From contig JBHLOY010000002.1 in assembly GCA_048939995.1 (NCBI GenBank), forward strand, positions 464,485 to 528,484: DNA of 64,000 nt, given 5' to 3'. Source of the stretch: Promethearchaeota archaeon. Lineage in GTDB: Archaea > Asgardarchaeota > Lokiarchaeia > Sigyniarchaeales > SOKP01. Below, in pieces: positions 1 through 64,000 of the stretch. The translations under genes were made by a program, and so were the position numbers. The stretch's first letter is position 1. Every line of letters begins with the position of its first letter. The notes beneath the pieces were generated by a model. It was given only the letters and a program-made list of their open reading frames with translations, was not told the origin of the DNA and ran no database searches.

Positions 1-2
1 AA

Positions 3-596
3 TGCTGCCTTGAACGTGGCCCAATCCCTATCACATTTTGGGATTTAGAATTATGGGCGCGAAACGGAGTAATTGCCAACTTTCTGCCTTACTTAGATGT
101 CTATAATAAACCAAATGGTACTGTAGATCTAATATTAAAACCAATACCTCCAAAACCCGAAGAAGGAGAAGAGGATGCTCAAAAAAGTCCTTTCGAAACT
201 CCATCGATTGATGAATTATTAGAAGTGAAATGTCCTTTATATAATAAAGATGACAAGAAATGTTTAGTTTATGAACACCGCCCTTTAAGCTGTAGGGTTT
301 ATCCACTTGAGTTTGATGGGAAAAACTTTAGTATTGTTGACGTTGATTGCCCAGGAATTGGAGAGGAAGGGATGACAAAGGAAGAACTTAAAGAAATGCG
401 TGATTCGGCTAAAATGATGTACTATGAACTAACAAGGATGCGGATTGCATTACCTGTATTAAATCAAGTACTCTCCCAAAAAATAATGATGGATTTAATG
501 CGTCAAAATCTAGAGGTTATGAGTAAAATAAGTGATGAAGATAGAGAAAAATTAGATGAAATCTTTAAAAAAACAAAACCAGAACCAACTGAATAA
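3..596 (+). CDS. YkgJ/CxxCxxCC family cysteine-cluster (Fe-S/Zn) protein, 5'-truncated by window edge
   Basis: Frame is open from nt 3 (CCLERGPIPITFWDLELW...), so the ORF-track start at 225 is internal; motif CPLY...KCLVYEHRPLSCRVYP is typical of YkgJ. Confidence 0.8.
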   Translation, partial: CCLERGPIPITFWDLELWARNGVIANFLPYLDVYNKPNGTVDLILKPIPPKPEEGEEDAQKSPFETPSIDELLEVKCPLYNKDDKKCLVYEHRPLSCRVYPLEFDGKNFSIVDVDCPGIGEEGMTKEELKEMRDSAKMMYYELTRMRIALPVLNQVLSQKIMMDLMRQNLEVMSKISDEDREKLDEIFKKTKPEPTE

Positions 597-630
597 TTTC
601 TATACATTTTAATTACCTTTTTTATTAAAT

Positions 631-1152
631 ATGAAAGAACTAAAAGTTGGAAATTCGGAAATTAAGTTGATTCAGGGAGATATTACCGAAATGAACACTG
701 ATGTAATCGTAAATGCAGCAAATTCCCAGCTAATTTTAGGAGGGGGTGTTGCTGGTGCAATACGAAAAAAGGGAGGACCAAAAATTCAAGAAGAATGCAG
801 CAAGATCGGTAGCACTTATGTTGGTGGAGCAGTCATAACCACAGGTGGCAATTTGAAAGTGAAATACGTAATTCATGCAGTTGGTCCACGTATGGGCGAA
901 GGCTCAGAGGATGAGAAACTAAAGAATGCCACTTTGAATAGTCTCAAATTAATGGATGAAAAACAATTGCATACTATCGCATTTCCAGCAATTTCCACAG
1001 GAATATTTGGCTACCCTATAGATAGATGTGCAAAAATAATGATATCGACCACTAAAGAATACTTAAATTCAATAAAAAGCCAGATTAAAACTGTGATATT
1101 TTGTCTGTATACACAATCTGATTTTGCAGTTTTTGAAAAAGAATTAAGGTAA
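631..1152 (+). CDS. Macro domain protein (ADP-ribose binding / O-acetyl-ADP-ribose deacetylase, YmdB-like)
   Basis: GDIT, DVIVNAAN, GGGVAGAI, VIHAVGP, AFPAISTGIFGYP motifs. Confidence 0.93.
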   Translation: MKELKVGNSEIKLIQGDITEMNTDVIVNAANSQLILGGGVAGAIRKKGGPKIQEECSKIGSTYVGGAVITTGGNLKVKYVIHAVGPRMGEGSEDEKLKNATLNSLKLMDEKQLHTIAFPAISTGIFGYPIDRCAKIMISTTKEYLNSIKSQIKTVIFCLYTQSDFAVFEKELR

Positions 1153-1266
1153 ATTACAAAAGATTTGACAATTGAGTATAAGAGACTTATCAGTAAGATT
1201 TTTTAAACTTGACTTCCAAAAGAAAAATGATACCAAAAAATTAAAAATTTGAGGCTATAATATTCA

Positions 1267-1899
1267 ATGGGAGAATCTTCTAAAGCAAAAGATCTAATCG
1301 AAAAGATAAAGGTATTTTTAAAAAAAGAAAAACCACATATTAAACTCTTTGACGAAAGAATAAAAAGATTGTTTCAAATAGCAGGTTGGGGTATTTTTAT
1401 TGGATGTGTCATTTATTGGATTTTTTATATGTTCATTGCCCAAGATTTTACAGCAGTTTTAGCTACTACTTATTTTACAGTAGTTTTAATTAGTTTGACT
1501 TGTATTTTCAAGCTTGAATCTGTTTTTCTGAATACTATCACCTGTTTAACCTTTTATGGTTTTTTAAACATTACAATAGCCTTCATTCCACAGGTTGATG
1601 ACTTTTTTACCTTGATGGTGGCGCCTCTCTTACATGGAATAATCGCAGGGTTTCAACTCTTCCTTATATTTCACCCAAAAGTCCCTATAAGTAAAAAATA
1701 TCTACTATGGGGTGTGCTATTTTTCTCTATTTTTATGGTCGCTTATGATGATTACGGTCGATTTAGTTATATAACAGGTTTAAGTGAATTAATTCCTTTT
1801 GCAGCTGAATTTATGAAAGCTTATGCATTTTATGCTCTAATTTTTTCAGCAATCGGTATTTATATTTATAAAAGACTATTTGGGATACTTGTCAACTAA
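1267..1899 (+). CDS. Multi-pass membrane protein (~6 TM), unknown function
   Basis: 210 aa ORF with about six hydrophobic segments; YFT and LLHG motifs within TM helices. Confidence 0.75.
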   Translation: MGESSKAKDLIEKIKVFLKKEKPHIKLFDERIKRLFQIAGWGIFIGCVIYWIFYMFIAQDFTAVLATTYFTVVLISLTCIFKLESVFLNTITCLTFYGFLNITIAFIPQVDDFFTLMVAPLLHGIIAGFQLFLIFHPKVPISKKYLLWGVLFFSIFMVAYDDYGRFSYITGLSELIPFAAEFMKAYAFYALIFSAIGIYIYKRLFGILVN

Positions 1900-2050
1900 T
1901 AACTTGAATCTAAAGTTATCAACTTATCTTTAATTTAGGATAAAGTTTACAGAAAATTAGGGTAAATTATATTTACTCCTTCCTTATAAAATAAATTAAA
2001 ATCAAAAAGAAATAAAAATTAATTTTAACTAGTCAAAAACTAATCTTATT

Positions 2051-4963
2051 ATGACTGAGTACGAGTATAACTATATAAAATTTTTCGACGATGTTAGATC
2101 GTATGATGTAGGACTTGTAGGTGGGAAAAATAGCTCATTAGGTGAACTGCTTTCCTTTGGTATTCCTTGTCCTCTTGGTTTTGCCGTAACTGCGAAAGGG
2201 TATGATTATATATTAGAAACTAATTACTATAGAATAAAGGATGAGGAAATTTCACTTAAAGAATACATTAAAAGAAATATAGAAAAAATTTCTGACGAGT
2301 TAAAGAAAGAAGATATTAAATCAATTAAAACAGTAGATAAATTTTGTGCGGATATTAGATATTCCATAGAACAAGCAAAAATTCCAGATAGCCTTGCAGA
2401 TGAGATTTTAGATGCATACCATAAACTTATTGAACGTATAGGAGAGGAAACTACGTTCGCAGTGAGAAGTTCCGCAACTGCTGAAGACTTGCCTGATGCT
2501 TCTTTTGCTGGTCAACAAGACACTCATTTGAACATCTCAGGCGAAAATCAAATATTGGAATATATACTAAAAGACATGGCTTCTGTTTTTACAACTCGAG
2601 CCACCATGTATCGAGAAAGAGCCAATTTCGATCATTTTTCAGTTAAATTGAGTGTAGGAGTTCAGGAGATGGCTGGAGGGCTAGATGGCGTTAAAGCATC
2701 AGGAGTTATGTTTACAGAAGATCCAGATTCCGGAAATCCGAATGTAGTAGTAATAAGAGGTACTTTTGGTCTTGGAGAACTTATTGTACAGGGTGTTGAG
2801 AAAGGGGATGAATTTATTGTATTTAAGCATGGTCCAAGATTAAGAATCATTAGTCGTAGTTTAGTTAAAAAAGAAAAAATGATGGTTTTTGATAAAGATA
2901 AGGGTGGCACTCTAACTGTTCCAATTGAGAAAGAACAGCAAGAGAAATTTTGTTTAAATGATGAACAAATCAGAATTCTGGCAGAGTTTGCAATTAAAAT
3001 CCGTAACCATTATGAAACACCAATGGATATTGAGTGGGCTCTTGGAAATAATGGAAAAGTATACATTGTCCAAGCAAGACCAGAAACCGTTCATTCTCAG
3101 AAGGGAGATATAGAGGAAATTTTCTACTTATTAGAAGACCCCCAAAAATTGATTAATGATGGATATTTAATAGAAAATTCTGGGACTGCTATTGGGCGTA
3201 GAATTGGTTATGGTCAGATAAAAGTTATTGAATCAATAGATCAGGCACATAAATTGGAAGAAGGAGATATCTTGATTACCACTGAAACTAATCCTGACTG
3301 GACAAGTTATATGGCTAATTTAGGAGGGGTTCTTACTGAGAGGGGTGGCCCAACCTGCCATGCGGCAATAGTTTCGAGGGAATTAAATATTGCATCAATT
3401 GTGGGAGCAGATAATATTATAGAAGTAATTAAAGAAATAAAACGTGAAAAATCACTAGATACTGTTACGATAGACTGTAGTGAAGGCACTCCAAGAATTT
3501 GGACTAAAGAAGTTGAATACGATTTTGATATCATCGAATTTGCAAAACTTCCTCACACGAAAACCCAAGTATTAGTAAATTTAGGGATTCCTAAAGGAGC
3601 ATTGTCCTCTGGGAAATATCCAGATGGAACAGGATTAGCTAGATTAGAGTTTATTATTAATGATGAAATTCAAATTCATCCAAATGCTCTTATAGACTTT
3701 GATAGTCTAATAATGAGATATGATATCCTTTTAGAGCAACGAAAAAGGATTGAAAGTATTAAAAAGAGTGATCTCCATCATAAGGATGCATTTAATCAAC
3801 AAATCAAACGTTTAAAAGAAACTCTTGAAAAAATTAGAGTTTTAACAATTGGTTATGATGATAAAGAAGAATTTTATATTGAAAAATTAGCAGAAGGAAT
3901 TGCCACGATTGCAGCGGGAGTATGGAAAACTCTTCCAGATGGCACTATAGCACCCTGCATTGTAAGGCTCTCTGATTTCAAAACTAATGAATACCAAAAT
4001 TTGCTCGGCGGGTGGATTTATGAGAGTGAAGAAAACAATCCTATGCTTGGATTCCGCGGAGCATCACGTTACGTTTCAAATGACTTTCAAAATGCTTTTA
4101 TCTTAGAATTAAAAGCAATCTTAAAAGCACGTGAATGGGGGTTAATAAATATTATTCCAATGATACCTTTTTGTAGAAGTCCTGAAGAAGCCAAAAAGAT
4201 TCAAGAAATAATGATTAAAGAAGGATTTGAAAGAAAAAAAGACGGACTCCAGATTTACTGCATGGCTGAAATACCTTCGAATATTTTTTGTGCTGATATT
4301 TTTTGTAAATATTATGATGGATTTTCTATAGGCTCCAATGACTTAACCCAATTAATTTATGGTGTTGGAAGAGATAATGAAAAATTAATTCCATTATCTA
4401 AAGAATATAATTATGAGACAAATAGTGAAGCAATAAGAAGAGCCATAAGTCATCTAATTAAAGTTGCTCATCAAAATGGTAAAAAGGTTGGAATTTGTGG
4501 TCAAGCTCCCAGTGATGATCCTGACTTTCTAAGATTTTTAGTACGAGAGAACATTGATTCTATTTCTTTAAATTTTGATACATATGCGCGGGGGAGAATA
4601 AATACTTATAGAACAGAGATAATAGAATCAAAATTAAAATCAGAAGATAAAGCAAAAGCTTATGATTTACTAGATGCATCTGATAAATTAATCGAAAACC
4701 TTAGAATACCTCGAGGAAAATTAAGGAATATGGTTCGGAAGCAACTTAAAGATGTAAATGTTGAACTTCAAGAAACTACCACTAAATTTGATCAAATTTT
4801 TAAAGATTTATCCGACATTTCAAATGATTTCATTAATGAGATCAATAAAGAGCAAATCGATAATTTTGGTAATATTTATGAACATTATTATCTCAAGATT
4901 AAAGAACTTGAAGTTTTAATACCTAATCTTAACAAGAAGATAAGAATTTTTGGTATCTTTTAA
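2051..4963 (+). CDS. ppsA: Phosphoenolpyruvate synthase (pyruvate, water dikinase) with C-terminal helical extension
   Basis: VGGKNSSLGEL, AVRSSATAEDLPDASFAGQQDT, DIEWA, VQARPETV, TCHAAIVSRE (phospho-His), NPMLGFRG, DGFSIGSNDLTQL, ICGQAPSD. Confidence 0.95.
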   Translation: MTEYEYNYIKFFDDVRSYDVGLVGGKNSSLGELLSFGIPCPLGFAVTAKGYDYILETNYYRIKDEEISLKEYIKRNIEKISDELKKEDIKSIKTVDKFCADIRYSIEQAKIPDSLADEILDAYHKLIERIGEETTFAVRSSATAEDLPDASFAGQQDTHLNISGENQILEYILKDMASVFTTRATMYRERANFDHFSVKLSVGVQEMAGGLDGVKASGVMFTEDPDSGNPNVVVIRGTFGLGELIVQGVEKGDEFIVFKHGPRLRIISRSLVKKEKMMVFDKDKGGTLTVPIEKEQQEKFCLNDEQIRILAEFAIKIRNHYETPMDIEWALGNNGKVYIVQARPETVHSQKGDIEEIFYLLEDPQKLINDGYLIENSGTAIGRRIGYGQIKVIESIDQAHKLEEGDILITTETNPDWTSYMANLGGVLTERGGPTCHAAIVSRELNIASIVGADNIIEVIKEIKREKSLDTVTIDCSEGTPRIWTKEVEYDFDIIEFAKLPHTKTQVLVNLGIPKGALSSGKYPDGTGLARLEFIINDEIQIHPNALIDFDSLIMRYDILLEQRKRIESIKKSDLHHKDAFNQQIKRLKETLEKIRVLTIGYDDKEEFYIEKLAEGIATIAAGVWKTLPDGTIAPCIVRLSDFKTNEYQNLLGGWIYESEENNPMLGFRGASRYVSNDFQNAFILELKAILKAREWGLINIIPMIPFCRSPEEAKKIQEIMIKEGFERKKDGLQIYCMAEIPSNIFCADIFCKYYDGFSIGSNDLTQLIYGVGRDNEKLIPLSKEYNYETNSEAIRRAISHLIKVAHQNGKKVGICGQAPSDDPDFLRFLVRENIDSISLNFDTYARGRINTYRTEIIESKLKSEDKAKAYDLLDASDKLIENLRIPRGKLRNMVRKQLKDVNVELQETTTKFDQIFKDLSDISNDFINEINKEQIDNFGNIYEHYYLKIKELEVLIPNLNKKIRIFGIF

Positions 4964-4989
4964 ATAAAGTTTAATTAGTTGTATTTTTA

Positions 4990-5286
4990 TTATACATCCT
5001 TTATCTTTTCTAAGATCGAAAGAATTCTATAGATTGTGGTCCGACTGTGAAAGGGAAGATTCGGATCGAGAGTCAGATCGTCAAACCAATACATAAGATT
5101 ACTCGCAATTACTGCAGGTGATTCGTCTTCTCGTGTCAACTCCCCAATACCTCTCTGAGCAATCCTTTTAATATTTCTAGGGACAGCTCTATCACCCAAC
5201 ATACCTTCAAGCAATTTTATGACATTATTAAAAGCCTTCTGAACTTCCTCATTCACTTTCTTTTTGGACAAGGGGAATTTCACCAT
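4990..5286 (-). CDS. UPF0147 family protein
   Basis: DRAVPRNIKRIA...DPNLPFHSRTTIY pattern of archaeal UPF0147. Confidence 0.85.
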   Translation of the reverse strand: MVKFPLSKKKVNEEVQKAFNNVIKLLEGMLGDRAVPRNIKRIAQRGIGELTREDESPAVIASNLMYWFDDLTLDPNLPFHSRTTIYRILSILEKIKDV

Positions 5287-5482
5287 TCCAATGATTCTAG
5301 TTATAAAAAAATAAAATTAGACTATGTTTTGTTAAAATTATAATAAAATTTAATTTTTCCGATTCTAAACCTTTTTTAAGATTAAGAGAGTTTATTATTT
5401 TATAGGTTAAAATTTAAATGATTAATAAATATTATTAATACGATTTTGATATAATAAAGCTGTAAAAATTTCAGAATTAAGT

Positions 5483-6532
5483 ATGACAGAACAAATTATT
5501 TCAATAATATTATATGCCCAACTTGATGACGAATTGGGACCAAACCCTTTAGTTTGGTTGCCGGAAGCGTATGCACCAAATGAGATAATGCATATCGTAA
5601 TTAAGGTAATTACTGTACTTTCTGGTGAACAAGGTTTAATTCCCGAATCACTAGTTATTCTTCCCTTTCCATCTTTAAGGTTAAAAGGATTAATCAAATA
5701 CCTTAAATGGAATGATGAAAGTAGGCGAGGTGGGATAGGGCAATCGGCAATAGCATTACTATTTAAAGAAATGGATGATGTTATTTTTTATAAATATATG
5801 GATCAACTTAATTCTCCTTTCAATGATATCGCTCTCAAATTAGTTGATTTTGAAACAAATAAAGCCTCTAAAGAGAATTATACAGAGTTGTTAAAAACTT
5901 TTAATACAGATTTGACAAATTTATTAGAAGAGCTTAAAAGTAAAGAACTTTCACAAGTTAAAGAAAAAGAATTCCCAGAACAAAAATTGAAAGAAGCAGG
6001 ACTTATTGATTATAAGTTTAAAATTGCGATTGTTGGAGATCCTGGAGTTGGTAAAACATCTCTTATTCTAAGGTATACAAATAATGCATTCAGGAGACAA
6101 TATCTCCCAACATTAGGTGTGGTAGTCTCAGATAAAGTTTTTAATGTAGAGGATTCAACAATCCAATTAGTTTTATGGGATATTGCTGGTCAGGTGAAAT
6201 TTGAAACAATGCGACAACAATTTTATCTTGGATCTGATGCTATCTTGTTAGTTTTTGACTTAACTAATAGAAAATCTTTTGAGAATATATCTGACTGGTA
6301 TTTGGATATTAAGAAACAATTAAAAACATCTAGAGATTTGATTGGTTTTATTGTTGGAAATAAAAATGATTTAGTAAATGATATAAAAATTGATTCAAGT
6401 AAAGCTAAGGAATTAGCTGCTTTTCGCAATTTAGATTATATTGAAACTAGTGCTCTGAGTGGTGAGAATGTTGATCTTGCATTTAATAAACTTGCCGAAA
6501 GGCTTTATGAAAAATTTAAAATCTTAAAATAA
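5483..6532 (+). CDS. Rab-like small GTPase fused to N-terminal longin/uDENN-like domain (paralog 1)
   Basis: G1 GDPGVGKTS, G2 YLPTLG, G3 WDIAGQ, G4 GNKND, G5 ETSAL; ~170-aa N-terminal domain starting ILYAQLDDELGPNPLVW. Confidence 0.88.
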   Translation: MTEQIISIILYAQLDDELGPNPLVWLPEAYAPNEIMHIVIKVITVLSGEQGLIPESLVILPFPSLRLKGLIKYLKWNDESRRGGIGQSAIALLFKEMDDVIFYKYMDQLNSPFNDIALKLVDFETNKASKENYTELLKTFNTDLTNLLEELKSKELSQVKEKEFPEQKLKEAGLIDYKFKIAIVGDPGVGKTSLILRYTNNAFRRQYLPTLGVVVSDKVFNVEDSTIQLVLWDIAGQVKFETMRQQFYLGSDAILLVFDLTNRKSFENISDWYLDIKKQLKTSRDLIGFIVGNKNDLVNDIKIDSSKAKELAAFRNLDYIETSALSGENVDLAFNKLAERLYEKFKILK

Positions 6533-6619
6533 TTAAGAAAATGTTCAGATTCTCGGAAATTTTAAAAATTTCTCAATCTTTATCAAAATAATTTTAGAAA
6601 TGATGAAACAACTTTTAAA

Positions 6620-7867
6620 ATGAAAAAAAAACTCATTATTATTGCACTAATTATTACAATTATCGTAATTTCAGCAGGGGTAACCTCTTTTTTAATCATT
6701 AATTATCTATATCATAAATCTTCATTCGATTCAAGAATCCAAAATCTTATGTCAGAATATAATATTCCCTCATTAATGGGAGGTATAGTTGTGAATGATA
6801 GTCTTATATGGGTCTCTGGATATGGAGAGCAACCATCCATAGACACGGTATATATGATTGGATCAATAACTAAAACATTTACCGCTACAGCCATACTACA
6901 ACTTAATGAAAGCGGTTTTCTTAATTTAAATAATGATATTAACAATTATTTACCTTTTAATGTAAGAAATCCAGATTACCCAAGTAGAGTTATAACTCCA
7001 TATATGCTTTTAACACATACAGCAGGGTTACCAAGAAATTTATATTGGTCTCTTGAATTTTACTTTGATAATCAAACAATTGATTGGATTAACGAGAATT
7101 TAGATTTAGGAGGGGGGGACATAATTAAATTTGATGATCGCCCTTCATTAGGGGAGTTCTTAAATGAAAGTTTAAATCTCAATGGAGATTATTATGATTC
7201 ACTTAACTGGCAAAGTAGACCTGGATCAGAATTTTGGTATTCAAATGCAGGTTTTCAATTACTTGGGTATTTGATTGAAGAGATTTCAAATCAATCCTAT
7301 ATAGATTATATTCAAGAAAATATCTGCGAGCCGTTAAACATGACCAATACTGGAGAATATTACACAGATTTTGGTGAAAACAATGCGATACCTTATGAAC
7401 GACATAATGGTACAAACATGGAGTATCTTATTTACAATATTAACGTTACTGGAGCTGGTAATTTAAGGAGTACAATTAAAGATATGACAAATTATTTAAT
7501 TACATTTATGAATGATGGAAGATTTAATGGGAACCAGATACTAAGTGCTCAATCAGTTAATTTGATGCATTATAATCACATTCCACTCAGTGGAACTTCA
7601 ACAGAAGGATTTGCTATTAATGGCTATGGATTTGGATGGTCTCTTTTCTCTGATAATATTAAAGGTCATAATGGAGCTATTCCTGGCTTTAGTGCTAATA
7701 TGTATTTTAAAGAAACTGATGAAGGTTCATTTGGGGTAATTTTGATGTTTAATCGAGGCTCTGCTTTTGTATCTGACAATGAATTAATAAACAGCTTTAT
7801 ACCACAAATTAATGCCCTTTTTTTTGAAGAAGCGGAGAACTTATTTCAAGAAAGTCTTTCCTATTGA
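6620..7867 (+). CDS. Membrane-anchored serine hydrolase, beta-lactamase class C/AmpC-like family
   Basis: N-terminal TM anchor; SxxK (GSITK), LLTHTAG, YSN, GHNG motifs. Confidence 0.9.
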   Translation: MKKKLIIIALIITIIVISAGVTSFLIINYLYHKSSFDSRIQNLMSEYNIPSLMGGIVVNDSLIWVSGYGEQPSIDTVYMIGSITKTFTATAILQLNESGFLNLNNDINNYLPFNVRNPDYPSRVITPYMLLTHTAGLPRNLYWSLEFYFDNQTIDWINENLDLGGGDIIKFDDRPSLGEFLNESLNLNGDYYDSLNWQSRPGSEFWYSNAGFQLLGYLIEEISNQSYIDYIQENICEPLNMTNTGEYYTDFGENNAIPYERHNGTNMEYLIYNINVTGAGNLRSTIKDMTNYLITFMNDGRFNGNQILSAQSVNLMHYNHIPLSGTSTEGFAINGYGFGWSLFSDNIKGHNGAIPGFSANMYFKETDEGSFGVILMFNRGSAFVSDNELINSFIPQINALFFEEAENLFQESLSY

Positions 7868-7871
7868 ATCA

Positions 7872-7920
7872 TTCTTCAAATTTATTTGAAGAAATCTTCG
7901 TGAAAGCTGAGTTTCACGAA
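7872..7920. terminator. Two adjacent perfect 9-bp inverted repeats just after a stop codon (putative terminator, 3' structure or operator)
   Basis: ttcttcaaa-ttta-tttgaagaa (7872-7893) and ttcgtgaaa-gctgag-tttcacgaa (7897-7920). Confidence 0.4.
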
Positions 7921-8064
7921 TTATTATATATAGTAGAGAATGATTCAACCAGTTAATATACTTCATAGTTTAATTCTTGATTTCTTTTTACCCAAATATA
8001 AATAATCAAAACATTTTATGTATTTATTAGTTAAATTAACCCAAACATTTCACTTTGGAAAGTA

Positions 8065-9141
8065 ATGTCAAATAAAGAGTTTATAAATGCAATTATTTAT
8101 ACAGATATACACGATGAACTGGGACCGAACCCTGTTCATTGGTATCCTGCTGATCTCTCTGAAAATATACGCATGTTGGTTAGCATTAAGGCTGTTACAT
8201 TACTTTCTGGAAGCTATGGGTATGTACCTGACTCTTTAATCATCTTCCCATTCCCTTCTATTAAACTAAAAGGGATTGTAAAATATATTGAGAGAGCAAA
8301 TGATAGGAGAAGAGGAAAGTCAGCTCGATCAGCAATCACCTTCTTATTTAAAGAAGTAGATGATTTACTTTTCTATAAGTATATAAGTTATCTTGAGACT
8401 TTGTTTACAAATGCATCGAGAAAAATTATTGATCTAGAGAAATCCAATGCAGATGTTTTTCAAATTGATCGAGAGATTTTTCAAGAAATCGATCATCTAA
8501 GAGGAAATATACTTGAATTACTTGAAGAATTACGAAAAAAGGAATTAAGATTAGAAGAGTTTCCCGACGCAGCCAAAGAGAAGGAAATTAAAGCGGATTA
8601 TAAATTTAAATTAGTTGTGGTAGGAGACCCAGGTGTAGGTAAAACATCAACCATCTTAAGATTTACTGATAATGCGTTCAGTAGAGTGTATCTTGCAACG
8701 GCAGGTACCAATATATCTGATAAAAGTTTTCAAGTTGATAGGAATTTCGTAGAATTGATTATATGGGATATAGCAGGTCAAGCTAAATTCGGTACAATGA
8801 GGAAACACTTTTATCAAGGCGCTAATGGTGTTATCTTAATTTATGATCTAACTAATCCTAAAAGTTTCGAAAGTATCTCCGCATGGTATAAGGATATAAG
8901 AAATCATGTAGGTAAAAAAGCATCTTTAGTAGGATATATATTTGGAAATAAGCTTGATCTAATAGAAGAGAGAAAAGTAAAAACTAAAACCGCTCAAAAA
9001 CTAGCAAACGCTTTAAATCTTAATTATATTGAAATTTCTGCTCTAACGGGGCAAAATGTTGAGAATTCATTTTACAACATGGCTAAAAGATTAATACAAC
9101 TAAAGAAAAATCATTCTAACGAGATACTCTTTCCTTCTTGA
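8065..9141 (+). CDS. Rab-like small GTPase fused to N-terminal longin/uDENN-like domain (paralog 2)
   Basis: GDPGVGKTS, YLATAG, WDIAGQ, GNKLD, EISAL; N-terminus IIYTDIHDELGPNPVHW is colinear with 5483..6532. Confidence 0.88.
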   Translation: MSNKEFINAIIYTDIHDELGPNPVHWYPADLSENIRMLVSIKAVTLLSGSYGYVPDSLIIFPFPSIKLKGIVKYIERANDRRRGKSARSAITFLFKEVDDLLFYKYISYLETLFTNASRKIIDLEKSNADVFQIDREIFQEIDHLRGNILELLEELRKKELRLEEFPDAAKEKEIKADYKFKLVVVGDPGVGKTSTILRFTDNAFSRVYLATAGTNISDKSFQVDRNFVELIIWDIAGQAKFGTMRKHFYQGANGVILIYDLTNPKSFESISAWYKDIRNHVGKKASLVGYIFGNKLDLIEERKVKTKTAQKLANALNLNYIEISALTGQNVENSFYNMAKRLIQLKKNHSNEILFPS

Positions 9142-9710
9142 TATCCAATTCCTATTGATTTGCCAATCGTATAATATTTGTTATCTAAGGCATAGATTAT
9201 TGGATCTAATTTGATCATGTCAGCTATACTTTTACGTCCCTCATTTTCAATAACAAATTCTTGATTTACATAAGTTTGTATAACATCTCCAATAAAAATT
9301 TGGCGATGCTGTATCGAAAATTCTTTTACTACTTTGCATTCTAAATTGACTGGACATTCTTTAATCAAGGGAACTGTATCCAGTTCTCCAAAAAACACTT
9401 CAAAAAGCAATGATTTATCTACTTCTGAACCAGATACAATTCCACAATAGTCTACTTTAGCAAGCAGACTTGTTGATGGAAAATTAATACTAAATGCCCC
9501 ATGTTCGATAATGCCTTGATTTGTAAAATGATCTTGACCAGAAGATACATAAACTAAAGGTGGATTTATTCCCATAATTCCAACATCTCCAAGAGTTTCA
9601 AAATTAGGTTTTCCTTTAACAATAGATCCTACCAATACAATAGGGATGGGATATATTAACGGATATTTTCCTAATTTTACTTTCTTTATTTCTATATTTT
9701 TAGATTTCAT
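9111..9710 (-). CDS. Flavin reductase family (FMN-binding split barrel) protein
   Basis: YPIPIVLVG, FSINFPS, DYCGIVSG...DK, PLIKECPVNLECKV motifs; overlaps convergent GTPase gene by 31 bp. Confidence 0.9.
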   Translation of the reverse strand: MKSKNIEIKKVKLGKYPLIYPIPIVLVGSIVKGKPNFETLGDVGIMGINPPLVYVSSGQDHFTNQGIIEHGAFSINFPSTSLLAKVDYCGIVSGSEVDKSLLFEVFFGELDTVPLIKECPVNLECKVVKEFSIQHRQIFIGDVIQTYVNQEFVIENEGRKSIADMIKLDPIIYALDNKYYTIGKSIGIGYQEGKSISLE

Positions 9711-9855
9711 TAGAATAACTTAATTATTTTGTAGCTATGAATTTCTGAAAATTTATAAATATTTCAAATCGCAATAGCATTTAAACTGAATCAAATTCGA
9801 ATAAGAGGATTTATTGATTTTTAGATGAAATAATTTTATGACTCTTAATTTTAAC

Positions 9856-11157
9856 TTATACTTTCTTTTTTTTTCTTTTATACCTTATAAGAAATACAGA
9901 TACGACTATTAACACGTTTAAAGCTAAAAGAACAGTAATTAGAATGATTAAATTATAGTAAATCGGAATACATAAGCCTTCAAATGTTTTAGGGTTTTTC
10001 ATTAAAATAGCATCAGACAGGGGCTTCATGCTACCAAGCTCAAAAAGCACATATCCTGAAAGATATATGTTTCCTACAGAATCTATTGCTATGTCAGAAC
10101 AAGAGGCAAAAACACATCCGGTACACCGTTTTTCCCACATAAAATCTCCAGATGAATTTACTTTCTCTAAATAAATTGCACTAGCCCAACCACAACCACC
10201 AAACAAAGTATTATCATAACACGGAATTTCTCTATTTTCAGCTATATATATATTGTTTAGAGAATCTATACTAAGTCCAGGTGTATTTACTGAATTTGAA
10301 GGTAATGTAAAATTCCATAAAGAAAAACCATTAGGATTCAATTTTAATAACTTATTTCCACTCGCAACAAGAATATTTCCATTAAAATCTAATGTTAAAT
10401 CATGCTTATAATAGGCTTTCCAGGTATAATTCCATTCACAATATCCAGTAGAGTTAAATTTAATCAATATAGAATTATAATTATTAAACCCTGTGACATA
10501 TATATAATCGTTAGAGTCAATAGTAATAGCGGTATATTCATATGACTTATTCTCTCCCCATGTATGGTTCCATAATATTGATCCAGAATTATTAAGTTTT
10601 ACAAGGCGAGAATTCTCTTTGAAACCTACTAGGTAAAGGTTACCTAATGAATCACTATCCATATCATAACTTTTTTGCCCTTCAGAGTCTTTTAAAGTTT
10701 TATTCCAAATTTGATTTCCAATAGGATCGTACTTTAAAAGAGTAATATTTAAATATGGAATTCCCAGAATAGTAAAGGTTCCTAATAGATAGATATCATT
10801 ATAAGCATCAATTTTTATTTTCTGATAACCATCCCAAGCTATACCATTATAATTCAAAGGGACTTCCCATTCTAGGCTTCCTGAGTTATTAAGTTTCGTA
10901 AGAAAATAATCATAGCTAAGATTTTTTGAATCAAATATATCTCTTAATATGTAAATTTTATTGAATTGGTCAGTAGCAATACTATTAACTGATGCCATAT
11001 TATTAACTGAACCTATGTTTCCTTCCCAGAATTTTGTCCATGGAGGTTCTTCACTAATATAATCATCAGAAGAGAAAACTGGGTTAAATAATGATATAAA
11101 ATTAGTTAGAAACAATTGGAGGATTATTATTGAAGATGCAGTTTTCCGAAATTTCAT
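9856..11157 (-). CDS. Surface beta-propeller (SBBP-like repeat) protein with signal peptide and C-terminal TM anchor
   Basis: Repeated I.IDS..NIY..G...L.K.N.SG...W units; hydrophobic N- and C-termini, basic tail. Confidence 0.82.
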   Translation of the reverse strand: MKFRKTASSIIILQLFLTNFISLFNPVFSSDDYISEEPPWTKFWEGNIGSVNNMASVNSIATDQFNKIYILRDIFDSKNLSYDYFLTKLNNSGSLEWEVPLNYNGIAWDGYQKIKIDAYNDIYLLGTFTILGIPYLNITLLKYDPIGNQIWNKTLKDSEGQKSYDMDSDSLGNLYLVGFKENSRLVKLNNSGSILWNHTWGENKSYEYTAITIDSNDYIYVTGFNNYNSILIKFNSTGYCEWNYTWKAYYKHDLTLDFNGNILVASGNKLLKLNPNGFSLWNFTLPSNSVNTPGLSIDSLNNIYIAENREIPCYDNTLFGGCGWASAIYLEKVNSSGDFMWEKRCTGCVFASCSDIAIDSVGNIYLSGYVLFELGSMKPLSDAILMKNPKTFEGLCIPIYYNLIILITVLLALNVLIVVSVFLIRYKRKKKKV

Positions 11158-11281
11158 ATTTTTATCTTTTATGACTATTTATCTAAAGATCAACTATTAT
11201 TATGAAATTTATATATCTTTGGAGAGAATTATTTGTAAATAGTGAAATTATTTAAAATATACAATTGCTTATATTAATAAG

Positions 11282-11851
11282 ATGGAAATTGAAAAAGCGA
11301 TATATTCAAGACGAACTATCCGTCGATTTAAACAAGATCCAATTCCAATAGAACTTTTAAAGAAATTAATTGATTATGCGAGACTAGCTCCAGCAGGTAT
11401 GAATATTCAAGGTTTGGAATACATAATTATATCTGACACAGAGATGAGAAATAAGTTATTTCCTTTATTAAGATGGGCAGCTTTATTACCTGAAGATGAT
11501 CGAACCCCAGAAGTTGGAAGACGACCCACTGCTTATATTATAGTTCTTGGAAATACTAAAATTAAAAGAAATGTAGATATCGATGTTGGTGCTGCTATTG
11601 AGAACATTTTATTGGGAGCCCTAAATTATGGTATAGGAAGCTGCTGGATGGGTTCAATAGACAGGGATAAAATTCGTGAACTATTTAATGTTCCGGATCA
11701 ATATCTAATCAAATATGTAATTAGCCTAGGATTTTCCGATGAAGAATCTGTTACTGAACCTTTTACTGGTAGCTTTAAATATTGGAAAGAACAGAATACA
11801 ATGCATATCCCTAAAAGGGATTTAGACAAAATAATATTCAAAATTTTTTGA
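11282..11851 (+). CDS. Nitroreductase family protein
   Basis: RRTIRRF, ARLAPAGMNIQ, DVGAAIENILLGA..GIGSCWMG. Confidence 0.92.
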   Translation: MEIEKAIYSRRTIRRFKQDPIPIELLKKLIDYARLAPAGMNIQGLEYIIISDTEMRNKLFPLLRWAALLPEDDRTPEVGRRPTAYIIVLGNTKIKRNVDIDVGAAIENILLGALNYGIGSCWMGSIDRDKIRELFNVPDQYLIKYVISLGFSDEESVTEPFTGSFKYWKEQNTMHIPKRDLDKIIFKIF

Positions 11852-11949
11852 GAGAAAGATCTTGGCTCTTATTTCTCTCTAAACCTTTATAAGTAAATAA
11901 ATCGATATTTTTACTATTAGTTATAAACGAATTCCATAGGTGATATTAT

Positions 11950-13176
11950 ATGGTTGAATTTTCTTTCGATGATTGGCTAATAGGTATTTCTACGTTTGGT
12001 ATTCTCTTATTTGGATATACTATTGGCTCTTTTTTTTTTTACAAGTCTAGGAAATTAAAAGTAAATCTTCTAACGTTTTATAGTTTAGCTACTATATTTG
12101 TTACATTTGGATGGTTGCCAATTATCATAGATTTCTTGATTGTACTCATATCAGAAAGTCATATAAACCTCCTATTATATATTTCAATAATGTGGATTCA
12201 ACTACCTTTAACCGTTATTCTCCAGCAATATATTACAGCAGAGCTTTTAATTCCCAAAAAGAAATGGTATATAATTATCGGATTAGTATTATTAGGTTTT
12301 TGTTTTTATATGGTGCTCTTTCTTGATCCTTTTGGATCTGTAATCATTATCGGTCCACCTATTAAAGCATTTTACCATAAAGCGGGATTGAATCCTTCTA
12401 CCTTAACAGGTTTAATTGGAACAATCTTTATCTTTTTCGGTTTAATCTTTGCAGGATTAGGCTTTTTAATTAAATCAATCAAATCTAAAGGTGATATAAG
12501 AAGAAAATTCTTGTATTTAGCGATAGCAATGATTTTAGGCTACACATTTGGTCTTTTAGATAGTTTCACTGAAAGTTTTACTCTCGTTCTAGTAAGAATC
12601 GGATTTATTAGCAGCAATTGGTTTGCTTATTTTGGATTAAAAACGAGAAAACCAAAAGAAATAAAGAAAAAAATGCCTACTGAAAAAGAAATCGAATTAG
12701 TTTCATATATGCTAGGAAAATCAGAAGATATAGACTTATCCAAAGAAATTACCTCAATTTGCAAAAATTTTACGGATGAAGTGTTAGTGTTTGTTAGTTA
12801 TGCAACTAAGGATGCCAAGACCTTTAAAATTAAGCAAATTGCAGAAAAATTAACTACATACCAAGAAATAAAAGATGTGTTGTACTGGCAAGAAGATCTA
12901 GACGACAATATTTTCGAGTATATGAATGATAATCTGGGTAAATGCAATATTATGGTTTTATTTTGTTCTAAAGCTGCATTAAGTTCAGTACCAGTTAAAA
13001 AAGAATGGACTGCTGCGGATGCTTTGGGAATACCGATTATACCTGTATTTATTAATCCAGATCATATCCCACCCCTTTTAAAATCTAGATTAGGATTTGA
13101 ATATGATTTTTATGATTTTCAAAAAAATGTTGATATGCTACGCTATTTAATATTAAAAAAGTGTAGCAATAAATGA
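11950..13176 (+). CDS. Seven-TM membrane protein with C-terminal TIR domain
   Basis: Seven hydrophobic segments in aa ~8-230; TIR motifs VFVSYATKD, MVLFCSKAALSS.PVKKEW, IIPVF, IPPLL. Confidence 0.85.
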   Translation: MVEFSFDDWLIGISTFGILLFGYTIGSFFFYKSRKLKVNLLTFYSLATIFVTFGWLPIIIDFLIVLISESHINLLLYISIMWIQLPLTVILQQYITAELLIPKKKWYIIIGLVLLGFCFYMVLFLDPFGSVIIIGPPIKAFYHKAGLNPSTLTGLIGTIFIFFGLIFAGLGFLIKSIKSKGDIRRKFLYLAIAMILGYTFGLLDSFTESFTLVLVRIGFISSNWFAYFGLKTRKPKEIKKKMPTEKEIELVSYMLGKSEDIDLSKEITSICKNFTDEVLVFVSYATKDAKTFKIKQIAEKLTTYQEIKDVLYWQEDLDDNIFEYMNDNLGKCNIMVLFCSKAALSSVPVKKEWTAADALGIPIIPVFINPDHIPPLLKSRLGFEYDFYDFQKNVDMLRYLILKKCSNK

Positions 13177-13200
13177 AAATAAGTTAAAAATTAAAAAAAA

Positions 13201-13773
13201 TTATTTTACTTCAATCTTTTTCTTTTCTTTCTTTTCCTCTTCAATTTTAGGTAGATTCAGTTTCAAAATGCCTTTTTCTAATTTAGCTTCGATCTTATCT
13301 TCATCGATATTTTCTGGCAATTTAAAGGTTCTATAATAACTGGAACTGCTGTATTCCTTTCGTACATAGCCTTCTTTCTTTTCCTCAAGTTCATTCTTTT
13401 GTTCTCCTTTAATTTCTAAGTTTCCATTCCGAACTGTAATTTCAATATCCCCTTTCTCTAATCCGGGTAATTCAGCAGTAATCGCAAAATGGTCTTTCTC
13501 ATCAACTATGTTAGTTAGTGGACTTCTAAAGAACTTCTCATCATCAATGTTCCATTTAAAGGGTTCAAAATCCCAGAAACGAGAGGGTCTCCAAAAATCT
13601 AAGAAAAATCTGTCAATATCGTCAAAAAAGCGATCAATATTCCCAAATAAGGATAATGGCCTATAATTTCGTCTCAGTTGAATTTCGTTCTTCTCTTCTT
13701 TCTTGGCAGTAGAATCTTCTTTTTCTTCAGTTGTTTTGACATCTACCTTTTTTTCTTCTTCTATATCGGACAT
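13201..13773 (-). CDS. Small heat shock protein Hsp20/alpha-crystallin
   Basis: AELPGLEKGDIEI, YYRTFKLPENID, AKLEKGILKLNLPK, C-terminal IEV motif; GGAGGT Shine-Dalgarno upstream. Confidence 0.95.
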   Translation of the reverse strand: MSDIEEEKKVDVKTTEEKEDSTAKKEEKNEIQLRRNYRPLSLFGNIDRFFDDIDRFFLDFWRPSRFWDFEPFKWNIDDEKFFRSPLTNIVDEKDHFAITAELPGLEKGDIEITVRNGNLEIKGEQKNELEEKKEGYVRKEYSSSSYYRTFKLPENIDEDKIEAKLEKGILKLNLPKIEEEKKEKKKIEVK

Positions 13774-13856
13774 ACTTTTAACCTCCTTTAATTAATTTTT
13801 GTTTTAAATTGGTCTTTGTCAACCATTAATTGTCAATATATATATGTTCAAAAAAT

Positions 13857-13871
13857 TATTTAAATGTTTCG
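13857..13871 (-). promoter_or_regulatory. Putative BRE/TATA promoter of hsp20
   Basis: Minus strand reads cgaaaca-TTTAAATA about 85 bp upstream of the start codon. Confidence 0.45.
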
Positions 13872-13993
13872 ATTGTATAAAATAAGAATTCCAAGGGTAT
13901 ACAATGTGTTTATAATGCTTTTAAGAATTTAAAATAAATTTTAAAAAGTTTTCTAATTTCCTAAAAGAATTTAGTTATTGGAAGAGATTTTAC

Positions 13994-15265
13994 TTAAATA
14001 TATGACTCAAAAAAACTCGTTTTCTTTGGAAACATGGTCTCAATCAGAGATCTTGATGAAGTGTTAACTAAAGCATCTTTAATAATATAATTTATTTCAC
14101 TAATAGTTCTATCACCCAGTAATAATTTAAATAATAGAGCTCCTGGTATTCTGAGGTCCGTTGTTTGAGGTTTAGGATAGCTTTTTTCAACTTCGATAGT
14201 CTCAATTTTTCCATTATTGAAGTTTAATTTAACCGTTTCTTGATAATTACTTATAACCACAGGTTTAGTTAATTTTCTAAATTTAGATCTTTCTAATCTT
14301 TCTTCTAATATCTTCTTGATTAATTGAAAAAATCGAGTTAGATTTGGTATTTTTACTTGCCACCCATAAGAATAGAACGGAATACCACCTAAAGATTTAA
14401 TGTGGTTAAAAAGCAAGGAACTTTCACTTATACTGAGAATCAATGTATCATCTTTCGAAAAGTTTCCAAGATTAATAACAAATTGAAGTAGAGCATTCAT
14501 ATATTTTTCATTTAAATCTGGACAGATTATTTCATAATTCTCATTGTCATAACTCATTCCAAGTGAAAAATAATTTTTTGTTTCACCATCTTCTTCAATT
14601 ATATAGGTTAATCTGATTTCAGTGTTAAATTCCTCATTAAGATACTTAAACTTAAAACATTCTGGGTCAAATTTATTAAAAATATAGAAATTCTGATGAA
14701 ATTTATTATATTTAGGTTCAATGAAATGTAAATCATTTGAATCCGCTTTTCTAATTTTAATTTTTTTATTGGAAATATGAGGAATATTAGATACTGGAAT
14801 CTTTATTCTTTCATCAAGGGAAGAAATATATTCATACCCAAGATTACGATAAAAGTATGGTATGCCTCTAATCACGGAAATAATATAGCTATTTTGTTCC
14901 ATTATGTTTTCATACAAGTCATTTAAGATTTTTATAAAGTTATTGCCTCGATATTCCTCAAGAGTGCCTACAAATTCCATTTCACATACTGGAAGCGTAA
15001 TGTCCTGAATTTGCCATTCTGAGGGAAATAAACAAATAGTGGAAACCAATTTATCATTTTTGTAATCTTTGATATATAGCCATAGAATATCATTTTTACG
15101 GGGATGTTTTAAAAAGATACGATGGATAAAAGTTTCTAATAGCTCATCTTTATGGATAGATATATTCAAATCGACTAAGGTTTTTAGCTCTTCTTCTGTA
15201 TCTCCAGCAATATGGATACTAAATTGATCATCAATTATAGAGCTATAACCTTTTTCAAATCTCAT
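13994..15265 (-). CDS. GNAT acetyltransferase, Eis-like (tandem GNAT + SCP2-like C-terminus)
   Basis: EFVGTLEEYRG acetyl-CoA motif A, GIPYFYRNLGYEY; 423 aa. Confidence 0.8.
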   Translation of the reverse strand: MRFEKGYSSIIDDQFSIHIAGDTEEELKTLVDLNISIHKDELLETFIHRIFLKHPRKNDILWLYIKDYKNDKLVSTICLFPSEWQIQDITLPVCEMEFVGTLEEYRGNNFIKILNDLYENIMEQNSYIISVIRGIPYFYRNLGYEYISSLDERIKIPVSNIPHISNKKIKIRKADSNDLHFIEPKYNKFHQNFYIFNKFDPECFKFKYLNEEFNTEIRLTYIIEEDGETKNYFSLGMSYDNENYEIICPDLNEKYMNALLQFVINLGNFSKDDTLILSISESSLLFNHIKSLGGIPFYSYGWQVKIPNLTRFFQLIKKILEERLERSKFRKLTKPVVISNYQETVKLNFNNGKIETIEVEKSYPKPQTTDLRIPGALLFKLLLGDRTISEINYIIKDALVNTSSRSLIETMFPKKTSFFESYI

Positions 15266-15411
15266 AAGGTTAAAAATTTTCAGCTTTATTTCAATCTTGC
15301 TTTAATCATAAATTATTCTTGTTCAACCTTAGTTTCCTGTATAAAAAACTTATAAGTTTTCTTGAAATAATTTCTAACCATCTAAAAAAATTTTTTATCA
15401 AATTATAGATC

Positions 15412-16332
15412 ATGAGATTAATAAATACATTTTGTATTAAAAGGAAGAAAATCATAACATTTTTGCTCACCCTTTTATTTATTGTTTCTGTTTTAAATTA
15501 TTCTTATTCAGCATCAGCTCAAATGCGTCAAATGAGAGTAGCAGTTTATGATGGAGTGGGGACAGAAACCTCACGCGGTAGTTATATTGCATGTTATAAT
15601 TTGTTTACTTGGATGAATGCAACAGTCAATTACATTAATTCCCAACAAATAAAAAGTGGATATTTATCTAATTATGATATCTTAGTTATGCCGGGGGGAT
15701 ATTTTGTCCAATATTCATATTATCTTGAACAAAGTGGAAGGGAAGAAATACGTCAGTTTGTAGAATCAGGAGGTTCTTATTTTGGGATATGTGGTGGTTC
15801 TATTTTTGGATGTTATCCTTATTTAAATCTCTTTAAGGGTACTATTAGTAATTCTATATCTGGAACTGGAAGTCGATTAATAAATATGACAATTAACCGT
15901 GAATGTACAAATCCAGATCTTTCAAGTGAACCTGAAATGTATTCATTACTATATTGGGGATCATGTTATTTTGAACCCGAAGATCCATCTGAAGTTATTC
16001 CAATTGCATATTACCCCGAAATTAATAAATCAGGTATGATAGTTTTCCACTATGGATTAGGAAGTGTATTTTTGTGCAGTCCACATCCCGAGTTTGAAGA
16101 AGGTAATACAAGAGACGGAGTAAATAGTTTTGATTCTCTTAATGATCAAGATTCAGAATGGGGATTACTTTTAAAGATCTCTACGTGGCTAATAGATAGC
16201 TCGATTACAGATAACACAAAAACTGACATAATCATTATTTGGACCCTTGGAAGCATGGTTGGAGTAACAATTGTAATATTATCCATTTATTTTATGAAGA
16301 ATTCACGTCGTAAGGCAAGCAATAAAAAGTGA
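15412..16332 (+). CDS. BPL_N-like class I glutamine amidotransferase-fold protein with signal peptide and C-terminal TM
   Basis: VAVYDGVG, LVMPGG, FVESGGSYFGICGG (Cys elbow), SPHPE (His-x-Glu); hydrophobic termini. Confidence 0.8.
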   Translation: MRLINTFCIKRKKIITFLLTLLFIVSVLNYSYSASAQMRQMRVAVYDGVGTETSRGSYIACYNLFTWMNATVNYINSQQIKSGYLSNYDILVMPGGYFVQYSYYLEQSGREEIRQFVESGGSYFGICGGSIFGCYPYLNLFKGTISNSISGTGSRLINMTINRECTNPDLSSEPEMYSLLYWGSCYFEPEDPSEVIPIAYYPEINKSGMIVFHYGLGSVFLCSPHPEFEEGNTRDGVNSFDSLNDQDSEWGLLLKISTWLIDSSITDNTKTDIIIIWTLGSMVGVTIVILSIYFMKNSRRKASNKK

Positions 16333-16347
16333 GACAAACCTATATAG

Positions 16348-17124
16348 TTATTTTTGACATTTTGGACAATAGAAACCATGTCTACCGGAAAGCTCAAATC
16401 GCTCTATTGTAGCTCCACAAACGGGACATTCTTCATCTTTCTGGCGGTGAGGAATCAAAAATTTTGGGGAGTATGATCCTAACTCACCTTCATTTTCAAT
16501 ACCATATTTCAGAACTTCTTTAATGTTGTTAAAAAGATCTTTTAGTTTCTTCTCATCAACTTCATTTATTTTAGTTTTTGGATTTATCTTTGCTTGGAAT
16601 AATATCTCATCAGAATAGATATTTCCAATACCAGCAATTATATTCTGGTTCATCAGAAAAGTTTTGCTTATCGTAGTTCTCCGCTTCAAGGTACCAATAA
16701 ATTCTTGATAATTCATGTTTAGCGCATCAGGTCCCAATTTCTTTTGTTTTAGATATTTTTTCATGTTATTGCATAAATCAACTCGTCCAAACATCCTTTG
16801 GGAGATATAAGAAAGAAATGACCCATCTTTAAATTCAAATAATACTCTGCTATGTGTTGGTTCATCATTAATATTGTTAAAAGCCTTTAAATAACCAGAC
16901 ATTCCAAAATGGAGAACAAGAAATTTAGAATTGATTTTAACAAACAGATACTTGCCATGTCTGATGGTTGTTGAAAACTTTTTATTTTTTAACTCCCTTT
17001 GGAGTTCTTTTTCTGAAACATTAAGTACTCTATCATCTCTTACTTTTACACTTTTAATTTCTTTGCATAATGAAGTGCTCTCCAAGTAATTCTTGAATGT
17101 TTCAACTTCGGGAAGTTCTGGCAT
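16348..17124 (-). CDS. mutM: Formamidopyrimidine-DNA glycosylase (Fpg/Nei family)
   Basis: Catalytic N-terminus MPELPEVE fixes the start at ATG 17124; RHGKYL, HFGMSG, H2TH IAGIGNIYSDEILF, C4 zinc finger. Confidence 0.92.
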   Translation of the reverse strand: MPELPEVETFKNYLESTSLCKEIKSVKVRDDRVLNVSEKELQRELKNKKFSTTIRHGKYLFVKINSKFLVLHFGMSGYLKAFNNINDEPTHSRVLFEFKDGSFLSYISQRMFGRVDLCNNMKKYLKQKKLGPDALNMNYQEFIGTLKRRTTISKTFLMNQNIIAGIGNIYSDEILFQAKINPKTKINEVDEKKLKDLFNNIKEVLKYGIENEGELGSYSPKFLIPHRQKDEECPVCGATIERFELSGRHGFYCPKCQK

Positions 17125-17233
17125 ATTTTGCAGGAATTTTTGTATCAAAAAATTTAAATTAGAAATAAATATATAAAATTTCTATGAAAATTAAAATTTT
17201 CAAAAAAGAATCCAATGTGAGGAGATTTCAGAT

Positions 17234-18337
17234 ATGACAATTAAAATAGACACCATAGAGATTTTTAAGATCAATATCCCAATGAAATTTCCATTTAAAA
17301 TTGCCTTAGGAACTAGTTATGAGGCTAATAATGTATGGGTCCGAATTCATACAAACGAAAATATTTATGGATGGGGCGAAGGATGTTCTTCTCTAACTGT
17401 AACAGGAACAACTCAATCTAATTCTTTTGATGCAGGAATTCTTATCGCAAAAAACCTGAAAGGAAAGGATCCTCTTGCTTTAAATTCAAGAATGTATGAT
17501 ATGGATCAAACTATTGTTGGGCATTCCCAAATAAAATCAGCTTTTAATCAAGCTTTATTTGATATTTTGGGAAAATTCGCAAATCTTCCTTTATACTCAC
17601 TATTAGGAGGAGAAAATCGTCGCATTTTTACTGATTACACTTTAGGCATTCAAGATAATATTGATATTGCTATTGAAAAAGTAAAAGAGATTATTGATTG
17701 GGGATTTCAGGCAATTAAAGTAAAAGTTGGTTTGAATAAGGATTTTGACATTGAACTAATTGAAAGAATTAGGAATTTAAGTGATACTGTATCAATTAGA
17801 ATCGATGCTAATCAAGGGTGGGACTTACCTACTGCAATTGAGGTCCTTGTTAAAGTTGAACCCTATAATCTTCAATATGCTGAACAACCATTACCTTATT
17901 GGGATATATCTAATATGAAAAGATTAAGAGAAAAAATGAAAATACCTATTTGTGCTGATGAATCAATATTTGATCATCATGATGCTTTCAAACTTACTTC
18001 ACTTGGAGCATGTGATATCCTAAACATCAAACTTGGTAAATCTAAGGGTATTACTAATGCACTTAAAATAAATTCTATCGCTGAAAGCTGTGGTTTGAAA
18101 TGTATGATCGGATGCTTTAATGAATCCCGCTTAGGATTATCATTTGGTGCGCATTTAGCATCCGCTCTATCCAATATCGCATTTATTGATTTAGATTCTG
18201 CTTTAATGCATAAAGAAGATTATGTTGTTGGTGGAATAAAATATGAAAATGGAAACATAATTATACCGGAGATCCCTGGACATGGCGCAGATATTAATGA
18301 GGACATCTTAGAAAAATTAAAGGGAAAGACTGTTTAA
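17234..18337 (+). CDS. Dipeptide epimerase (L-Ala-D/L-Glu epimerase-like), enolase superfamily
   Basis: KxK (IKVKVG), DANQ, EQP, DE, NIKLGK, DxD (IDLDS). Confidence 0.9.
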   Translation: MTIKIDTIEIFKINIPMKFPFKIALGTSYEANNVWVRIHTNENIYGWGEGCSSLTVTGTTQSNSFDAGILIAKNLKGKDPLALNSRMYDMDQTIVGHSQIKSAFNQALFDILGKFANLPLYSLLGGENRRIFTDYTLGIQDNIDIAIEKVKEIIDWGFQAIKVKVGLNKDFDIELIERIRNLSDTVSIRIDANQGWDLPTAIEVLVKVEPYNLQYAEQPLPYWDISNMKRLREKMKIPICADESIFDHHDAFKLTSLGACDILNIKLGKSKGITNALKINSIAESCGLKCMIGCFNESRLGLSFGAHLASALSNIAFIDLDSALMHKEDYVVGGIKYENGNIIIPEIPGHGADINEDILEKLKGKTV

Positions 18338-18340
18338 CAT

Positions 18341-19510
18341 CTATTTCTCTATTATGACAGTAGAGCCTGTAGCAAATCTTTCTAATGCCTGTTCATCCAG
18401 ATCAACCCCCCATCCTGAACCAACAGGTAGTTTGGCTTTTCCGTTAGTATAGTCAATAGGCTTAATAATTAAGTCATCTACTAACATTTCTTGACCAAAA
18501 AGTTCAGAAGCATAATTTATTATATGGTATTTCGCCACATTTAAATGGATTTGCATAGCGGACGCTATTCCTAAAGGCTGATTATGTAGTACAATTCCTA
18601 AACCTCGCAATCTAGCGTAATTAATCGCATGTAATGCTTTAGTAACTCCCCCTGGACGCTCAGAGTTAATGCCTAATACTCTCACAGCTTTTAGTTCTAC
18701 TAAATTAATGAAATCTCTCAATGAGAAAAATCCTTCATGAGCCATAAGAGGTATTTTTACATTTTTTTGAACGTATTTCATTCCCAAATAATCATCTGCT
18801 TTGACAGGTTGTTCTACATATTCAATATTATATGCTTCAAGGGCATTAATAGCCTTTATCGCTATATGAGGATCATAAGCTTGATTATAATCTACTCTTA
18901 AATTTATGCTATCTCCAAAAGTTTCCCTTATATTTTCTACAATTTGAATATCTTGTTGAATACCTTTCCCTAACTTTAATCTAAATGTTCGATATCCTTT
19001 TTTATAAAAAGATTTAGTGATTCCTTTCATTAAAATAGGTTCACCAAGTGGAATAAGTGCTACGAGTGGTATCTCTTGAACATTTTTTCCTCCCATGAAG
19101 TCACAAGCAGATCGCTCAGTTATTTTTCCCATTAAATCATAACAAGCCATATCTAAAAGGCCTTTAGCAATCTCTTGTCTTGCGAGATTTATATCCATTT
19201 GATAATTAATTTTTTCAATATTAAATGGATTTTCTCCGATTAAGTATCTTGCTAAAAAATTTTGAATTGAGATAATAACCTGATTAGGAGCGATCCCCGT
19301 TTCTGGAGGCCACAAGAATACCTCTCCAAGACCCACACTACCATCATTGGTTACCAATCTGCACACGACAAAATCTCCTCCTAACCATGCCTCTACGGCT
19401 TCAATAGCCATTCCCAATCCCCCTTGGGTTTCACTCATAGCTTTTTTAATTGAATCTTTAAATGGAACATGTATTGGAGTTAATTCTATGCTTTCAATTA
19501 TATTATTCAT
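18341..19510 (-). CDS. Enolase-superfamily (MLE subgroup-like) protein with non-canonical active site
   Basis: DMACYDLMGK, RLKLG, VDYNQ, VEQP, AHEG, GWGVDLD. Confidence 0.85.
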   Translation of the reverse strand: MNNIIESIELTPIHVPFKDSIKKAMSETQGGLGMAIEAVEAWLGGDFVVCRLVTNDGSVGLGEVFLWPPETGIAPNQVIISIQNFLARYLIGENPFNIEKINYQMDINLARQEIAKGLLDMACYDLMGKITERSACDFMGGKNVQEIPLVALIPLGEPILMKGITKSFYKKGYRTFRLKLGKGIQQDIQIVENIRETFGDSINLRVDYNQAYDPHIAIKAINALEAYNIEYVEQPVKADDYLGMKYVQKNVKIPLMAHEGFFSLRDFINLVELKAVRVLGINSERPGGVTKALHAINYARLRGLGIVLHNQPLGIASAMQIHLNVAKYHIINYASELFGQEMLVDDLIIKPIDYTNGKAKLPVGSGWGVDLDEQALERFATGSTVIIEK

Positions 19511-19632
19511 TTTTAGGTGACCTTTGGGTAAAAAAATATCAAAATAGAGATATGAAGTAGTAAAGCAATAAGATATTTAATTTATTTTAAAAATTTTAAA
19601 GAAAAAAATAAAAAATTAAATTAAGAGTTGAT

Positions 19633-20415
19633 TTACTTTCTAAAATACTCAATTGCAATATATATAATTCCAATAAAAATGACGATAAGAGCGACTAATG
19701 CTGTGATTCCGGTAGTTAGATTCAGGGGGAATTGCTTTAGAAATATACCTAATAAAGCCCACAATACGACTAGACTATAAGCAACATCTTTTCTTAGAAA
19801 CAACATTAAAAACGTTATAAGTACTGCAACAACTATTACAACTATCGTTAAAATTTCTGCTAATACGCTAGGGAAAGTAACACCATTTGGAATTCCAAGG
19901 ATTACTAATACAGCAGTAACATTAGCAATTGTAGCAACTGTGATCCAACCGAGATACACACTAAAGGGAACATGTACAGCCCACTTTTCAATTTTTGAAA
20001 CTTCAGCTTTACCGATTTTTAATCTAAGATAAATCAAGAGTAGCATAACTAATATTATCAACATAGCTACTAATGATAATGGAACAAGTTGATAATGCCA
20101 GAGTAAAATCCATGTAAGATTAGCTAGGTTACTAATAATAAAGAAAACGCTGACTTTTTCTACATAAGGCATTTCTATTTTATCTGACTTAAAGATATCT
20201 CTAATTTGGTAAATTGAAAAGAGTCCAAGTAAAATGTAAATTACGCCCCAAATGGAAAATGTAAGCCCTGCGGGAACGAATAAATTGGGTATTGCATCAG
20301 ATAATTCTTGAGTAGTTCCATAACCCAGAGGTAAACTTATAGCTAAATAATTTATAATAACAGCTGCGATAAAACTGACTATATTGAGAATTTGTAAGAT
20401 CATTTTTTTATTCAT
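19633..20415 (-). CDS. Multi-pass membrane protein, tryptophan-rich sensory protein (TspO)-like
   Basis: NLFVPAGLTFSIWGVIY, PFSVYLGWITVATIAN motifs; ~8 TM. Confidence 0.72.
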   Translation of the reverse strand: MNKKMILQILNIVSFIAAVIINYLAISLPLGYGTTQELSDAIPNLFVPAGLTFSIWGVIYILLGLFSIYQIRDIFKSDKIEMPYVEKVSVFFIISNLANLTWILLWHYQLVPLSLVAMLIILVMLLLIYLRLKIGKAEVSKIEKWAVHVPFSVYLGWITVATIANVTAVLVILGIPNGVTFPSVLAEILTIVVIVVAVLITFLMLFLRKDVAYSLVVLWALLGIFLKQFPLNLTTGITALVALIVIFIGIIYIAIEYFRK

Positions 20416-20698
20416 ATTTCACACCAATTTATATTTTTTAAGATTTAAAATAATACAGCTTAGTATGTTATTTAACTTTTTTATCTAAAAATTATTAATA
20501 AATTTGAATTTCATGCATACTCTTATAGTCTCATTATTTGAAAATTTTCTACAATAAAAATTACTTTCTCCATTAAAAAATTCTTAAATTATCATACAAT
20601 TTTGTCTTAAAACTCAAAGATGTCAACAATAGTATAAGTTTAATTTATAATTTTATATTATTATTAATTAATAATTGTTTAACATAAAGGTTTTAAGC

Positions 20699-21613
20699 AT
20701 GAGAATCGACTTACTTTCTGAGGATAAGGTTATCATCACCGTTGCTATTACAGGTGGTATCCATGGAAAATGGGCAAATCCAAATTTACCTATCACTGCA
20801 GAGGAACAAGCTCAAGATGTACTAGAATGTTATGAAGCAGGAGCATCCATAGTACATGTTCATGTGAGAGGAGAAGATGGACAGAATACACCTGATCTTA
20901 AATATTATAATAAAACAATTAAATTAATTGAAGAAAAATGTCCTATCATTAAACAGATAGGAAATGGAATAGGTGCTTGGTTGGAAACGACCACGAGAAC
21001 CATGAAATCTGGCAGAAAATTAGTTCATTCTGAAATTGTTCAACCTACTCTTGAAGATCGACTGAATTTATTAAATATAGATCCACCCCCTGAAATGCAT
21101 ACGATTAATGCAGGAACATTCCAATTTCGAACTCCATATGGAAGTATAACCTTTGAAAATCCGATGGAATTCAATAGAAAATACATTAATCGATGTAAAA
21201 AAAAAGGATTTGGGATTGAAATTGAAGTTTATGATTCGAGTCATATAGCTAATATTCTGGAATTGGTTGATGAAGGGTATCTTTTACCTCCTCTACACTT
21301 TAGTATTGTGTTGGGCATTAAAGGAGGAGCACCTGCAACAATAGAAAATTTAATAAATTTAGTTCATCAAATTCCTGAAGGTTCAACATGGCAAGTTGTA
21401 ACAGTAGGTAAATTTAACTTACGAACTACTTTAATTGCGATGTGCATGGGAGCAAATGTACGAACTGGTTTAGAAGACACTATTTACTATCAGAAAGGTG
21501 AACTTGTTCAAAGTAATGCCCAATTGGTGAAAAGAATGGTTAGATTGGCCAAAGAAATCGGAAAGGAACCTGCTACAGTGGACGAAGCAAAAAGTATTTT
21601 GGGATTAAAATGA
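20699..21613 (+). CDS. Beta-keto acid cleavage enzyme (3-keto-5-aminohexanoate cleavage protein family, DUF849)
   Basis: IITVAITG, NPNLPIT, GASIVHVHVR, EIEVYD, NVRTGLEDT; ATG at 20699 preferred to TTG 20675. Confidence 0.92.
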   Translation: MRIDLLSEDKVIITVAITGGIHGKWANPNLPITAEEQAQDVLECYEAGASIVHVHVRGEDGQNTPDLKYYNKTIKLIEEKCPIIKQIGNGIGAWLETTTRTMKSGRKLVHSEIVQPTLEDRLNLLNIDPPPEMHTINAGTFQFRTPYGSITFENPMEFNRKYINRCKKKGFGIEIEVYDSSHIANILELVDEGYLLPPLHFSIVLGIKGGAPATIENLINLVHQIPEGSTWQVVTVGKFNLRTTLIAMCMGANVRTGLEDTIYYQKGELVQSNAQLVKRMVRLAKEIGKEPATVDEAKSILGLK

Positions 21614-21739
21614 CTCCTGGTTGAAGTTTGATTTTCGAACTTGATTGAGCTATTAAAATATTTAGAATTCATTGCAGAAAAATTTAAATAGACGCATATG
21701 ATACTTCTAAATTGAAATCCTTTAAAAGGGTATAATGTT

Positions 21740-22150
21740 ATGACAAATCGAAATACTTGGTTTGGATTTGGGATGACTCAAAAGCAGGCCGTTTGGGTTT
21801 TTGTTTTAGCAATTATAGGAATTTGTGTTATTAGTTTTGCTCTATTTACTATGTGTTACTCTTTATTTACGGTTCTGATATACTTTGATCCTTATTTCTA
21901 CTCCCCGAGTTACTTTTTTAGACAATTCTTAGTTTTGTTGCCTTACATATTATTTTTTGGGATTCTAATGATCTTTGCTATCTATACTGCCGTAAAATGC
22001 AGACGAATCGCTAAATTTCATTCAAGGAGCATAGATTATGAAAACTATAATGAAGTGAAGAAAGTGGATCAAAATTTTTGCCCAAATTGTGGTCAGAATC
22101 GATTGAAAAATGCCAATTTTTGTAATAATTGCGGATATAAGTGGGTATAA
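21740..22150 (+). CDS. Two-TM membrane protein with C-terminal zinc ribbon
   Basis: FCPNCG...NFCNNCG after two hydrophobic helices. Confidence 0.82.
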   Translation: MTNRNTWFGFGMTQKQAVWVFVLAIIGICVISFALFTMCYSLFTVLIYFDPYFYSPSYFFRQFLVLLPYILFFGILMIFAIYTAVKCRRIAKFHSRSIDYENYNEVKKVDQNFCPNCGQNRLKNANFCNNCGYKWV

Positions 22151-22306
22151 CCTATAATTTACTTTAAAAACCCGAAATAATATTCTAATTATGCAAGAGG
22201 TCATTGAGAAATCATCAATTACCTATTGAAATACTGAAGGATGCTAAAAAAGAACTAACATTTCATCAAATTTCTAAATTTAATAAAAATAAAATAAATT
22301 TTTAAT

Positions 22307-23761
22307 TTATTGTGGTTTTAATTCGGGATGCTCCTTTAATTCTGCTCTCATCTTTTCTAAAATTTCTCCATGTAATCCATAGGATTTGAAAAATAGGATG
22401 GATCCAATGAGCGCAATAGAAGGAAATACAAACATTAAAAGTTTGATTCCAATCTCTCTTAAAACAGGATCAGCAACGATAGGTTCATACTTGCTCCATC
22501 CAGTACCGGAAAATATGATATAGATGGTTGTAATTCCTAGTATCATCGAGAAGCGGTGAATAAATGCATTTACACCATAATAACTGCCAGCTCTTCTAAC
22601 TCCAAATTTAAGGGCATCTTGATCAATTATATCCCCATGAATTAAATCAATAAAATATAATACAGCAGATAATCCAAATCCTATTGTTGCAAAAACTACA
22701 AATGATAATGTCCTGCTTAATTCATTATCAGACAAAAGGATTAAGGGGAACAAAGTGATAATCCATATTCCCATCCCTATCATTAGTCCTTTACGTGTAC
22801 CTAATTTCTTTCTAATCCAAGATTGAAGCGGCATAAAAAAGGCAGCAAAAAGAAGCGCTAGCATCAAGGTAACTCCAATTAATAGATCTCCCTCACCCCT
22901 TTTCAGTACATGAACAGCGTAGAGAGGAAATACTGTTAATAATACGTTAAAACAATACCATATTAGCATATTTCCAAACGTGAATTTTAGAAATGTTTTA
23001 TTGGAAAAAGTTATTCTTAATGATTTAAAGAATCCGGGTCTCTTTTCGAAATCAGTTCTCTGTTCTTCTTTTTCTTTCACACCTAAAAAGATGAATATTG
23101 TTGCCATAACTCCTATTATTACACTTAGAAAAATGCCCGCAAAAATATACTCAAATTGAATTTTAGCGACTTGTTCTACATAGCCAATTGGAGAAGTTTC
23201 GGGATCGATTGTTGGAGCTAAAGGAGTAATAATAAAGGTAGGAATAAGTGAAGCTAATATAACAGCAAGCATTGTAAAACTTTTAATAAATACATTAACA
23301 TCCCCTCTTTGCTTTTCAGTTGGAAACATTTCAGGGAATACTGCGTTTGTATTTACTGAAAACATCGTATAAAATAACTCAAATGTAAAGATAATTATTA
23401 AGAAATACCAGAACTCAAAACCAAACTCTGAGGAAATGAACGGATTTCTTGCAGTGACAGTAAAAAGAAAAATCATTATCAATGAGAGGGGGATAAATGA
23501 AATTATTAAATAAAACTTCCTTTTTCCTAATTTACCTTTCTGTTTAGTTTTTTCGCTTAAAGCTCCAAGGAGAGGGTCGTTAAACATATTCCAGATACCC
23601 CAGAGAACGAAACCTATCCACATTTCAAGCATACTAAGCCCTACGACAGCAAAGTAATAGGTAAACACGTAAATGGTAAATGCTTGATAAGTTATTTGAT
23701 CTGGAAATGCATTCGTGCCAAATAGTATTCTTTCTTTTAAAGTTATTTTTCTTTCACTCAT
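22307..23761 (-). CDS. MFS transporter, GPH/MelB-like (MFS_2) family
   Basis: IWNMFNDPLLGALSEKT...GKRK, DIIDQD...RRAGSYYG; ~12 TM. Confidence 0.9.
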   Translation of the reverse strand: MSERKITLKERILFGTNAFPDQITYQAFTIYVFTYYFAVVGLSMLEMWIGFVLWGIWNMFNDPLLGALSEKTKQKGKLGKRKFYLIISFIPLSLIMIFLFTVTARNPFISSEFGFEFWYFLIIIFTFELFYTMFSVNTNAVFPEMFPTEKQRGDVNVFIKSFTMLAVILASLIPTFIITPLAPTIDPETSPIGYVEQVAKIQFEYIFAGIFLSVIIGVMATIFIFLGVKEKEEQRTDFEKRPGFFKSLRITFSNKTFLKFTFGNMLIWYCFNVLLTVFPLYAVHVLKRGEGDLLIGVTLMLALLFAAFFMPLQSWIRKKLGTRKGLMIGMGIWIITLFPLILLSDNELSRTLSFVVFATIGFGLSAVLYFIDLIHGDIIDQDALKFGVRRAGSYYGVNAFIHRFSMILGITTIYIIFSGTGWSKYEPIVADPVLREIGIKLLMFVFPSIALIGSILFFKSYGLHGEILEKMRAELKEHPELKPQ

Positions 23762-23943
23762 TTAATATCCCTTACTGATATTTATTTTTGCAATAAAAGA
23801 TAATTAAATGTATTTAAATTTTGATCTTTTTAAAACTATAGTAAATCAAATGTAAGTTAAATTACATAAAATTCATTTAATTAGTATCATATTCTAATTT
23901 AATTGAAAATTACCCTATTTATAATGAATAAGTTTGAGTTAAT

Positions 23944-24528
23944 ATGACAGATTTGAGTATTGAAGTTACTTATTTTGAAAAAGGTGGACCACAGAATACT
24001 GATAAGGCATTGGAAATTGCAAAAAAATATGCTGATCAGTTTAATATAAAGGATATTGTTATAGCTAGCACAACTGGTACAACTGCTGAGAAATCATTAG
24101 ATTATTTTAATCCAAATAATTACAATATTATTGTTGTTACACATTCATATTATTTTGCAGGAGCGGATAAAAGACAGGAATTCCCAGAAGAGAAACTAAT
24201 TTCACTAAATGGTAAAGGATTAAAATTTTTTATTGGAACCCATGGATTTGCCGGTCCAGAAAGGAGTATTCGAATCTCACTAAAACAATGGGGACCTGTT
24301 GAAATTATGGCAAAATATTTACGTACAGCATTTAGCCAAGGAGTAAAGGTCTGTATGGAAATGGCAACTATGGTTGTTGATGCAGGCTTACTTTCAGATA
24401 TTGAAAAAGACATTATTTGCGTAGGAGGTACAGGTCGTGGAGCAGATACAGTATGCCTTATTAAACCAATGCCCACAAGCCTGCTTCATCAACTACGAGT
24501 CAAGGCAATTTTAGCTAAACCGGTGTAA
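23944..24528 (+). CDS. Stand-alone pyruvate kinase alpha/beta (PK_C, MTH1675-like) domain protein
   Basis: YFEKGGPQNT, IVIASTTG.TA, QGVKVCME, GGTGRGADT. Confidence 0.85.
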   Translation: MTDLSIEVTYFEKGGPQNTDKALEIAKKYADQFNIKDIVIASTTGTTAEKSLDYFNPNNYNIIVVTHSYYFAGADKRQEFPEEKLISLNGKGLKFFIGTHGFAGPERSIRISLKQWGPVEIMAKYLRTAFSQGVKVCMEMATMVVDAGLLSDIEKDIICVGGTGRGADTVCLIKPMPTSLLHQLRVKAILAKPV

Positions 24529-24694
24529 GTGTTCAATAAGTAAAAAGATAAAAATTATTCAATTTTTTTTCCATTGGAAAAACTAAATTTTAAATATAAT
24601 ACAAAAAAGAACGTTTCTATAATCGTATTTCCAAATACTTAGAGAAAAAACAAAGAGAAAAAAAATTTAATTAAAATTTATTGTTCTTTCGCGT

Positions 24695-25102
24695 TTAGCT
24701 TCTCTGTTTGATATAAGAGATAATAAAAAAAGCTACCATGATGCTTAATAAGATTAGATCGAGTATACTCTGAAATATAGTTCGAGCGTTAAATGTTGAG
24801 ATATATAGACCTATTATCGTTGCTTCGATGATTAATGTCGCTAAAAACATAGCAATAAAAAACATAAAGGTTAATGAAATCTGTTCCCATTCCTTTTTGC
24901 GCAACATTATGATTGCAAAAAGAGATCCAATAAAGCAAATTCCCCCAAAGAGTCTTGGATGTAAAGGATTTGTCCATCCCTCTGTATTTAATGTTAAATC
25001 CCATAAAAATACAAGCATAAGCCCATAGAGAAAAGGAATAATCGCAACCACTATAAGTGCGATTTTTGTTAATTTTTTAACTTCGGTCATTTTTCTTATC
25101 AA
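24695..25102 (-). CDS. Four-TM membrane protein, unknown function
   Basis: Four hydrophobic helices, HPRLFGG motif; start may be the ATG at 25090. Confidence 0.7.
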   Translation of the reverse strand: MIRKMTEVKKLTKIALIVVAIIPFLYGLMLVFLWDLTLNTEGWTNPLHPRLFGGICFIGSLFAIIMLRKKEWEQISLTFMFFIAMFLATLIIEATIIGLYISTFNARTIFQSILDLILLSIMVAFFIISYIKQRS

Positions 25103-25233
25103 CCTACAATTAATTTTTATTGGAATTTCTTACCTTAATAAGAAATTAAAGTTCAATAAATTGAACGATTATAAAAGTTTTACTCTTTTGTAAAAATTTA
25201 TTAAATCAAATAAAAAAGAAAAAAAGAAAGAAC

Positions 25234-26424
25234 CTATATAATATCTAATTTTTTTCCTACTTTTTCAATAGCACTTAAAGCCATTGTTAAATCGTCCTTA
25301 GTAAGTAAAGCATTCATTTGTACTCTAATTCGAGATAATTCTCTTGCAACCATTGGGAAAACAATAGGTGTACCATATATATTTTCTTCATCAAATAGGA
25401 TTCTTGCTAATTCTTGGGCTTTTCCAGGATCACCAATAATTAGCGGAATAATAGGAGTTTGGGAGTTACCAGTATCATATCCCATACTTTCAACTTCTTT
25501 TTTGAAGTAATCTGTGTGTTGCCATACCCTTTTTACATGTTCTGGTTCGCTTTCAACAACTTCAATAGATGCTTTATTCGCAGCTACTACTCCAGGAGGA
25601 TGCGCTGTACTTAAAAGATATGTTCTACTTTTATTTGCACAAAATTCAATTAAATCCTTTGAGCCTGCCACAGTTCCACCAAAGACACCAAAACCTTTGC
25701 TCATTGAGCCTCCTTCAACATGAACCTTCCCTTGAAGCTTGAAATGTGCCACAATGCCTCTACCTTCCCCAAGCACTCCTTCTCCATGGCAATCATCAAC
25801 AAAAATCATGGCTCCGAAATCCTCCGCAACTTTAACAATTCTATCTAATGGTGCCATGTCACCGTCCATACTAAAAACACCGTCAGTTATGATACAAATT
25901 CTCCTGGCTCCTTCTTTTTCTGCTTCCTTTAATTGTCTTTCTAAATCTGCTATATCACGATGTTTGTAAATAATTCTTTTAGCCCCTGATAGTCTTACTC
26001 CATCTATAATGGAACCATGATTTAATTCATCTGAAACGACAATATCAGGTTTTCCAACTAACATGGGAATTAAACCCGAGTTTACAGCAAATCCAGTTTG
26101 ACAAAGTAATGAAGCTTCTACTTCTTTAAATTCAGCAAATTTTTTTTCAAATTGTTTTGTCAAATCAAATGAACCTGCAATAACAGGGACAGCTCCCGCT
26201 CCAGCGCCGTACTTTTTTGTAGCTTCAATAGAAGCTTGGATGACTTTTGGATGTGTCGCTAAACCAAGGTAATTGTTAGTATTAAGCATTAGTACTTTTT
26301 TACCATCAACAGTAGAGTGTGGTTTCGAACCTTCTTCTAGATATCGAATGATCCATTCAAGATTGTTATTTCTTAATTCAGTCATATCCTCCTTAAGAAA
26401 AGCAACAGGATCTCTCTTCATCAT
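25234..26424 (-). CDS. kbl: Glycine C-acetyltransferase (2-amino-3-ketobutyrate CoA ligase), AONS/KBL PLP family
   Basis: NNYLGLA, DELNHGSIIDG, DGVFSMDGD, DDCHG, SMSKGFG (PLP Lys), RIRVQ; divergent from threonine dehydrogenase. Confidence 0.88.
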   Translation of the reverse strand: MMKRDPVAFLKEDMTELRNNNLEWIIRYLEEGSKPHSTVDGKKVLMLNTNNYLGLATHPKVIQASIEATKKYGAGAGAVPVIAGSFDLTKQFEKKFAEFKEVEASLLCQTGFAVNSGLIPMLVGKPDIVVSDELNHGSIIDGVRLSGAKRIIYKHRDIADLERQLKEAEKEGARRICIITDGVFSMDGDMAPLDRIVKVAEDFGAMIFVDDCHGEGVLGEGRGIVAHFKLQGKVHVEGGSMSKGFGVFGGTVAGSKDLIEFCANKSRTYLLSTAHPPGVVAANKASIEVVESEPEHVKRVWQHTDYFKKEVESMGYDTGNSQTPIIPLIIGDPGKAQELARILFDEENIYGTPIVFPMVARELSRIRVQMNALLTKDDLTMALSAIEKVGKKLDII

Positions 26425-26605
26425 AACACCTTAAATTTTTTTGAAAATAGTGAGTTAAATTATAATTTATGTGTATTATGAAAAGTATTTTAGTTTTACT
26501 TATCCTATAATTATGGATTAATGTTAGAATTTTATGAATAAACCTTTTTTTATGGAGTAAATTATGAATTATACTAATAATTTTTCATTTTAAAATCTGA
26601 TAAAA

Positions 26606-27550
26606 ATGAGAAGAATTCTAGTGATAGGAGCTGCTGGTCAAATCGGAAGTGAATTAGTACCATTTCTAAGAGAAAAATATGGTAATGATAATGTAGTTGC
26701 TACCGGAAGAAAAACTCCACTTCCAGATGAAATTAGAGAATCTGGTCCTGTTATTTACCTAGATGCCTTAGAACGTAATAATCTTTCACGAGTCTTCTAT
26801 GAGTATGAAATAGACACGATCTATCATTTGGCCTCAATTCTATCTGCTACTGGAGAGAAAATGCCTCAAACTGCTTGGGATATAAACATGAACGGATTAA
26901 TTAATGTACTCGAAGCTGGCAGAAGATATAAAGTTAAGAATGTAATTTGGCCAAGTTCAATTGCTGCTTTTGGACCTACTACTCCAAGAGATAATACTCC
27001 TAACATTACAATATTACAACCTACAACGATGTATGGTATTACTAAAGTCGCCGGAGAACTCTTAGCAGAATACTATTATAAAAAATATAAACTTGATGTT
27101 CGCTCAATGAGGCTCCCTGGAATAATAAGTAGCGAAACACTCCCTGGAGGAGGTACTACGGATTATGCTGTTGAGATCTTTTATGAAGCAATCAAGAATA
27201 AGCAATATACTTGTTTTCTTAAAGAAGAAACTGTTTTACCTATGATGTATATGCCCGACTGTCTTAAATGTATGATCGATATATTAGAAGCAAATAATTC
27301 AAAATTGAAGCGTAGAGTTTATAATATTACAGGCATGAGTTTTTCTGCGGGAGAGATTGCTGCCGAGATTAAAAAACATATTCCTGACTTTCAAATCGAT
27401 TATAATCCAGATTTCAGACAAGAAATTGCAGATTCATGGCCAAAATCGATTGATGACTCTTTAGCTCGAGAAGAATGGAATTGGAATCCATCCTATGATC
27501 TAGCTTCTATGACAAAGGATATGATTGATATCTTAAGTAAACGGCTTTAA
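26606..27550 (+). CDS. tdh: L-threonine 3-dehydrogenase, SDR type
   Basis: GAAGQIG, HLASILSATGE, PSSIAAFG, YGITK, PGGGTTDYAV, LPMMYMPD, IADSWP. Confidence 0.9.
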   Translation: MRRILVIGAAGQIGSELVPFLREKYGNDNVVATGRKTPLPDEIRESGPVIYLDALERNNLSRVFYEYEIDTIYHLASILSATGEKMPQTAWDINMNGLINVLEAGRRYKVKNVIWPSSIAAFGPTTPRDNTPNITILQPTTMYGITKVAGELLAEYYYKKYKLDVRSMRLPGIISSETLPGGGTTDYAVEIFYEAIKNKQYTCFLKEETVLPMMYMPDCLKCMIDILEANNSKLKRRVYNITGMSFSAGEIAAEIKKHIPDFQIDYNPDFRQEIADSWPKSIDDSLAREEWNWNPSYDLASMTKDMIDILSKRL

Positions 27551-27619
27551 TAATTTTTTTTGCTTCTATTTTATTTTATAAAATATATAAAATGTTAGAT
27601 GTATAATACATTGATATAA

Positions 27620-28447
27620 ATGAATCAAGAAACTAAGGACTTACCAATTGTAAGTGTAGATTATTGGACATATTTTGCTAATGAATTAGTAAAATTAGCG
27701 ACTTTAAAATTTAAAGGTAAGATACTTGATGTAGGCACAGGAAGTGGTGCTTGTTTAATTGCAGTTGTAGATAAATTAGGTGAAAATTGTCATTTAGTTG
27801 GTATTGATAAAAACGAAGCTAAGATATCCCAAGCAAGAAACACTTTTAAAAATATTTTTGTAGGAAGTGCTCAATTCAGAACTATGGAGGCATCCAATTT
27901 AAAATTCAACGATAATAGTTTTGACAATATTTTATGTGGTTTTATAGGTTTTAGTGATTCTTATGATTTTAAAAATAACCAATTTATTGGTAAGAATGCA
28001 AAAATGAAAGAGATTTTTAGAGTCTTAAAATCAGGAGGAGAAGCTGCTTTTAGTACATGGGAATACCAACAAGATATTGAAGTTGCAAGAGGGTTGTTAC
28101 AAAAATATCTCAGACATAAAAATATGAAAAAAAATAATGATATTGAAAATTTATCTATCAGTTATAGCAAAGAATCAGTTGATGGCTTTAAATTAATTAT
28201 GAAAGATGCTGGGTTCAACAATATCAAGATTTTCTCTAAAAATTATAATATAGTTTATAAATCTGTTGATGAATGGTGGGATGTAATGAAATTTGCCGCT
28301 TGGATAATGAGATATACCTTAAATCACGATCCTGATAAGCTCAATGATCTTAAAGAAACTTGTCTACCTCAGGGAATTAGAGCTTTTAAAAAAGATGAAG
28401 GATACGCCTTTCAAAAATCTGTGATTTTTGCATATGGAGCGAAATAA
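27620..28447 (+). CDS. Class I SAM-dependent methyltransferase (UbiE-like)
   Basis: ILDVGTGSG, VGID, FNDNSFD, EIFRVLKSGG. Confidence 0.88.
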   Translation: MNQETKDLPIVSVDYWTYFANELVKLATLKFKGKILDVGTGSGACLIAVVDKLGENCHLVGIDKNEAKISQARNTFKNIFVGSAQFRTMEASNLKFNDNSFDNILCGFIGFSDSYDFKNNQFIGKNAKMKEIFRVLKSGGEAAFSTWEYQQDIEVARGLLQKYLRHKNMKKNNDIENLSISYSKESVDGFKLIMKDAGFNNIKIFSKNYNIVYKSVDEWWDVMKFAAWIMRYTLNHDPDKLNDLKETCLPQGIRAFKKDEGYAFQKSVIFAYGAK

Positions 28448-28518
28448 AGCTAACTTAAAAAATAAGTCTAAAAGATTATAATTTAATAAATTATCTTAAC
28501 TGGGTAAAATTTATTTAG

Positions 28519-28644
28519 AATGAAATTGAAGTAGATTTATCTTTAATACTAATGGCAAATTCTCGAGTTTCTTATAAAGAATTAGCAGATACTTTTAATA
28601 TGAGTATCAATTCCATTCATAAATGTGTTAAAATTTCATATTAA
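28519..28644 (+). pseudogene. Remnant of a Lrp/AsnC-type winged HTH regulator
   Basis: Translates NEIEVDLSLILMANSRVSYKELADTFNMSINSIHKCVKISY*; preceded in frame by TAG and truncated right after the HTH. Confidence 0.6.
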
Positions 28645-28682
28645 ATAATAAAAGAATTAAATTAAAGGATTTGAAATTAAAA

Positions 28683-29480
28683 ATGGAAGTTAAAGAAAAA
28701 AGTCAATCAAAACTTGAAGATAAATTAGATCCTAATAATGACTATGTGATTATTATTAAAGACCTAGTAAAAAAGTACGAGGATGTTGTTGCTGTTAATG
28801 GTTTGAACCTTAAGATTAAAAGAGGAGAATTATTTAGTCTTCTAGGTCCAAATGGAGCAGGAAAAACTACTACTATAAATATTTTGAATACTCTAATAAA
28901 ACCAACAGAAGGTTCGGCACTCGTAGGAGGGTATGATATTGGGAAAGATTCGAATAATATTAAAGAGATGATTGGTGTTTGTCCTCAAGAAGCTGCTATT
29001 TATAAGTTCCTTACAGGTAAGGAGAATCTTGAGTTATTCGGTTACCTCCAAGGAATGCCTAAAAGTTTGATAAAAGAGAGATCTGATCATTTGCTAAAAC
29101 TTTTGGATTTTGTTGATGCAAGTAAAAGAAAAGTAAAAGGATATAGTGGTGGTATGCTCCGTCAGTTGAATATGTTAATTGCCTTGCTTCATGATCCTGA
29201 AGTAGCCTTTCTTGATGAACCAACTGTAGGAATGGATCCAAGAGCTCGAAGAAAGGTTTGGGAATTTATTGCTAATCTTAAAAATCAGAATAAAACGATT
29301 ATTTTAACAACCCATTATATGGAAGAAGCTGAAGCACTAAGTGATAGAGTAGGGATTATCGACTATGGTGAACTAATAGCGCTCGGGACACCCAAAGAAT
29401 TACTAAAAAAATATGAATCTAAGAATCTAGAAGAAGTTTTTCTAGAAATAACTGGAAGAAGAATCTTGGAGGGAATCTAA
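28683..29480 (+). CDS. ABC-2 type exporter ATP-binding subunit (DrrA-like)
   Basis: GPNGAGKTT, YSGGM, FLDEPT, TTHYMEEAE. Confidence 0.93.
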   Translation: MEVKEKSQSKLEDKLDPNNDYVIIIKDLVKKYEDVVAVNGLNLKIKRGELFSLLGPNGAGKTTTINILNTLIKPTEGSALVGGYDIGKDSNNIKEMIGVCPQEAAIYKFLTGKENLELFGYLQGMPKSLIKERSDHLLKLLDFVDASKRKVKGYSGGMLRQLNMLIALLHDPEVAFLDEPTVGMDPRARRKVWEFIANLKNQNKTIILTTHYMEEAEALSDRVGIIDYGELIALGTPKELLKKYESKNLEEVFLEITGRRILEGI

Positions 29481-29482
29481 AA

Positions 29483-30235
29483 ATGAATATGGATAGAGTT
29501 TTAGCCTTAGTAAAAATGCAACTAAAGAAAATCATCAGGGAACCAGCTTACTTATTTTTAATGATCCTATTTCCTGCTGCCTTAACATTTGTTTTCGGAT
29601 TAGCTTTTGGTTTCATTGAGTCTGGAATTCCTGGAGAAACTCAATTTGACGTCATGGCTCCCGGATTATTTGCCTATGCGTGTATATTTATAATTATGAT
29701 TGTTGCCCAATCTTTCGCTGATGATCGTGAGCAAGGATTACTTAAAAGGATAAATGTCACCCCTACTAGCCCTACAGAATTTATGGGAAGCTATATTATC
29801 TCAAATACTCTACTTTCCATTATACAAGTACTTATTGTAACAGGTTGTGCACTTATTATAGGTTTTCGACCTATAGGGGGGGTTGGAGGTTTCTCATTTG
29901 CATTCATTTACATAATGTTACTTTCAATATGTTCTGTTGGATTTGGTCTCATTACTGCAACAGTTTCCAAAAGCTCTGGAACTGCTACTGGCTTGTCATT
30001 CATCTTTATACTGCCGCAAATGTTTTTTGGTACGTTTGTCCCATTAAATGACGCAACAAGAATTATTGCTTTATTTTTGCCGAGTTATTATGCAACTGAT
30101 GCATTAACGATATTGTTTCGCGGAGGATCAATATTGAACTTAACTATTTGGATAGAACTAGGAATATTATCATTAATGGCTATTGGCATTATTATCCTTG
30201 GAATCCTTTTATTCAAAAAATATGGGAAAATTTAA
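29483..30235 (+). CDS. ABC-2 type exporter permease
   Basis: Six TM, DREQGLLKRINVTP motif; 2 bp after the ATPase gene. Confidence 0.9.
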   Translation: MNMDRVLALVKMQLKKIIREPAYLFLMILFPAALTFVFGLAFGFIESGIPGETQFDVMAPGLFAYACIFIIMIVAQSFADDREQGLLKRINVTPTSPTEFMGSYIISNTLLSIIQVLIVTGCALIIGFRPIGGVGGFSFAFIYIMLLSICSVGFGLITATVSKSSGTATGLSFIFILPQMFFGTFVPLNDATRIIALFLPSYYATDALTILFRGGSILNLTIWIELGILSLMAIGIIILGILLFKKYGKI

Positions 30236-30306
30236 AATTTAATTAACTTTTTTATCAATTTTTTATTTCTTTTTAATAATAATTTCTTAACTTAAATGTG
30301 ATTTAA

Positions 30307-31080
30307 ATGAAAGTCGTATTTCATGAAAGATATTATAATTCTAGTTATGCAATGGATCCAGCTGCATCACCAGGAAGGCTTGAAGGCATCATAAGTTTAA
30401 TGAAAAATAACCCTGAATATGTATTTATAAAACCAGAGCCTGCAACAGAAGAAGATATTCTTAGAGCTCATACTGAAAGACATCTAAGGTATATTAAACG
30501 AGAACCATTATTATTCGAATTATCATCATTAGCTGCAGGAGGAGCTATTTTAGCTGCCGAAGAAGGATATAAAGGGAACCCAACTTTTGCTGTTATACGC
30601 CCCCCAGGGCATCATGCATCAGCTGATTCTTGTTGGGGGTTTTGTTATTTCAATAACATTAGTATAAGCCTTTTAAGACTATATTCAGAAGGAAAAATAA
30701 AATCTGCGTTCGTACTTGATTTTGATCTTCATACGGGTGATGGAAATATTAATATTTTGAAAAACAGAGATGATGATTTCCGAGTTAAAATACTCAATCC
30801 ATATTCTAATAGCCCTACAAGTTATATTAAAGAGGTTGAGAAATATATGCAACAACTGAGAGATATAGATATCTTTGTAGCGAGTGCAGGTTTTGACCAA
30901 GGAATTGAAGATTGGGGGCATCTTTTATATCCAGAAGATTACGTTGAATTAGGTAGATTGATGAAGGAATATTCAAAAAAGCTATGCAAAGGAAAAAGAT
31001 TTGCTCTTCTGGAAGGAGGCTATAACCATGATGTTTTACCAAAAAATGTGGATTCTTTTTGCCAAGGTTTTAAAGAATAA
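30307..31080 (+). CDS. Histone deacetylase family (Zn-dependent) protein, compact form
   Basis: RPPGHHA, GFCYFNN, LDFDLHTGDG, SAGFD, LEGGY. Confidence 0.92.
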   Translation: MKVVFHERYYNSSYAMDPAASPGRLEGIISLMKNNPEYVFIKPEPATEEDILRAHTERHLRYIKREPLLFELSSLAAGGAILAAEEGYKGNPTFAVIRPPGHHASADSCWGFCYFNNISISLLRLYSEGKIKSAFVLDFDLHTGDGNINILKNRDDDFRVKILNPYSNSPTSYIKEVEKYMQQLRDIDIFVASAGFDQGIEDWGHLLYPEDYVELGRLMKEYSKKLCKGKRFALLEGGYNHDVLPKNVDSFCQGFKE

Positions 31081-31084
31081 AAAT

Positions 31085-32407
31085 TTAATTTATTTGATAA
31101 AAATTATCTTCAAATTCTGGTTTCCCTTTATATTTATTTAAGAATATCAATGGAGCTTTTTCGATGTTTTTGAAAATATAAGATGGGGCTCTTATTCCTG
31201 CTTTCTTTAGAGCTTCTTTTATATCATCAACTTCCGGAGGGCATCCTTTAATCGGAATGCATTCTTTGATGTCTGGGTGGTCTTTATTCTTATTATACTG
31301 GCATTGTCCAAGTAAAATTGTCTTATTCATTCCAGGTGTGGGTTCTACTATTTTTCCTGTTAAAATTTCAATATTATCGAAGTCTTCGCCTTTCCATGCT
31401 TCTTTAATCGCAATTAAAATAACTCCATTATAAAAGCTACAAAAAGTGCACATCGTTTCGTCATATTTGGGGTAACTTATTCCTCCTATTCCTGCTCTTG
31501 CATAGGAAAGTGGCAAAGTATCATTTTTTTCATAAATAAATTCCCACTCATGATGTTTTGCTAACTCTTCTATAGATTCACCTTTTATTTCAATGTTAGA
31601 TAGATCCACTGATCGGTTTCTATCTTTAGCTGCTTGTACTAAATGGGGAACATCTTGGGGATTAATACCTAATAATTTTGCTCCAACCATATCAGCAGAA
31701 AGGATATCAGTTGAGGCCAATAAGATATCACTTCGATGAGCTTTGCCATCAAAAGTTGGTCCTCTTTCAAGGGTATAAATTCCATCAATAATAGTAAGAC
31801 TTGGAGGAATCTTATTAGCCAATTGAGCTACGTTATAATGCAAGTTAAACTTAGGATCCGCACCGTGAAATTTCTTACGTGATGCTATATTAATAAGACC
31901 TTTTAAATTCTTTATTCCTAAGCTTACAACACACTGAGCATGAGTTTTTAGAACAGGAATGTCAATTAAGAAATCTGAATGAAGCATATCAGAATTCATC
32001 TTAACAGAAACGCCTTCTCGTAATTCAATTCTCTCAAATGGACGCTCAAAAGTATCATATAGTTTGACTCCATATCTCTCCTTAAGAAGATTATATCCCA
32101 ACTTTTCAAAAGCATCTTTTGGTGTTTCTCTATCATCAGGATCGTCTGTGATTATACCATCCCCAATTGCAATATCCTTTACACCTCGTTGGTTTAATAA
32201 TTTTACAACATCTTCCACTACTCTTGAAGTAGTCAGCATCCCCCATTTCGGAAAATCACAATGTCTATTCCAATATACTAAATTAGGCTTGATAAATATC
32301 TTTCCATCGATCGGTAAGTTTTTGAACCCATCCACAAGTTCTATAACCTTACGTACTGAATCTAAAGGTTTTTCATATTTTACAATTGAAACAGTTGTTC
32401 TACTCAA
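31085..32407 (-). CDS. DUF362 domain Fe-S protein
   Basis: IKPNLV, IPVLKTH...SLGIKNLKG, TIIDGI..LE.GP; C-terminal CTFC...GQC...KGCPP. Confidence 0.85.
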   Translation of the reverse strand: MSRTTVSIVKYEKPLDSVRKVIELVDGFKNLPIDGKIFIKPNLVYWNRHCDFPKWGMLTTSRVVEDVVKLLNQRGVKDIAIGDGIITDDPDDRETPKDAFEKLGYNLLKERYGVKLYDTFERPFERIELREGVSVKMNSDMLHSDFLIDIPVLKTHAQCVVSLGIKNLKGLINIASRKKFHGADPKFNLHYNVAQLANKIPPSLTIIDGIYTLERGPTFDGKAHRSDILLASTDILSADMVGAKLLGINPQDVPHLVQAAKDRNRSVDLSNIEIKGESIEELAKHHEWEFIYEKNDTLPLSYARAGIGGISYPKYDETMCTFCSFYNGVILIAIKEAWKGEDFDNIEILTGKIVEPTPGMNKTILLGQCQYNKNKDHPDIKECIPIKGCPPEVDDIKEALKKAGIRAPSYIFKNIEKAPLIFLNKYKGKPEFEDNFYQIN

Positions 32408-32500
32408 AATGAATACCTCAAATTACTAATTATTTATACATAGTGATTTGAATATTAAACACATTAAAAATTAAATTGTTCTAAATAAAATTTAATTTAT

Positions 32501-33031
32501 CTAAATTGAATCTTTCCATTCTTCTTTCAACATACTCATAAGGATATCATCATGAAATTTACCATTCTTAAAAGTTGCTTGCCGTTTTCTTCCTTCTTCG
32601 ATAAATCCAACTTTCTTATAGCATTTAATAGCACGTGTATTAAAATCATATACTTTTAGATCTATCCGGTTAAGATTCAATGTATTAAAGCCATAATCTA
32701 CTAACAATCGTAATGCTTCAGGTCCATAACCTTTTCCTTGGTTTTCTTTATCACCAATAAATATACCACAAGTGCCAACTCTGTTTATCCAGTGTATATC
32801 ATCGATGCCACAATTACCTATCAACTTTTCTCCATCTTTTAATAGAATGGAGAAAATTATTGCGTTATCTCGCTTTTTGAGATTATTAAACCATTCTTCC
32901 TCCATATCTCGTGTAAGAGGGCGATATCCTATTAAATATTGAGTGAGTTCAGGATCGTTTAACCATTCAAGAAAGTTTTCAATATATTCTCTCCTAAGAG
33001 GGGCTAATTTTATTCTTTCACCTTCAAGCAT
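32501..33031 (-). CDS. GNAT acetyltransferase, RimJ/RimL family
   Basis: GIFIGDKENQGKGYG, NTRAIKCYKKVGF.EEG. Confidence 0.92.
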   Translation of the reverse strand: MLEGERIKLAPLRREYIENFLEWLNDPELTQYLIGYRPLTRDMEEEWFNNLKKRDNAIIFSILLKDGEKLIGNCGIDDIHWINRVGTCGIFIGDKENQGKGYGPEALRLLVDYGFNTLNLNRIDLKVYDFNTRAIKCYKKVGFIEEGRKRQATFKNGKFHDDILMSMLKEEWKDSI

Positions 33032-33076
33032 AGATAATAGTATCTAATAAAAAAAATAAATCTTCTTCATTATTGG

Positions 33077-35950
33077 TTAAAAAAAGATACCTTTCTTTCT
33101 GAAAAGCAATTTGAAAAGTTCAAGTCCTCCAATACAAATCAATGAGATTAAAAAGCATACTAACCAATCGAGACCGGTTAAATACATAAACATAAAATTT
33201 ATACCCCAAGATTGTAGAGTTACTTGAAACCCAGGAATATACATTAAAGCAATAAAAACTCCGAATAATAAGCCAATTAAAAGATACATAAACTTGGTAC
33301 TATCTTCTTTAAGGCTTCTAATTAAGGATTTATTTGGTCGTCTGATCTGGTACACTAGAAAAGATTCACAAAAAAATAGGGTTACCATAAGCATTGTAAG
33401 AGTTTTTGCTTGAGAAGGGGAAACACCTGGGGGAAATGATCCACCTGAAAAGAGGTAAGCACCGTTGAAAGCACCAAATTCATAGTTTTCTATAAAAACG
33501 GGATAACAACCTGTAATAACTGTAAAATAGGTTATAATCATACAGCTGGCTAATAAGATACCAAATATAAGCAGTAGAATAAACGTGTTTTTTGAAAGAA
33601 TTTGCTCCTCATCGCGTGGTTTTTGTTTCATAACATCTTTAGGAGTACGATCGAATGTTAATATTAAACCAGGGAATATATGTAAAGTTATTGAGAGAAA
33701 TATCCATTGATAATAGAAAGCATCAGATAGAAAATAGGGTTGCCTCAAAATTACCGTCAGAATGAATTGTACAATCCCTTCAAATACATTAATCACAATA
33801 TAAAAAAATACAACTGCACGAATTCGAGAAAAAATTCCTCTACCTTGTTCAATTCCCGTAACAATAGAATTAAATGAATCATCACTGATAACCATATCAC
33901 TTGCTTCTTTAGCTACATCCGTTCCTTGTATTCCCATAGCTATCCCTGCATCAGCCATATTGAGAGCTAAAGCATCATTCACTCCATCTCCCGTCATAGC
34001 AACTACCTTATTTGCATTTTGATATCTTTCCACAATATCCTCTTTATCTTCAGGAGAAACCCTAGCAAAAGCTTTAATTTTGCTGAAATCGTAGAATGAC
34101 TTGATACTATTGACATTTTTCCCCTCTATGACTATTTCATCTTCATGCTTTATTATAGATATTTGTTTTGCTATAGCTTCTGCTGTAGCGGGAGAATCTC
34201 CTGTTATCATTACTACATCAACCCCAGCTTCATAACATTGAAGGACACTTGCTTTAACACCTTCTCTAGGAGGATCTAAAATAGTTACAAAACCGATATA
34301 AATCATTTCTGATTCGCATAATTCTCTACTTTTGTCTCCTTCTGGAGGAATTTCATCTAATTTCTTATAACAGATACTTAATATCCGATAGCCTTGCTGT
34401 GCATATAGATCTGCTATTTTATTTATTTTTTCTTTTATAATATCTGTAAAATCTACCTCAGTGTCTTTATATAGTACTTTTTTACATTGAGGCATGAGAA
34501 TTTCACTAGCACCTTTCGTGAAAGAATAATATTTTCCATCTCTCTTGTATATCTTTGTCATTCTTTTTAATTTAGAATCAAATGGGTATTCCTTGATATA
34601 CTCAAAATCGTCAAGCATATAATCACCCATTCCTTTCTGGAAGAGGACCATCAAAGCACCTTCAGTCGGTGAGCCAATTACATTCCAGTTGGGTATAATC
34701 TTCCCAGAGATTTCAATTTCATTTTTCACTAACGCAGAATTATTATTTAAAAATCCAGCAATTAATAACAGTTTAAGTTGAGGATAATTATCAATGTGTT
34801 TTACGTAAACAGGATTTTTTGGATCGTCTAATAAAATAATATCTCCATCGGGCGTATATCCACTTCCAGTAACTTTGAAAGTAGAGCCATTTGTCCATAC
34901 ATTTTGGATTGACATTTGGTTTTTCGTTAATGTACCAGTTTTATCAGAACAGACAACACTTACACGCCCTAGACTGTCAACAGAGGCAAGATTTCTGATA
35001 ATAACACCCTGGCGAGCCATAACTAGAACTCCAGTTATCAAGATGATTGTTACAAGTAAGGGAATATTAATTGGTAAAAGATCCATGGCAGAATTCAAGC
35101 TAACTACAATTTCCAAATCGCCCCAAATCCCTAAATTAATAAGCACAATTATTAACCAAAATCCAATCACAATTAGACCTAACCATTTTCCGAAGTTATT
35201 CATTTTCTGTCTAATTGGAATCTCACTTGTTCCTGCTTCCTCCAATCCTTTTGATATTTTGCCAATCTCTGTATCTCTTCCTGTTTTAACTGCAATCGCA
35301 ATACCGTTACCAGTTGTGATATATGTCCCGTAAAATATCATATTGACTCGTTCTCCAATTGAAAGTTCTTTACTTTCTAACGCTTTTCCTTCTTGAAGCT
35401 TCTTTACAGGCTCACTCTCTCCACTAAGTGAGGCTTCATTGACTTCAAGATTGGACGATCTTATTATTCTTCCATCTGCTGGGATTCGATCTCCTTGCGT
35501 TAATACAAGTAAATCTCCTAAAACTACTTCCTTTGTTGCAATATCAATTTTTTCTCCATTTCTTATTACTGTCGTAGTCGGAGCTGTCATTTCTCTTAGG
35601 GCATTCAATTTTTTAGTTGCTCGATATTGTTGGATAATGGCAACCAAACAATTTAGAGCAACAATTCCCAAGGTTAATCCTATAAAAGTTAGATTACCTT
35701 CTCCACCCAAAACTGCTGCTAAAAATAATATTAAAGCCCCAATTAAATAAATAACAATTAACCAATTGAATAAGGGTGCTAAATATATTTTAATGAAACC
35801 TTTCGAAGCTTTAGGAATTTCATTTAATCCATATAGTTCTAATCGTTTTTGAGCTTCTTCTTTAGATAATCCATTAGTTGGATGAGTTTGAAATTTTGAG
35901 TAAATTTGATTTAATTCCATCGAATAAAATGGTTCTATTGATACAGTCAT
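33077..35950 (-). CDS. P-type ATPase, P2-like scaffold with atypical transport site (paralog A)
   Basis: SGES, DKTGTLT, KGASE, DPPR, MITGD, GDGVND; M4 reads MDLLPINIP, M6 LSITLHIFP. Confidence 0.93.
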   Translation of the reverse strand: MTVSIEPFYSMELNQIYSKFQTHPTNGLSKEEAQKRLELYGLNEIPKASKGFIKIYLAPLFNWLIVIYLIGALILFLAAVLGGEGNLTFIGLTLGIVALNCLVAIIQQYRATKKLNALREMTAPTTTVIRNGEKIDIATKEVVLGDLLVLTQGDRIPADGRIIRSSNLEVNEASLSGESEPVKKLQEGKALESKELSIGERVNMIFYGTYITTGNGIAIAVKTGRDTEIGKISKGLEEAGTSEIPIRQKMNNFGKWLGLIVIGFWLIIVLINLGIWGDLEIVVSLNSAMDLLPINIPLLVTIILITGVLVMARQGVIIRNLASVDSLGRVSVVCSDKTGTLTKNQMSIQNVWTNGSTFKVTGSGYTPDGDIILLDDPKNPVYVKHIDNYPQLKLLLIAGFLNNNSALVKNEIEISGKIIPNWNVIGSPTEGALMVLFQKGMGDYMLDDFEYIKEYPFDSKLKRMTKIYKRDGKYYSFTKGASEILMPQCKKVLYKDTEVDFTDIIKEKINKIADLYAQQGYRILSICYKKLDEIPPEGDKSRELCESEMIYIGFVTILDPPREGVKASVLQCYEAGVDVVMITGDSPATAEAIAKQISIIKHEDEIVIEGKNVNSIKSFYDFSKIKAFARVSPEDKEDIVERYQNANKVVAMTGDGVNDALALNMADAGIAMGIQGTDVAKEASDMVISDDSFNSIVTGIEQGRGIFSRIRAVVFFYIVINVFEGIVQFILTVILRQPYFLSDAFYYQWIFLSITLHIFPGLILTFDRTPKDVMKQKPRDEEQILSKNTFILLLIFGILLASCMIITYFTVITGCYPVFIENYEFGAFNGAYLFSGGSFPPGVSPSQAKTLTMLMVTLFFCESFLVYQIRRPNKSLIRSLKEDSTKFMYLLIGLLFGVFIALMYIPGFQVTLQSWGINFMFMYLTGLDWLVCFLISLICIGGLELFKLLFRKKGIFF

Positions 35951-36123
35951 AAGAATAGTCTCTCCCGCGACTTTTAAAAATTTTACAATATATGATGATA
36001 AGATTAAATCATTTTAATAGATAGACTATAATAACAATTATTTTTATTTTATTTCTTTTTGAAACTAATTAGTAGTTTAAGAAATTAATTAAAAGAAAAA
36101 ATGAGATTAGATTTTAATTAGTC

Positions 36124-37848
36124 TTATAAAACTCCCGCATCTTTTAGAATCTGCTTATGATCAAAAGCCAAATCTATGCTTTTTACTTTTTCTATTGGTA
36201 TCGCTTCAGCTATAACTGCATCATCTCCTCCTGCCATTTCTGACAGATCTTTGACTAAGCGACATTTGAACGCCGTTGATACAATCCTACCGCGTGGATC
36301 ACGCCCCTTTTTATCATATGTACCAATCTTTTTAATAATTTCAACCACAAGATTAGTTTCCTCCCTAACTTCTCTTATTACAGCTTTTTCAGCATCTTCA
36401 TTATATTGAATAAAACCACCTGGAAGTGCATATTTTCCCCTTTCGGGATAATACTTTCTTTTAATAAGTATAAGATTTTGACTATCATCTAAAATGACAG
36501 CATCAGCAGTATATCCTTTTTCTTCTACTTTAGACTGCAATCGATATAAGAAAATGTAGGTAAAAGTTACTATAAACATTAATCCAATAACAGTTGAAGC
36601 AATGAGGTATGCTATATTTCCGTATTGTAATGGATTTGTTCCTTGTATTAAAACATCAAAGAAGTCTTTTAAAATTCCCGCACTCAATATGATATTAACG
36701 AGATATAAAATTCTCCTTGTAGTTCTTTGATTCTTTTCATTTCTTTGAGTATAATATTCTTGCAATGAGTCATAGAGTAGTTCAAATTTCTTGGCGACTC
36801 TTTTCATTATTTTTTCGATTCGAAATATATCTAAAAGATGAGTTAAAATCCGTGTATAATGTTCTCGAGGGTTCCAGTCTAATTTACTATATAGCATGGT
36901 CATTTTCGTTTGGATCATTCCCCTTAAAAATCTTAAGTTATCTATTTTACTTTCAATAGTTTCCAAACTCATAAAAACGTATGAATATCGTTTCATAAAT
37001 AGTATATCCAATGAATTTTCTATTGTCATTAATGCAAATAAAACAGATCTCACTTTTGGAGTAGGATCTAGTATATGTTCTTCAATATATTTGAACTCTT
37101 TTTGATAATTGTCTTGTACCATATATATGAAACCTGAATTTCTCTGAATATAATGTAATTCAGAAAGCCGATTAGAAAAATTCTTCTCTGTCCTTCTATC
37201 AAATAGTTCCTCAGAATAATCAGGCCACTGCCCAGAATAGATTCGTGTCCAATATCCAATGCTTTTTTTATATTGTTCTCGATTATTACTATCCCATTGA
37301 ACAGTATGGGGCATTGTTTTATTAGAGATAACGAAAACATAAATAGGACTTTCTAAATCAAGGATTAAAAACTCATTTTCCCTTCTTTTATTAAATTCTT
37401 TAAGAATATCTACAGCGATAAAGGGAACTTGTTGGATCAAATCAGGAGTTATTTTTTCTTTCTTATATTCCTCATTCTTATAATATTCAACTTCTAATTT
37501 GAAATATCCGAGAGTGTTATATTCTAATTTTTTTTGTTCATCAACTTCCGAATATGGCTTATTTTCGTCAGTGTAAGGAAAACTTTGGAAATATGGTTCC
37601 CAATCGCATTCTATTGATATTGAACTTGCCATATCTCTTAATGTTTCTTTCTTTATTTCAGCCTGCGGATATTTATCTAAATATAAAAAAGCTTTACTAA
37701 AGTCTTCCTCACTTAAATTACGTAATCTTCTTATTAATAATTCTTCTATTTGTTCTGCCTTTATTTCCCCAACGAATTCAACCGTATTAATAAAAGCACT
37801 GATATACCAGTATTCTTTTCCGTAGATAAAACGTAGGTTTTCTTCCAT
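36124..37848 (-). CDS. Fusion protein: CorA/DUF155-like soluble region + 2 TM + C-terminal NUDIX hydrolase
   Basis: Nudix box GGFIQYNEDAEKAVIREVREETNL, RDPRGR, LAFDH; two TM helices at aa ~380-435 preceded by long amphipathic helices (family of the N-terminal part is inferred). Confidence 0.8.
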   Translation of the reverse strand: MEENLRFIYGKEYWYISAFINTVEFVGEIKAEQIEELLIRRLRNLSEEDFSKAFLYLDKYPQAEIKKETLRDMASSISIECDWEPYFQSFPYTDENKPYSEVDEQKKLEYNTLGYFKLEVEYYKNEEYKKEKITPDLIQQVPFIAVDILKEFNKRRENEFLILDLESPIYVFVISNKTMPHTVQWDSNNREQYKKSIGYWTRIYSGQWPDYSEELFDRRTEKNFSNRLSELHYIQRNSGFIYMVQDNYQKEFKYIEEHILDPTPKVRSVLFALMTIENSLDILFMKRYSYVFMSLETIESKIDNLRFLRGMIQTKMTMLYSKLDWNPREHYTRILTHLLDIFRIEKIMKRVAKKFELLYDSLQEYYTQRNEKNQRTTRRILYLVNIILSAGILKDFFDVLIQGTNPLQYGNIAYLIASTVIGLMFIVTFTYIFLYRLQSKVEEKGYTADAVILDDSQNLILIKRKYYPERGKYALPGGFIQYNEDAEKAVIREVREETNLVVEIIKKIGTYDKKGRDPRGRIVSTAFKCRLVKDLSEMAGGDDAVIAEAIPIEKVKSIDLAFDHKQILKDAGVL

Positions 37849-37949
37849 TTGTAATTTGCCCTCTTAGTTATTTTTATTTAGAGTGATTAAATAATTATTA
37901 AATTGTTATTCTATTTATTACTTTTTTTTCAAAATAAATATTATTACTT

Positions 37950-38765
37950 TTAAATTTCTTTATTAGATTTTAATTTAACTCTAATTTTTTGAAAAACTTT
38001 ATTCCAATCAATATATACCAGCAAGAATAGAAGAATAATTGATGCCGCCCAAACTAATGAACTTTGGAAAATCTCTAAAGGTGTGCTGGGAGGAATAATT
38101 CCCAATCGCGCAGCGTCAATATCTATGCCAAATAAACCAAACAGAAAAATTCCTAATGAAGTATCAGCAAGCCAAATTGGGAGTGCGCTACATAAAAAGC
38201 ATAGGGTGAATTTTCCAGCGAAACAATATATCAATGTCTTAACGAGGCTATATTGAGCAAGTCCTAAAACGATTAGAAATGCATCGTCTGGAAGAGGTGT
38301 AGCTGCAAAAATGAAAATCAGGATTGGAGCCCAACCTTTATCTACATATCTTTTCATCCTTTCCATACTTTTAGAATCTCCGATAATTTCTTTTGAACTG
38401 CGTCCAATTAACCATGCACTTACTTCTCCAATACTAGCTCCTAATCCAGCTACAATTCCAATTAATATGGGATTTACACCAGGTATTACGGCAGATATCA
38501 CGATTAAAGCAACAACATAAGGAACGGGAAAAATTATTGTAAAATTACCGAAAATACTAATTAAAAATATCCCTAGATATATTCCAAAATCCCCAAATTC
38601 ATTATAGAACCATATAACTGCGTTAGCAAGCCATTGACCAAAATTGATGTTTAATAATGCAAATATAATAAATAAAATTAAAATCGCACCAATAAATATT
38701 ATTCCTCCATACTTTTTCAGAAAACTAAATCCTTTAGAATTTTTTACTCTATTTCCACTATTCAT
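37950..38765 (-). CDS. DedA/VTT domain (SNARE-associated Golgi family) membrane protein
   Basis: GN.TIIFPVPY, GLGASIGEVSAWLIGR, FIFAATPLPDD, FAGK; AGGAG Shine-Dalgarno, 29 bp downstream of the P-type ATPase stop. Confidence 0.87.
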   Translation of the reverse strand: MNSGNRVKNSKGFSFLKKYGGIIFIGAILILFIIFALLNINFGQWLANAVIWFYNEFGDFGIYLGIFLISIFGNFTIIFPVPYVVALIVISAVIPGVNPILIGIVAGLGASIGEVSAWLIGRSSKEIIGDSKSMERMKRYVDKGWAPILIFIFAATPLPDDAFLIVLGLAQYSLVKTLIYCFAGKFTLCFLCSALPIWLADTSLGIFLFGLFGIDIDAARLGIIPPSTPLEIFQSSLVWAASIILLFLLVYIDWNKVFQKIRVKLKSNKEI

Positions 38766-38794
38766 CTGTGATCTCCTAAATAAATATATTATAA

Positions 38795-41647
38795 TTAAAA
38801 TCTGATGTTTCTTCTTCTTGCGAAATACTTCACTACTTCAATTCCAATTATACCCGGCAGAGAAAATAGGATGCAATAGAACCAGTCTGTAAGACTTAGG
38901 AACATAAAATTAATTTGGAAATTTAATCCCGATGCCTCATTTAAAAAATAATTTATTGGTGCTGAGAAACAAATATGCAAAATGTGTAAGGATAATGTAA
39001 AAAGGCTAATAATTAACAATTTCCAATTAAATTCCTCTTTAATACTCTTAAAAAGCGATTTATTTGGTCGCCTGATACTCCAAATGAAGTTTGTCTCAAC
39101 GATATAAAGGGTAGTAATAAACATAGTTCTCGCTTTTTGGGCTAACCCTACTGATCCAGAATAGCTTAAGTCAATATTATAGGAATTTAATGGGATTAGG
39201 TTTGCTAGGGTCATTTGTAATGCTAAGACTAAGCCTAAACCCATTAGGAACGCATGTATAAGTAGCAATCCCCAGATATTTCTGTTTAGTATTTCTTCTC
39301 CATTTCGTGGAGGTTCCTGCATTACATCCTTAGGTGCTTTATCTATAACTAATGCTAAAGAGGGAAGTGAATGGACTATACCAAAAATGTAAAGATGTTG
39401 CCATTCGGAACTAAATAGTTGAAAAACTCCGGGCGGGATGAATTCATAAGTAAAAAATATTAGAGCTTCCATTATATTTAAACAAATAAAGAAGTATACA
39501 ATTACTCTTATCTTAGCAAACAATCCCCTCCCGATTTTTACACCTTTTACTATAGATGTAAAATTATCATCTGATATGACCAAATCTGCTGTTTCTTTAG
39601 CTACATCTGTGCCAGTAATTCCCATAGCTATTCCGGTATTAGCTAACTTTAATGCTAAAGCATCATTTATACCATCACCCGTCATAGCTACAATCTTATT
39701 AGCATTCTGGTACTTTCTTACTATAACCTCTTTATCTGAAGGAGATACTCTAGCAAAAACAGATACACGGTTAAATTCACTGTCATCAAGATCAGATATC
39801 TTGGATCCTTCAGCAACTATATCATTTGGTTTAAATATTCTCATTTGGGAGGCAATTGTTTGAGCAGTGTTTGGATGATCTCCTGTGATCATAGTAACTT
39901 TAATACCTCCAGATTCACATTCTTCTACTGATTCTCTAACATAATTACGAGGTGGATCTAGAATTGATAAAAAACTTAGAAAAGTTAAATCTTTCTCGAT
40001 ATTTTCTCTTGCCTTCTCAGCTTCATTTTCTAACTCTTTATACGCTATAGCTAAGATTCTGTATCCTTGTTTTGCTCTTGATTGTATTTTATCTAATAGC
40101 TCTTGTTTCTTCTCTTTTGACAATAAGCTAATTATTCCATCAATTTCAATCTGATTAGTAATTTCTAATATTTTTTCGGGAGCTCCTTTGGAAAATACAT
40201 AATTAGTATTTTTATCACTATTTAATCTACAAATAGTTGACATTCGTTTGATTTCAGAACTGAATGAAAATTCTTTTAGCTTAGTATAAGATTTTATAAT
40301 ATCATATGGAATATAACCTGCTTTTTCAGCTAAGGTTAGCAATGATGCTTCAGTAGAGGAGCCTAATGCCCTTCTAACTGCCATTTGTTTGACATCTTTT
40401 AGTTTAACTTTAACATCTTCATAAATGAGTCTTGCATTATTATTTAACACACTTGATTCAATGAATTTTTGAAATGTTTTATCTTCTTTTAAATTTACAG
40501 CTTTACCATTATCTAGAATAATACCCTCTGCTTCATAACCAGAACCTGTTACACAATATTCCTTATCATTTATCCAAAATTTTTCAACTGTCATTTCATT
40601 TCTAGTTATCGTTCCAGTTTTATCTGAGCAAATTACAGAAACCCTACCTAAAGATTCAATAGCTGAAAGATTCTTAATTATGACTCCACTTTCAGCCATT
40701 TTTAGTACTCCTGTAATTAAAACTAACGTAGTTAATATAGGCAAATTTATAGGCATAATATTCATTGACCTAAGGATTGAACTAGTTAAAGCTTCACTAA
40801 TATTATCTCCGTAGAAAAGTCCTTGAATTCCTAAGAAGCTGAATTTATATATTATTAGGATAATTAGGATTACAATTACAATACTACCTAAAATATATCC
40901 TATTCTGTTCAATTTTTTAGTTAATGGGATTTCTTCAATACTACCCATTTCATTTAATTGATTCGAGATTTTACCTATTTCGGTATTGATGCCCGTTCCT
41001 GTCACTAAAGCCCTTGCTCTTCCAGTATTTATATAGGTCCCCATAAACACCATGTTAAGTTGTTTTTGTATTGGTAATTCCCCATTTCTCAGAGTATAAT
41101 TATGTTTTTCAACAGGTTCGCTCTCACCAGTTAAGGAAGCTTCATCAATTGTTAAATTAGTAAATTCTATTATTCTAGCATCTGCAGGAGTTTTATCTCC
41201 TTCTTCCAATAAAATTATATCTCCTGGTAATAATTCTCGAGTGGGTATTTCAAATTGTATACCATCTCTTAGAACCACTGCTTTTAAAGCACCAATTTTT
41301 CTAAGGGATTCAAGAGCTTTTTGTGCTCTGAATTGCTGAATTATTACAGTTATAGAATTTAGAATTACTACTATGAACGTAATTATTGTGGATCCCGGTG
41401 AACCTAAAAAAAGCACAAGAATCCCAGAAATAAGTAAAATTATAATCAAAAAATTGAATATAGGAGCTAAATAAATTTTCCAGATTGATTTTTTAATTTT
41501 GGGTAACTCGTTGTATCCAAAACTAGAATAACGAGATTCCAAATCAGATGAATTTAAACCTTTTTCTTTATCACTAGTAAAAGTTTGAATTAATTCTGGT
41601 ATTGTTTGAGAGTAATATTTATTATTAGATATTGGAAATTCTGACAT
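38795..41647 (-). CDS. P-type ATPase, P2-like scaffold with atypical transport site (paralog B)
   Basis: TGES, DKTGTIT, KGAPE, DPPR, MITGD, GDGIND; M4 reads MNIMPINLP, M6 IFGIVHSLP. Confidence 0.93.
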   Translation of the reverse strand: MSEFPISNNKYYSQTIPELIQTFTSDKEKGLNSSDLESRYSSFGYNELPKIKKSIWKIYLAPIFNFLIIILLISGILVLFLGSPGSTIITFIVVILNSITVIIQQFRAQKALESLRKIGALKAVVLRDGIQFEIPTRELLPGDIILLEEGDKTPADARIIEFTNLTIDEASLTGESEPVEKHNYTLRNGELPIQKQLNMVFMGTYINTGRARALVTGTGINTEIGKISNQLNEMGSIEEIPLTKKLNRIGYILGSIVIVILIILIIYKFSFLGIQGLFYGDNISEALTSSILRSMNIMPINLPILTTLVLITGVLKMAESGVIIKNLSAIESLGRVSVICSDKTGTITRNEMTVEKFWINDKEYCVTGSGYEAEGIILDNGKAVNLKEDKTFQKFIESSVLNNNARLIYEDVKVKLKDVKQMAVRRALGSSTEASLLTLAEKAGYIPYDIIKSYTKLKEFSFSSEIKRMSTICRLNSDKNTNYVFSKGAPEKILEITNQIEIDGIISLLSKEKKQELLDKIQSRAKQGYRILAIAYKELENEAEKARENIEKDLTFLSFLSILDPPRNYVRESVEECESGGIKVTMITGDHPNTAQTIASQMRIFKPNDIVAEGSKISDLDDSEFNRVSVFARVSPSDKEVIVRKYQNANKIVAMTGDGINDALALKLANTGIAMGITGTDVAKETADLVISDDNFTSIVKGVKIGRGLFAKIRVIVYFFICLNIMEALIFFTYEFIPPGVFQLFSSEWQHLYIFGIVHSLPSLALVIDKAPKDVMQEPPRNGEEILNRNIWGLLLIHAFLMGLGLVLALQMTLANLIPLNSYNIDLSYSGSVGLAQKARTMFITTLYIVETNFIWSIRRPNKSLFKSIKEEFNWKLLIISLFTLSLHILHICFSAPINYFLNEASGLNFQINFMFLSLTDWFYCILFSLPGIIGIEVVKYFARRRNIRF

Positions 41648-41730
41648 AAAAAATCTAGAAGATAATATTGAATAATTATAATTATAAAATTAAAACTTAT
41701 TAATTAATCATCCTTTAAACCAATGATTAA

Positions 41731-42696
41731 TTATGCCTTGATAGTTTGAGGATCTCCAAGAATGCCTTTTAAAACGTTAAATTTTTTTCTAATTGTAGTA
41801 CTTGAGAATTTTGTGGTTTCTTCTATAATACTCTGGGTAAAAATTTTCTTATTATCAAGTGTTTGCCCTATATAATAAATCAAGCCAGCAGTAAAGGCTT
41901 TATAATTCAGATTTTGAACATCAGAGTATTTTATCTGCTGTAGTAATTTGGCGACTAGTAATTGCATCTCAACTTTTAATTTATCATATTCAGATTTGCT
42001 TGAAAAATGATTTTTTATTTTATCATAGGTAATATTATTAAGATCTTTTTGGAATAATATTTTAATTTTTTCTTTGATTTCACGTTCTAGAGTTGAAGTA
42101 TCCTTGAGATCTTTATTGAACGTATTCTCTGTTCGCTTTACCTTAAGCATAGCATTATTAAGCATTTTTTTATTAATTTTATGTCCTAATTCTCGAGCAA
42201 TTCTAATGTATTCTTCTAACCTTACGTTTGTTGTATCTTTTATTTCCAACCAGAGAATTGCTAAAAAGATTATAACCATATTTTGATATGTATGTCTATG
42301 ATACTTGTTATATTTAAGATATCTATCCTTGATTTCTTGATACTTTACTTTATCAATATTTAATCCTATCCCATAACTCTTAAATAGTTCAATAGTTTTT
42401 TTTTGTTCAGAAAAGCTTGATTGATAATCTCTATACCAAATGTCTAATGTCTTTATTTGGTCATATTTTTGTTTTATTTTGGGGTCTTGAATTGCTTTTG
42501 AATCACCTGACCTAATTTTTCGCTCATAATTTATCTGAGAATCTGAATATAAAATAGGGGTGGTAGATTCCTCAAAAGCAATGCGATCCTCAAAAATTAA
42601 ACCGCAATCTTTACAAACTAAATAACCACCATTTTGCTCAATATTCTTATGGTCACATTTAGAGTCTTCAGAGTTTATAGTTCTTTTTTTTTTCAA
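41731..42696 (-). CDS. Divergent TFIIB/TFB-like protein (zinc ribbon + cyclin-like repeats)
   Basis: CDH...LVCKDCGLIF zinc ribbon; C-terminal AFTAGLIYYIG...TQSIIEETTKFSSTTIRKKF resembles the TFB C-terminal HTH. Confidence 0.7.
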   Translation of the reverse strand: MKKKRTINSEDSKCDHKNIEQNGGYLVCKDCGLIFEDRIAFEESTTPILYSDSQINYERKIRSGDSKAIQDPKIKQKYDQIKTLDIWYRDYQSSFSEQKKTIELFKSYGIGLNIDKVKYQEIKDRYLKYNKYHRHTYQNMVIIFLAILWLEIKDTTNVRLEEYIRIARELGHKINKKMLNNAMLKVKRTENTFNKDLKDTSTLEREIKEKIKILFQKDLNNITYDKIKNHFSSKSEYDKLKVEMQLLVAKLLQQIKYSDVQNLNYKAFTAGLIYYIGQTLDNKKIFTQSIIEETTKFSSTTIRKKFNVLKGILGDPQTIKA

Positions 42697-42848
42697 AAGC
42701 GGCTCAACTTATTATTCAAATATCTATTCTAATTTTCAAAAAGAAAAATATGCAAAATTTTTATTTAAATTTTTATAAAATGTCATCAAAATAATTATTA
42801 TAAATAATTCTCTTATTAAATAATAACTATAAAACAGTATAAGCAAGG

Positions 42849-43403
42849 ATGAAAAAAAACTCGATTCTTAAATATTTGAAATACTTTAGTGTTGGTTTTA
42901 TCATTGTATTAGCAGTTGAGGTTATAGATATTGCTTTATTCAGTTCTATAATTGACCTTAATTTAGGGATTTACAATTTAAATATAATTACAATCATTTT
43001 TACATCAGGTTTTACTTCATTAGAAGTCATGCTAGAATGGTTAATATTATTTACAATCATCTGTGCATTTCTAATACTCGGAACTATAATGCTTATATTA
43101 TCATTTAAAAAGAACCTCGAAGAAAAGTTACTAATTAAATTTATTCTATTAATTGGTTTATTTTTTCTTATTTCTGGTTTAATTAAAACATTTATAATCT
43201 ATCTTTTAGGTATGTCTACTATTCAATACGACAGTACCTCTATCACAGTTCAAAATGCGATCTATACTGAATCAATAACTCCCTTCATAGGGGTTATAAT
43301 GTGGATTTACTTTTGGGCTGTTAGCATGGTCATTTTAACATCAGGACTTATTCTTGGAGGCGTTGGACTTAAATCCTTATTGGATAATGAAGGAAAAAAA
43401 TAA
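42849..43403 (+). CDS. Four-TM membrane protein, unknown function
   Basis: 184 aa, strongly hydrophobic segments. Confidence 0.72.
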   Translation: MKKNSILKYLKYFSVGFIIVLAVEVIDIALFSSIIDLNLGIYNLNIITIIFTSGFTSLEVMLEWLILFTIICAFLILGTIMLILSFKKNLEEKLLIKFILLIGLFFLISGLIKTFIIYLLGMSTIQYDSTSITVQNAIYTESITPFIGVIMWIYFWAVSMVILTSGLILGGVGLKSLLDNEGKK

Positions 43404-43442
43404 AAGCCGTTATTAAAAATAAGTAAAAAAGAAAGTCTTAAT

Positions 43443-44366
43443 TTATAACAATTTCCTTTTAATTTGCTTTGCTCTACTTCTTAGGGTCACTTCGGTGATT
43501 TTAGCAACATCTGCTACAATAGACTGAGTTTTGCGGAGTCCACGATCCTTAGCGGAAATATATATGCAAGCAGCTGCTAATCCTTTTGGATCTTTTCCAG
43601 TACGTTTCAATCCATTTTCAGAAGCTTTTCTAAGCATATCAATTGCACATTTCTGAACTGCCATGGGCAAATCAAGCTCGTTTCCAAAACGGAAAACCAA
43701 ACTTTCAGCTGTAATAGGCTGATAACGTAACCCTAATTCAGGTAATACTTCTCGTATGATCATAGCCAAGCTTCTGTGAACTGTTCGTCTTGGAGTTAGC
43801 GATGCCTCACAAACCTCATCTAATAAACGAGGAAAATCATGAACTCTTATAGCCGCATATAGGGATCCTGCTATAAAACCATTGATTGAACGGCCCATCG
43901 TTAACTTTTTCTTTGCTACTATACTATAAACTTTCCAAGCAGTTTCACTTATATATTCTGGAATATTTAATTTTGAAGTGAGCATTTTTAATTTGGGCTT
44001 TGCTTCCCAAAAGTTTCTCTCAATACTTGAAATTAAAGAATTTTGAATTTTTGATAATCTTGAGAATAAAGCTTGTTCTTTTGGTCCTATTGATTTTCCT
44101 TTTGAATCTGTTTTGGTTGAGGGTAACATTGTCCTCGGGCCAAAATCCCTCCACCTTGGTTCAGTTCTACGTCTTGTTTGAACTTCTTCGGCTGTATACG
44201 CCCTTCGTTCGTTTCCTACATATGTCCTTTCAATAATAATCCCACAATTCAAACAAACCTTATTTCCGTCTCGCTCTTCTATATTTGGGTCTTCACAGCA
44301 ATCACGAATTTGTAAATCATCATCTAAATTCTTATTCTTCAGAAGATCACGGTAAATATTATTCAT
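43443..44366 (-). CDS. tfb: Transcription initiation factor IIB (TFB)
   Basis: VCLNCG zinc ribbon, ERRAY B-reader, LTMGRSI...SLYAAIR, GKDPKGLAAACIY, TQS.VADVA.ITEVTLRSR. Confidence 0.93.
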   Translation of the reverse strand: MNNIYRDLLKNKNLDDDLQIRDCCEDPNIEERDGNKVCLNCGIIIERTYVGNERRAYTAEEVQTRRRTEPRWRDFGPRTMLPSTKTDSKGKSIGPKEQALFSRLSKIQNSLISSIERNFWEAKPKLKMLTSKLNIPEYISETAWKVYSIVAKKKLTMGRSINGFIAGSLYAAIRVHDFPRLLDEVCEASLTPRRTVHRSLAMIIREVLPELGLRYQPITAESLVFRFGNELDLPMAVQKCAIDMLRKASENGLKRTGKDPKGLAAACIYISAKDRGLRKTQSIVADVAKITEVTLRSRAKQIKRKLL

Positions 44367-44634
44367 AATAACTCACTGTAAACGATATGTTGAGAATATT
44401 TCTCTATATAAAAAAATAAAGTTCAGAAAACTAGTCTTTATTATTGCTTTGATATTAACATATTATCCTAGTTGCATTTATAAACCTTTGCTCTGAAAAG
44501 TGAAAATATTGAAAATTTTATCCCATAATATTCCCATTTCATTGAAATTTTTCATTTTCTTTTTTAAAAGGAATAAAAATTTATTTAATTAAAAATCTAA
44601 TAAATCTAAAAATGAAATTTGAGAGGTTCGTGCA

Positions 44635-45150
44635 ATGGATTTTTATGACGTGGTAAAAACAAGAAGAAGTCATCGAATTTTCAAATCCGGGATGATCCCT
44701 TCTAAAGAAAAGATTGAGAGAATATTAAATGCAGCTCGATTAGCTCCCACATGGGCTAATAAACAAGGAATGCATTATATTGTTGTTCAACAACCTGAAA
44801 AATTAAAAGCAGTCTGGAATGCTATTGGACAAGAAAAAAAATTCGTAAATGCGCCCATATTTATAGTTGGAGCGATTTCAGAAGCGGGATCTGGAGCGAA
44901 TAAAAACGAGAACTATTACCCTGTTGACTTTGGAATATGTTTTGAGCATTTAATTCTAGCAGCGACAGCTGAAGGGTTGGGGACATGTTGGATTGGTTGG
45001 TTTGATGAAAAAGAGGTTAAAGAAGTATTGGAGATTCCTAAAAGATATCGTGTTTTAGCTATAACTCCTCTTGGTTATCCAATTAAAGAAAAAGGTGAAG
45101 TTAGAGACAGAAAACCTTTAGAAGAAATTGTTCATTATGATAAATACTAA
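44635..45150 (+). CDS. Nitroreductase family protein
   Basis: RRSHRIF, ARLAPTWANKQ, HLILAATAEGLGTCWIG, PLGYP. Confidence 0.92.
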   Translation: MDFYDVVKTRRSHRIFKSGMIPSKEKIERILNAARLAPTWANKQGMHYIVVQQPEKLKAVWNAIGQEKKFVNAPIFIVGAISEAGSGANKNENYYPVDFGICFEHLILAATAEGLGTCWIGWFDEKEVKEVLEIPKRYRVLAITPLGYPIKEKGEVRDRKPLEEIVHYDKY

Positions 45151-45215
45151 AATTTTTTCTTTTTTTCTAGTTTTCAAGAGGTAAAAGTAAAATAATTTTG
45201 AATTCTATCCTATTT

Positions 45216-46946
45216 ATGAAATTAGTTAGGATTAATTTAGAGTCCGATCAAGTAAATTATGAAGAAATTTCGAAAGATTCAAAATATTTCTTACTAGGAG
45301 GGAGGGGACTAACTTCCCAAATAGTAAATGAGGAGGTTCCTGCCAGAAGTGACCCTTTAGGTTCAAAAAATAAGCTTATTATCGCTAATGGTCTTCTTGC
45401 AGGGAGTCCATTTCCAAACTCTGCTCGTACATCTATAGGGGCCAAAAGTCCTCTCACTAATGGCATAAAGGAGGCTAATGTGGGAGGAAGACCCGCAATG
45501 ATGTTAGCTAGATATGGAATTAGAGCAATTGTTTTGGAAGCTCAATCATTAAATCTAAAAATTATTTTAATCCATAATGAAAAGATTGAATTAATCAATG
45601 CAGACAGTTATAAAGGATTAGGAAACTATAAACTCCATGAAAAGCTAAAGGAGAAATATGGTCATAATATTGGAATTTATTCCATAGGACCAGCAGGCGA
45701 ATTCTTAATGAGAGCAGCCAGTATTGCTGCAAATGATTTAGAAGGATATCCAAGTAGGCATGCTGCTCGTGGAGGATTAGGTGCTGTGATGGGTTCTAAA
45801 AGAATCAAAGCAATCGTGATAGTTCCCCCAAAAGATTCAAAAATTAGAATCAATGATATAAAAGCTTTTAGGGCAGTTTCAAAACCCTTTGCTCAAATGT
45901 TAGCAAATACTAAACAAGTATTTTCCACTTTCGGAACTCCTTTGATGATGAGACCTATGAGTGAATATGGTGGCATACCCACTAAAAATTTTCATTTAGG
46001 TTCTTTTGATAAAATTTCAAACATCACTGGAGAAAAACTCCATGAAATTGTTACCGAGAGAGGTGGAAAGAAGAGGCTCTCTTGTATTCCTACTTGTGTA
46101 ATCAAATGTTCAAATTTAGTAGTCGATAAAGATGGAAACCATATCACTTCTAGCCTTGAGTACGAAACAATGGCTTTAAACGGCCCAAATCTCCTCATTG
46201 ATGATATAGATAGCTTGGCAAAAATTGATAATTTATGCGATGATGTAGGAGTTGATACAATTGAACTTGGTGGAACCATAGGAGTAGCTATGGATTGCGG
46301 AGAAATTGGTTGGGGGGATAGTAAAAAAGTTTTTGAAATTTTAGATAAAGAAATTCGTAATAATACTGAAAAAGGAAAAATTTTTGGAAGTGGTGTTAAA
46401 GCTATCGGGGAAAGTTTAAACGCTAAAAGAGTTCCCGAAGTGAAGGGGCAGGGCATCTCTGCCTATGATTGTCGTGTATTTAAGGCAATGGGGGTAACTT
46501 ATGCAACCTCACCACAAGGTGCAGATCATACGGCTGGAGCAGCAATAGCAGGAAGAGTTGCAAGTCAACATAAAAATTATGGAGAATTAATCGAAAATGG
46601 TAAAAAGCTTGATCTATCTTTTGAATTACAGGTATATACCGCTATATTAGATTCAGTTGGGTGTTGCTATTTTATCGGACCTAGCTATGAGAATATGGAA
46701 ATTATTGCTAATGCAATTAACGCAATGTATGGATTAAGTTTTACCCGAAATGATGTGATTAAGATTGGAATAAATATTTTAAGAACTGAACTTGAATTTA
46801 ATGAGAAAGTAGGAATTACCCAGGAAATGAATGATGTTCCTAATTTTTTCAAAGAAGAGGCATCGGAGCCAAAAGGATTAAAATTTACTTTTAATAAACA
46901 TAATTTAAGTAATTTTTGGAAAAGGTTAGATAATTATAATTTCTAA
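45216..46946 (+). CDS. aor: Tungsten-dependent aldehyde:ferredoxin oxidoreductase family
   Basis: LGGRGL, AKSPLTNGIKEANVGG, IGPAGE, AARGGLGAVMGSK, C..CVIKC, EYET, CDDVGVDTIE, GADH. Confidence 0.92.
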   Translation: MKLVRINLESDQVNYEEISKDSKYFLLGGRGLTSQIVNEEVPARSDPLGSKNKLIIANGLLAGSPFPNSARTSIGAKSPLTNGIKEANVGGRPAMMLARYGIRAIVLEAQSLNLKIILIHNEKIELINADSYKGLGNYKLHEKLKEKYGHNIGIYSIGPAGEFLMRAASIAANDLEGYPSRHAARGGLGAVMGSKRIKAIVIVPPKDSKIRINDIKAFRAVSKPFAQMLANTKQVFSTFGTPLMMRPMSEYGGIPTKNFHLGSFDKISNITGEKLHEIVTERGGKKRLSCIPTCVIKCSNLVVDKDGNHITSSLEYETMALNGPNLLIDDIDSLAKIDNLCDDVGVDTIELGGTIGVAMDCGEIGWGDSKKVFEILDKEIRNNTEKGKIFGSGVKAIGESLNAKRVPEVKGQGISAYDCRVFKAMGVTYATSPQGADHTAGAAIAGRVASQHKNYGELIENGKKLDLSFELQVYTAILDSVGCCYFIGPSYENMEIIANAINAMYGLSFTRNDVIKIGINILRTELEFNEKVGITQEMNDVPNFFKEEASEPKGLKFTFNKHNLSNFWKRLDNYNF

Positions 46947-46948
46947 AA

Positions 46949-47590
46949 TTATTTCATCTCTTTTCGAAGCATTCCATAGAAGTAAAGATTAGAATTAGGA
47001 ACCTTTTTTTTTTTTATAAGTTTAAATCCAAAATGCTCATAAATTTGAATATTTCTTTCATTTTCAGTATGTAAAAAACAAGGTAAGTTTTGATTATCAA
47101 TTTCTGCAAGTTTTGTTTTTAATAATTTGCTAGCATAGCCCATTCCTTGATGTATAGGATCAACTCCAATAATGCTTAAATACCAATGGGGAAAATTTAC
47201 ATATTCATTTTGAACTGAATTAGCAATTTCTTCAACAATACTCATCATTTTTAGAAGTAAAGGATCTGAAATATCCTCTTTTCTCACTCTTCGCATTCTT
47301 CTGATAATATCCTTAGAGGGTTTACTTATTATATGATCTTTTATTCCATGAGGATGCCACACCCCAACACCTTCAATATTATCTGAAGTAATATGTACTT
47401 CACCAGATACAATTCCAATTAAAATCATAAACTCACAGTGAAGAGCATTCTTAATCTTTCTAGTATCAGAATCTGGAAAACAATGCAAAAATAAAGGATC
47501 ATTTTGAAAAGCACGAGCAAGTACCTCACTCGCACCTTCAATTTGATCTTCTAATATGCGTTTGGGCTGATCTAATTGGTTTAAATTCAA
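46949..47590 (-). CDS. GNAT family N-acetyltransferase
   Basis: LARAFQNDP, HWYLSIIGVDPIHQGMGYASKLL, NIQIYEHFGF. Confidence 0.9.
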   Translation of the reverse strand: MNLNQLDQPKRILEDQIEGASEVLARAFQNDPLFLHCFPDSDTRKIKNALHCEFMILIGIVSGEVHITSDNIEGVGVWHPHGIKDHIISKPSKDIIRRMRRVRKEDISDPLLLKMMSIVEEIANSVQNEYVNFPHWYLSIIGVDPIHQGMGYASKLLKTKLAEIDNQNLPCFLHTENERNIQIYEHFGFKLIKKKKVPNSNLYFYGMLRKEMK

Positions 47591-47653
47591 TTTAAACTCA
47601 CAGTTTCTTTAAAGAATTATTTTTACTTATTTGTAAATATATGTTATGATTTA

Positions 47654-48934
47654 TTAATTTTTATGATTCTCATTAGCTAATCTTTTAATAGTTGCAAGAG
47701 TAATTTTAGCTTCAAGTTCCACACACTTTTTATATTCTCCGTTTTCCAGTGAAAGGTAAGCCTGTTGGGTTCTCGTTAGCGGATAAACTCCTCCAACGCG
47801 CTCGGGATAAGTCTCCTTCAATTCAGAAACTAAAGTTTTTGAAAATTCTAATGTGGTTACGAAATGAACATAATCGATTTTTTTCTGCTCAAGTAATTTC
47901 TTTGAAGTGTTTGCATGAGTACTTAAGACACTGCTTTTTTCTTCGTATAATTTCACTTGAAAGTCAATTTTTTTCATTTCCCCAATCGTTGATTTTGATG
48001 GTAAAGTAACAACAATGTCAGGTCTAACCGTTTTTAATTTTCCTTTATCATTTATTCTAATCTGAGGGTTATTTTCTACACTATAGACATTGTTTGAAGA
48101 ATCTGATTTTAAAATTTGAAAAGCTTTCTGTAGAGCGCTTTCAATTATAGATGAGCGACTCCCGGTAGTTTTAATTTTATTGCTCCATAATTTTTCATAT
48201 AAAACTTCGATTTCATAGTCGTCCAATGCAATGTCTGTTTTAAATCGTTTCATTATTTTGAAAGCGTCAGAGATATATTCAACTTCCTTATTTTTCTGGA
48301 ATTCCTCCCAATACTCATTTAAGTATTTTTTAAGATTCCGGATATTTTTCGCAGAGATCCTATAGAGATATTCAATCGCTTCGGGACTAAATGGATAGAT
48401 TGAATGCTCTACCGGTAAAGAAAGAGAATTTTCGTTATATAGACGGTCCAGATGTTTTTTAATTAATCGTTTAACTTGAGGTAAATCCAAAAATTTTAGT
48501 GAAATATTACTTGATGAAAATAATCCTTGGAATTGGTTGTAGTAATCTGTATTTTTCAAGAAAGATATAAATTCCATCCATGTCGACGATGTCCCAATAA
48601 CAATCAATAAAGTTCGGAAAACCTTATTCCTGAAATCAAGGAGCACATTAATAAAATTGACAAACTTTTCCCCTTTATCGGAACCTAAGAATGATTCGAT
48701 ATTATCAATGCCAACGATAATTCCAACAGCTTTATCTCCATATAACCATCCTATTAAGCTGGTGACGGTATTGAATACTTTAGAGGCATCAGTATTATTT
48801 TTAATATATTTTCCCTCTCCATGTTCAATAGCAGACAACTCATCTATCGCTTTTTGAGAAATATCAAATTCGGGATTTAAAACTTGAAATAATTTATCTA
48901 TGAATTGCCAGATCCATATAGTAGGAAAGGGAAA
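47654..48934 (-). pseudogene. N-terminally truncated AAA+/P-loop ATPase with PD-(D/E)xK-like C-terminal domain
   Basis: Walker-B-like IVGIDNIE, sensor LIVIGT, lid YPFSPEAIEYLY...NIRNL, RPDIVV...FQVK; no Walker A; frame open ~32 codons upstream of the TTG at 48838 up to a TGA. Confidence 0.55.
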
Positions 48935-48951
48935 TCATTTCCAGATCCATA
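48908..48951. repeat. 11-bp direct repeat ccagatccata (33-bp period)
   Basis: Copies at 48908-48918 and 48941-48951, at the broken 5' end of the ATPase fragment. Confidence 0.6.
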
Positions 48952-48988
48952 CCGTCACTTATTTTTATCCTTTGTGAAATTAATTGGA

Positions 48989-51091
48989 TTATGTCTTAAC
49001 CTTAATAGGGATAGCTATCTCGCCTTTCATTGAACCTCCACCTCCACCATCAGGATCTCTGAAAATAAATGGATACGGAAAAAATTCGTTATCGTCGTCT
49101 CTTCTATGACCACACCATTCACAAATGTCTTGATTGCGAGGAATTATTCTTCCACAGTATGAACATCTCGCCTGATGTCTATGAACCTGCAGCCTTATTT
49201 CTCTTCCATCCCTTAGCTCTTCTAGCGCTCTTAGATTATCTATAGCTCTTGCTCTCAGTTGGTCCCGATTTCCTCGTTCCACACCAGCAAAATTTAAGAT
49301 TCCACCCTGAGGTTCTCTGAAGAATATACTCTCTCTATAACTAGGTGGATCTCTATCATTCTCCTGACAAGTAGCATTGATTAATTTGATGCAATCTGAA
49401 ATATCTTTCTTTATATCATCTTCTTCAACTTTTTTAAGCAAAACCTTAAATTTAGTATCGAGAATCTGTAAGAACTGAAAATCCAAATCTCTCGTCTTAG
49501 CTCTAAATGGAGTCACAATAAAGCTTTTTTGAATAATAGAAAAGATGATTTTCTTACCATCATTTAGGTTTAGAATTTGTAATAAAATGTTTTCAATTAA
49601 AGTTGGAAACTTCCTAAAACATGATCTTACAAACTGATTCAGCATACTGGGATAGAAAGACAGGTTCACGATAATATCTGTAGCTTCTAATATCGATTCG
49701 AATTCTGAAGGAGTAAACACTCCGATATATCCTTGATCAAGAAGGTATTGAACTACAGAAGGGTATCCACTCTCGAGCCTACGAGCAACTTCTTCTTTAT
49801 AAACTCTTTTTGCTACAGGATCGCCCGCTCTCGTTAATTCTCTTAGTAGAGGAAATGCTAGATTACTCATAAGAATTCTGGTGTCATAGTCATGTTCGAC
49901 CCATGCTTGAATATTTGAGCAATGTCCCCAGAACTCTTGTTCAGGTGTAATTTTACCGGAGCCTAATCCCACATGCCTGAAATCTAGTCCCTCCTTTCGG
50001 TACTTGTCAGCGGCCTCATCAATAGAATCAATTTCGTCATACATGGACACTTCATTTTTGGGTATGTTGAGAATCAAATGTACACATTGAATAATTCTCC
50101 TTTCAGCAACATAGATAATGATCCTATAATTTTCAAACCTAAGTGTTATATAATCGTTTATCTTTTTCTCAAACTGCGCAGGTGTGCTTCGCATATAGGA
50201 GGGCATATTAGGAATATTAGGATTACGCCACCGATCGAGATTCCTTCTCATTTCTTCAATTTCCTCCAATCTCCTCTCTCTTTCTTGATTTATTCTTTGA
50301 TTGAAATTCCTTAATCTCTCTTCAATTTCCCCTAATTCTCTTACTCTCCGCTGTCTATTTATTGGATTTATATTAACATTCCTCCAATCTGCGCGAAAAT
50401 CGTTATTTGTTCTCTTATATTTCTTAGGAGCTTTTAGCACAAGTCTCATTGTCGATCCGAAAAAAAGACCAACAATAGGGGTTATTATACTAAATACAAA
50501 TATGACTGTGGGAGATATGCCTATATAATGTAATTCAATTATGGCATTTGGACTACCTTCCTTTGTACTTCCTTGTATATAATCATTTGTTTCTCCCCCT
50601 ATCACATATAAAATAACTCCTATTCCACCATCTATTATTTGCTCCGGTGGTAACGGGATTCCAAAATCAAAACCATCACAATAAATATGCCCTCTATATA
50701 CACTCTCAGTAGGCTTGTTATTCCAAGTAATTGTCATTTCATCCCAACTTTCGTAAGTAAGGTTCGCTCCAATATGTACCTCCCCCGATCCATATTCGAA
50801 CTTTACTTCTATTCTAACTTCTGTCCAATCTGTGGGGAGAGATGATACATCAAAATAATAAAAAGCTTGAACTTCACCATAATTGCTATAATTACCAACA
50901 CGAACATATTCTTCCGCTCCGTAATTTGTGTCCGGAAATTGCTCAGACACATATGTATCTTTTCTAACTCTCAAGTATTTGCTATAACCCGCATTGTGCA
51001 ATCCTATTGTTACGCCAACTATAACAACAATTGCAAAAATGATAAAAATCGCGATTTTTACTATGGTTTTAATCCGATTATTCATAATCAA
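48989..51091 (-). CDS. Receptor-like membrane protein: TM, DNRLRE/CBM96-like ectodomain, TM, Arg-rich coil, 'FWGHCSN' domain, zinc ribbon
   Basis: KDTYVSEQFPDTNYG...FYYFDVSSLP...WDEMTITWNNKP; ITPEQEFWGHCSNIQAWVEHDYDTRIL; CSYCG...CEWCG. Confidence 0.75.
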   Translation of the reverse strand: MIMNNRIKTIVKIAIFIIFAIVVIVGVTIGLHNAGYSKYLRVRKDTYVSEQFPDTNYGAEEYVRVGNYSNYGEVQAFYYFDVSSLPTDWTEVRIEVKFEYGSGEVHIGANLTYESWDEMTITWNNKPTESVYRGHIYCDGFDFGIPLPPEQIIDGGIGVILYVIGGETNDYIQGSTKEGSPNAIIELHYIGISPTVIFVFSIITPIVGLFFGSTMRLVLKAPKKYKRTNNDFRADWRNVNINPINRQRRVRELGEIEERLRNFNQRINQERERRLEEIEEMRRNLDRWRNPNIPNMPSYMRSTPAQFEKKINDYITLRFENYRIIIYVAERRIIQCVHLILNIPKNEVSMYDEIDSIDEAADKYRKEGLDFRHVGLGSGKITPEQEFWGHCSNIQAWVEHDYDTRILMSNLAFPLLRELTRAGDPVAKRVYKEEVARRLESGYPSVVQYLLDQGYIGVFTPSEFESILEATDIIVNLSFYPSMLNQFVRSCFRKFPTLIENILLQILNLNDGKKIIFSIIQKSFIVTPFRAKTRDLDFQFLQILDTKFKVLLKKVEEDDIKKDISDCIKLINATCQENDRDPPSYRESIFFREPQGGILNFAGVERGNRDQLRARAIDNLRALEELRDGREIRLQVHRHQARCSYCGRIIPRNQDICEWCGHRRDDDNEFFPYPFIFRDPDGGGGGSMKGEIAIPIKVKT

Positions 51092-51176
51092 TTAGAATTC
51101 CATTACTTCTTAACATTATCTAAGAGTTTTACATTATTTTTTTTACAATATAGACAAAAATATATAACTATTTTAA

Positions 51177-51500
51177 TCCTTTCATTTTTCTCTCTTATTA
51201 CACTCGCAAGCCATCGCCTACTTTCAAATATATAAAGAATTTAAAAAATCTAAACCTATTCGTTTAATTAAAAGATCTATTATACTCGTTACTACTGGGC
51301 TAATTTTGCTTATAGTTGATGGCTGGATTACATTTATCCTCCATTTCATAATTACATATAGTGGTTATACAGATTTACTTATAAGAGGAATAACTGTATT
51401 TGTAAGGTTGTTAATAGGGCTTCCTTTGTTTTTAGTCGGAATATCTGATGCATTTTCCTCCGTGAAGAAACTATCTCCTAAGTCTGATAGAATAGATTGA
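51177..51500 (+). pseudogene. C-terminal fragment of a multi-pass membrane protein
   Basis: Frame open and coding-like 43 codons upstream of TTG 51306 (AIAYFQIYKEFKKSKPIRLIKRSIILVTTGLILL...) with no start codon. Confidence 0.4.
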
Positions 51501-51847
51501 ATTAAAATAAAATTAAATCCTAGCTACACCGATTCATCAATTTAATATAGCAATCCATGAATTTGATACATTGAATTAACCAATCAGTAGATTGCATAAT
51601 CAATCTTTTTTTAGATAATCCAAAAGAGGATAAGAAAACAAAAGAATAACAAATTTATGACAAGCAAGCTCTTCTCGATTTTTATTTGAATATTTGAATG
51701 CAGATTCATTAAAATTTTATGAACAAATACAATATTCTTTATTAAATGAATTTACCATATTTATTAAGAAGAGATTTATTCAAGAAAATCCATATATCTA
51801 CTGAGTCATATCTAGTAAACAGAGTGTAAATGAGCTAGAATAATGAG

Positions 51848-52402
51848 TCACACATAATTTAATAACCCTTTATTTTTCATTATTAATTCTGTTGAAAATA
51901 TTAATACAAAACCTAAGAATAGTAATAAGAGTGGTAATAGACCTGTTAATAATCCAAAAAGGGATATCAAAGTTGAGATTTTTAAAAAGGAGTAGACAAG
52001 AACATAACTTATACCCCCAATAATAGAAAGAAGTTTTTCTCTTTTATAAATTGAAGGTGAATAGTGCCAACATACTAGTAATAAGAAGTTAGAAATCATT
52101 ATAATTAGAAATAAAAAAGTAATTGAATGACTAATTAAAATGCCATAAATTGCCATTACTGTGGAAAAAATGGCTAATATGATTGAGATCCTAAGAAGAT
52201 TATTCCTTAAGAAACTTATCTCAAATTTAAGGGAAATACTTAAAATCAACCATGGCAAGTTAAAAGAAAGCAAGATTAAGAAAAGAAACCAATTAATTAA
52301 AATGAAGGAATCTAAAAATAAAGAGGAGAGCAAACTAATTAAAATTAAAAAAGCACCAAATAACCGTATTAAACTAAGCTTTTTACCTTTAAATAATTCC
52401 AT
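51848..52402 (-). CDS. Six-TM membrane protein, unknown function
   Basis: 184 aa Leu/Ile/Phe-rich ORF with ATG start. Confidence 0.72.
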   Translation of the reverse strand: MELFKGKKLSLIRLFGAFLILISLLSSLFLDSFILINWFLFLILLSFNLPWLILSISLKFEISFLRNNLLRISIILAIFSTVMAIYGILISHSITFLFLIIMISNFLLLVCWHYSPSIYKREKLLSIIGGISYVLVYSFLKISTLISLFGLLTGLLPLLLLFLGFVLIFSTELIMKNKGLLNYV

Positions 52403-52544
52403 AATTAATACTATTAAATTTATTTTAGGATATACTTGCTCAAAAAAAAATAAAGATTAATTTAGATATTCTTCAAAAATATAATTAATTTATTATTAAA
52501 TCCTCAGAAGACATTCTTTTAATTACCAAGAGAGTTGATTTAGT

Positions 52545-53912
52545 TTGGATAAAATTAGAATCCTAAAAGAATTAGAAAGTATTGTAGGGAAAGAATTTGC
52601 ATCAAATAAAGAAGAAGATTTATACATTTATTCACAAGATCCTGGAGCTTCACTACCAAGAAAAGTTGATTTCGTTGTAATGCCGAAAAATAAAGAAGAA
52701 GTGCAGAGAATAGTAAAATTAGCTAATCAAGAAAAAATTCCAATTGTGCCTATGGGGGGAGGTTTAACATTGAGTGGATTAATTATTCCTTTGAAAGGAG
52801 GAATTGTCATGGATATGAAACGAATGAATAATATAATTGAGATTAATGAATTAAGTAAGTATGCTTTGATTGAAGCAGGTGTAACCACTGGGCAACTTTT
52901 GTCATATCTCAATGAAAATTATCCTAATCTACAGCCGCCAATTCCTGATGCTCCTCCATCAGCAACAGTTACAGGTAATGTTTTAATTCATGGTTCGGGT
53001 TACTTATCTCAGAAATTTGGTGATCATGCTGGTATGATTAATGGCTTGGAAGTAATTCTTCCAAATGGAGACTTATGTAAATTGGGATCTTGTGCAGTTT
53101 CTAAGTATTGGTTTACTCGTGGACCTATACCAGATCTTATTGGTTTATTTACTAGTTCCTTTGGTACAATGGGGATTGTTACTAAACTTTCAATTCAATT
53201 ATTTCATAAACCTAAATTTCGAGAAGTCGTTTTCGGGTTATTTACGGATCCAAAAGATATTCCTGAAATTTTAATAAAAATTACAGAAACAGGATTAGCT
53301 GAGGATGTTTTACTTGGAATGCAAGATAAACCCGATTGGATGAAAGGTTATATTTTTATCATAACTTATGTTACTGGAGAATCAGATGAAGAAATAGAAT
53401 CGCACGTTAAAGTTTTTAAAAGAGTATATCGAAAATCCAATGCTAGATACATGAAGCCTCCTGAAAAAACTAAAGTAACTTATTTAGAAAAGCCTATTTT
53501 TTCCGCGGTAGCCGCTGATTTTAGAAAAGGTGGTGGTTTTGAGTATGTTGGTGCTAATATTCCTCTTGAAACCGTACCTGAAGCCTATAAAAGGGGAGCA
53601 GAAATTTCAAGAAAATATGGAATAATCCCTACAATAGGATCAAGACTTATAGGAGGGACTCATAACATTATGACCTTTTTTACGTACTCATTTAATCGTG
53701 CTGATCCGAAGGACATTGAAAATGCTAGAAATGCTTTACATGAAACTAATAAGTTAGCTTTAGAATTAGGTGGTATTCCATGGAAATCTGAATTAACGGG
53801 ACAGAGAATGATTCTCGAAAAGATGGATCCTAATTATAAGAAATTATTTGATACTATCCGAAGTATCCTAGATCCAAATAGAATTATGAATCCTGGAAAT
53901 TGGGAGGTGTAA
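52545..53912 (+). CDS. FAD-linked oxidoreductase, GlcD/D-lactate dehydrogenase-like
   Basis: PMGGGLTLSG, DMKRMN, EAGVT, GLEVILPNG, GTMGIVTKL, LDPNRIMNPG. Confidence 0.9.
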   Translation: MDKIRILKELESIVGKEFASNKEEDLYIYSQDPGASLPRKVDFVVMPKNKEEVQRIVKLANQEKIPIVPMGGGLTLSGLIIPLKGGIVMDMKRMNNIIEINELSKYALIEAGVTTGQLLSYLNENYPNLQPPIPDAPPSATVTGNVLIHGSGYLSQKFGDHAGMINGLEVILPNGDLCKLGSCAVSKYWFTRGPIPDLIGLFTSSFGTMGIVTKLSIQLFHKPKFREVVFGLFTDPKDIPEILIKITETGLAEDVLLGMQDKPDWMKGYIFIITYVTGESDEEIESHVKVFKRVYRKSNARYMKPPEKTKVTYLEKPIFSAVAADFRKGGGFEYVGANIPLETVPEAYKRGAEISRKYGIIPTIGSRLIGGTHNIMTFFTYSFNRADPKDIENARNALHETNKLALELGGIPWKSELTGQRMILEKMDPNYKKLFDTIRSILDPNRIMNPGNWEV

Positions 53913-53916
53913 TAAT

Positions 53917-55098
53917 ATTACTTTAAATAAAGAATTAGATTGGAAAGATATTATACATAGATGCTTCCGATGTGGTTATTGTAAGTTTACCTATGACTAT
54001 AGCGATTTTAATTGCCCCAGTTATAAAAAGTATCGATTTGAAACTTATAGTACTGGTGGAAGATTATGGCTTATTTATGGCATCATAAGTGGAGAACTTA
54101 AATGGAATGCAAATTTAGCGAATGTAATATATGCTTGTACAACATGTGGGAACTGTACAGAAAATTGTCGCTTCGAAAAATTTAATGATTTTCTTGTTGA
54201 CTTTATAGAAACTGCTCGATTAGAAGCCGTAAAGAATGGTTTCTGCCCAGAAAAGCAGAAGATTTTCTTGGAACGCACCAAAAATACTAAAATGTTTAAT
54301 CCTTATGGAGAATCCAATTCTAACAATGAAGATTTGAAAAAGAGTTACAATTTACCTGATAATGCAGAATGGGTTTACTTTATCGGTTGCACTAGTAACT
54401 ATCGTCAGCAAAAATTAAGGGATGCTACAATAAGATTTTTAAAGAAAACCAAGGTTGATTTTACCCTAATAGATGAGCACTGTTGTTGCAGTCCTATAAT
54501 TAGGACTGGTCAAACTGAACCAGTAAAAGATTTTATAAACTATAACTTATCTCAAATGAGAACCGCTGGGGCATCTAAGATCATCACAAGTTGTGCTGGT
54601 TGTTATAGAACTATAAAGAAAGATTGGTTAAAGTACGGTCCAGAATTAAATTTTGAGGTTTTCCATACAATAGAATTAATAAAGAAATATTTAGATGAGA
54701 AAAGGCTGAAATTTAAGTCAGAATATAATAAAACGTTAACCTATCACGACCCATGCCATTTAGGACGACATATAGGGATGTATGAAGTTCCAAGAGAAGT
54801 TATTAATCAAATCCCTGGTATTAATTTTGTGGAAATGAATCGTAATAGAGAAAATGCGTGGTGTTGTGGTGCTGGAGGAGGGGTTAAAATCGGGTATCCT
54901 GATTGGGCATTAGAGGTTTCAAAGGAACGTTTAGAAGAAGCAATGAAGACTGGCGCTAGAATTGTAAGTTCTATATGCCCATTTTGCAGAACAAATTTTT
55001 CAGATGCAAATCAAAAATTTGAGATGAATTTTGAAATCTTGGATCTAATTGAAATTTTTGATAAATTAGACTATGAATTAGTAGATTCTTTTGAATAA
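53917..55098 (+). CDS. Fe-S oxidoreductase, GlcF/HdrD-like (2x 4Fe-4S motifs + two CCG domains); probable ATT start
   Basis: Frame of the 54268 ORF extends upstream through CFRCGYC...CP and CTTCGNCTENC; EHCCCSP, TSCAGC, YHDPCHLGR, WCCGAGGG, SICPFC. Confidence 0.88.
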   Translation: MTLNKELDWKDIIHRCFRCGYCKFTYDYSDFNCPSYKKYRFETYSTGGRLWLIYGIISGELKWNANLANVIYACTTCGNCTENCRFEKFNDFLVDFIETARLEAVKNGFCPEKQKIFLERTKNTKMFNPYGESNSNNEDLKKSYNLPDNAEWVYFIGCTSNYRQQKLRDATIRFLKKTKVDFTLIDEHCCCSPIIRTGQTEPVKDFINYNLSQMRTAGASKIITSCAGCYRTIKKDWLKYGPELNFEVFHTIELIKKYLDEKRLKFKSEYNKTLTYHDPCHLGRHIGMYEVPREVINQIPGINFVEMNRNRENAWCCGAGGGVKIGYPDWALEVSKERLEEAMKTGARIVSSICPFCRTNFSDANQKFEMNFEILDLIEIFDKLDYELVDSFE

Positions 55099-55314
55099 TT
55101 AATCTTATTTTTAAGTCAATTTTTTTTTTGTTCAATAACCTTTCTCGAATATTTACAAGTAAAAGCATCTATTAGTCTGAATAAATTTATATAACAGTTT
55201 TTTCTTTAGCTTTTAGAATAAGAATATATTTTCGTCATTCAAATTTTACTAATCAATTAAAGTTATTAGGAGATAATAATATTTTGTAATTTGGATGAAT
55301 GTAGGGATTTTAAT

Positions 55315-58215
55315 ATGATAAATAACTTTCATTTTGTAAGAAAAAGCATATTAGTATCGTTATTCTTTTTTACTTTTTTGTTTATTTTAATTTCAATGAT
55401 TTTTATTCCAAATGACATCATTGAAGGAGGTAAATACATTGATCGAAATAATGATATACCATCTAATATTCAAACTTCTTCAAGCCATCCACCTAATGCT
55501 CGACATTTTAGTTATTATAAAAATATAACTATAAATAACGGAAAGGTTGTCGGCAAAGGGAGCCATAAAAATTTTCCCGTGTTAATTTCTATATTTGATT
55601 CAGACCTACATGATCATGTTAATCAATCAAATGGTAATGATATTGCATTTTCTAACAATACAGATTGGTTAGATCATGAAATAGAACATTTTAATCGATT
55701 GTATAATCACACTCATGCTCGTTTAGTTGCTTGGGTTCGCATTCCAAGCCTTTCAACGTCGGTTAATACAACTATTTATATGTATTATGGTAATTCTACA
55801 ATGACTTCTCGACAAAATCCGGCAGGGGTCTGGAATTCTTTTTATCATGGAGTTTGGCATCTTAAACAGTTAACTGGGTCTGTCATTGATTCAACCTCAT
55901 ATAGTACATCTGGTACGGTCTCGGGCACCGTTAATAGAACTGCCATAGGCCAAATAAACGGAGCATTTGATTTTGGATTTAATGGTATGATTAATTTTGG
56001 TGATCCTTCGAATCTGGATATGGGTACAAGTAGCTTTTCGATTAGTTTTTGGATAAAGTTTGAAGGGAGCACTGGAGGATTTCAATTACCTGTTTATAAA
56101 GGTGCTACGACTGAATTTGACATCGGTTATGATTTTGAAAGTATGCCAGATGAATCTGGAGGAGCACTTACTTTTCGTATATCTGATGGAAATGGAAATC
56201 TTGGAGAATCTGATGGATTGTTTTTTGTTCATAATAATTGGATGCATGTAACTGGAGTTGTTAATAGAACAGCAGATACTATCAGTATATTTAAAGATGG
56301 TTTAGAAGTTGGTACCCCAAACAGTATAGCAGGTATTGGGACTTTGAATAATAATCACAATTTTTTAGCATCCTATAATATTTACTCAATAAATGGTCTA
56401 TTAGATGAAATAAGAATATCAAAAACACCATTGTCTGTGGATTGGATAAAAACTGAATATTATAACCAATATGACCCTGATTCTTTTTTTACTTTAGATC
56501 CGGAATCTATTATTGACGTTATCCCTCCCACATATTCAGACCTAAATGAATCTTCAGATCCATTAGAATTGGGAGATAAAGAGATTATACAAATTACAGC
56601 ATCAGATAGTTCAGGTATTTTTCAAGTATTAATAGAGCTTGAGGGATCAAATTATTCTATGACTAATATAGGAGGAGAATTATGGCAATATGATTCATGG
56701 ATACCCAGTATTATAGGAAATTATACATATACGATTCACATTCAAGATAATCTTAAGAATTGGAACTCAACCACTAATGCTATTGAAGTGATTGATACAA
56801 CTCCACCAAACTTTTCAAATCTGGAAGAAAGTTCGAATCCACTAGAATTGGGTCAAATGGAAATTATTCAAATAGATGTGAATGATTTAGCAGGTGTTGC
56901 CCAAGTTATGATCGAATTTGAAGGCTTAAATCATTCAATGATGAATATCGGTGAAAATACATGGCAATACAGCTCATGGACTCCAGAAAATTGGACTATT
57001 TACCAGTATAAAATTTATATGGAAGATAATAATGGTAATTGGAATTCAACAACAGGAAATGTTACAGTTTGCGACACTCTTACTCCTCCATCCCCAATCT
57101 TGAATAACCCTCCAAGTGGTGATTACACTGGCAACATAGTATTTGATTGGTGGGATGGTTCTGATCCTTCAGGTATTTCTTATTATATATTGATAATTAG
57201 TAATGAAGACAACCCCTTGATTACTTCCGGATATGTTTACTTTTTTAATATTACAGTTAGTTATTATGAGCTAACTGATACTCTTCCATCAGGTAAGTAT
57301 TATTATTTTTTAGCTCAAATAGACGGAGCAGGACACCAGAGTAGTTATACAATGGGTAGTTTTACAATTAATATAAATCAAAATGATAATTTTATGATTT
57401 ATCTTGTAATTATCATAACTTTAACAAGTGTATTGGGGTCTGTCACTGGAATTGTTATAATAAGAAAAAGGTCTCAGAGAAAATTGAGGGTTCCCCGGAA
57501 AAAGATTCCTCTCAAATTTACTCTTTCACATATTAAAGAAATTTCCTCCAAATACTCTGAGGGGAGAGAAATTGAAGATTTAATTATTAAGAAGCAAACT
57601 GCTCAAGATACTATTAGGGAAGAGTTATTAGATAAAATGGATCAACAACCTAATATAGAAGAAATTAAAAATATAGGAGAACAATTGTTTGATGATGGCG
57701 CATATTTAGAAGCAATTAAACAGTTTGAACTTGCAAAAGAAATATCTAGCAAAATAGGAAGGGAAGAAGATGTAACATTATTTTCAGGATTAATTGATGG
57801 AATTAATTCATTAATTAAAGAGCGTGAAGTAAGAATTGAGGCTTTGAATAAAGAGAAAATTGATGGAACCTCCTTAAAAATTTTTGAATTTTATCTAGAT
57901 GTGATCAATATATCGAAAAAGCTAAGAGACATTGATGCAGTAAGTATGTTCAAATCAGAAATGATGAATTTTTTTAATGCTAATAAATATAAACTGATTG
58001 AAATACAAAAAAGCAGGGTTAATTTAGAAGAACAAGCAGAATCATTATCAAGTGCTGGTCAATATGAGAAAGCAATTCAAGAATTTGAAAGATGTGAGCA
58101 AATCTCAGAGTTATTAATGAATTTTAATAAAAATGAGAGAATTAATATTGACAAATTTAAAAATAAAAAAGCTGAATGTCAACAAAAATTGACAAAAAAT
58201 AAAGTAAAATTATAA
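55315..58215 (+). CDS. Surface protein: DUF2341 + LamG-like, two 93-aa Ig-like repeats, FN3/Ig-like domain, TM, TPR-like cytoplasmic tail
   Basis: NFPVLISIFDSDLHD...LDHEIE...AWVRIP...YYGN; LDEIRIS...WIKTEY.NQ; repeats start at 56515 and 56794; TM FMIYLVIIITLTSVLGSVTGIVII. Confidence 0.85.
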   Translation: MINNFHFVRKSILVSLFFFTFLFILISMIFIPNDIIEGGKYIDRNNDIPSNIQTSSSHPPNARHFSYYKNITINNGKVVGKGSHKNFPVLISIFDSDLHDHVNQSNGNDIAFSNNTDWLDHEIEHFNRLYNHTHARLVAWVRIPSLSTSVNTTIYMYYGNSTMTSRQNPAGVWNSFYHGVWHLKQLTGSVIDSTSYSTSGTVSGTVNRTAIGQINGAFDFGFNGMINFGDPSNLDMGTSSFSISFWIKFEGSTGGFQLPVYKGATTEFDIGYDFESMPDESGGALTFRISDGNGNLGESDGLFFVHNNWMHVTGVVNRTADTISIFKDGLEVGTPNSIAGIGTLNNNHNFLASYNIYSINGLLDEIRISKTPLSVDWIKTEYYNQYDPDSFFTLDPESIIDVIPPTYSDLNESSDPLELGDKEIIQITASDSSGIFQVLIELEGSNYSMTNIGGELWQYDSWIPSIIGNYTYTIHIQDNLKNWNSTTNAIEVIDTTPPNFSNLEESSNPLELGQMEIIQIDVNDLAGVAQVMIEFEGLNHSMMNIGENTWQYSSWTPENWTIYQYKIYMEDNNGNWNSTTGNVTVCDTLTPPSPILNNPPSGDYTGNIVFDWWDGSDPSGISYYILIISNEDNPLITSGYVYFFNITVSYYELTDTLPSGKYYYFLAQIDGAGHQSSYTMGSFTININQNDNFMIYLVIIITLTSVLGSVTGIVIIRKRSQRKLRVPRKKIPLKFTLSHIKEISSKYSEGREIEDLIIKKQTAQDTIREELLDKMDQQPNIEEIKNIGEQLFDDGAYLEAIKQFELAKEISSKIGREEDVTLFSGLIDGINSLIKEREVRIEALNKEKIDGTSLKIFEFYLDVINISKKLRDIDAVSMFKSEMMNFFNANKYKLIEIQKSRVNLEEQAESLSSAGQYEKAIQEFERCEQISELLMNFNKNERINIDKFKNKKAECQQKLTKNKVKL

Positions 58216-58357
58216 TTGTAATTTTTTTTGAAATGAAACGTCTTTTTAATATAAATAGATTTATAAGAAGCTTTTTTCATAACTTTTACAGGATTGTATA
58301 GGGTATTACTTTCATTATAAGAGTATATCTGAAAAAATTGTGTTATTGGGATTTGTA

Positions 58358-61300
58358 ATGAAGAAATTTATCAATTTTAAAAAAAGCTTTCAAATTCTTT
58401 TAATAATTGTTATCCTTGCATTAAATATATTATCAATAATTCAATTTCCATCCACATTCATTAAAACTAATAAAACTAATAACTTTATCGAGGATGAACT
58501 TCCTTTTATACCCACTTCTTCAAGTGGTCCCCCTAATAATAATCATTTCAAGTATTATAAAGATATAATAATCAACCATACGAAAGTCTCTGGATCAAGT
58601 AATCTAATTAATTTTCCGGTATTAATATCCCTTATTGATTCAGATTTGCATGATGAGGTTCAACCTGATGGTGATGATATTGCTTTTTCTAACGGCACAA
58701 TATGGCTTGATCATGAAATAGAACTTTTTGACCCAACTTTTACTACGACACATGCTAAATTATTGGTATGGGTTATGATTCCTTCTCTATCACCCACCAC
58801 AGATACAAATATAATAATGTATTTTGGAAATTCTACCATGAGTTCTCAACAAAATGCAATTGGTGTCTGGGATTCTAATTATAAAGGTGTGTGGCATTTA
58901 AAAGAAGATCCTGCCGGTTCATCCCCCCAATTCAAGGATAGTACTTCAAATAGTAATCATGGAACAGAAAGTAATCTAGATTCTGACGATCAGATTGATG
59001 GACAAATAGATGGGAGTATTGATTTTGATGCTAATCAAGATCATATTGATTACGGAAACGATACTTCCCTAAATATGGGAACAGGTGAATTTACATTATC
59101 TACGTGGTTTAATTATGATGGTGTACAGTGGGGAGGTATTGTTGGAAAGGGAGCCTACCTTTCCGGTGGTAAAAGGTACTATCTTTCGTTTAACACACCC
59201 GCGGGGCAGATAATGGCCGAAATTGATGATGATAGCGCCCCACTTAACCCAAGCATCATTTCAGGAGCAGCTTATGGTGATAATAAGTGGCATCATCTCG
59301 CTATGGTAAGAGATGAGACTTATCTGCGATTATATCTTGATGGTAATGAAGATGGGACAAAGTCAGTTACCGGTTACGGTAATATTGATAGTAAACATCC
59401 ATTATACATGAACGCGAAATGTGATATTAATGGACAAATAAGTAGTTGGTCTTCTGTTAAGCTTGATGAAGTTCGGGTCTCCAATTGTGCTCGTTCAGCC
59501 GACTGGATTAAAACAGAATATAATAATCAGAATGATACTAAAAGTTTTTATTCTGTTTATCCTGCTAAAAAAAACCTTTCTCCAAATGATTTTAAGTATT
59601 ATAAGGATATAACAATTAACCATACGAAAATCTCTGGATCAACTGATCTTCTTAACTTTCCTTTACTGGTTTCTATTAAAGATTCTGACTTACACGATCA
59701 TACTCAGCCAGATGGTGATGATATTTCTTTTTATAATGGAAGTGAATGGTTAGATCACGAAATAGAAACGTTTAATCAAAATTTTAATGAAACACATGCC
59801 CAACTGGTTGCATGGGTCCGAATTCCAAAGCTTTCCACATCAGCTGATACGGTAATTAGGATGTATTATGGTAATTCAAGCTTAGCTTCACAAGAAAATC
59901 CGGAAGGAGTTTGGAATTCGAACTATAAAGGCGTTTGGCATTTAAAAGAAAATCCATCTGGAGCAAATATAAACGATAGTACTCTAAATAATCTCGATGG
60001 ATCTCCTCAGGGGAATATGAATTCAAGTGATCAGGTAAACGCACAATTAGATGGTGGAATAGATTTTGATGGAAATGATGATAATATAGCTACAGAAGAA
60101 AATGACTTTTTGGCGGGTGTTTCTAGTTTTACAATGTCAGCTTGGATAAAACCGCTTAGTAGTCAATCTGATTTTTGTGGAATTATTGAATATGATAATA
60201 CTACTGATGGTAGTAGCTTTGATGCGGGTATGGAACTACGATCAACAAGAGTTCCTCGAGTTAATATTTGGACTACAACAGGATTTAAATTTGTAGATTC
60301 ATCTACAGTTTTACCTACTACAAAATTTACCTACTTTGTATTTGTATATGATGGGAATTTAAGTATTTATGTGGATGGATCTTTTGATTGTTCTACTACT
60401 CACAGTGGAAATGTAAGGAATAATCGCAGATATATAAATATTGGCAGAAATACTCATGATGGAGTGAGTTTTAATGGAATTATTGATGAAATACGAATCT
60501 CTAATGTAGCCCGTTCACCAGATTGGATTGAAACGATCTATAATAATGAAAATGATCCTAATTCATTCTATTCAATTGGAAAAGAATATCGTGAAATTAA
60601 AATTGAAGATTTTCCTTTTCATAAAGAAATTAAAATTGATCACAACAAAGTTTCTGGAACAGACGATCTTTTTAATTTTCCTGTTCTCATTTCTCTTATT
60701 GATTCAGATTTACACGACTATGCTCAAGCAGATGGCGATGATATTGCTTTTTTCATGAATGATACACGGTTGGATCACGAAATAGAATTATTCGATAATT
60801 CTTATAATGATACACATGCTAAATTGGTCGCATGGGTTCGAGTACCCTCTTTATCACCTTTTACTGATACTATAATTAAAATGTATTATGGAAATTCTTC
60901 TATATCATCTCAAGAGTTTCCGGAGGGTGTTTGGAACTCTTATTATAGTGGTGTTTGGCATCTTCACGACGATTTAAAAGATAGTACAGTAAATCAGAAT
61001 GATGGTACAAATCATGGGAGTACTGATGCAGTAGGCCAAATTGCTGATGCGCAAGATTTTGCCGGATATAGTACTGATCAAGAGATCACAATTGGGCCAA
61101 ATAAAACGCTTAATCCAACATCTATAACTGTATCTGCTTGGATCAATCCGAGGGGACAATCTAGTGGATCTGAAACTGGGATGATTGTAAGTGATTATGA
61201 TTGGACAGATAATTTTATGAAATTATATTACCTATATATGCATCCTAATAATCGTATTTATGTAACTGTTTTTTGGGATGATGGAATTACTACAAGTGAT

Positions 61301-64000
61301 TTAATAAGTCAACCAATTACATTAAATGAATGGCATCTTGTCCATTTTACAGTAAATTCAACCACACTCGCATTATATATTGATGGACACTATATTACTC
61401 CCGAGTATCCTTATAATGCTACTACTCCAATTACGGGAGGAATTAAACAATATCTTAATATGATTGAGATTGGTTCTGAAGAACAAATGTCAAGTTGTGA
61501 ACATGAGTTTAATGGCACAATAGATGATGTCCGGATTTTAAACACTGATCTTTCAGTAGATTGGATCTCAACAGAATATAACAATCAAAATAATCCAAGT
61601 ACTTTTTATACTATAAGTTCACAAAAAGTTCTTGATAATGCACCTCCTACTTATTCCAATCTTATAGAAAGCGAAGATCCTTTAGAATTAGGAGATACCG
61701 AAATTATAAGTATAAATGTTTCAGATTCTTCGGGTATTAATCAAGTCAAAATCGAATTTGAAGGATCTAATCATTCAATGGTCAATATTGTTGGAGAAAC
61801 ATGGCAATACACCAGTTGGACTCCAACCAGTGTAAATAACTATACTTATACCATATGGATAGAAGATAATTATAAGAATTGGAACTTTACTAGTGGTTCG
61901 ATTGAAGTAATTGATACTACTGCCCCAACTTACTCAGATTTAATAGAAAGTGCAGATCCCTTACAAATAGGACAAAATGAAACCATCAACATTAAAGTTT
62001 ATGATTCTCCTGGTTCTGGAGTGAATCAGGTCCTTTTAGAATATGATTCTTTAAATCATTCCATGAATTTTATAGTGGGAAACACATGGAGATGGACTAA
62101 CTGGAAACCTAACTTGCCAGGAAATTATTCCTACAAAATTTATATGCAGGATATTGAAAATAATTGGAATTGGACTAGTGGAACAATAAATGTTATTTCT
62201 ACAACTGCACCTTCTATAGAAAATCTAACTGAAAGTGAGTCTCCTTTAGAATTAGGACATAATATTACCATTACTGCCGATGTTGCCGATAATGAAACTT
62301 ATGTATCAGTGGTATTATTTGAATTAGGCTCTGTTAACTATACAATGAAAAATAGCATTGATAATTCATATTTTATAACTCTTATATATAATTTTAATTG
62401 GTCAAACCCTTCAGTTGGGACGATTGGCTACAAGATTTACGCAAATGACTCAGATAATAATTGGAATTCCCTTAGTAGTAGTTTTGACATTGTAGATACA
62501 GTTTTACCTAATTATCTTGGTCTTATCGAAAGTGAGGATCCACTGGAATTTGGTAATAATGAAGTAATCTCTATAAATTGTACTGATCTAGCGGGAATTA
62601 ACCAAGTAAAAATTGAATTTGGAAACATAAATCATTCTATGACAAATGTTTATGGAAATACTTGGCAGTATGATCTTTGGACTCCTTCTACCACTGGAAT
62701 TTTTCCCTATACGATATGGATTGAAGATAACAATAATCACTGGAATTATTGCATAAATTCCATTTTAGTGCAAGATACAATATTACCAGAATATTCAGAT
62801 TTAATTGAGAGCGCAGATCCAATCGAATTGGGAAATACTATAAGAATTTCTATCAATTGTACTGATCTAGCAGGAATTAAACAGGTTAATATTGAATTTG
62901 GAGGAATAAATCATTCAATGTCAAGTATTGGGGGTGATATTTGGCAATATAATATCTGGACTCCATTGAGTACAGGGAATTCCTCCTATATCATATGGAT
63001 TGAAGATAATAATCAGAATTGGAATTATGTTCAAGATTACGTTTTAGTTCAAGATACGATAGCTCCAACATACTCAAATTTAATTGAAAGTACTAATCCC
63101 GTTGAACTGGGTTCTCCTCTGATGATAACAATAACCATTACAGATTTGGGAGGAATTAACCAAGCTTTCATAGAATTTGAAAACACTAATCACTCAATGG
63201 TAAATATTGGGGGAGATATATGGCAATATAACTCTTGGATGCCTAATTCTATAGGTAATTATTCATACATGATTTATATGAGAGATGGTAATAATAATTG
63301 GAATTATACTAGTAGTTCAATAATATTTAAGGATACTATTGCTCCAATATATTCAAATTTGATCGAAAGCGCGGATCCTTTAGAATTAGGTTCTTCAATT
63401 ACTATTAGAATTAATGTTAATGATTTTGCTGGAATTAATCAAACATTAATAGAATTTGAAGGAAGCAATCACTCAATGTTATACATCGGCGGAAATTTAT
63501 GGGAATATAGTTCTTGGATTCCAAATAATCGTATTGTATATCAATACAGAATTTTTATGGAAGACAATAGCGGTAATTGGAATAATGTGATTGGGAATAT
63601 AACTGTTCAAGACATTACTCCTCCATTAGCTCCTGTTATAACAAATGCTCCAAGCGGAGACGTAAACGGAATATTAACTTTTGATTGGTTAGATGGGTCT
63701 GATCCATCAGGCATCTCGTTTTATATCTTAATCATTGATAACGAGACTGATCCACTTATTACTCCTGGATATATTCATTTCGTTAATATTACAAATGAAG
63801 GTACTGAAAGTAGTTACTATGAATTACCTTATATTCTCTCTTCTGGGAGATATTATTACTTCTTATATCAAATTGATGGAGTTGGACATCAAAGTAGCTC
63901 TACTATGGGTACCTTTACTGTAATTTCAGGTAATACTGGAGATCTTAACAATAGTTTCATCATTATAATCATAATTATAGCGATTTCAGTAGGTTCAATT
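58358..64000 (+). CDS. Large surface protein (>1880 aa, runs off window): 3x DUF2341+LamG modules, 7 Ig-like repeats, FN3/Ig-like domain, TM
   Basis: Absent from ORF track; ATG 58358 MKKFINFKKSFQILLIIVILAL...; same frame confirmed at 61622 and 63962; paralog of the upstream gene. Confidence 0.88.
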   Translation, partial: MKKFINFKKSFQILLIIVILALNILSIIQFPSTFIKTNKTNNFIEDELPFIPTSSSGPPNNNHFKYYKDIIINHTKVSGSSNLINFPVLISLIDSDLHDEVQPDGDDIAFSNGTIWLDHEIELFDPTFTTTHAKLLVWVMIPSLSPTTDTNIIMYFGNSTMSSQQNAIGVWDSNYKGVWHLKEDPAGSSPQFKDSTSNSNHGTESNLDSDDQIDGQIDGSIDFDANQDHIDYGNDTSLNMGTGEFTLSTWFNYDGVQWGGIVGKGAYLSGGKRYYLSFNTPAGQIMAEIDDDSAPLNPSIISGAAYGDNKWHHLAMVRDETYLRLYLDGNEDGTKSVTGYGNIDSKHPLYMNAKCDINGQISSWSSVKLDEVRVSNCARSADWIKTEYNNQNDTKSFYSVYPAKKNLSPNDFKYYKDITINHTKISGSTDLLNFPLLVSIKDSDLHDHTQPDGDDISFYNGSEWLDHEIETFNQNFNETHAQLVAWVRIPKLSTSADTVIRMYYGNSSLASQENPEGVWNSNYKGVWHLKENPSGANINDSTLNNLDGSPQGNMNSSDQVNAQLDGGIDFDGNDDNIATEENDFLAGVSSFTMSAWIKPLSSQSDFCGIIEYDNTTDGSSFDAGMELRSTRVPRVNIWTTTGFKFVDSSTVLPTTKFTYFVFVYDGNLSIYVDGSFDCSTTHSGNVRNNRRYINIGRNTHDGVSFNGIIDEIRISNVARSPDWIETIYNNENDPNSFYSIGKEYREIKIEDFPFHKEIKIDHNKVSGTDDLFNFPVLISLIDSDLHDYAQADGDDIAFFMNDTRLDHEIELFDNSYNDTHAKLVAWVRVPSLSPFTDTIIKMYYGNSSISSQEFPEGVWNSYYSGVWHLHDDLKDSTVNQNDGTNHGSTDAVGQIADAQDFAGYSTDQEITIGPNKTLNPTSITVSAWINPRGQSSGSETGMIVSDYDWTDNFMKLYYLYMHPNNRIYVTVFWDDGITTSDLISQPITLNEWHLVHFTVNSTTLALYIDGHYITPEYPYNATTPITGGIKQYLNMIEIGSEEQMSSCEHEFNGTIDDVRILNTDLSVDWISTEYNNQNNPSTFYTISSQKVLDNAPPTYSNLIESEDPLELGDTEIISINVSDSSGINQVKIEFEGSNHSMVNIVGETWQYTSWTPTSVNNYTYTIWIEDNYKNWNFTSGSIEVIDTTAPTYSDLIESADPLQIGQNETINIKVYDSPGSGVNQVLLEYDSLNHSMNFIVGNTWRWTNWKPNLPGNYSYKIYMQDIENNWNWTSGTINVISTTAPSIENLTESESPLELGHNITITADVADNETYVSVVLFELGSVNYTMKNSIDNSYFITLIYNFNWSNPSVGTIGYKIYANDSDNNWNSLSSSFDIVDTVLPNYLGLIESEDPLEFGNNEVISINCTDLAGINQVKIEFGNINHSMTNVYGNTWQYDLWTPSTTGIFPYTIWIEDNNNHWNYCINSILVQDTILPEYSDLIESADPIELGNTIRISINCTDLAGIKQVNIEFGGINHSMSSIGGDIWQYNIWTPLSTGNSSYIIWIEDNNQNWNYVQDYVLVQDTIAPTYSNLIESTNPVELGSPLMITITITDLGGINQAFIEFENTNHSMVNIGGDIWQYNSWMPNSIGNYSYMIYMRDGNNNWNYTSSSIIFKDTIAPIYSNLIESADPLELGSSITIRINVNDFAGINQTLIEFEGSNHSMLYIGGNLWEYSSWIPNNRIVYQYRIFMEDNSGNWNNVIGNITVQDITPPLAPVITNAPSGDVNGILTFDWLDGSDPSGISFYILIIDNETDPLITPGYIHFVNITNEGTESSYYELPYILSSGRYYYFLYQIDGVGHQSSSTMGTFTVISGNTGDLNNSFIIIIIIIAISVGSI
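61634..63610 (+). repeat. Seven tandem ~279-bp coding repeats (D..PP.YS.LIES.DPLELG...NHSM...WQY..W.P...W)
   Basis: Unit starts at 61634, 61913, 62198, 62495, 62774, 63053, 63332. Confidence 0.85.

Follow-up and report, generated by a model that had tools for sequence, protein, structure and literature searches.

Two P-type ATPase genes lying in the window, the whole 64,000-nucleotide stretch of a Promethearchaeota contig analysed here, encode members of a distinct P2 subfamily that appears to be sister to, or at the base of, the prokaryotic P2A pumps. This subfamily is apparently an old Asgard-archaeal branch of the calcium-pump family without earlier description. Its transport site matches none of the P-type families tested, and the clade is widespread among the archaea closest to eukaryotes. 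Its residues make an ordinary Ca2+ pump unlikely, and the family probably moves something else. This agrees with the initial annotation, which had seen in the two proteins an uncharacterised subclass other than Ca2+ pumps: the site is fixed, and it belongs to one clade.

A literature search, with subscription journals mostly outside its coverage, found no paper on the family. A 2023 review, in which six P-type families are distinguished and further prokaryotic ones anticipated, does not mention it (PMC10654040), and in a survey of Asgard transporters such genes are listed as putative Ca2+ ATPases, with no detail (PMC7997004).

Two paralogs with a rebuilt membrane site

Both genes lie on the reverse strand and form full-length open reading frames. 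Paralog A (957 aa, 33077..35950) reads PINIP in M4 and has His757 in M6; paralog B (950 aa, 38795..41647) reads PINLP and has His759. The two P2-type proteins are 41% identical. The stretch between them holds a membrane NUDIX fusion gene and, 29 bp downstream of B, a gene for a DedA/VTT-domain membrane protein (37950..38765, reverse strand). Close homologs of A and B carry Lokiarchaeota or Promethearchaeota labels.

The catalytic motifs are complete in A and B (SGES/TGES, DKTGT, KGA.E, TGD, GDG.ND); the initial annotation had reported them, and each was recovered in its place. In A, the DKTGT phosphorylation motif (34931..34945, reverse strand, as for all motifs below) follows the M4 proline by 43 residues. 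In B, it lies at 40610..40624 and contains Asp342, and the A-domain TGES, a position at which P4 pumps have DGET, lies at 41120..41131. The DKTGT, TGES-like, TGD and GDGxND motifs and the A/N/P/M fold place both proteins in the P-type ATPase superfamily. Pseudogenes were ruled out, since reading frames and motifs are intact. The AlphaFold model of B (pLDDT 85.7) has the ten-helix P2 fold, and its best structural matches are SERCA, SPCA1, LMCA1, PMCA, Na,K-ATPase and Pma1. In two structure searches with this model, the best 50 matches were P2 or P3A pumps; the lack of a P4 entry among them does not speak against P4.

In an alignment to Listeria LMCA1 and canonical Asgard P2A pumps, Ile occupies the position of the PEGL Glu and Asn that of the next Gly, within PINIP of A (aa 293-297, 35060..35074) and PINLP of B (aa 299-303, 40739..40753). 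In the same register, the M6 Asp is replaced by His (33680..33682 in A, 39371..39373 in B), aligned with SERCA D800, and the equivalents of N796 and T799 are gone. M2 reads QQ in both proteins, and the M5 Asn and Glu and the M8 Glu are retained. The M5 residues are N-V-F-E in A (33779..33790), equivalent to SERCA N768 and E771, and N724-I-M-E727 in B (39467..39478), where no Lys precedes the Asn; the M8 segment of B (39089..39103) holds Glu851, the equivalent of E908. The SERCA residue numbers are the established ones. All these M2, M4, M5, M6 and M8 states had been read in the same way in the initial annotation. With the M4 Glu turned hydrophobic, the M6 Asn lost and the M6 Asp turned into His, the predicted Ca2+ site II is erased. 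Besides A and B, the host genome carries four P1B pumps and a single P2A pump with the canonical PEG motif.

Conservation, distribution and gene context

Residue conservation was counted over 247 distinct family proteins, in B numbering. The M5 Glu (E727), the M6 His (H759) and the M2 Asn97 were each found in 247/247, and Gln104 was also invariant. The M4 Glu position was occupied by I, F, L, V or M in all 247; across family members, F, L, V, M or W can take the place of the M4 Ile. Asn301, directly after it, was present in 244 (99%), and the second Pro of the motif in 242; a Ser followed the hydrophobic residue in a single protein, and one member reads PISIP. The M8 Glu (E851) was conserved at 97% and is absent throughout the Hodarchaeales-type lineage, and the M5 Asn (N724) at 96%, with D, S or L elsewhere. 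The spacing from M4 to DKTGT was 43 residues, and T/SGES was present, in all 247. The invariance of the M5 Glu and M6 His, with an Asn after the Ile in nearly all members, indicates that the site did not arise by chance. The deepest-branching members and paralog retain a P2A-like LAVAAIP run at the start of M4, a sign that the family derives from a P2A-like pump.

Matches in 400 Asgard genomes fell into two score classes, and the rebuilt site was confirmed by sequence in 17 of 33 Asgard families. Carriers include Lokiarchaeia as well as Thor-, Hermod-, Atabey- and Heimdall/Hodarchaeales-type genomes; in several other Asgard families, this single-query search did not find the family. The initial annotation had considered that the motif might prove sporadic. 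A sporadic or decayed motif is ruled out by its conservation across the 247 proteins and many Asgard families; instead, the site marks one clade. The archaeal search for PIN[LI]P with an M6 His, which the same annotation had suggested, likewise led to one conserved clade, mainly Asgard.

In a motif scan of GTDB species, the true matches listed were Asgard, at least two Nitrososphaeria, at least two Bathyarchaeia and at least one Methanomethylicus; also among the matches listed was one bacterial (Aerophobetes) contig with a Loki-type pair, probably misbinned. The remaining bacterial matches listed for the DNA pattern did not encode P-type pumps. The family is rare in TACK archaea. Within the phylum of the Bathyarchaeote, it was found in only 2 of 401 genomes, and the Bathyarchaeote copies nest beside Atabey-type sequences, which suggests transfer. 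Among 1.84 billion representatives searched, the family amounts to about 35-40 clusters, below which come ordinary Glu/Asp P2A pumps; no intermediate combining Glu with His, or Ile with Asp, was found in this set. The source was probably an early Asgard ancestor, with a duplication in Lokiarchaeia giving A and B.

Each Loki genome has two to four diverged paralogs, and the differences fixed by subfamily line the M4/M6 groove: A has Asp at −4 (32/32), and the B subfamily has Asn or Gly, with Phe or Tyr in M6. A and B are usually in tandem within the taxonomic family of the host genome. A DedA/VTT gene directly follows B in 16 of the 53 B loci with a visible next gene, and one is found near the third paralog in some Promethearchaeaceae; the linkage with B is limited to part of the Lokiarchaeote family. 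An obligate partnership is ruled out because a close VTT ortholog is missing from most genomes of the order: only about 33 of 154 have one, in several cases on another contig than pump B. No gene neighbourhood shared across Asgard classes was found, and no metal-homeostasis genes were seen near the family loci.

Comparison with known P-type families

The family is a single clade with full support (100/100). In trees built without P2B, P2D, P5, P6 and eukaryotic P2A sequences, it is sister to prokaryotic P2A (84/91) and inside the P2 group (98/99) when P4 is omitted; with P4 included, no firm position relative to P2A emerges. The tree with references foreseen in the initial annotation thus gave a firm clade and, without P4, a P2A sister, in a sampling that had no P2B, P2D or P5.

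With P2A pumps (LMCA1, SPCA1/PMR1, SERCA, canonical Asgard PEGL proteins), the family shares domain layout, ten helices, TGES, the 43-residue spacing, the M5 Asn and Glu (96% and 100%) and the M8 Glu (97%), and its best sequence, profile and fold matches are there, as is its tree sister. It differs from them in M4 (Glu to Ile, Gly to Asn) and M6 (Asn/Thr lost, Asp to His), so that the PEGL Glu and the M6 Asn/Thr/Asp ligands are absent, and also in M1 (P..N for QFxD) and M2 (QQ for QE). Scores remained below the P2A HMM cut-offs (453-455 versus 798 bits for TIGR01522, 414-448 versus 703 for TIGR01116); canonical P2A copies from related genomes, where the PEG motif is also present, reach or approach the Ca-pump cut-offs.

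P3 pumps, too, typically carry Ile or Val at the PEGL Glu position (PMC4937031). The P3A pumps of Asgard genomes have PIALP and PVALP, which come nearer to PINLP than PISL does, and the family's PINLP/PINIP answers to the P3A pattern P-[IV]-x-L-P. Like P3A pumps (AHA2, Pma1, archaeal PIALP/PVALP), it has a hydrophobic residue at the M4 Glu position, the second Pro, an M2 Asn, and one acid and one base on M5/M6. However, the charges are swapped: in place of the P3A M6 Asp and basic M5 residue, the family has His on M6 and Glu on M5, and scaffold and tree position are those of P2. Family and P3A form separate branches in the tree, and TIGR01647 (cut-off 615.5) gave 317-332. The P5 motif PPxLP is absent, and TIGR01657 gave 231-242 bits against a cut-off of 618; no P5 sequence was in the tree. 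CtpE of Mycobacterium (P6), likewise a P2-like pump of prokaryotes without the M6 Asp, moves Ca2+; it retains PEGL and carries Ile in M6 (PMC10654040), whereas in the family the Glu is gone and M6 carries His.

The initial annotation had called the site P4-like. As in ATP8A2, Drs2 and Neo1, the M4 Glu is replaced by Ile followed by a small polar residue, and the M6 Asp is lost. Unlike these flippases, the family has no DGET, no insertion of 4-11 residues after M4, no M5 Lys/Arg and no M6 Asn, and it keeps the second Pro and two membrane Glu; PISL is not matched, as it reads PIN[IL]P. We took as references 39 eukaryotic P4 sequences from metagenome contigs, of which the two checked were above the TIGR01652 cut-off. 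DGE was found in the A domain of 38 of the 39, versus T/SGES in the family, and 47-54 residues separate the M4 Pro from the phosphorylated Asp, versus 43. The position of the M5 Lys (K873) is K/R in 12/12 P4 and hydrophobic or Thr in the family; the M6 Asn is found in 9/12 P4 and in no family member. On TIGR01652 (cut-off 431), the family scored 92-126 bits and canonical P2A 102-109. Profile-profile scores were 484 for family and P4, 474 for canonical P2A and P4, and 1923 for family and P2A. The close match of the N-I-M-P-I-N-L stretch of B to ATP8A2 did not survive sampling: of 71 diverse members, 17 have the leading Asn, and none has Asn one position earlier. M2 QQ was ruled out as a P4 feature, because P4 carries Asp there. 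A search of 151 Asgard genomes, run without a working positive control, gave no match to the CDC50 beta subunit; P4B pumps lack CDC50. With Ile/Val also marking P3A H+ pumps, the tested P4 hallmarks absent and P4 scores equal to those of P2A, the claim of a P4-like site is not supported: at the level of residues, the likeness to flippases is confined to one or two positions.

Taken together, the family is predicted to work like a P2 pump, and it lacks defining marks of P2A, P3A, P4, P5 and P6.

Candidate substrates and origin

Our tentative preference, put at somewhat less than an even chance, is a proton or small monovalent-cation pump with a Glu-His pair. The pump would run a normal E1/E2 cycle with H+ or another small monovalent cation as cargo. 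The invariant M5 Glu and M6 His, at neighbouring site I positions, would form a charge pair and act as proton carrier and built-in counter-charge. In P3A pumps, the mechanism involves the M6 Asp, the M5 Arg and the M2 Asn (PMC10654040). The Glu-His pair would be a charge-swapped counterpart of the Asp/Arg pair on a P2 scaffold; both kinds of pump have the M2 Asn and the helix break of P-I-x-L-P. The family has no kinship with P3A by descent, which would make the likeness convergent. No P-type pump is known to use His at the M6 Asp position, a point against this reading; if the pair is used, it would be new chemistry for a P-type pump family. Ca2+ export appears to be covered by the canonical PEG-motif P2A pumps that coexist in the host genome and its relatives. 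The diverged Loki paralogs with their groove differences would equally suit varied organic substrates, and a DedA/VTT gene adjoins B in some genomes; both observations also speak against the Glu-His reading.

In another reading, Asn, Glu, His and Glu would make up a rebuilt site I in an exporter of transition metals (Mn, Fe, Zn, Co). SERCA site I has five positions; four of them are filled by N724, E727, H759 and E851 with 96-100% conservation, and His/Glu sets are typical soft-metal ligands. However, E851 is missing from one entire lineage, and N724 is replaced by D, S or L elsewhere; with the variable M4 Ile, a charge pair of two residues accounts for this better than a full metal shell would. 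In P2 pumps, phosphorylation is normally triggered through the M4 Glu site, the host already has its four P1B metal pumps, and the loci have no visible metal-homeostasis neighbours, so that we regard metal export as distinctly unlikely. A Ca2+ pump after all, single-site or inward-directed, as the database annotation would have it, is less probable again: Ca2+ pumps are nearest to the family in sequence, tree and fold, and CtpE transports Ca2+ without the M6 Asp, but CtpE keeps PEGL (PMC10654040) and here M4 Glu and M6 Asp are both gone, His is a poor Ca2+ ligand, and the HMM scores are far below the Ca-pump cut-offs. A lipid or organic solute as cargo, whatever the route, seems to us rather unlikely without being far-fetched. 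A translocase of this kind derived from a P2A pump independently of P4, in which the M4 Ile would be a hydrophobic gate and the M6 His a built-in charge replacing the P4 M5 Lys, is unlikely, though less so than metal export. A hydrophobic gate residue followed by a small polar N, T or S in all members, and the expansion into paralogs with different grooves, would suit it, as would the DedA/VTT gene after B, since the VTT-family proteins TMEM41B and VMP1 are scramblases (PMC8077175). This neighbour is at most a weak hint of lipids, given the patchy VTT orthologs and the lack of any neighbour common to Asgard classes. The residues of the P4 head-group path are not conserved here (Pro replaces the M1 Gln, the M4 upstream Asn is variable, the M6 Asn is lost, the M5 Lys/Arg is missing), and two buried Glu are retained.

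If lipids were flipped, the family would bear on the origin of membrane asymmetry. To our knowledge, eukaryotic P4-ATPases have no prokaryotic counterpart. Their origin is an open question (PMC10654040), and the initial annotation had suggested a P2-to-P4 intermediate. A tree in which family and P4 were constrained together was 5.4 log-likelihood units above the free search (AU 0.58). When P4 was grafted onto 81 branches of a fixed backbone, a P2C-like group was the best position and the family stem the second, 0.8-2.0 units behind (AU 0.52-0.73); the ranking was similar under LG and C20-PMSF (AU 0.52 for the latter), on the cytoplasmic columns by themselves and after removal of M4/membrane columns, and six further positions likewise survived the AU test. 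Common states are the M4 Ile, an Arg/Gln before the P-domain strand and an M3-entry Asn. The preference for the stem comes mainly from about two columns, Ile300 and Arg335, and Arg335 is also present in the host genome's canonical P2A. The P4 stem has a length of 2.0, so that long-branch pull is likely, and profile similarity to P4 does not exceed that of ordinary P2A. The mixture model rejected placements of P4 inside the family, the Heimdall/Hodarchaeales branch included (AU 0.04 to 1e-5), while some deep internal placements survived on cytoplasmic columns alone. The Heimdall branch is where a P4 gene inherited from the host should sit. The intermediate is thus weakened: P4 within the clade is rejected, and P4 as sister to its stem is not. 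That the clade is the prokaryotic sister of eukaryotic P4 and a surviving P2-to-P4 intermediate is, in our view, very improbable. Slightly more improbable still is the combined reading, in which the archaeal pump uses ATP to flip lipids and also stands nearest to these enzymes among prokaryotes.

Whatever the cargo, database labels that read Ca2+ pump or even KdpB mean that claims on Asgard calcium handling drawn from gene counts may be inflated. The cultured MK-D1, with QEE14736, QEE15990 and QEE17851, and L. ossiferum, with UYP46299, UYP47961 and UYP45173, carry three copies each, annotated generically or as KdpB, which makes the substrate testable now.

Genes around the two pumps

Between the DedA/VTT-domain gene and pump A lies a gene for a 574-aa NUDIX fusion protein (36124-37848, minus strand). 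Its N-terminal part, of about 430 aa, ends in two membrane helices and is followed by the C-terminal NUDIX domain; among the nearest Atlas clusters for this protein is one named 'CorA-like protein' (0.93). In genome G262 the gene is apparently inserted likewise.

Immediately upstream of pump B, a TFIIB-type zinc-ribbon protein is encoded at 41731-42696 (minus strand), in which no match to the cyclin repeat was found. A zinc-ribbon gene of this type occupies the same position in most of this family's pump B loci. Two genes beyond it in the window is a normal TFIIB gene (43443-44366, minus strand).

In four Thorarchaeia loci (L043, L044, L045 and L047), the gene directly downstream of the pump encodes a 654-aa membrane protein with a Pfam match to PF09743, UFM1 E3 ligase-like (E 1e-11), and upstream, in divergent orientation, is a membrane subtilase.

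Mislabelled, probably misplaced and deviating family members

All three L. ossiferum copies of the pump (L036, L060 and L086) are labelled 'Potassium-transporting ATPase ATP-binding subunit', that is, KdpB. Despite this label, pump-family members score approximately 100-120 bits with the KdpB profile, versus a cut-off of 528. Contig NJBP01000013.1 (L398 / L139) of an 'Aerophobetes' genome bears a Loki-type tandem pair of B and A pumps; this contig is probably of Lokiarchaeote origin and misbinned.

Within the family, the Hodarchaeales-type copies L051, L055 and L056 have lost the M8 Glu, with the M5 Glu and M6 His retained. One member, P0177, has seemingly lost the M8 Glu as well, together with the M6 His and the M5 Asn.

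Asgard pumps outside the family

P3A H+-ATPases exceeding the curated cut-off are present in two Asgard genomes (L355 in G123, L381 in G117); prokaryotic P3A pumps occur chiefly in methanogens, according to a 2023 review (PMC10654040). Three Asgard P2A pumps read PSGLP in M4 (L099:3407-6250, L390:583-3399 and L393:527-3310), the Glu being replaced by Ser and the M6 Asp kept. In these pumps, the M4 Glu would have been lost separately. One of the three belongs to L. ossiferum.
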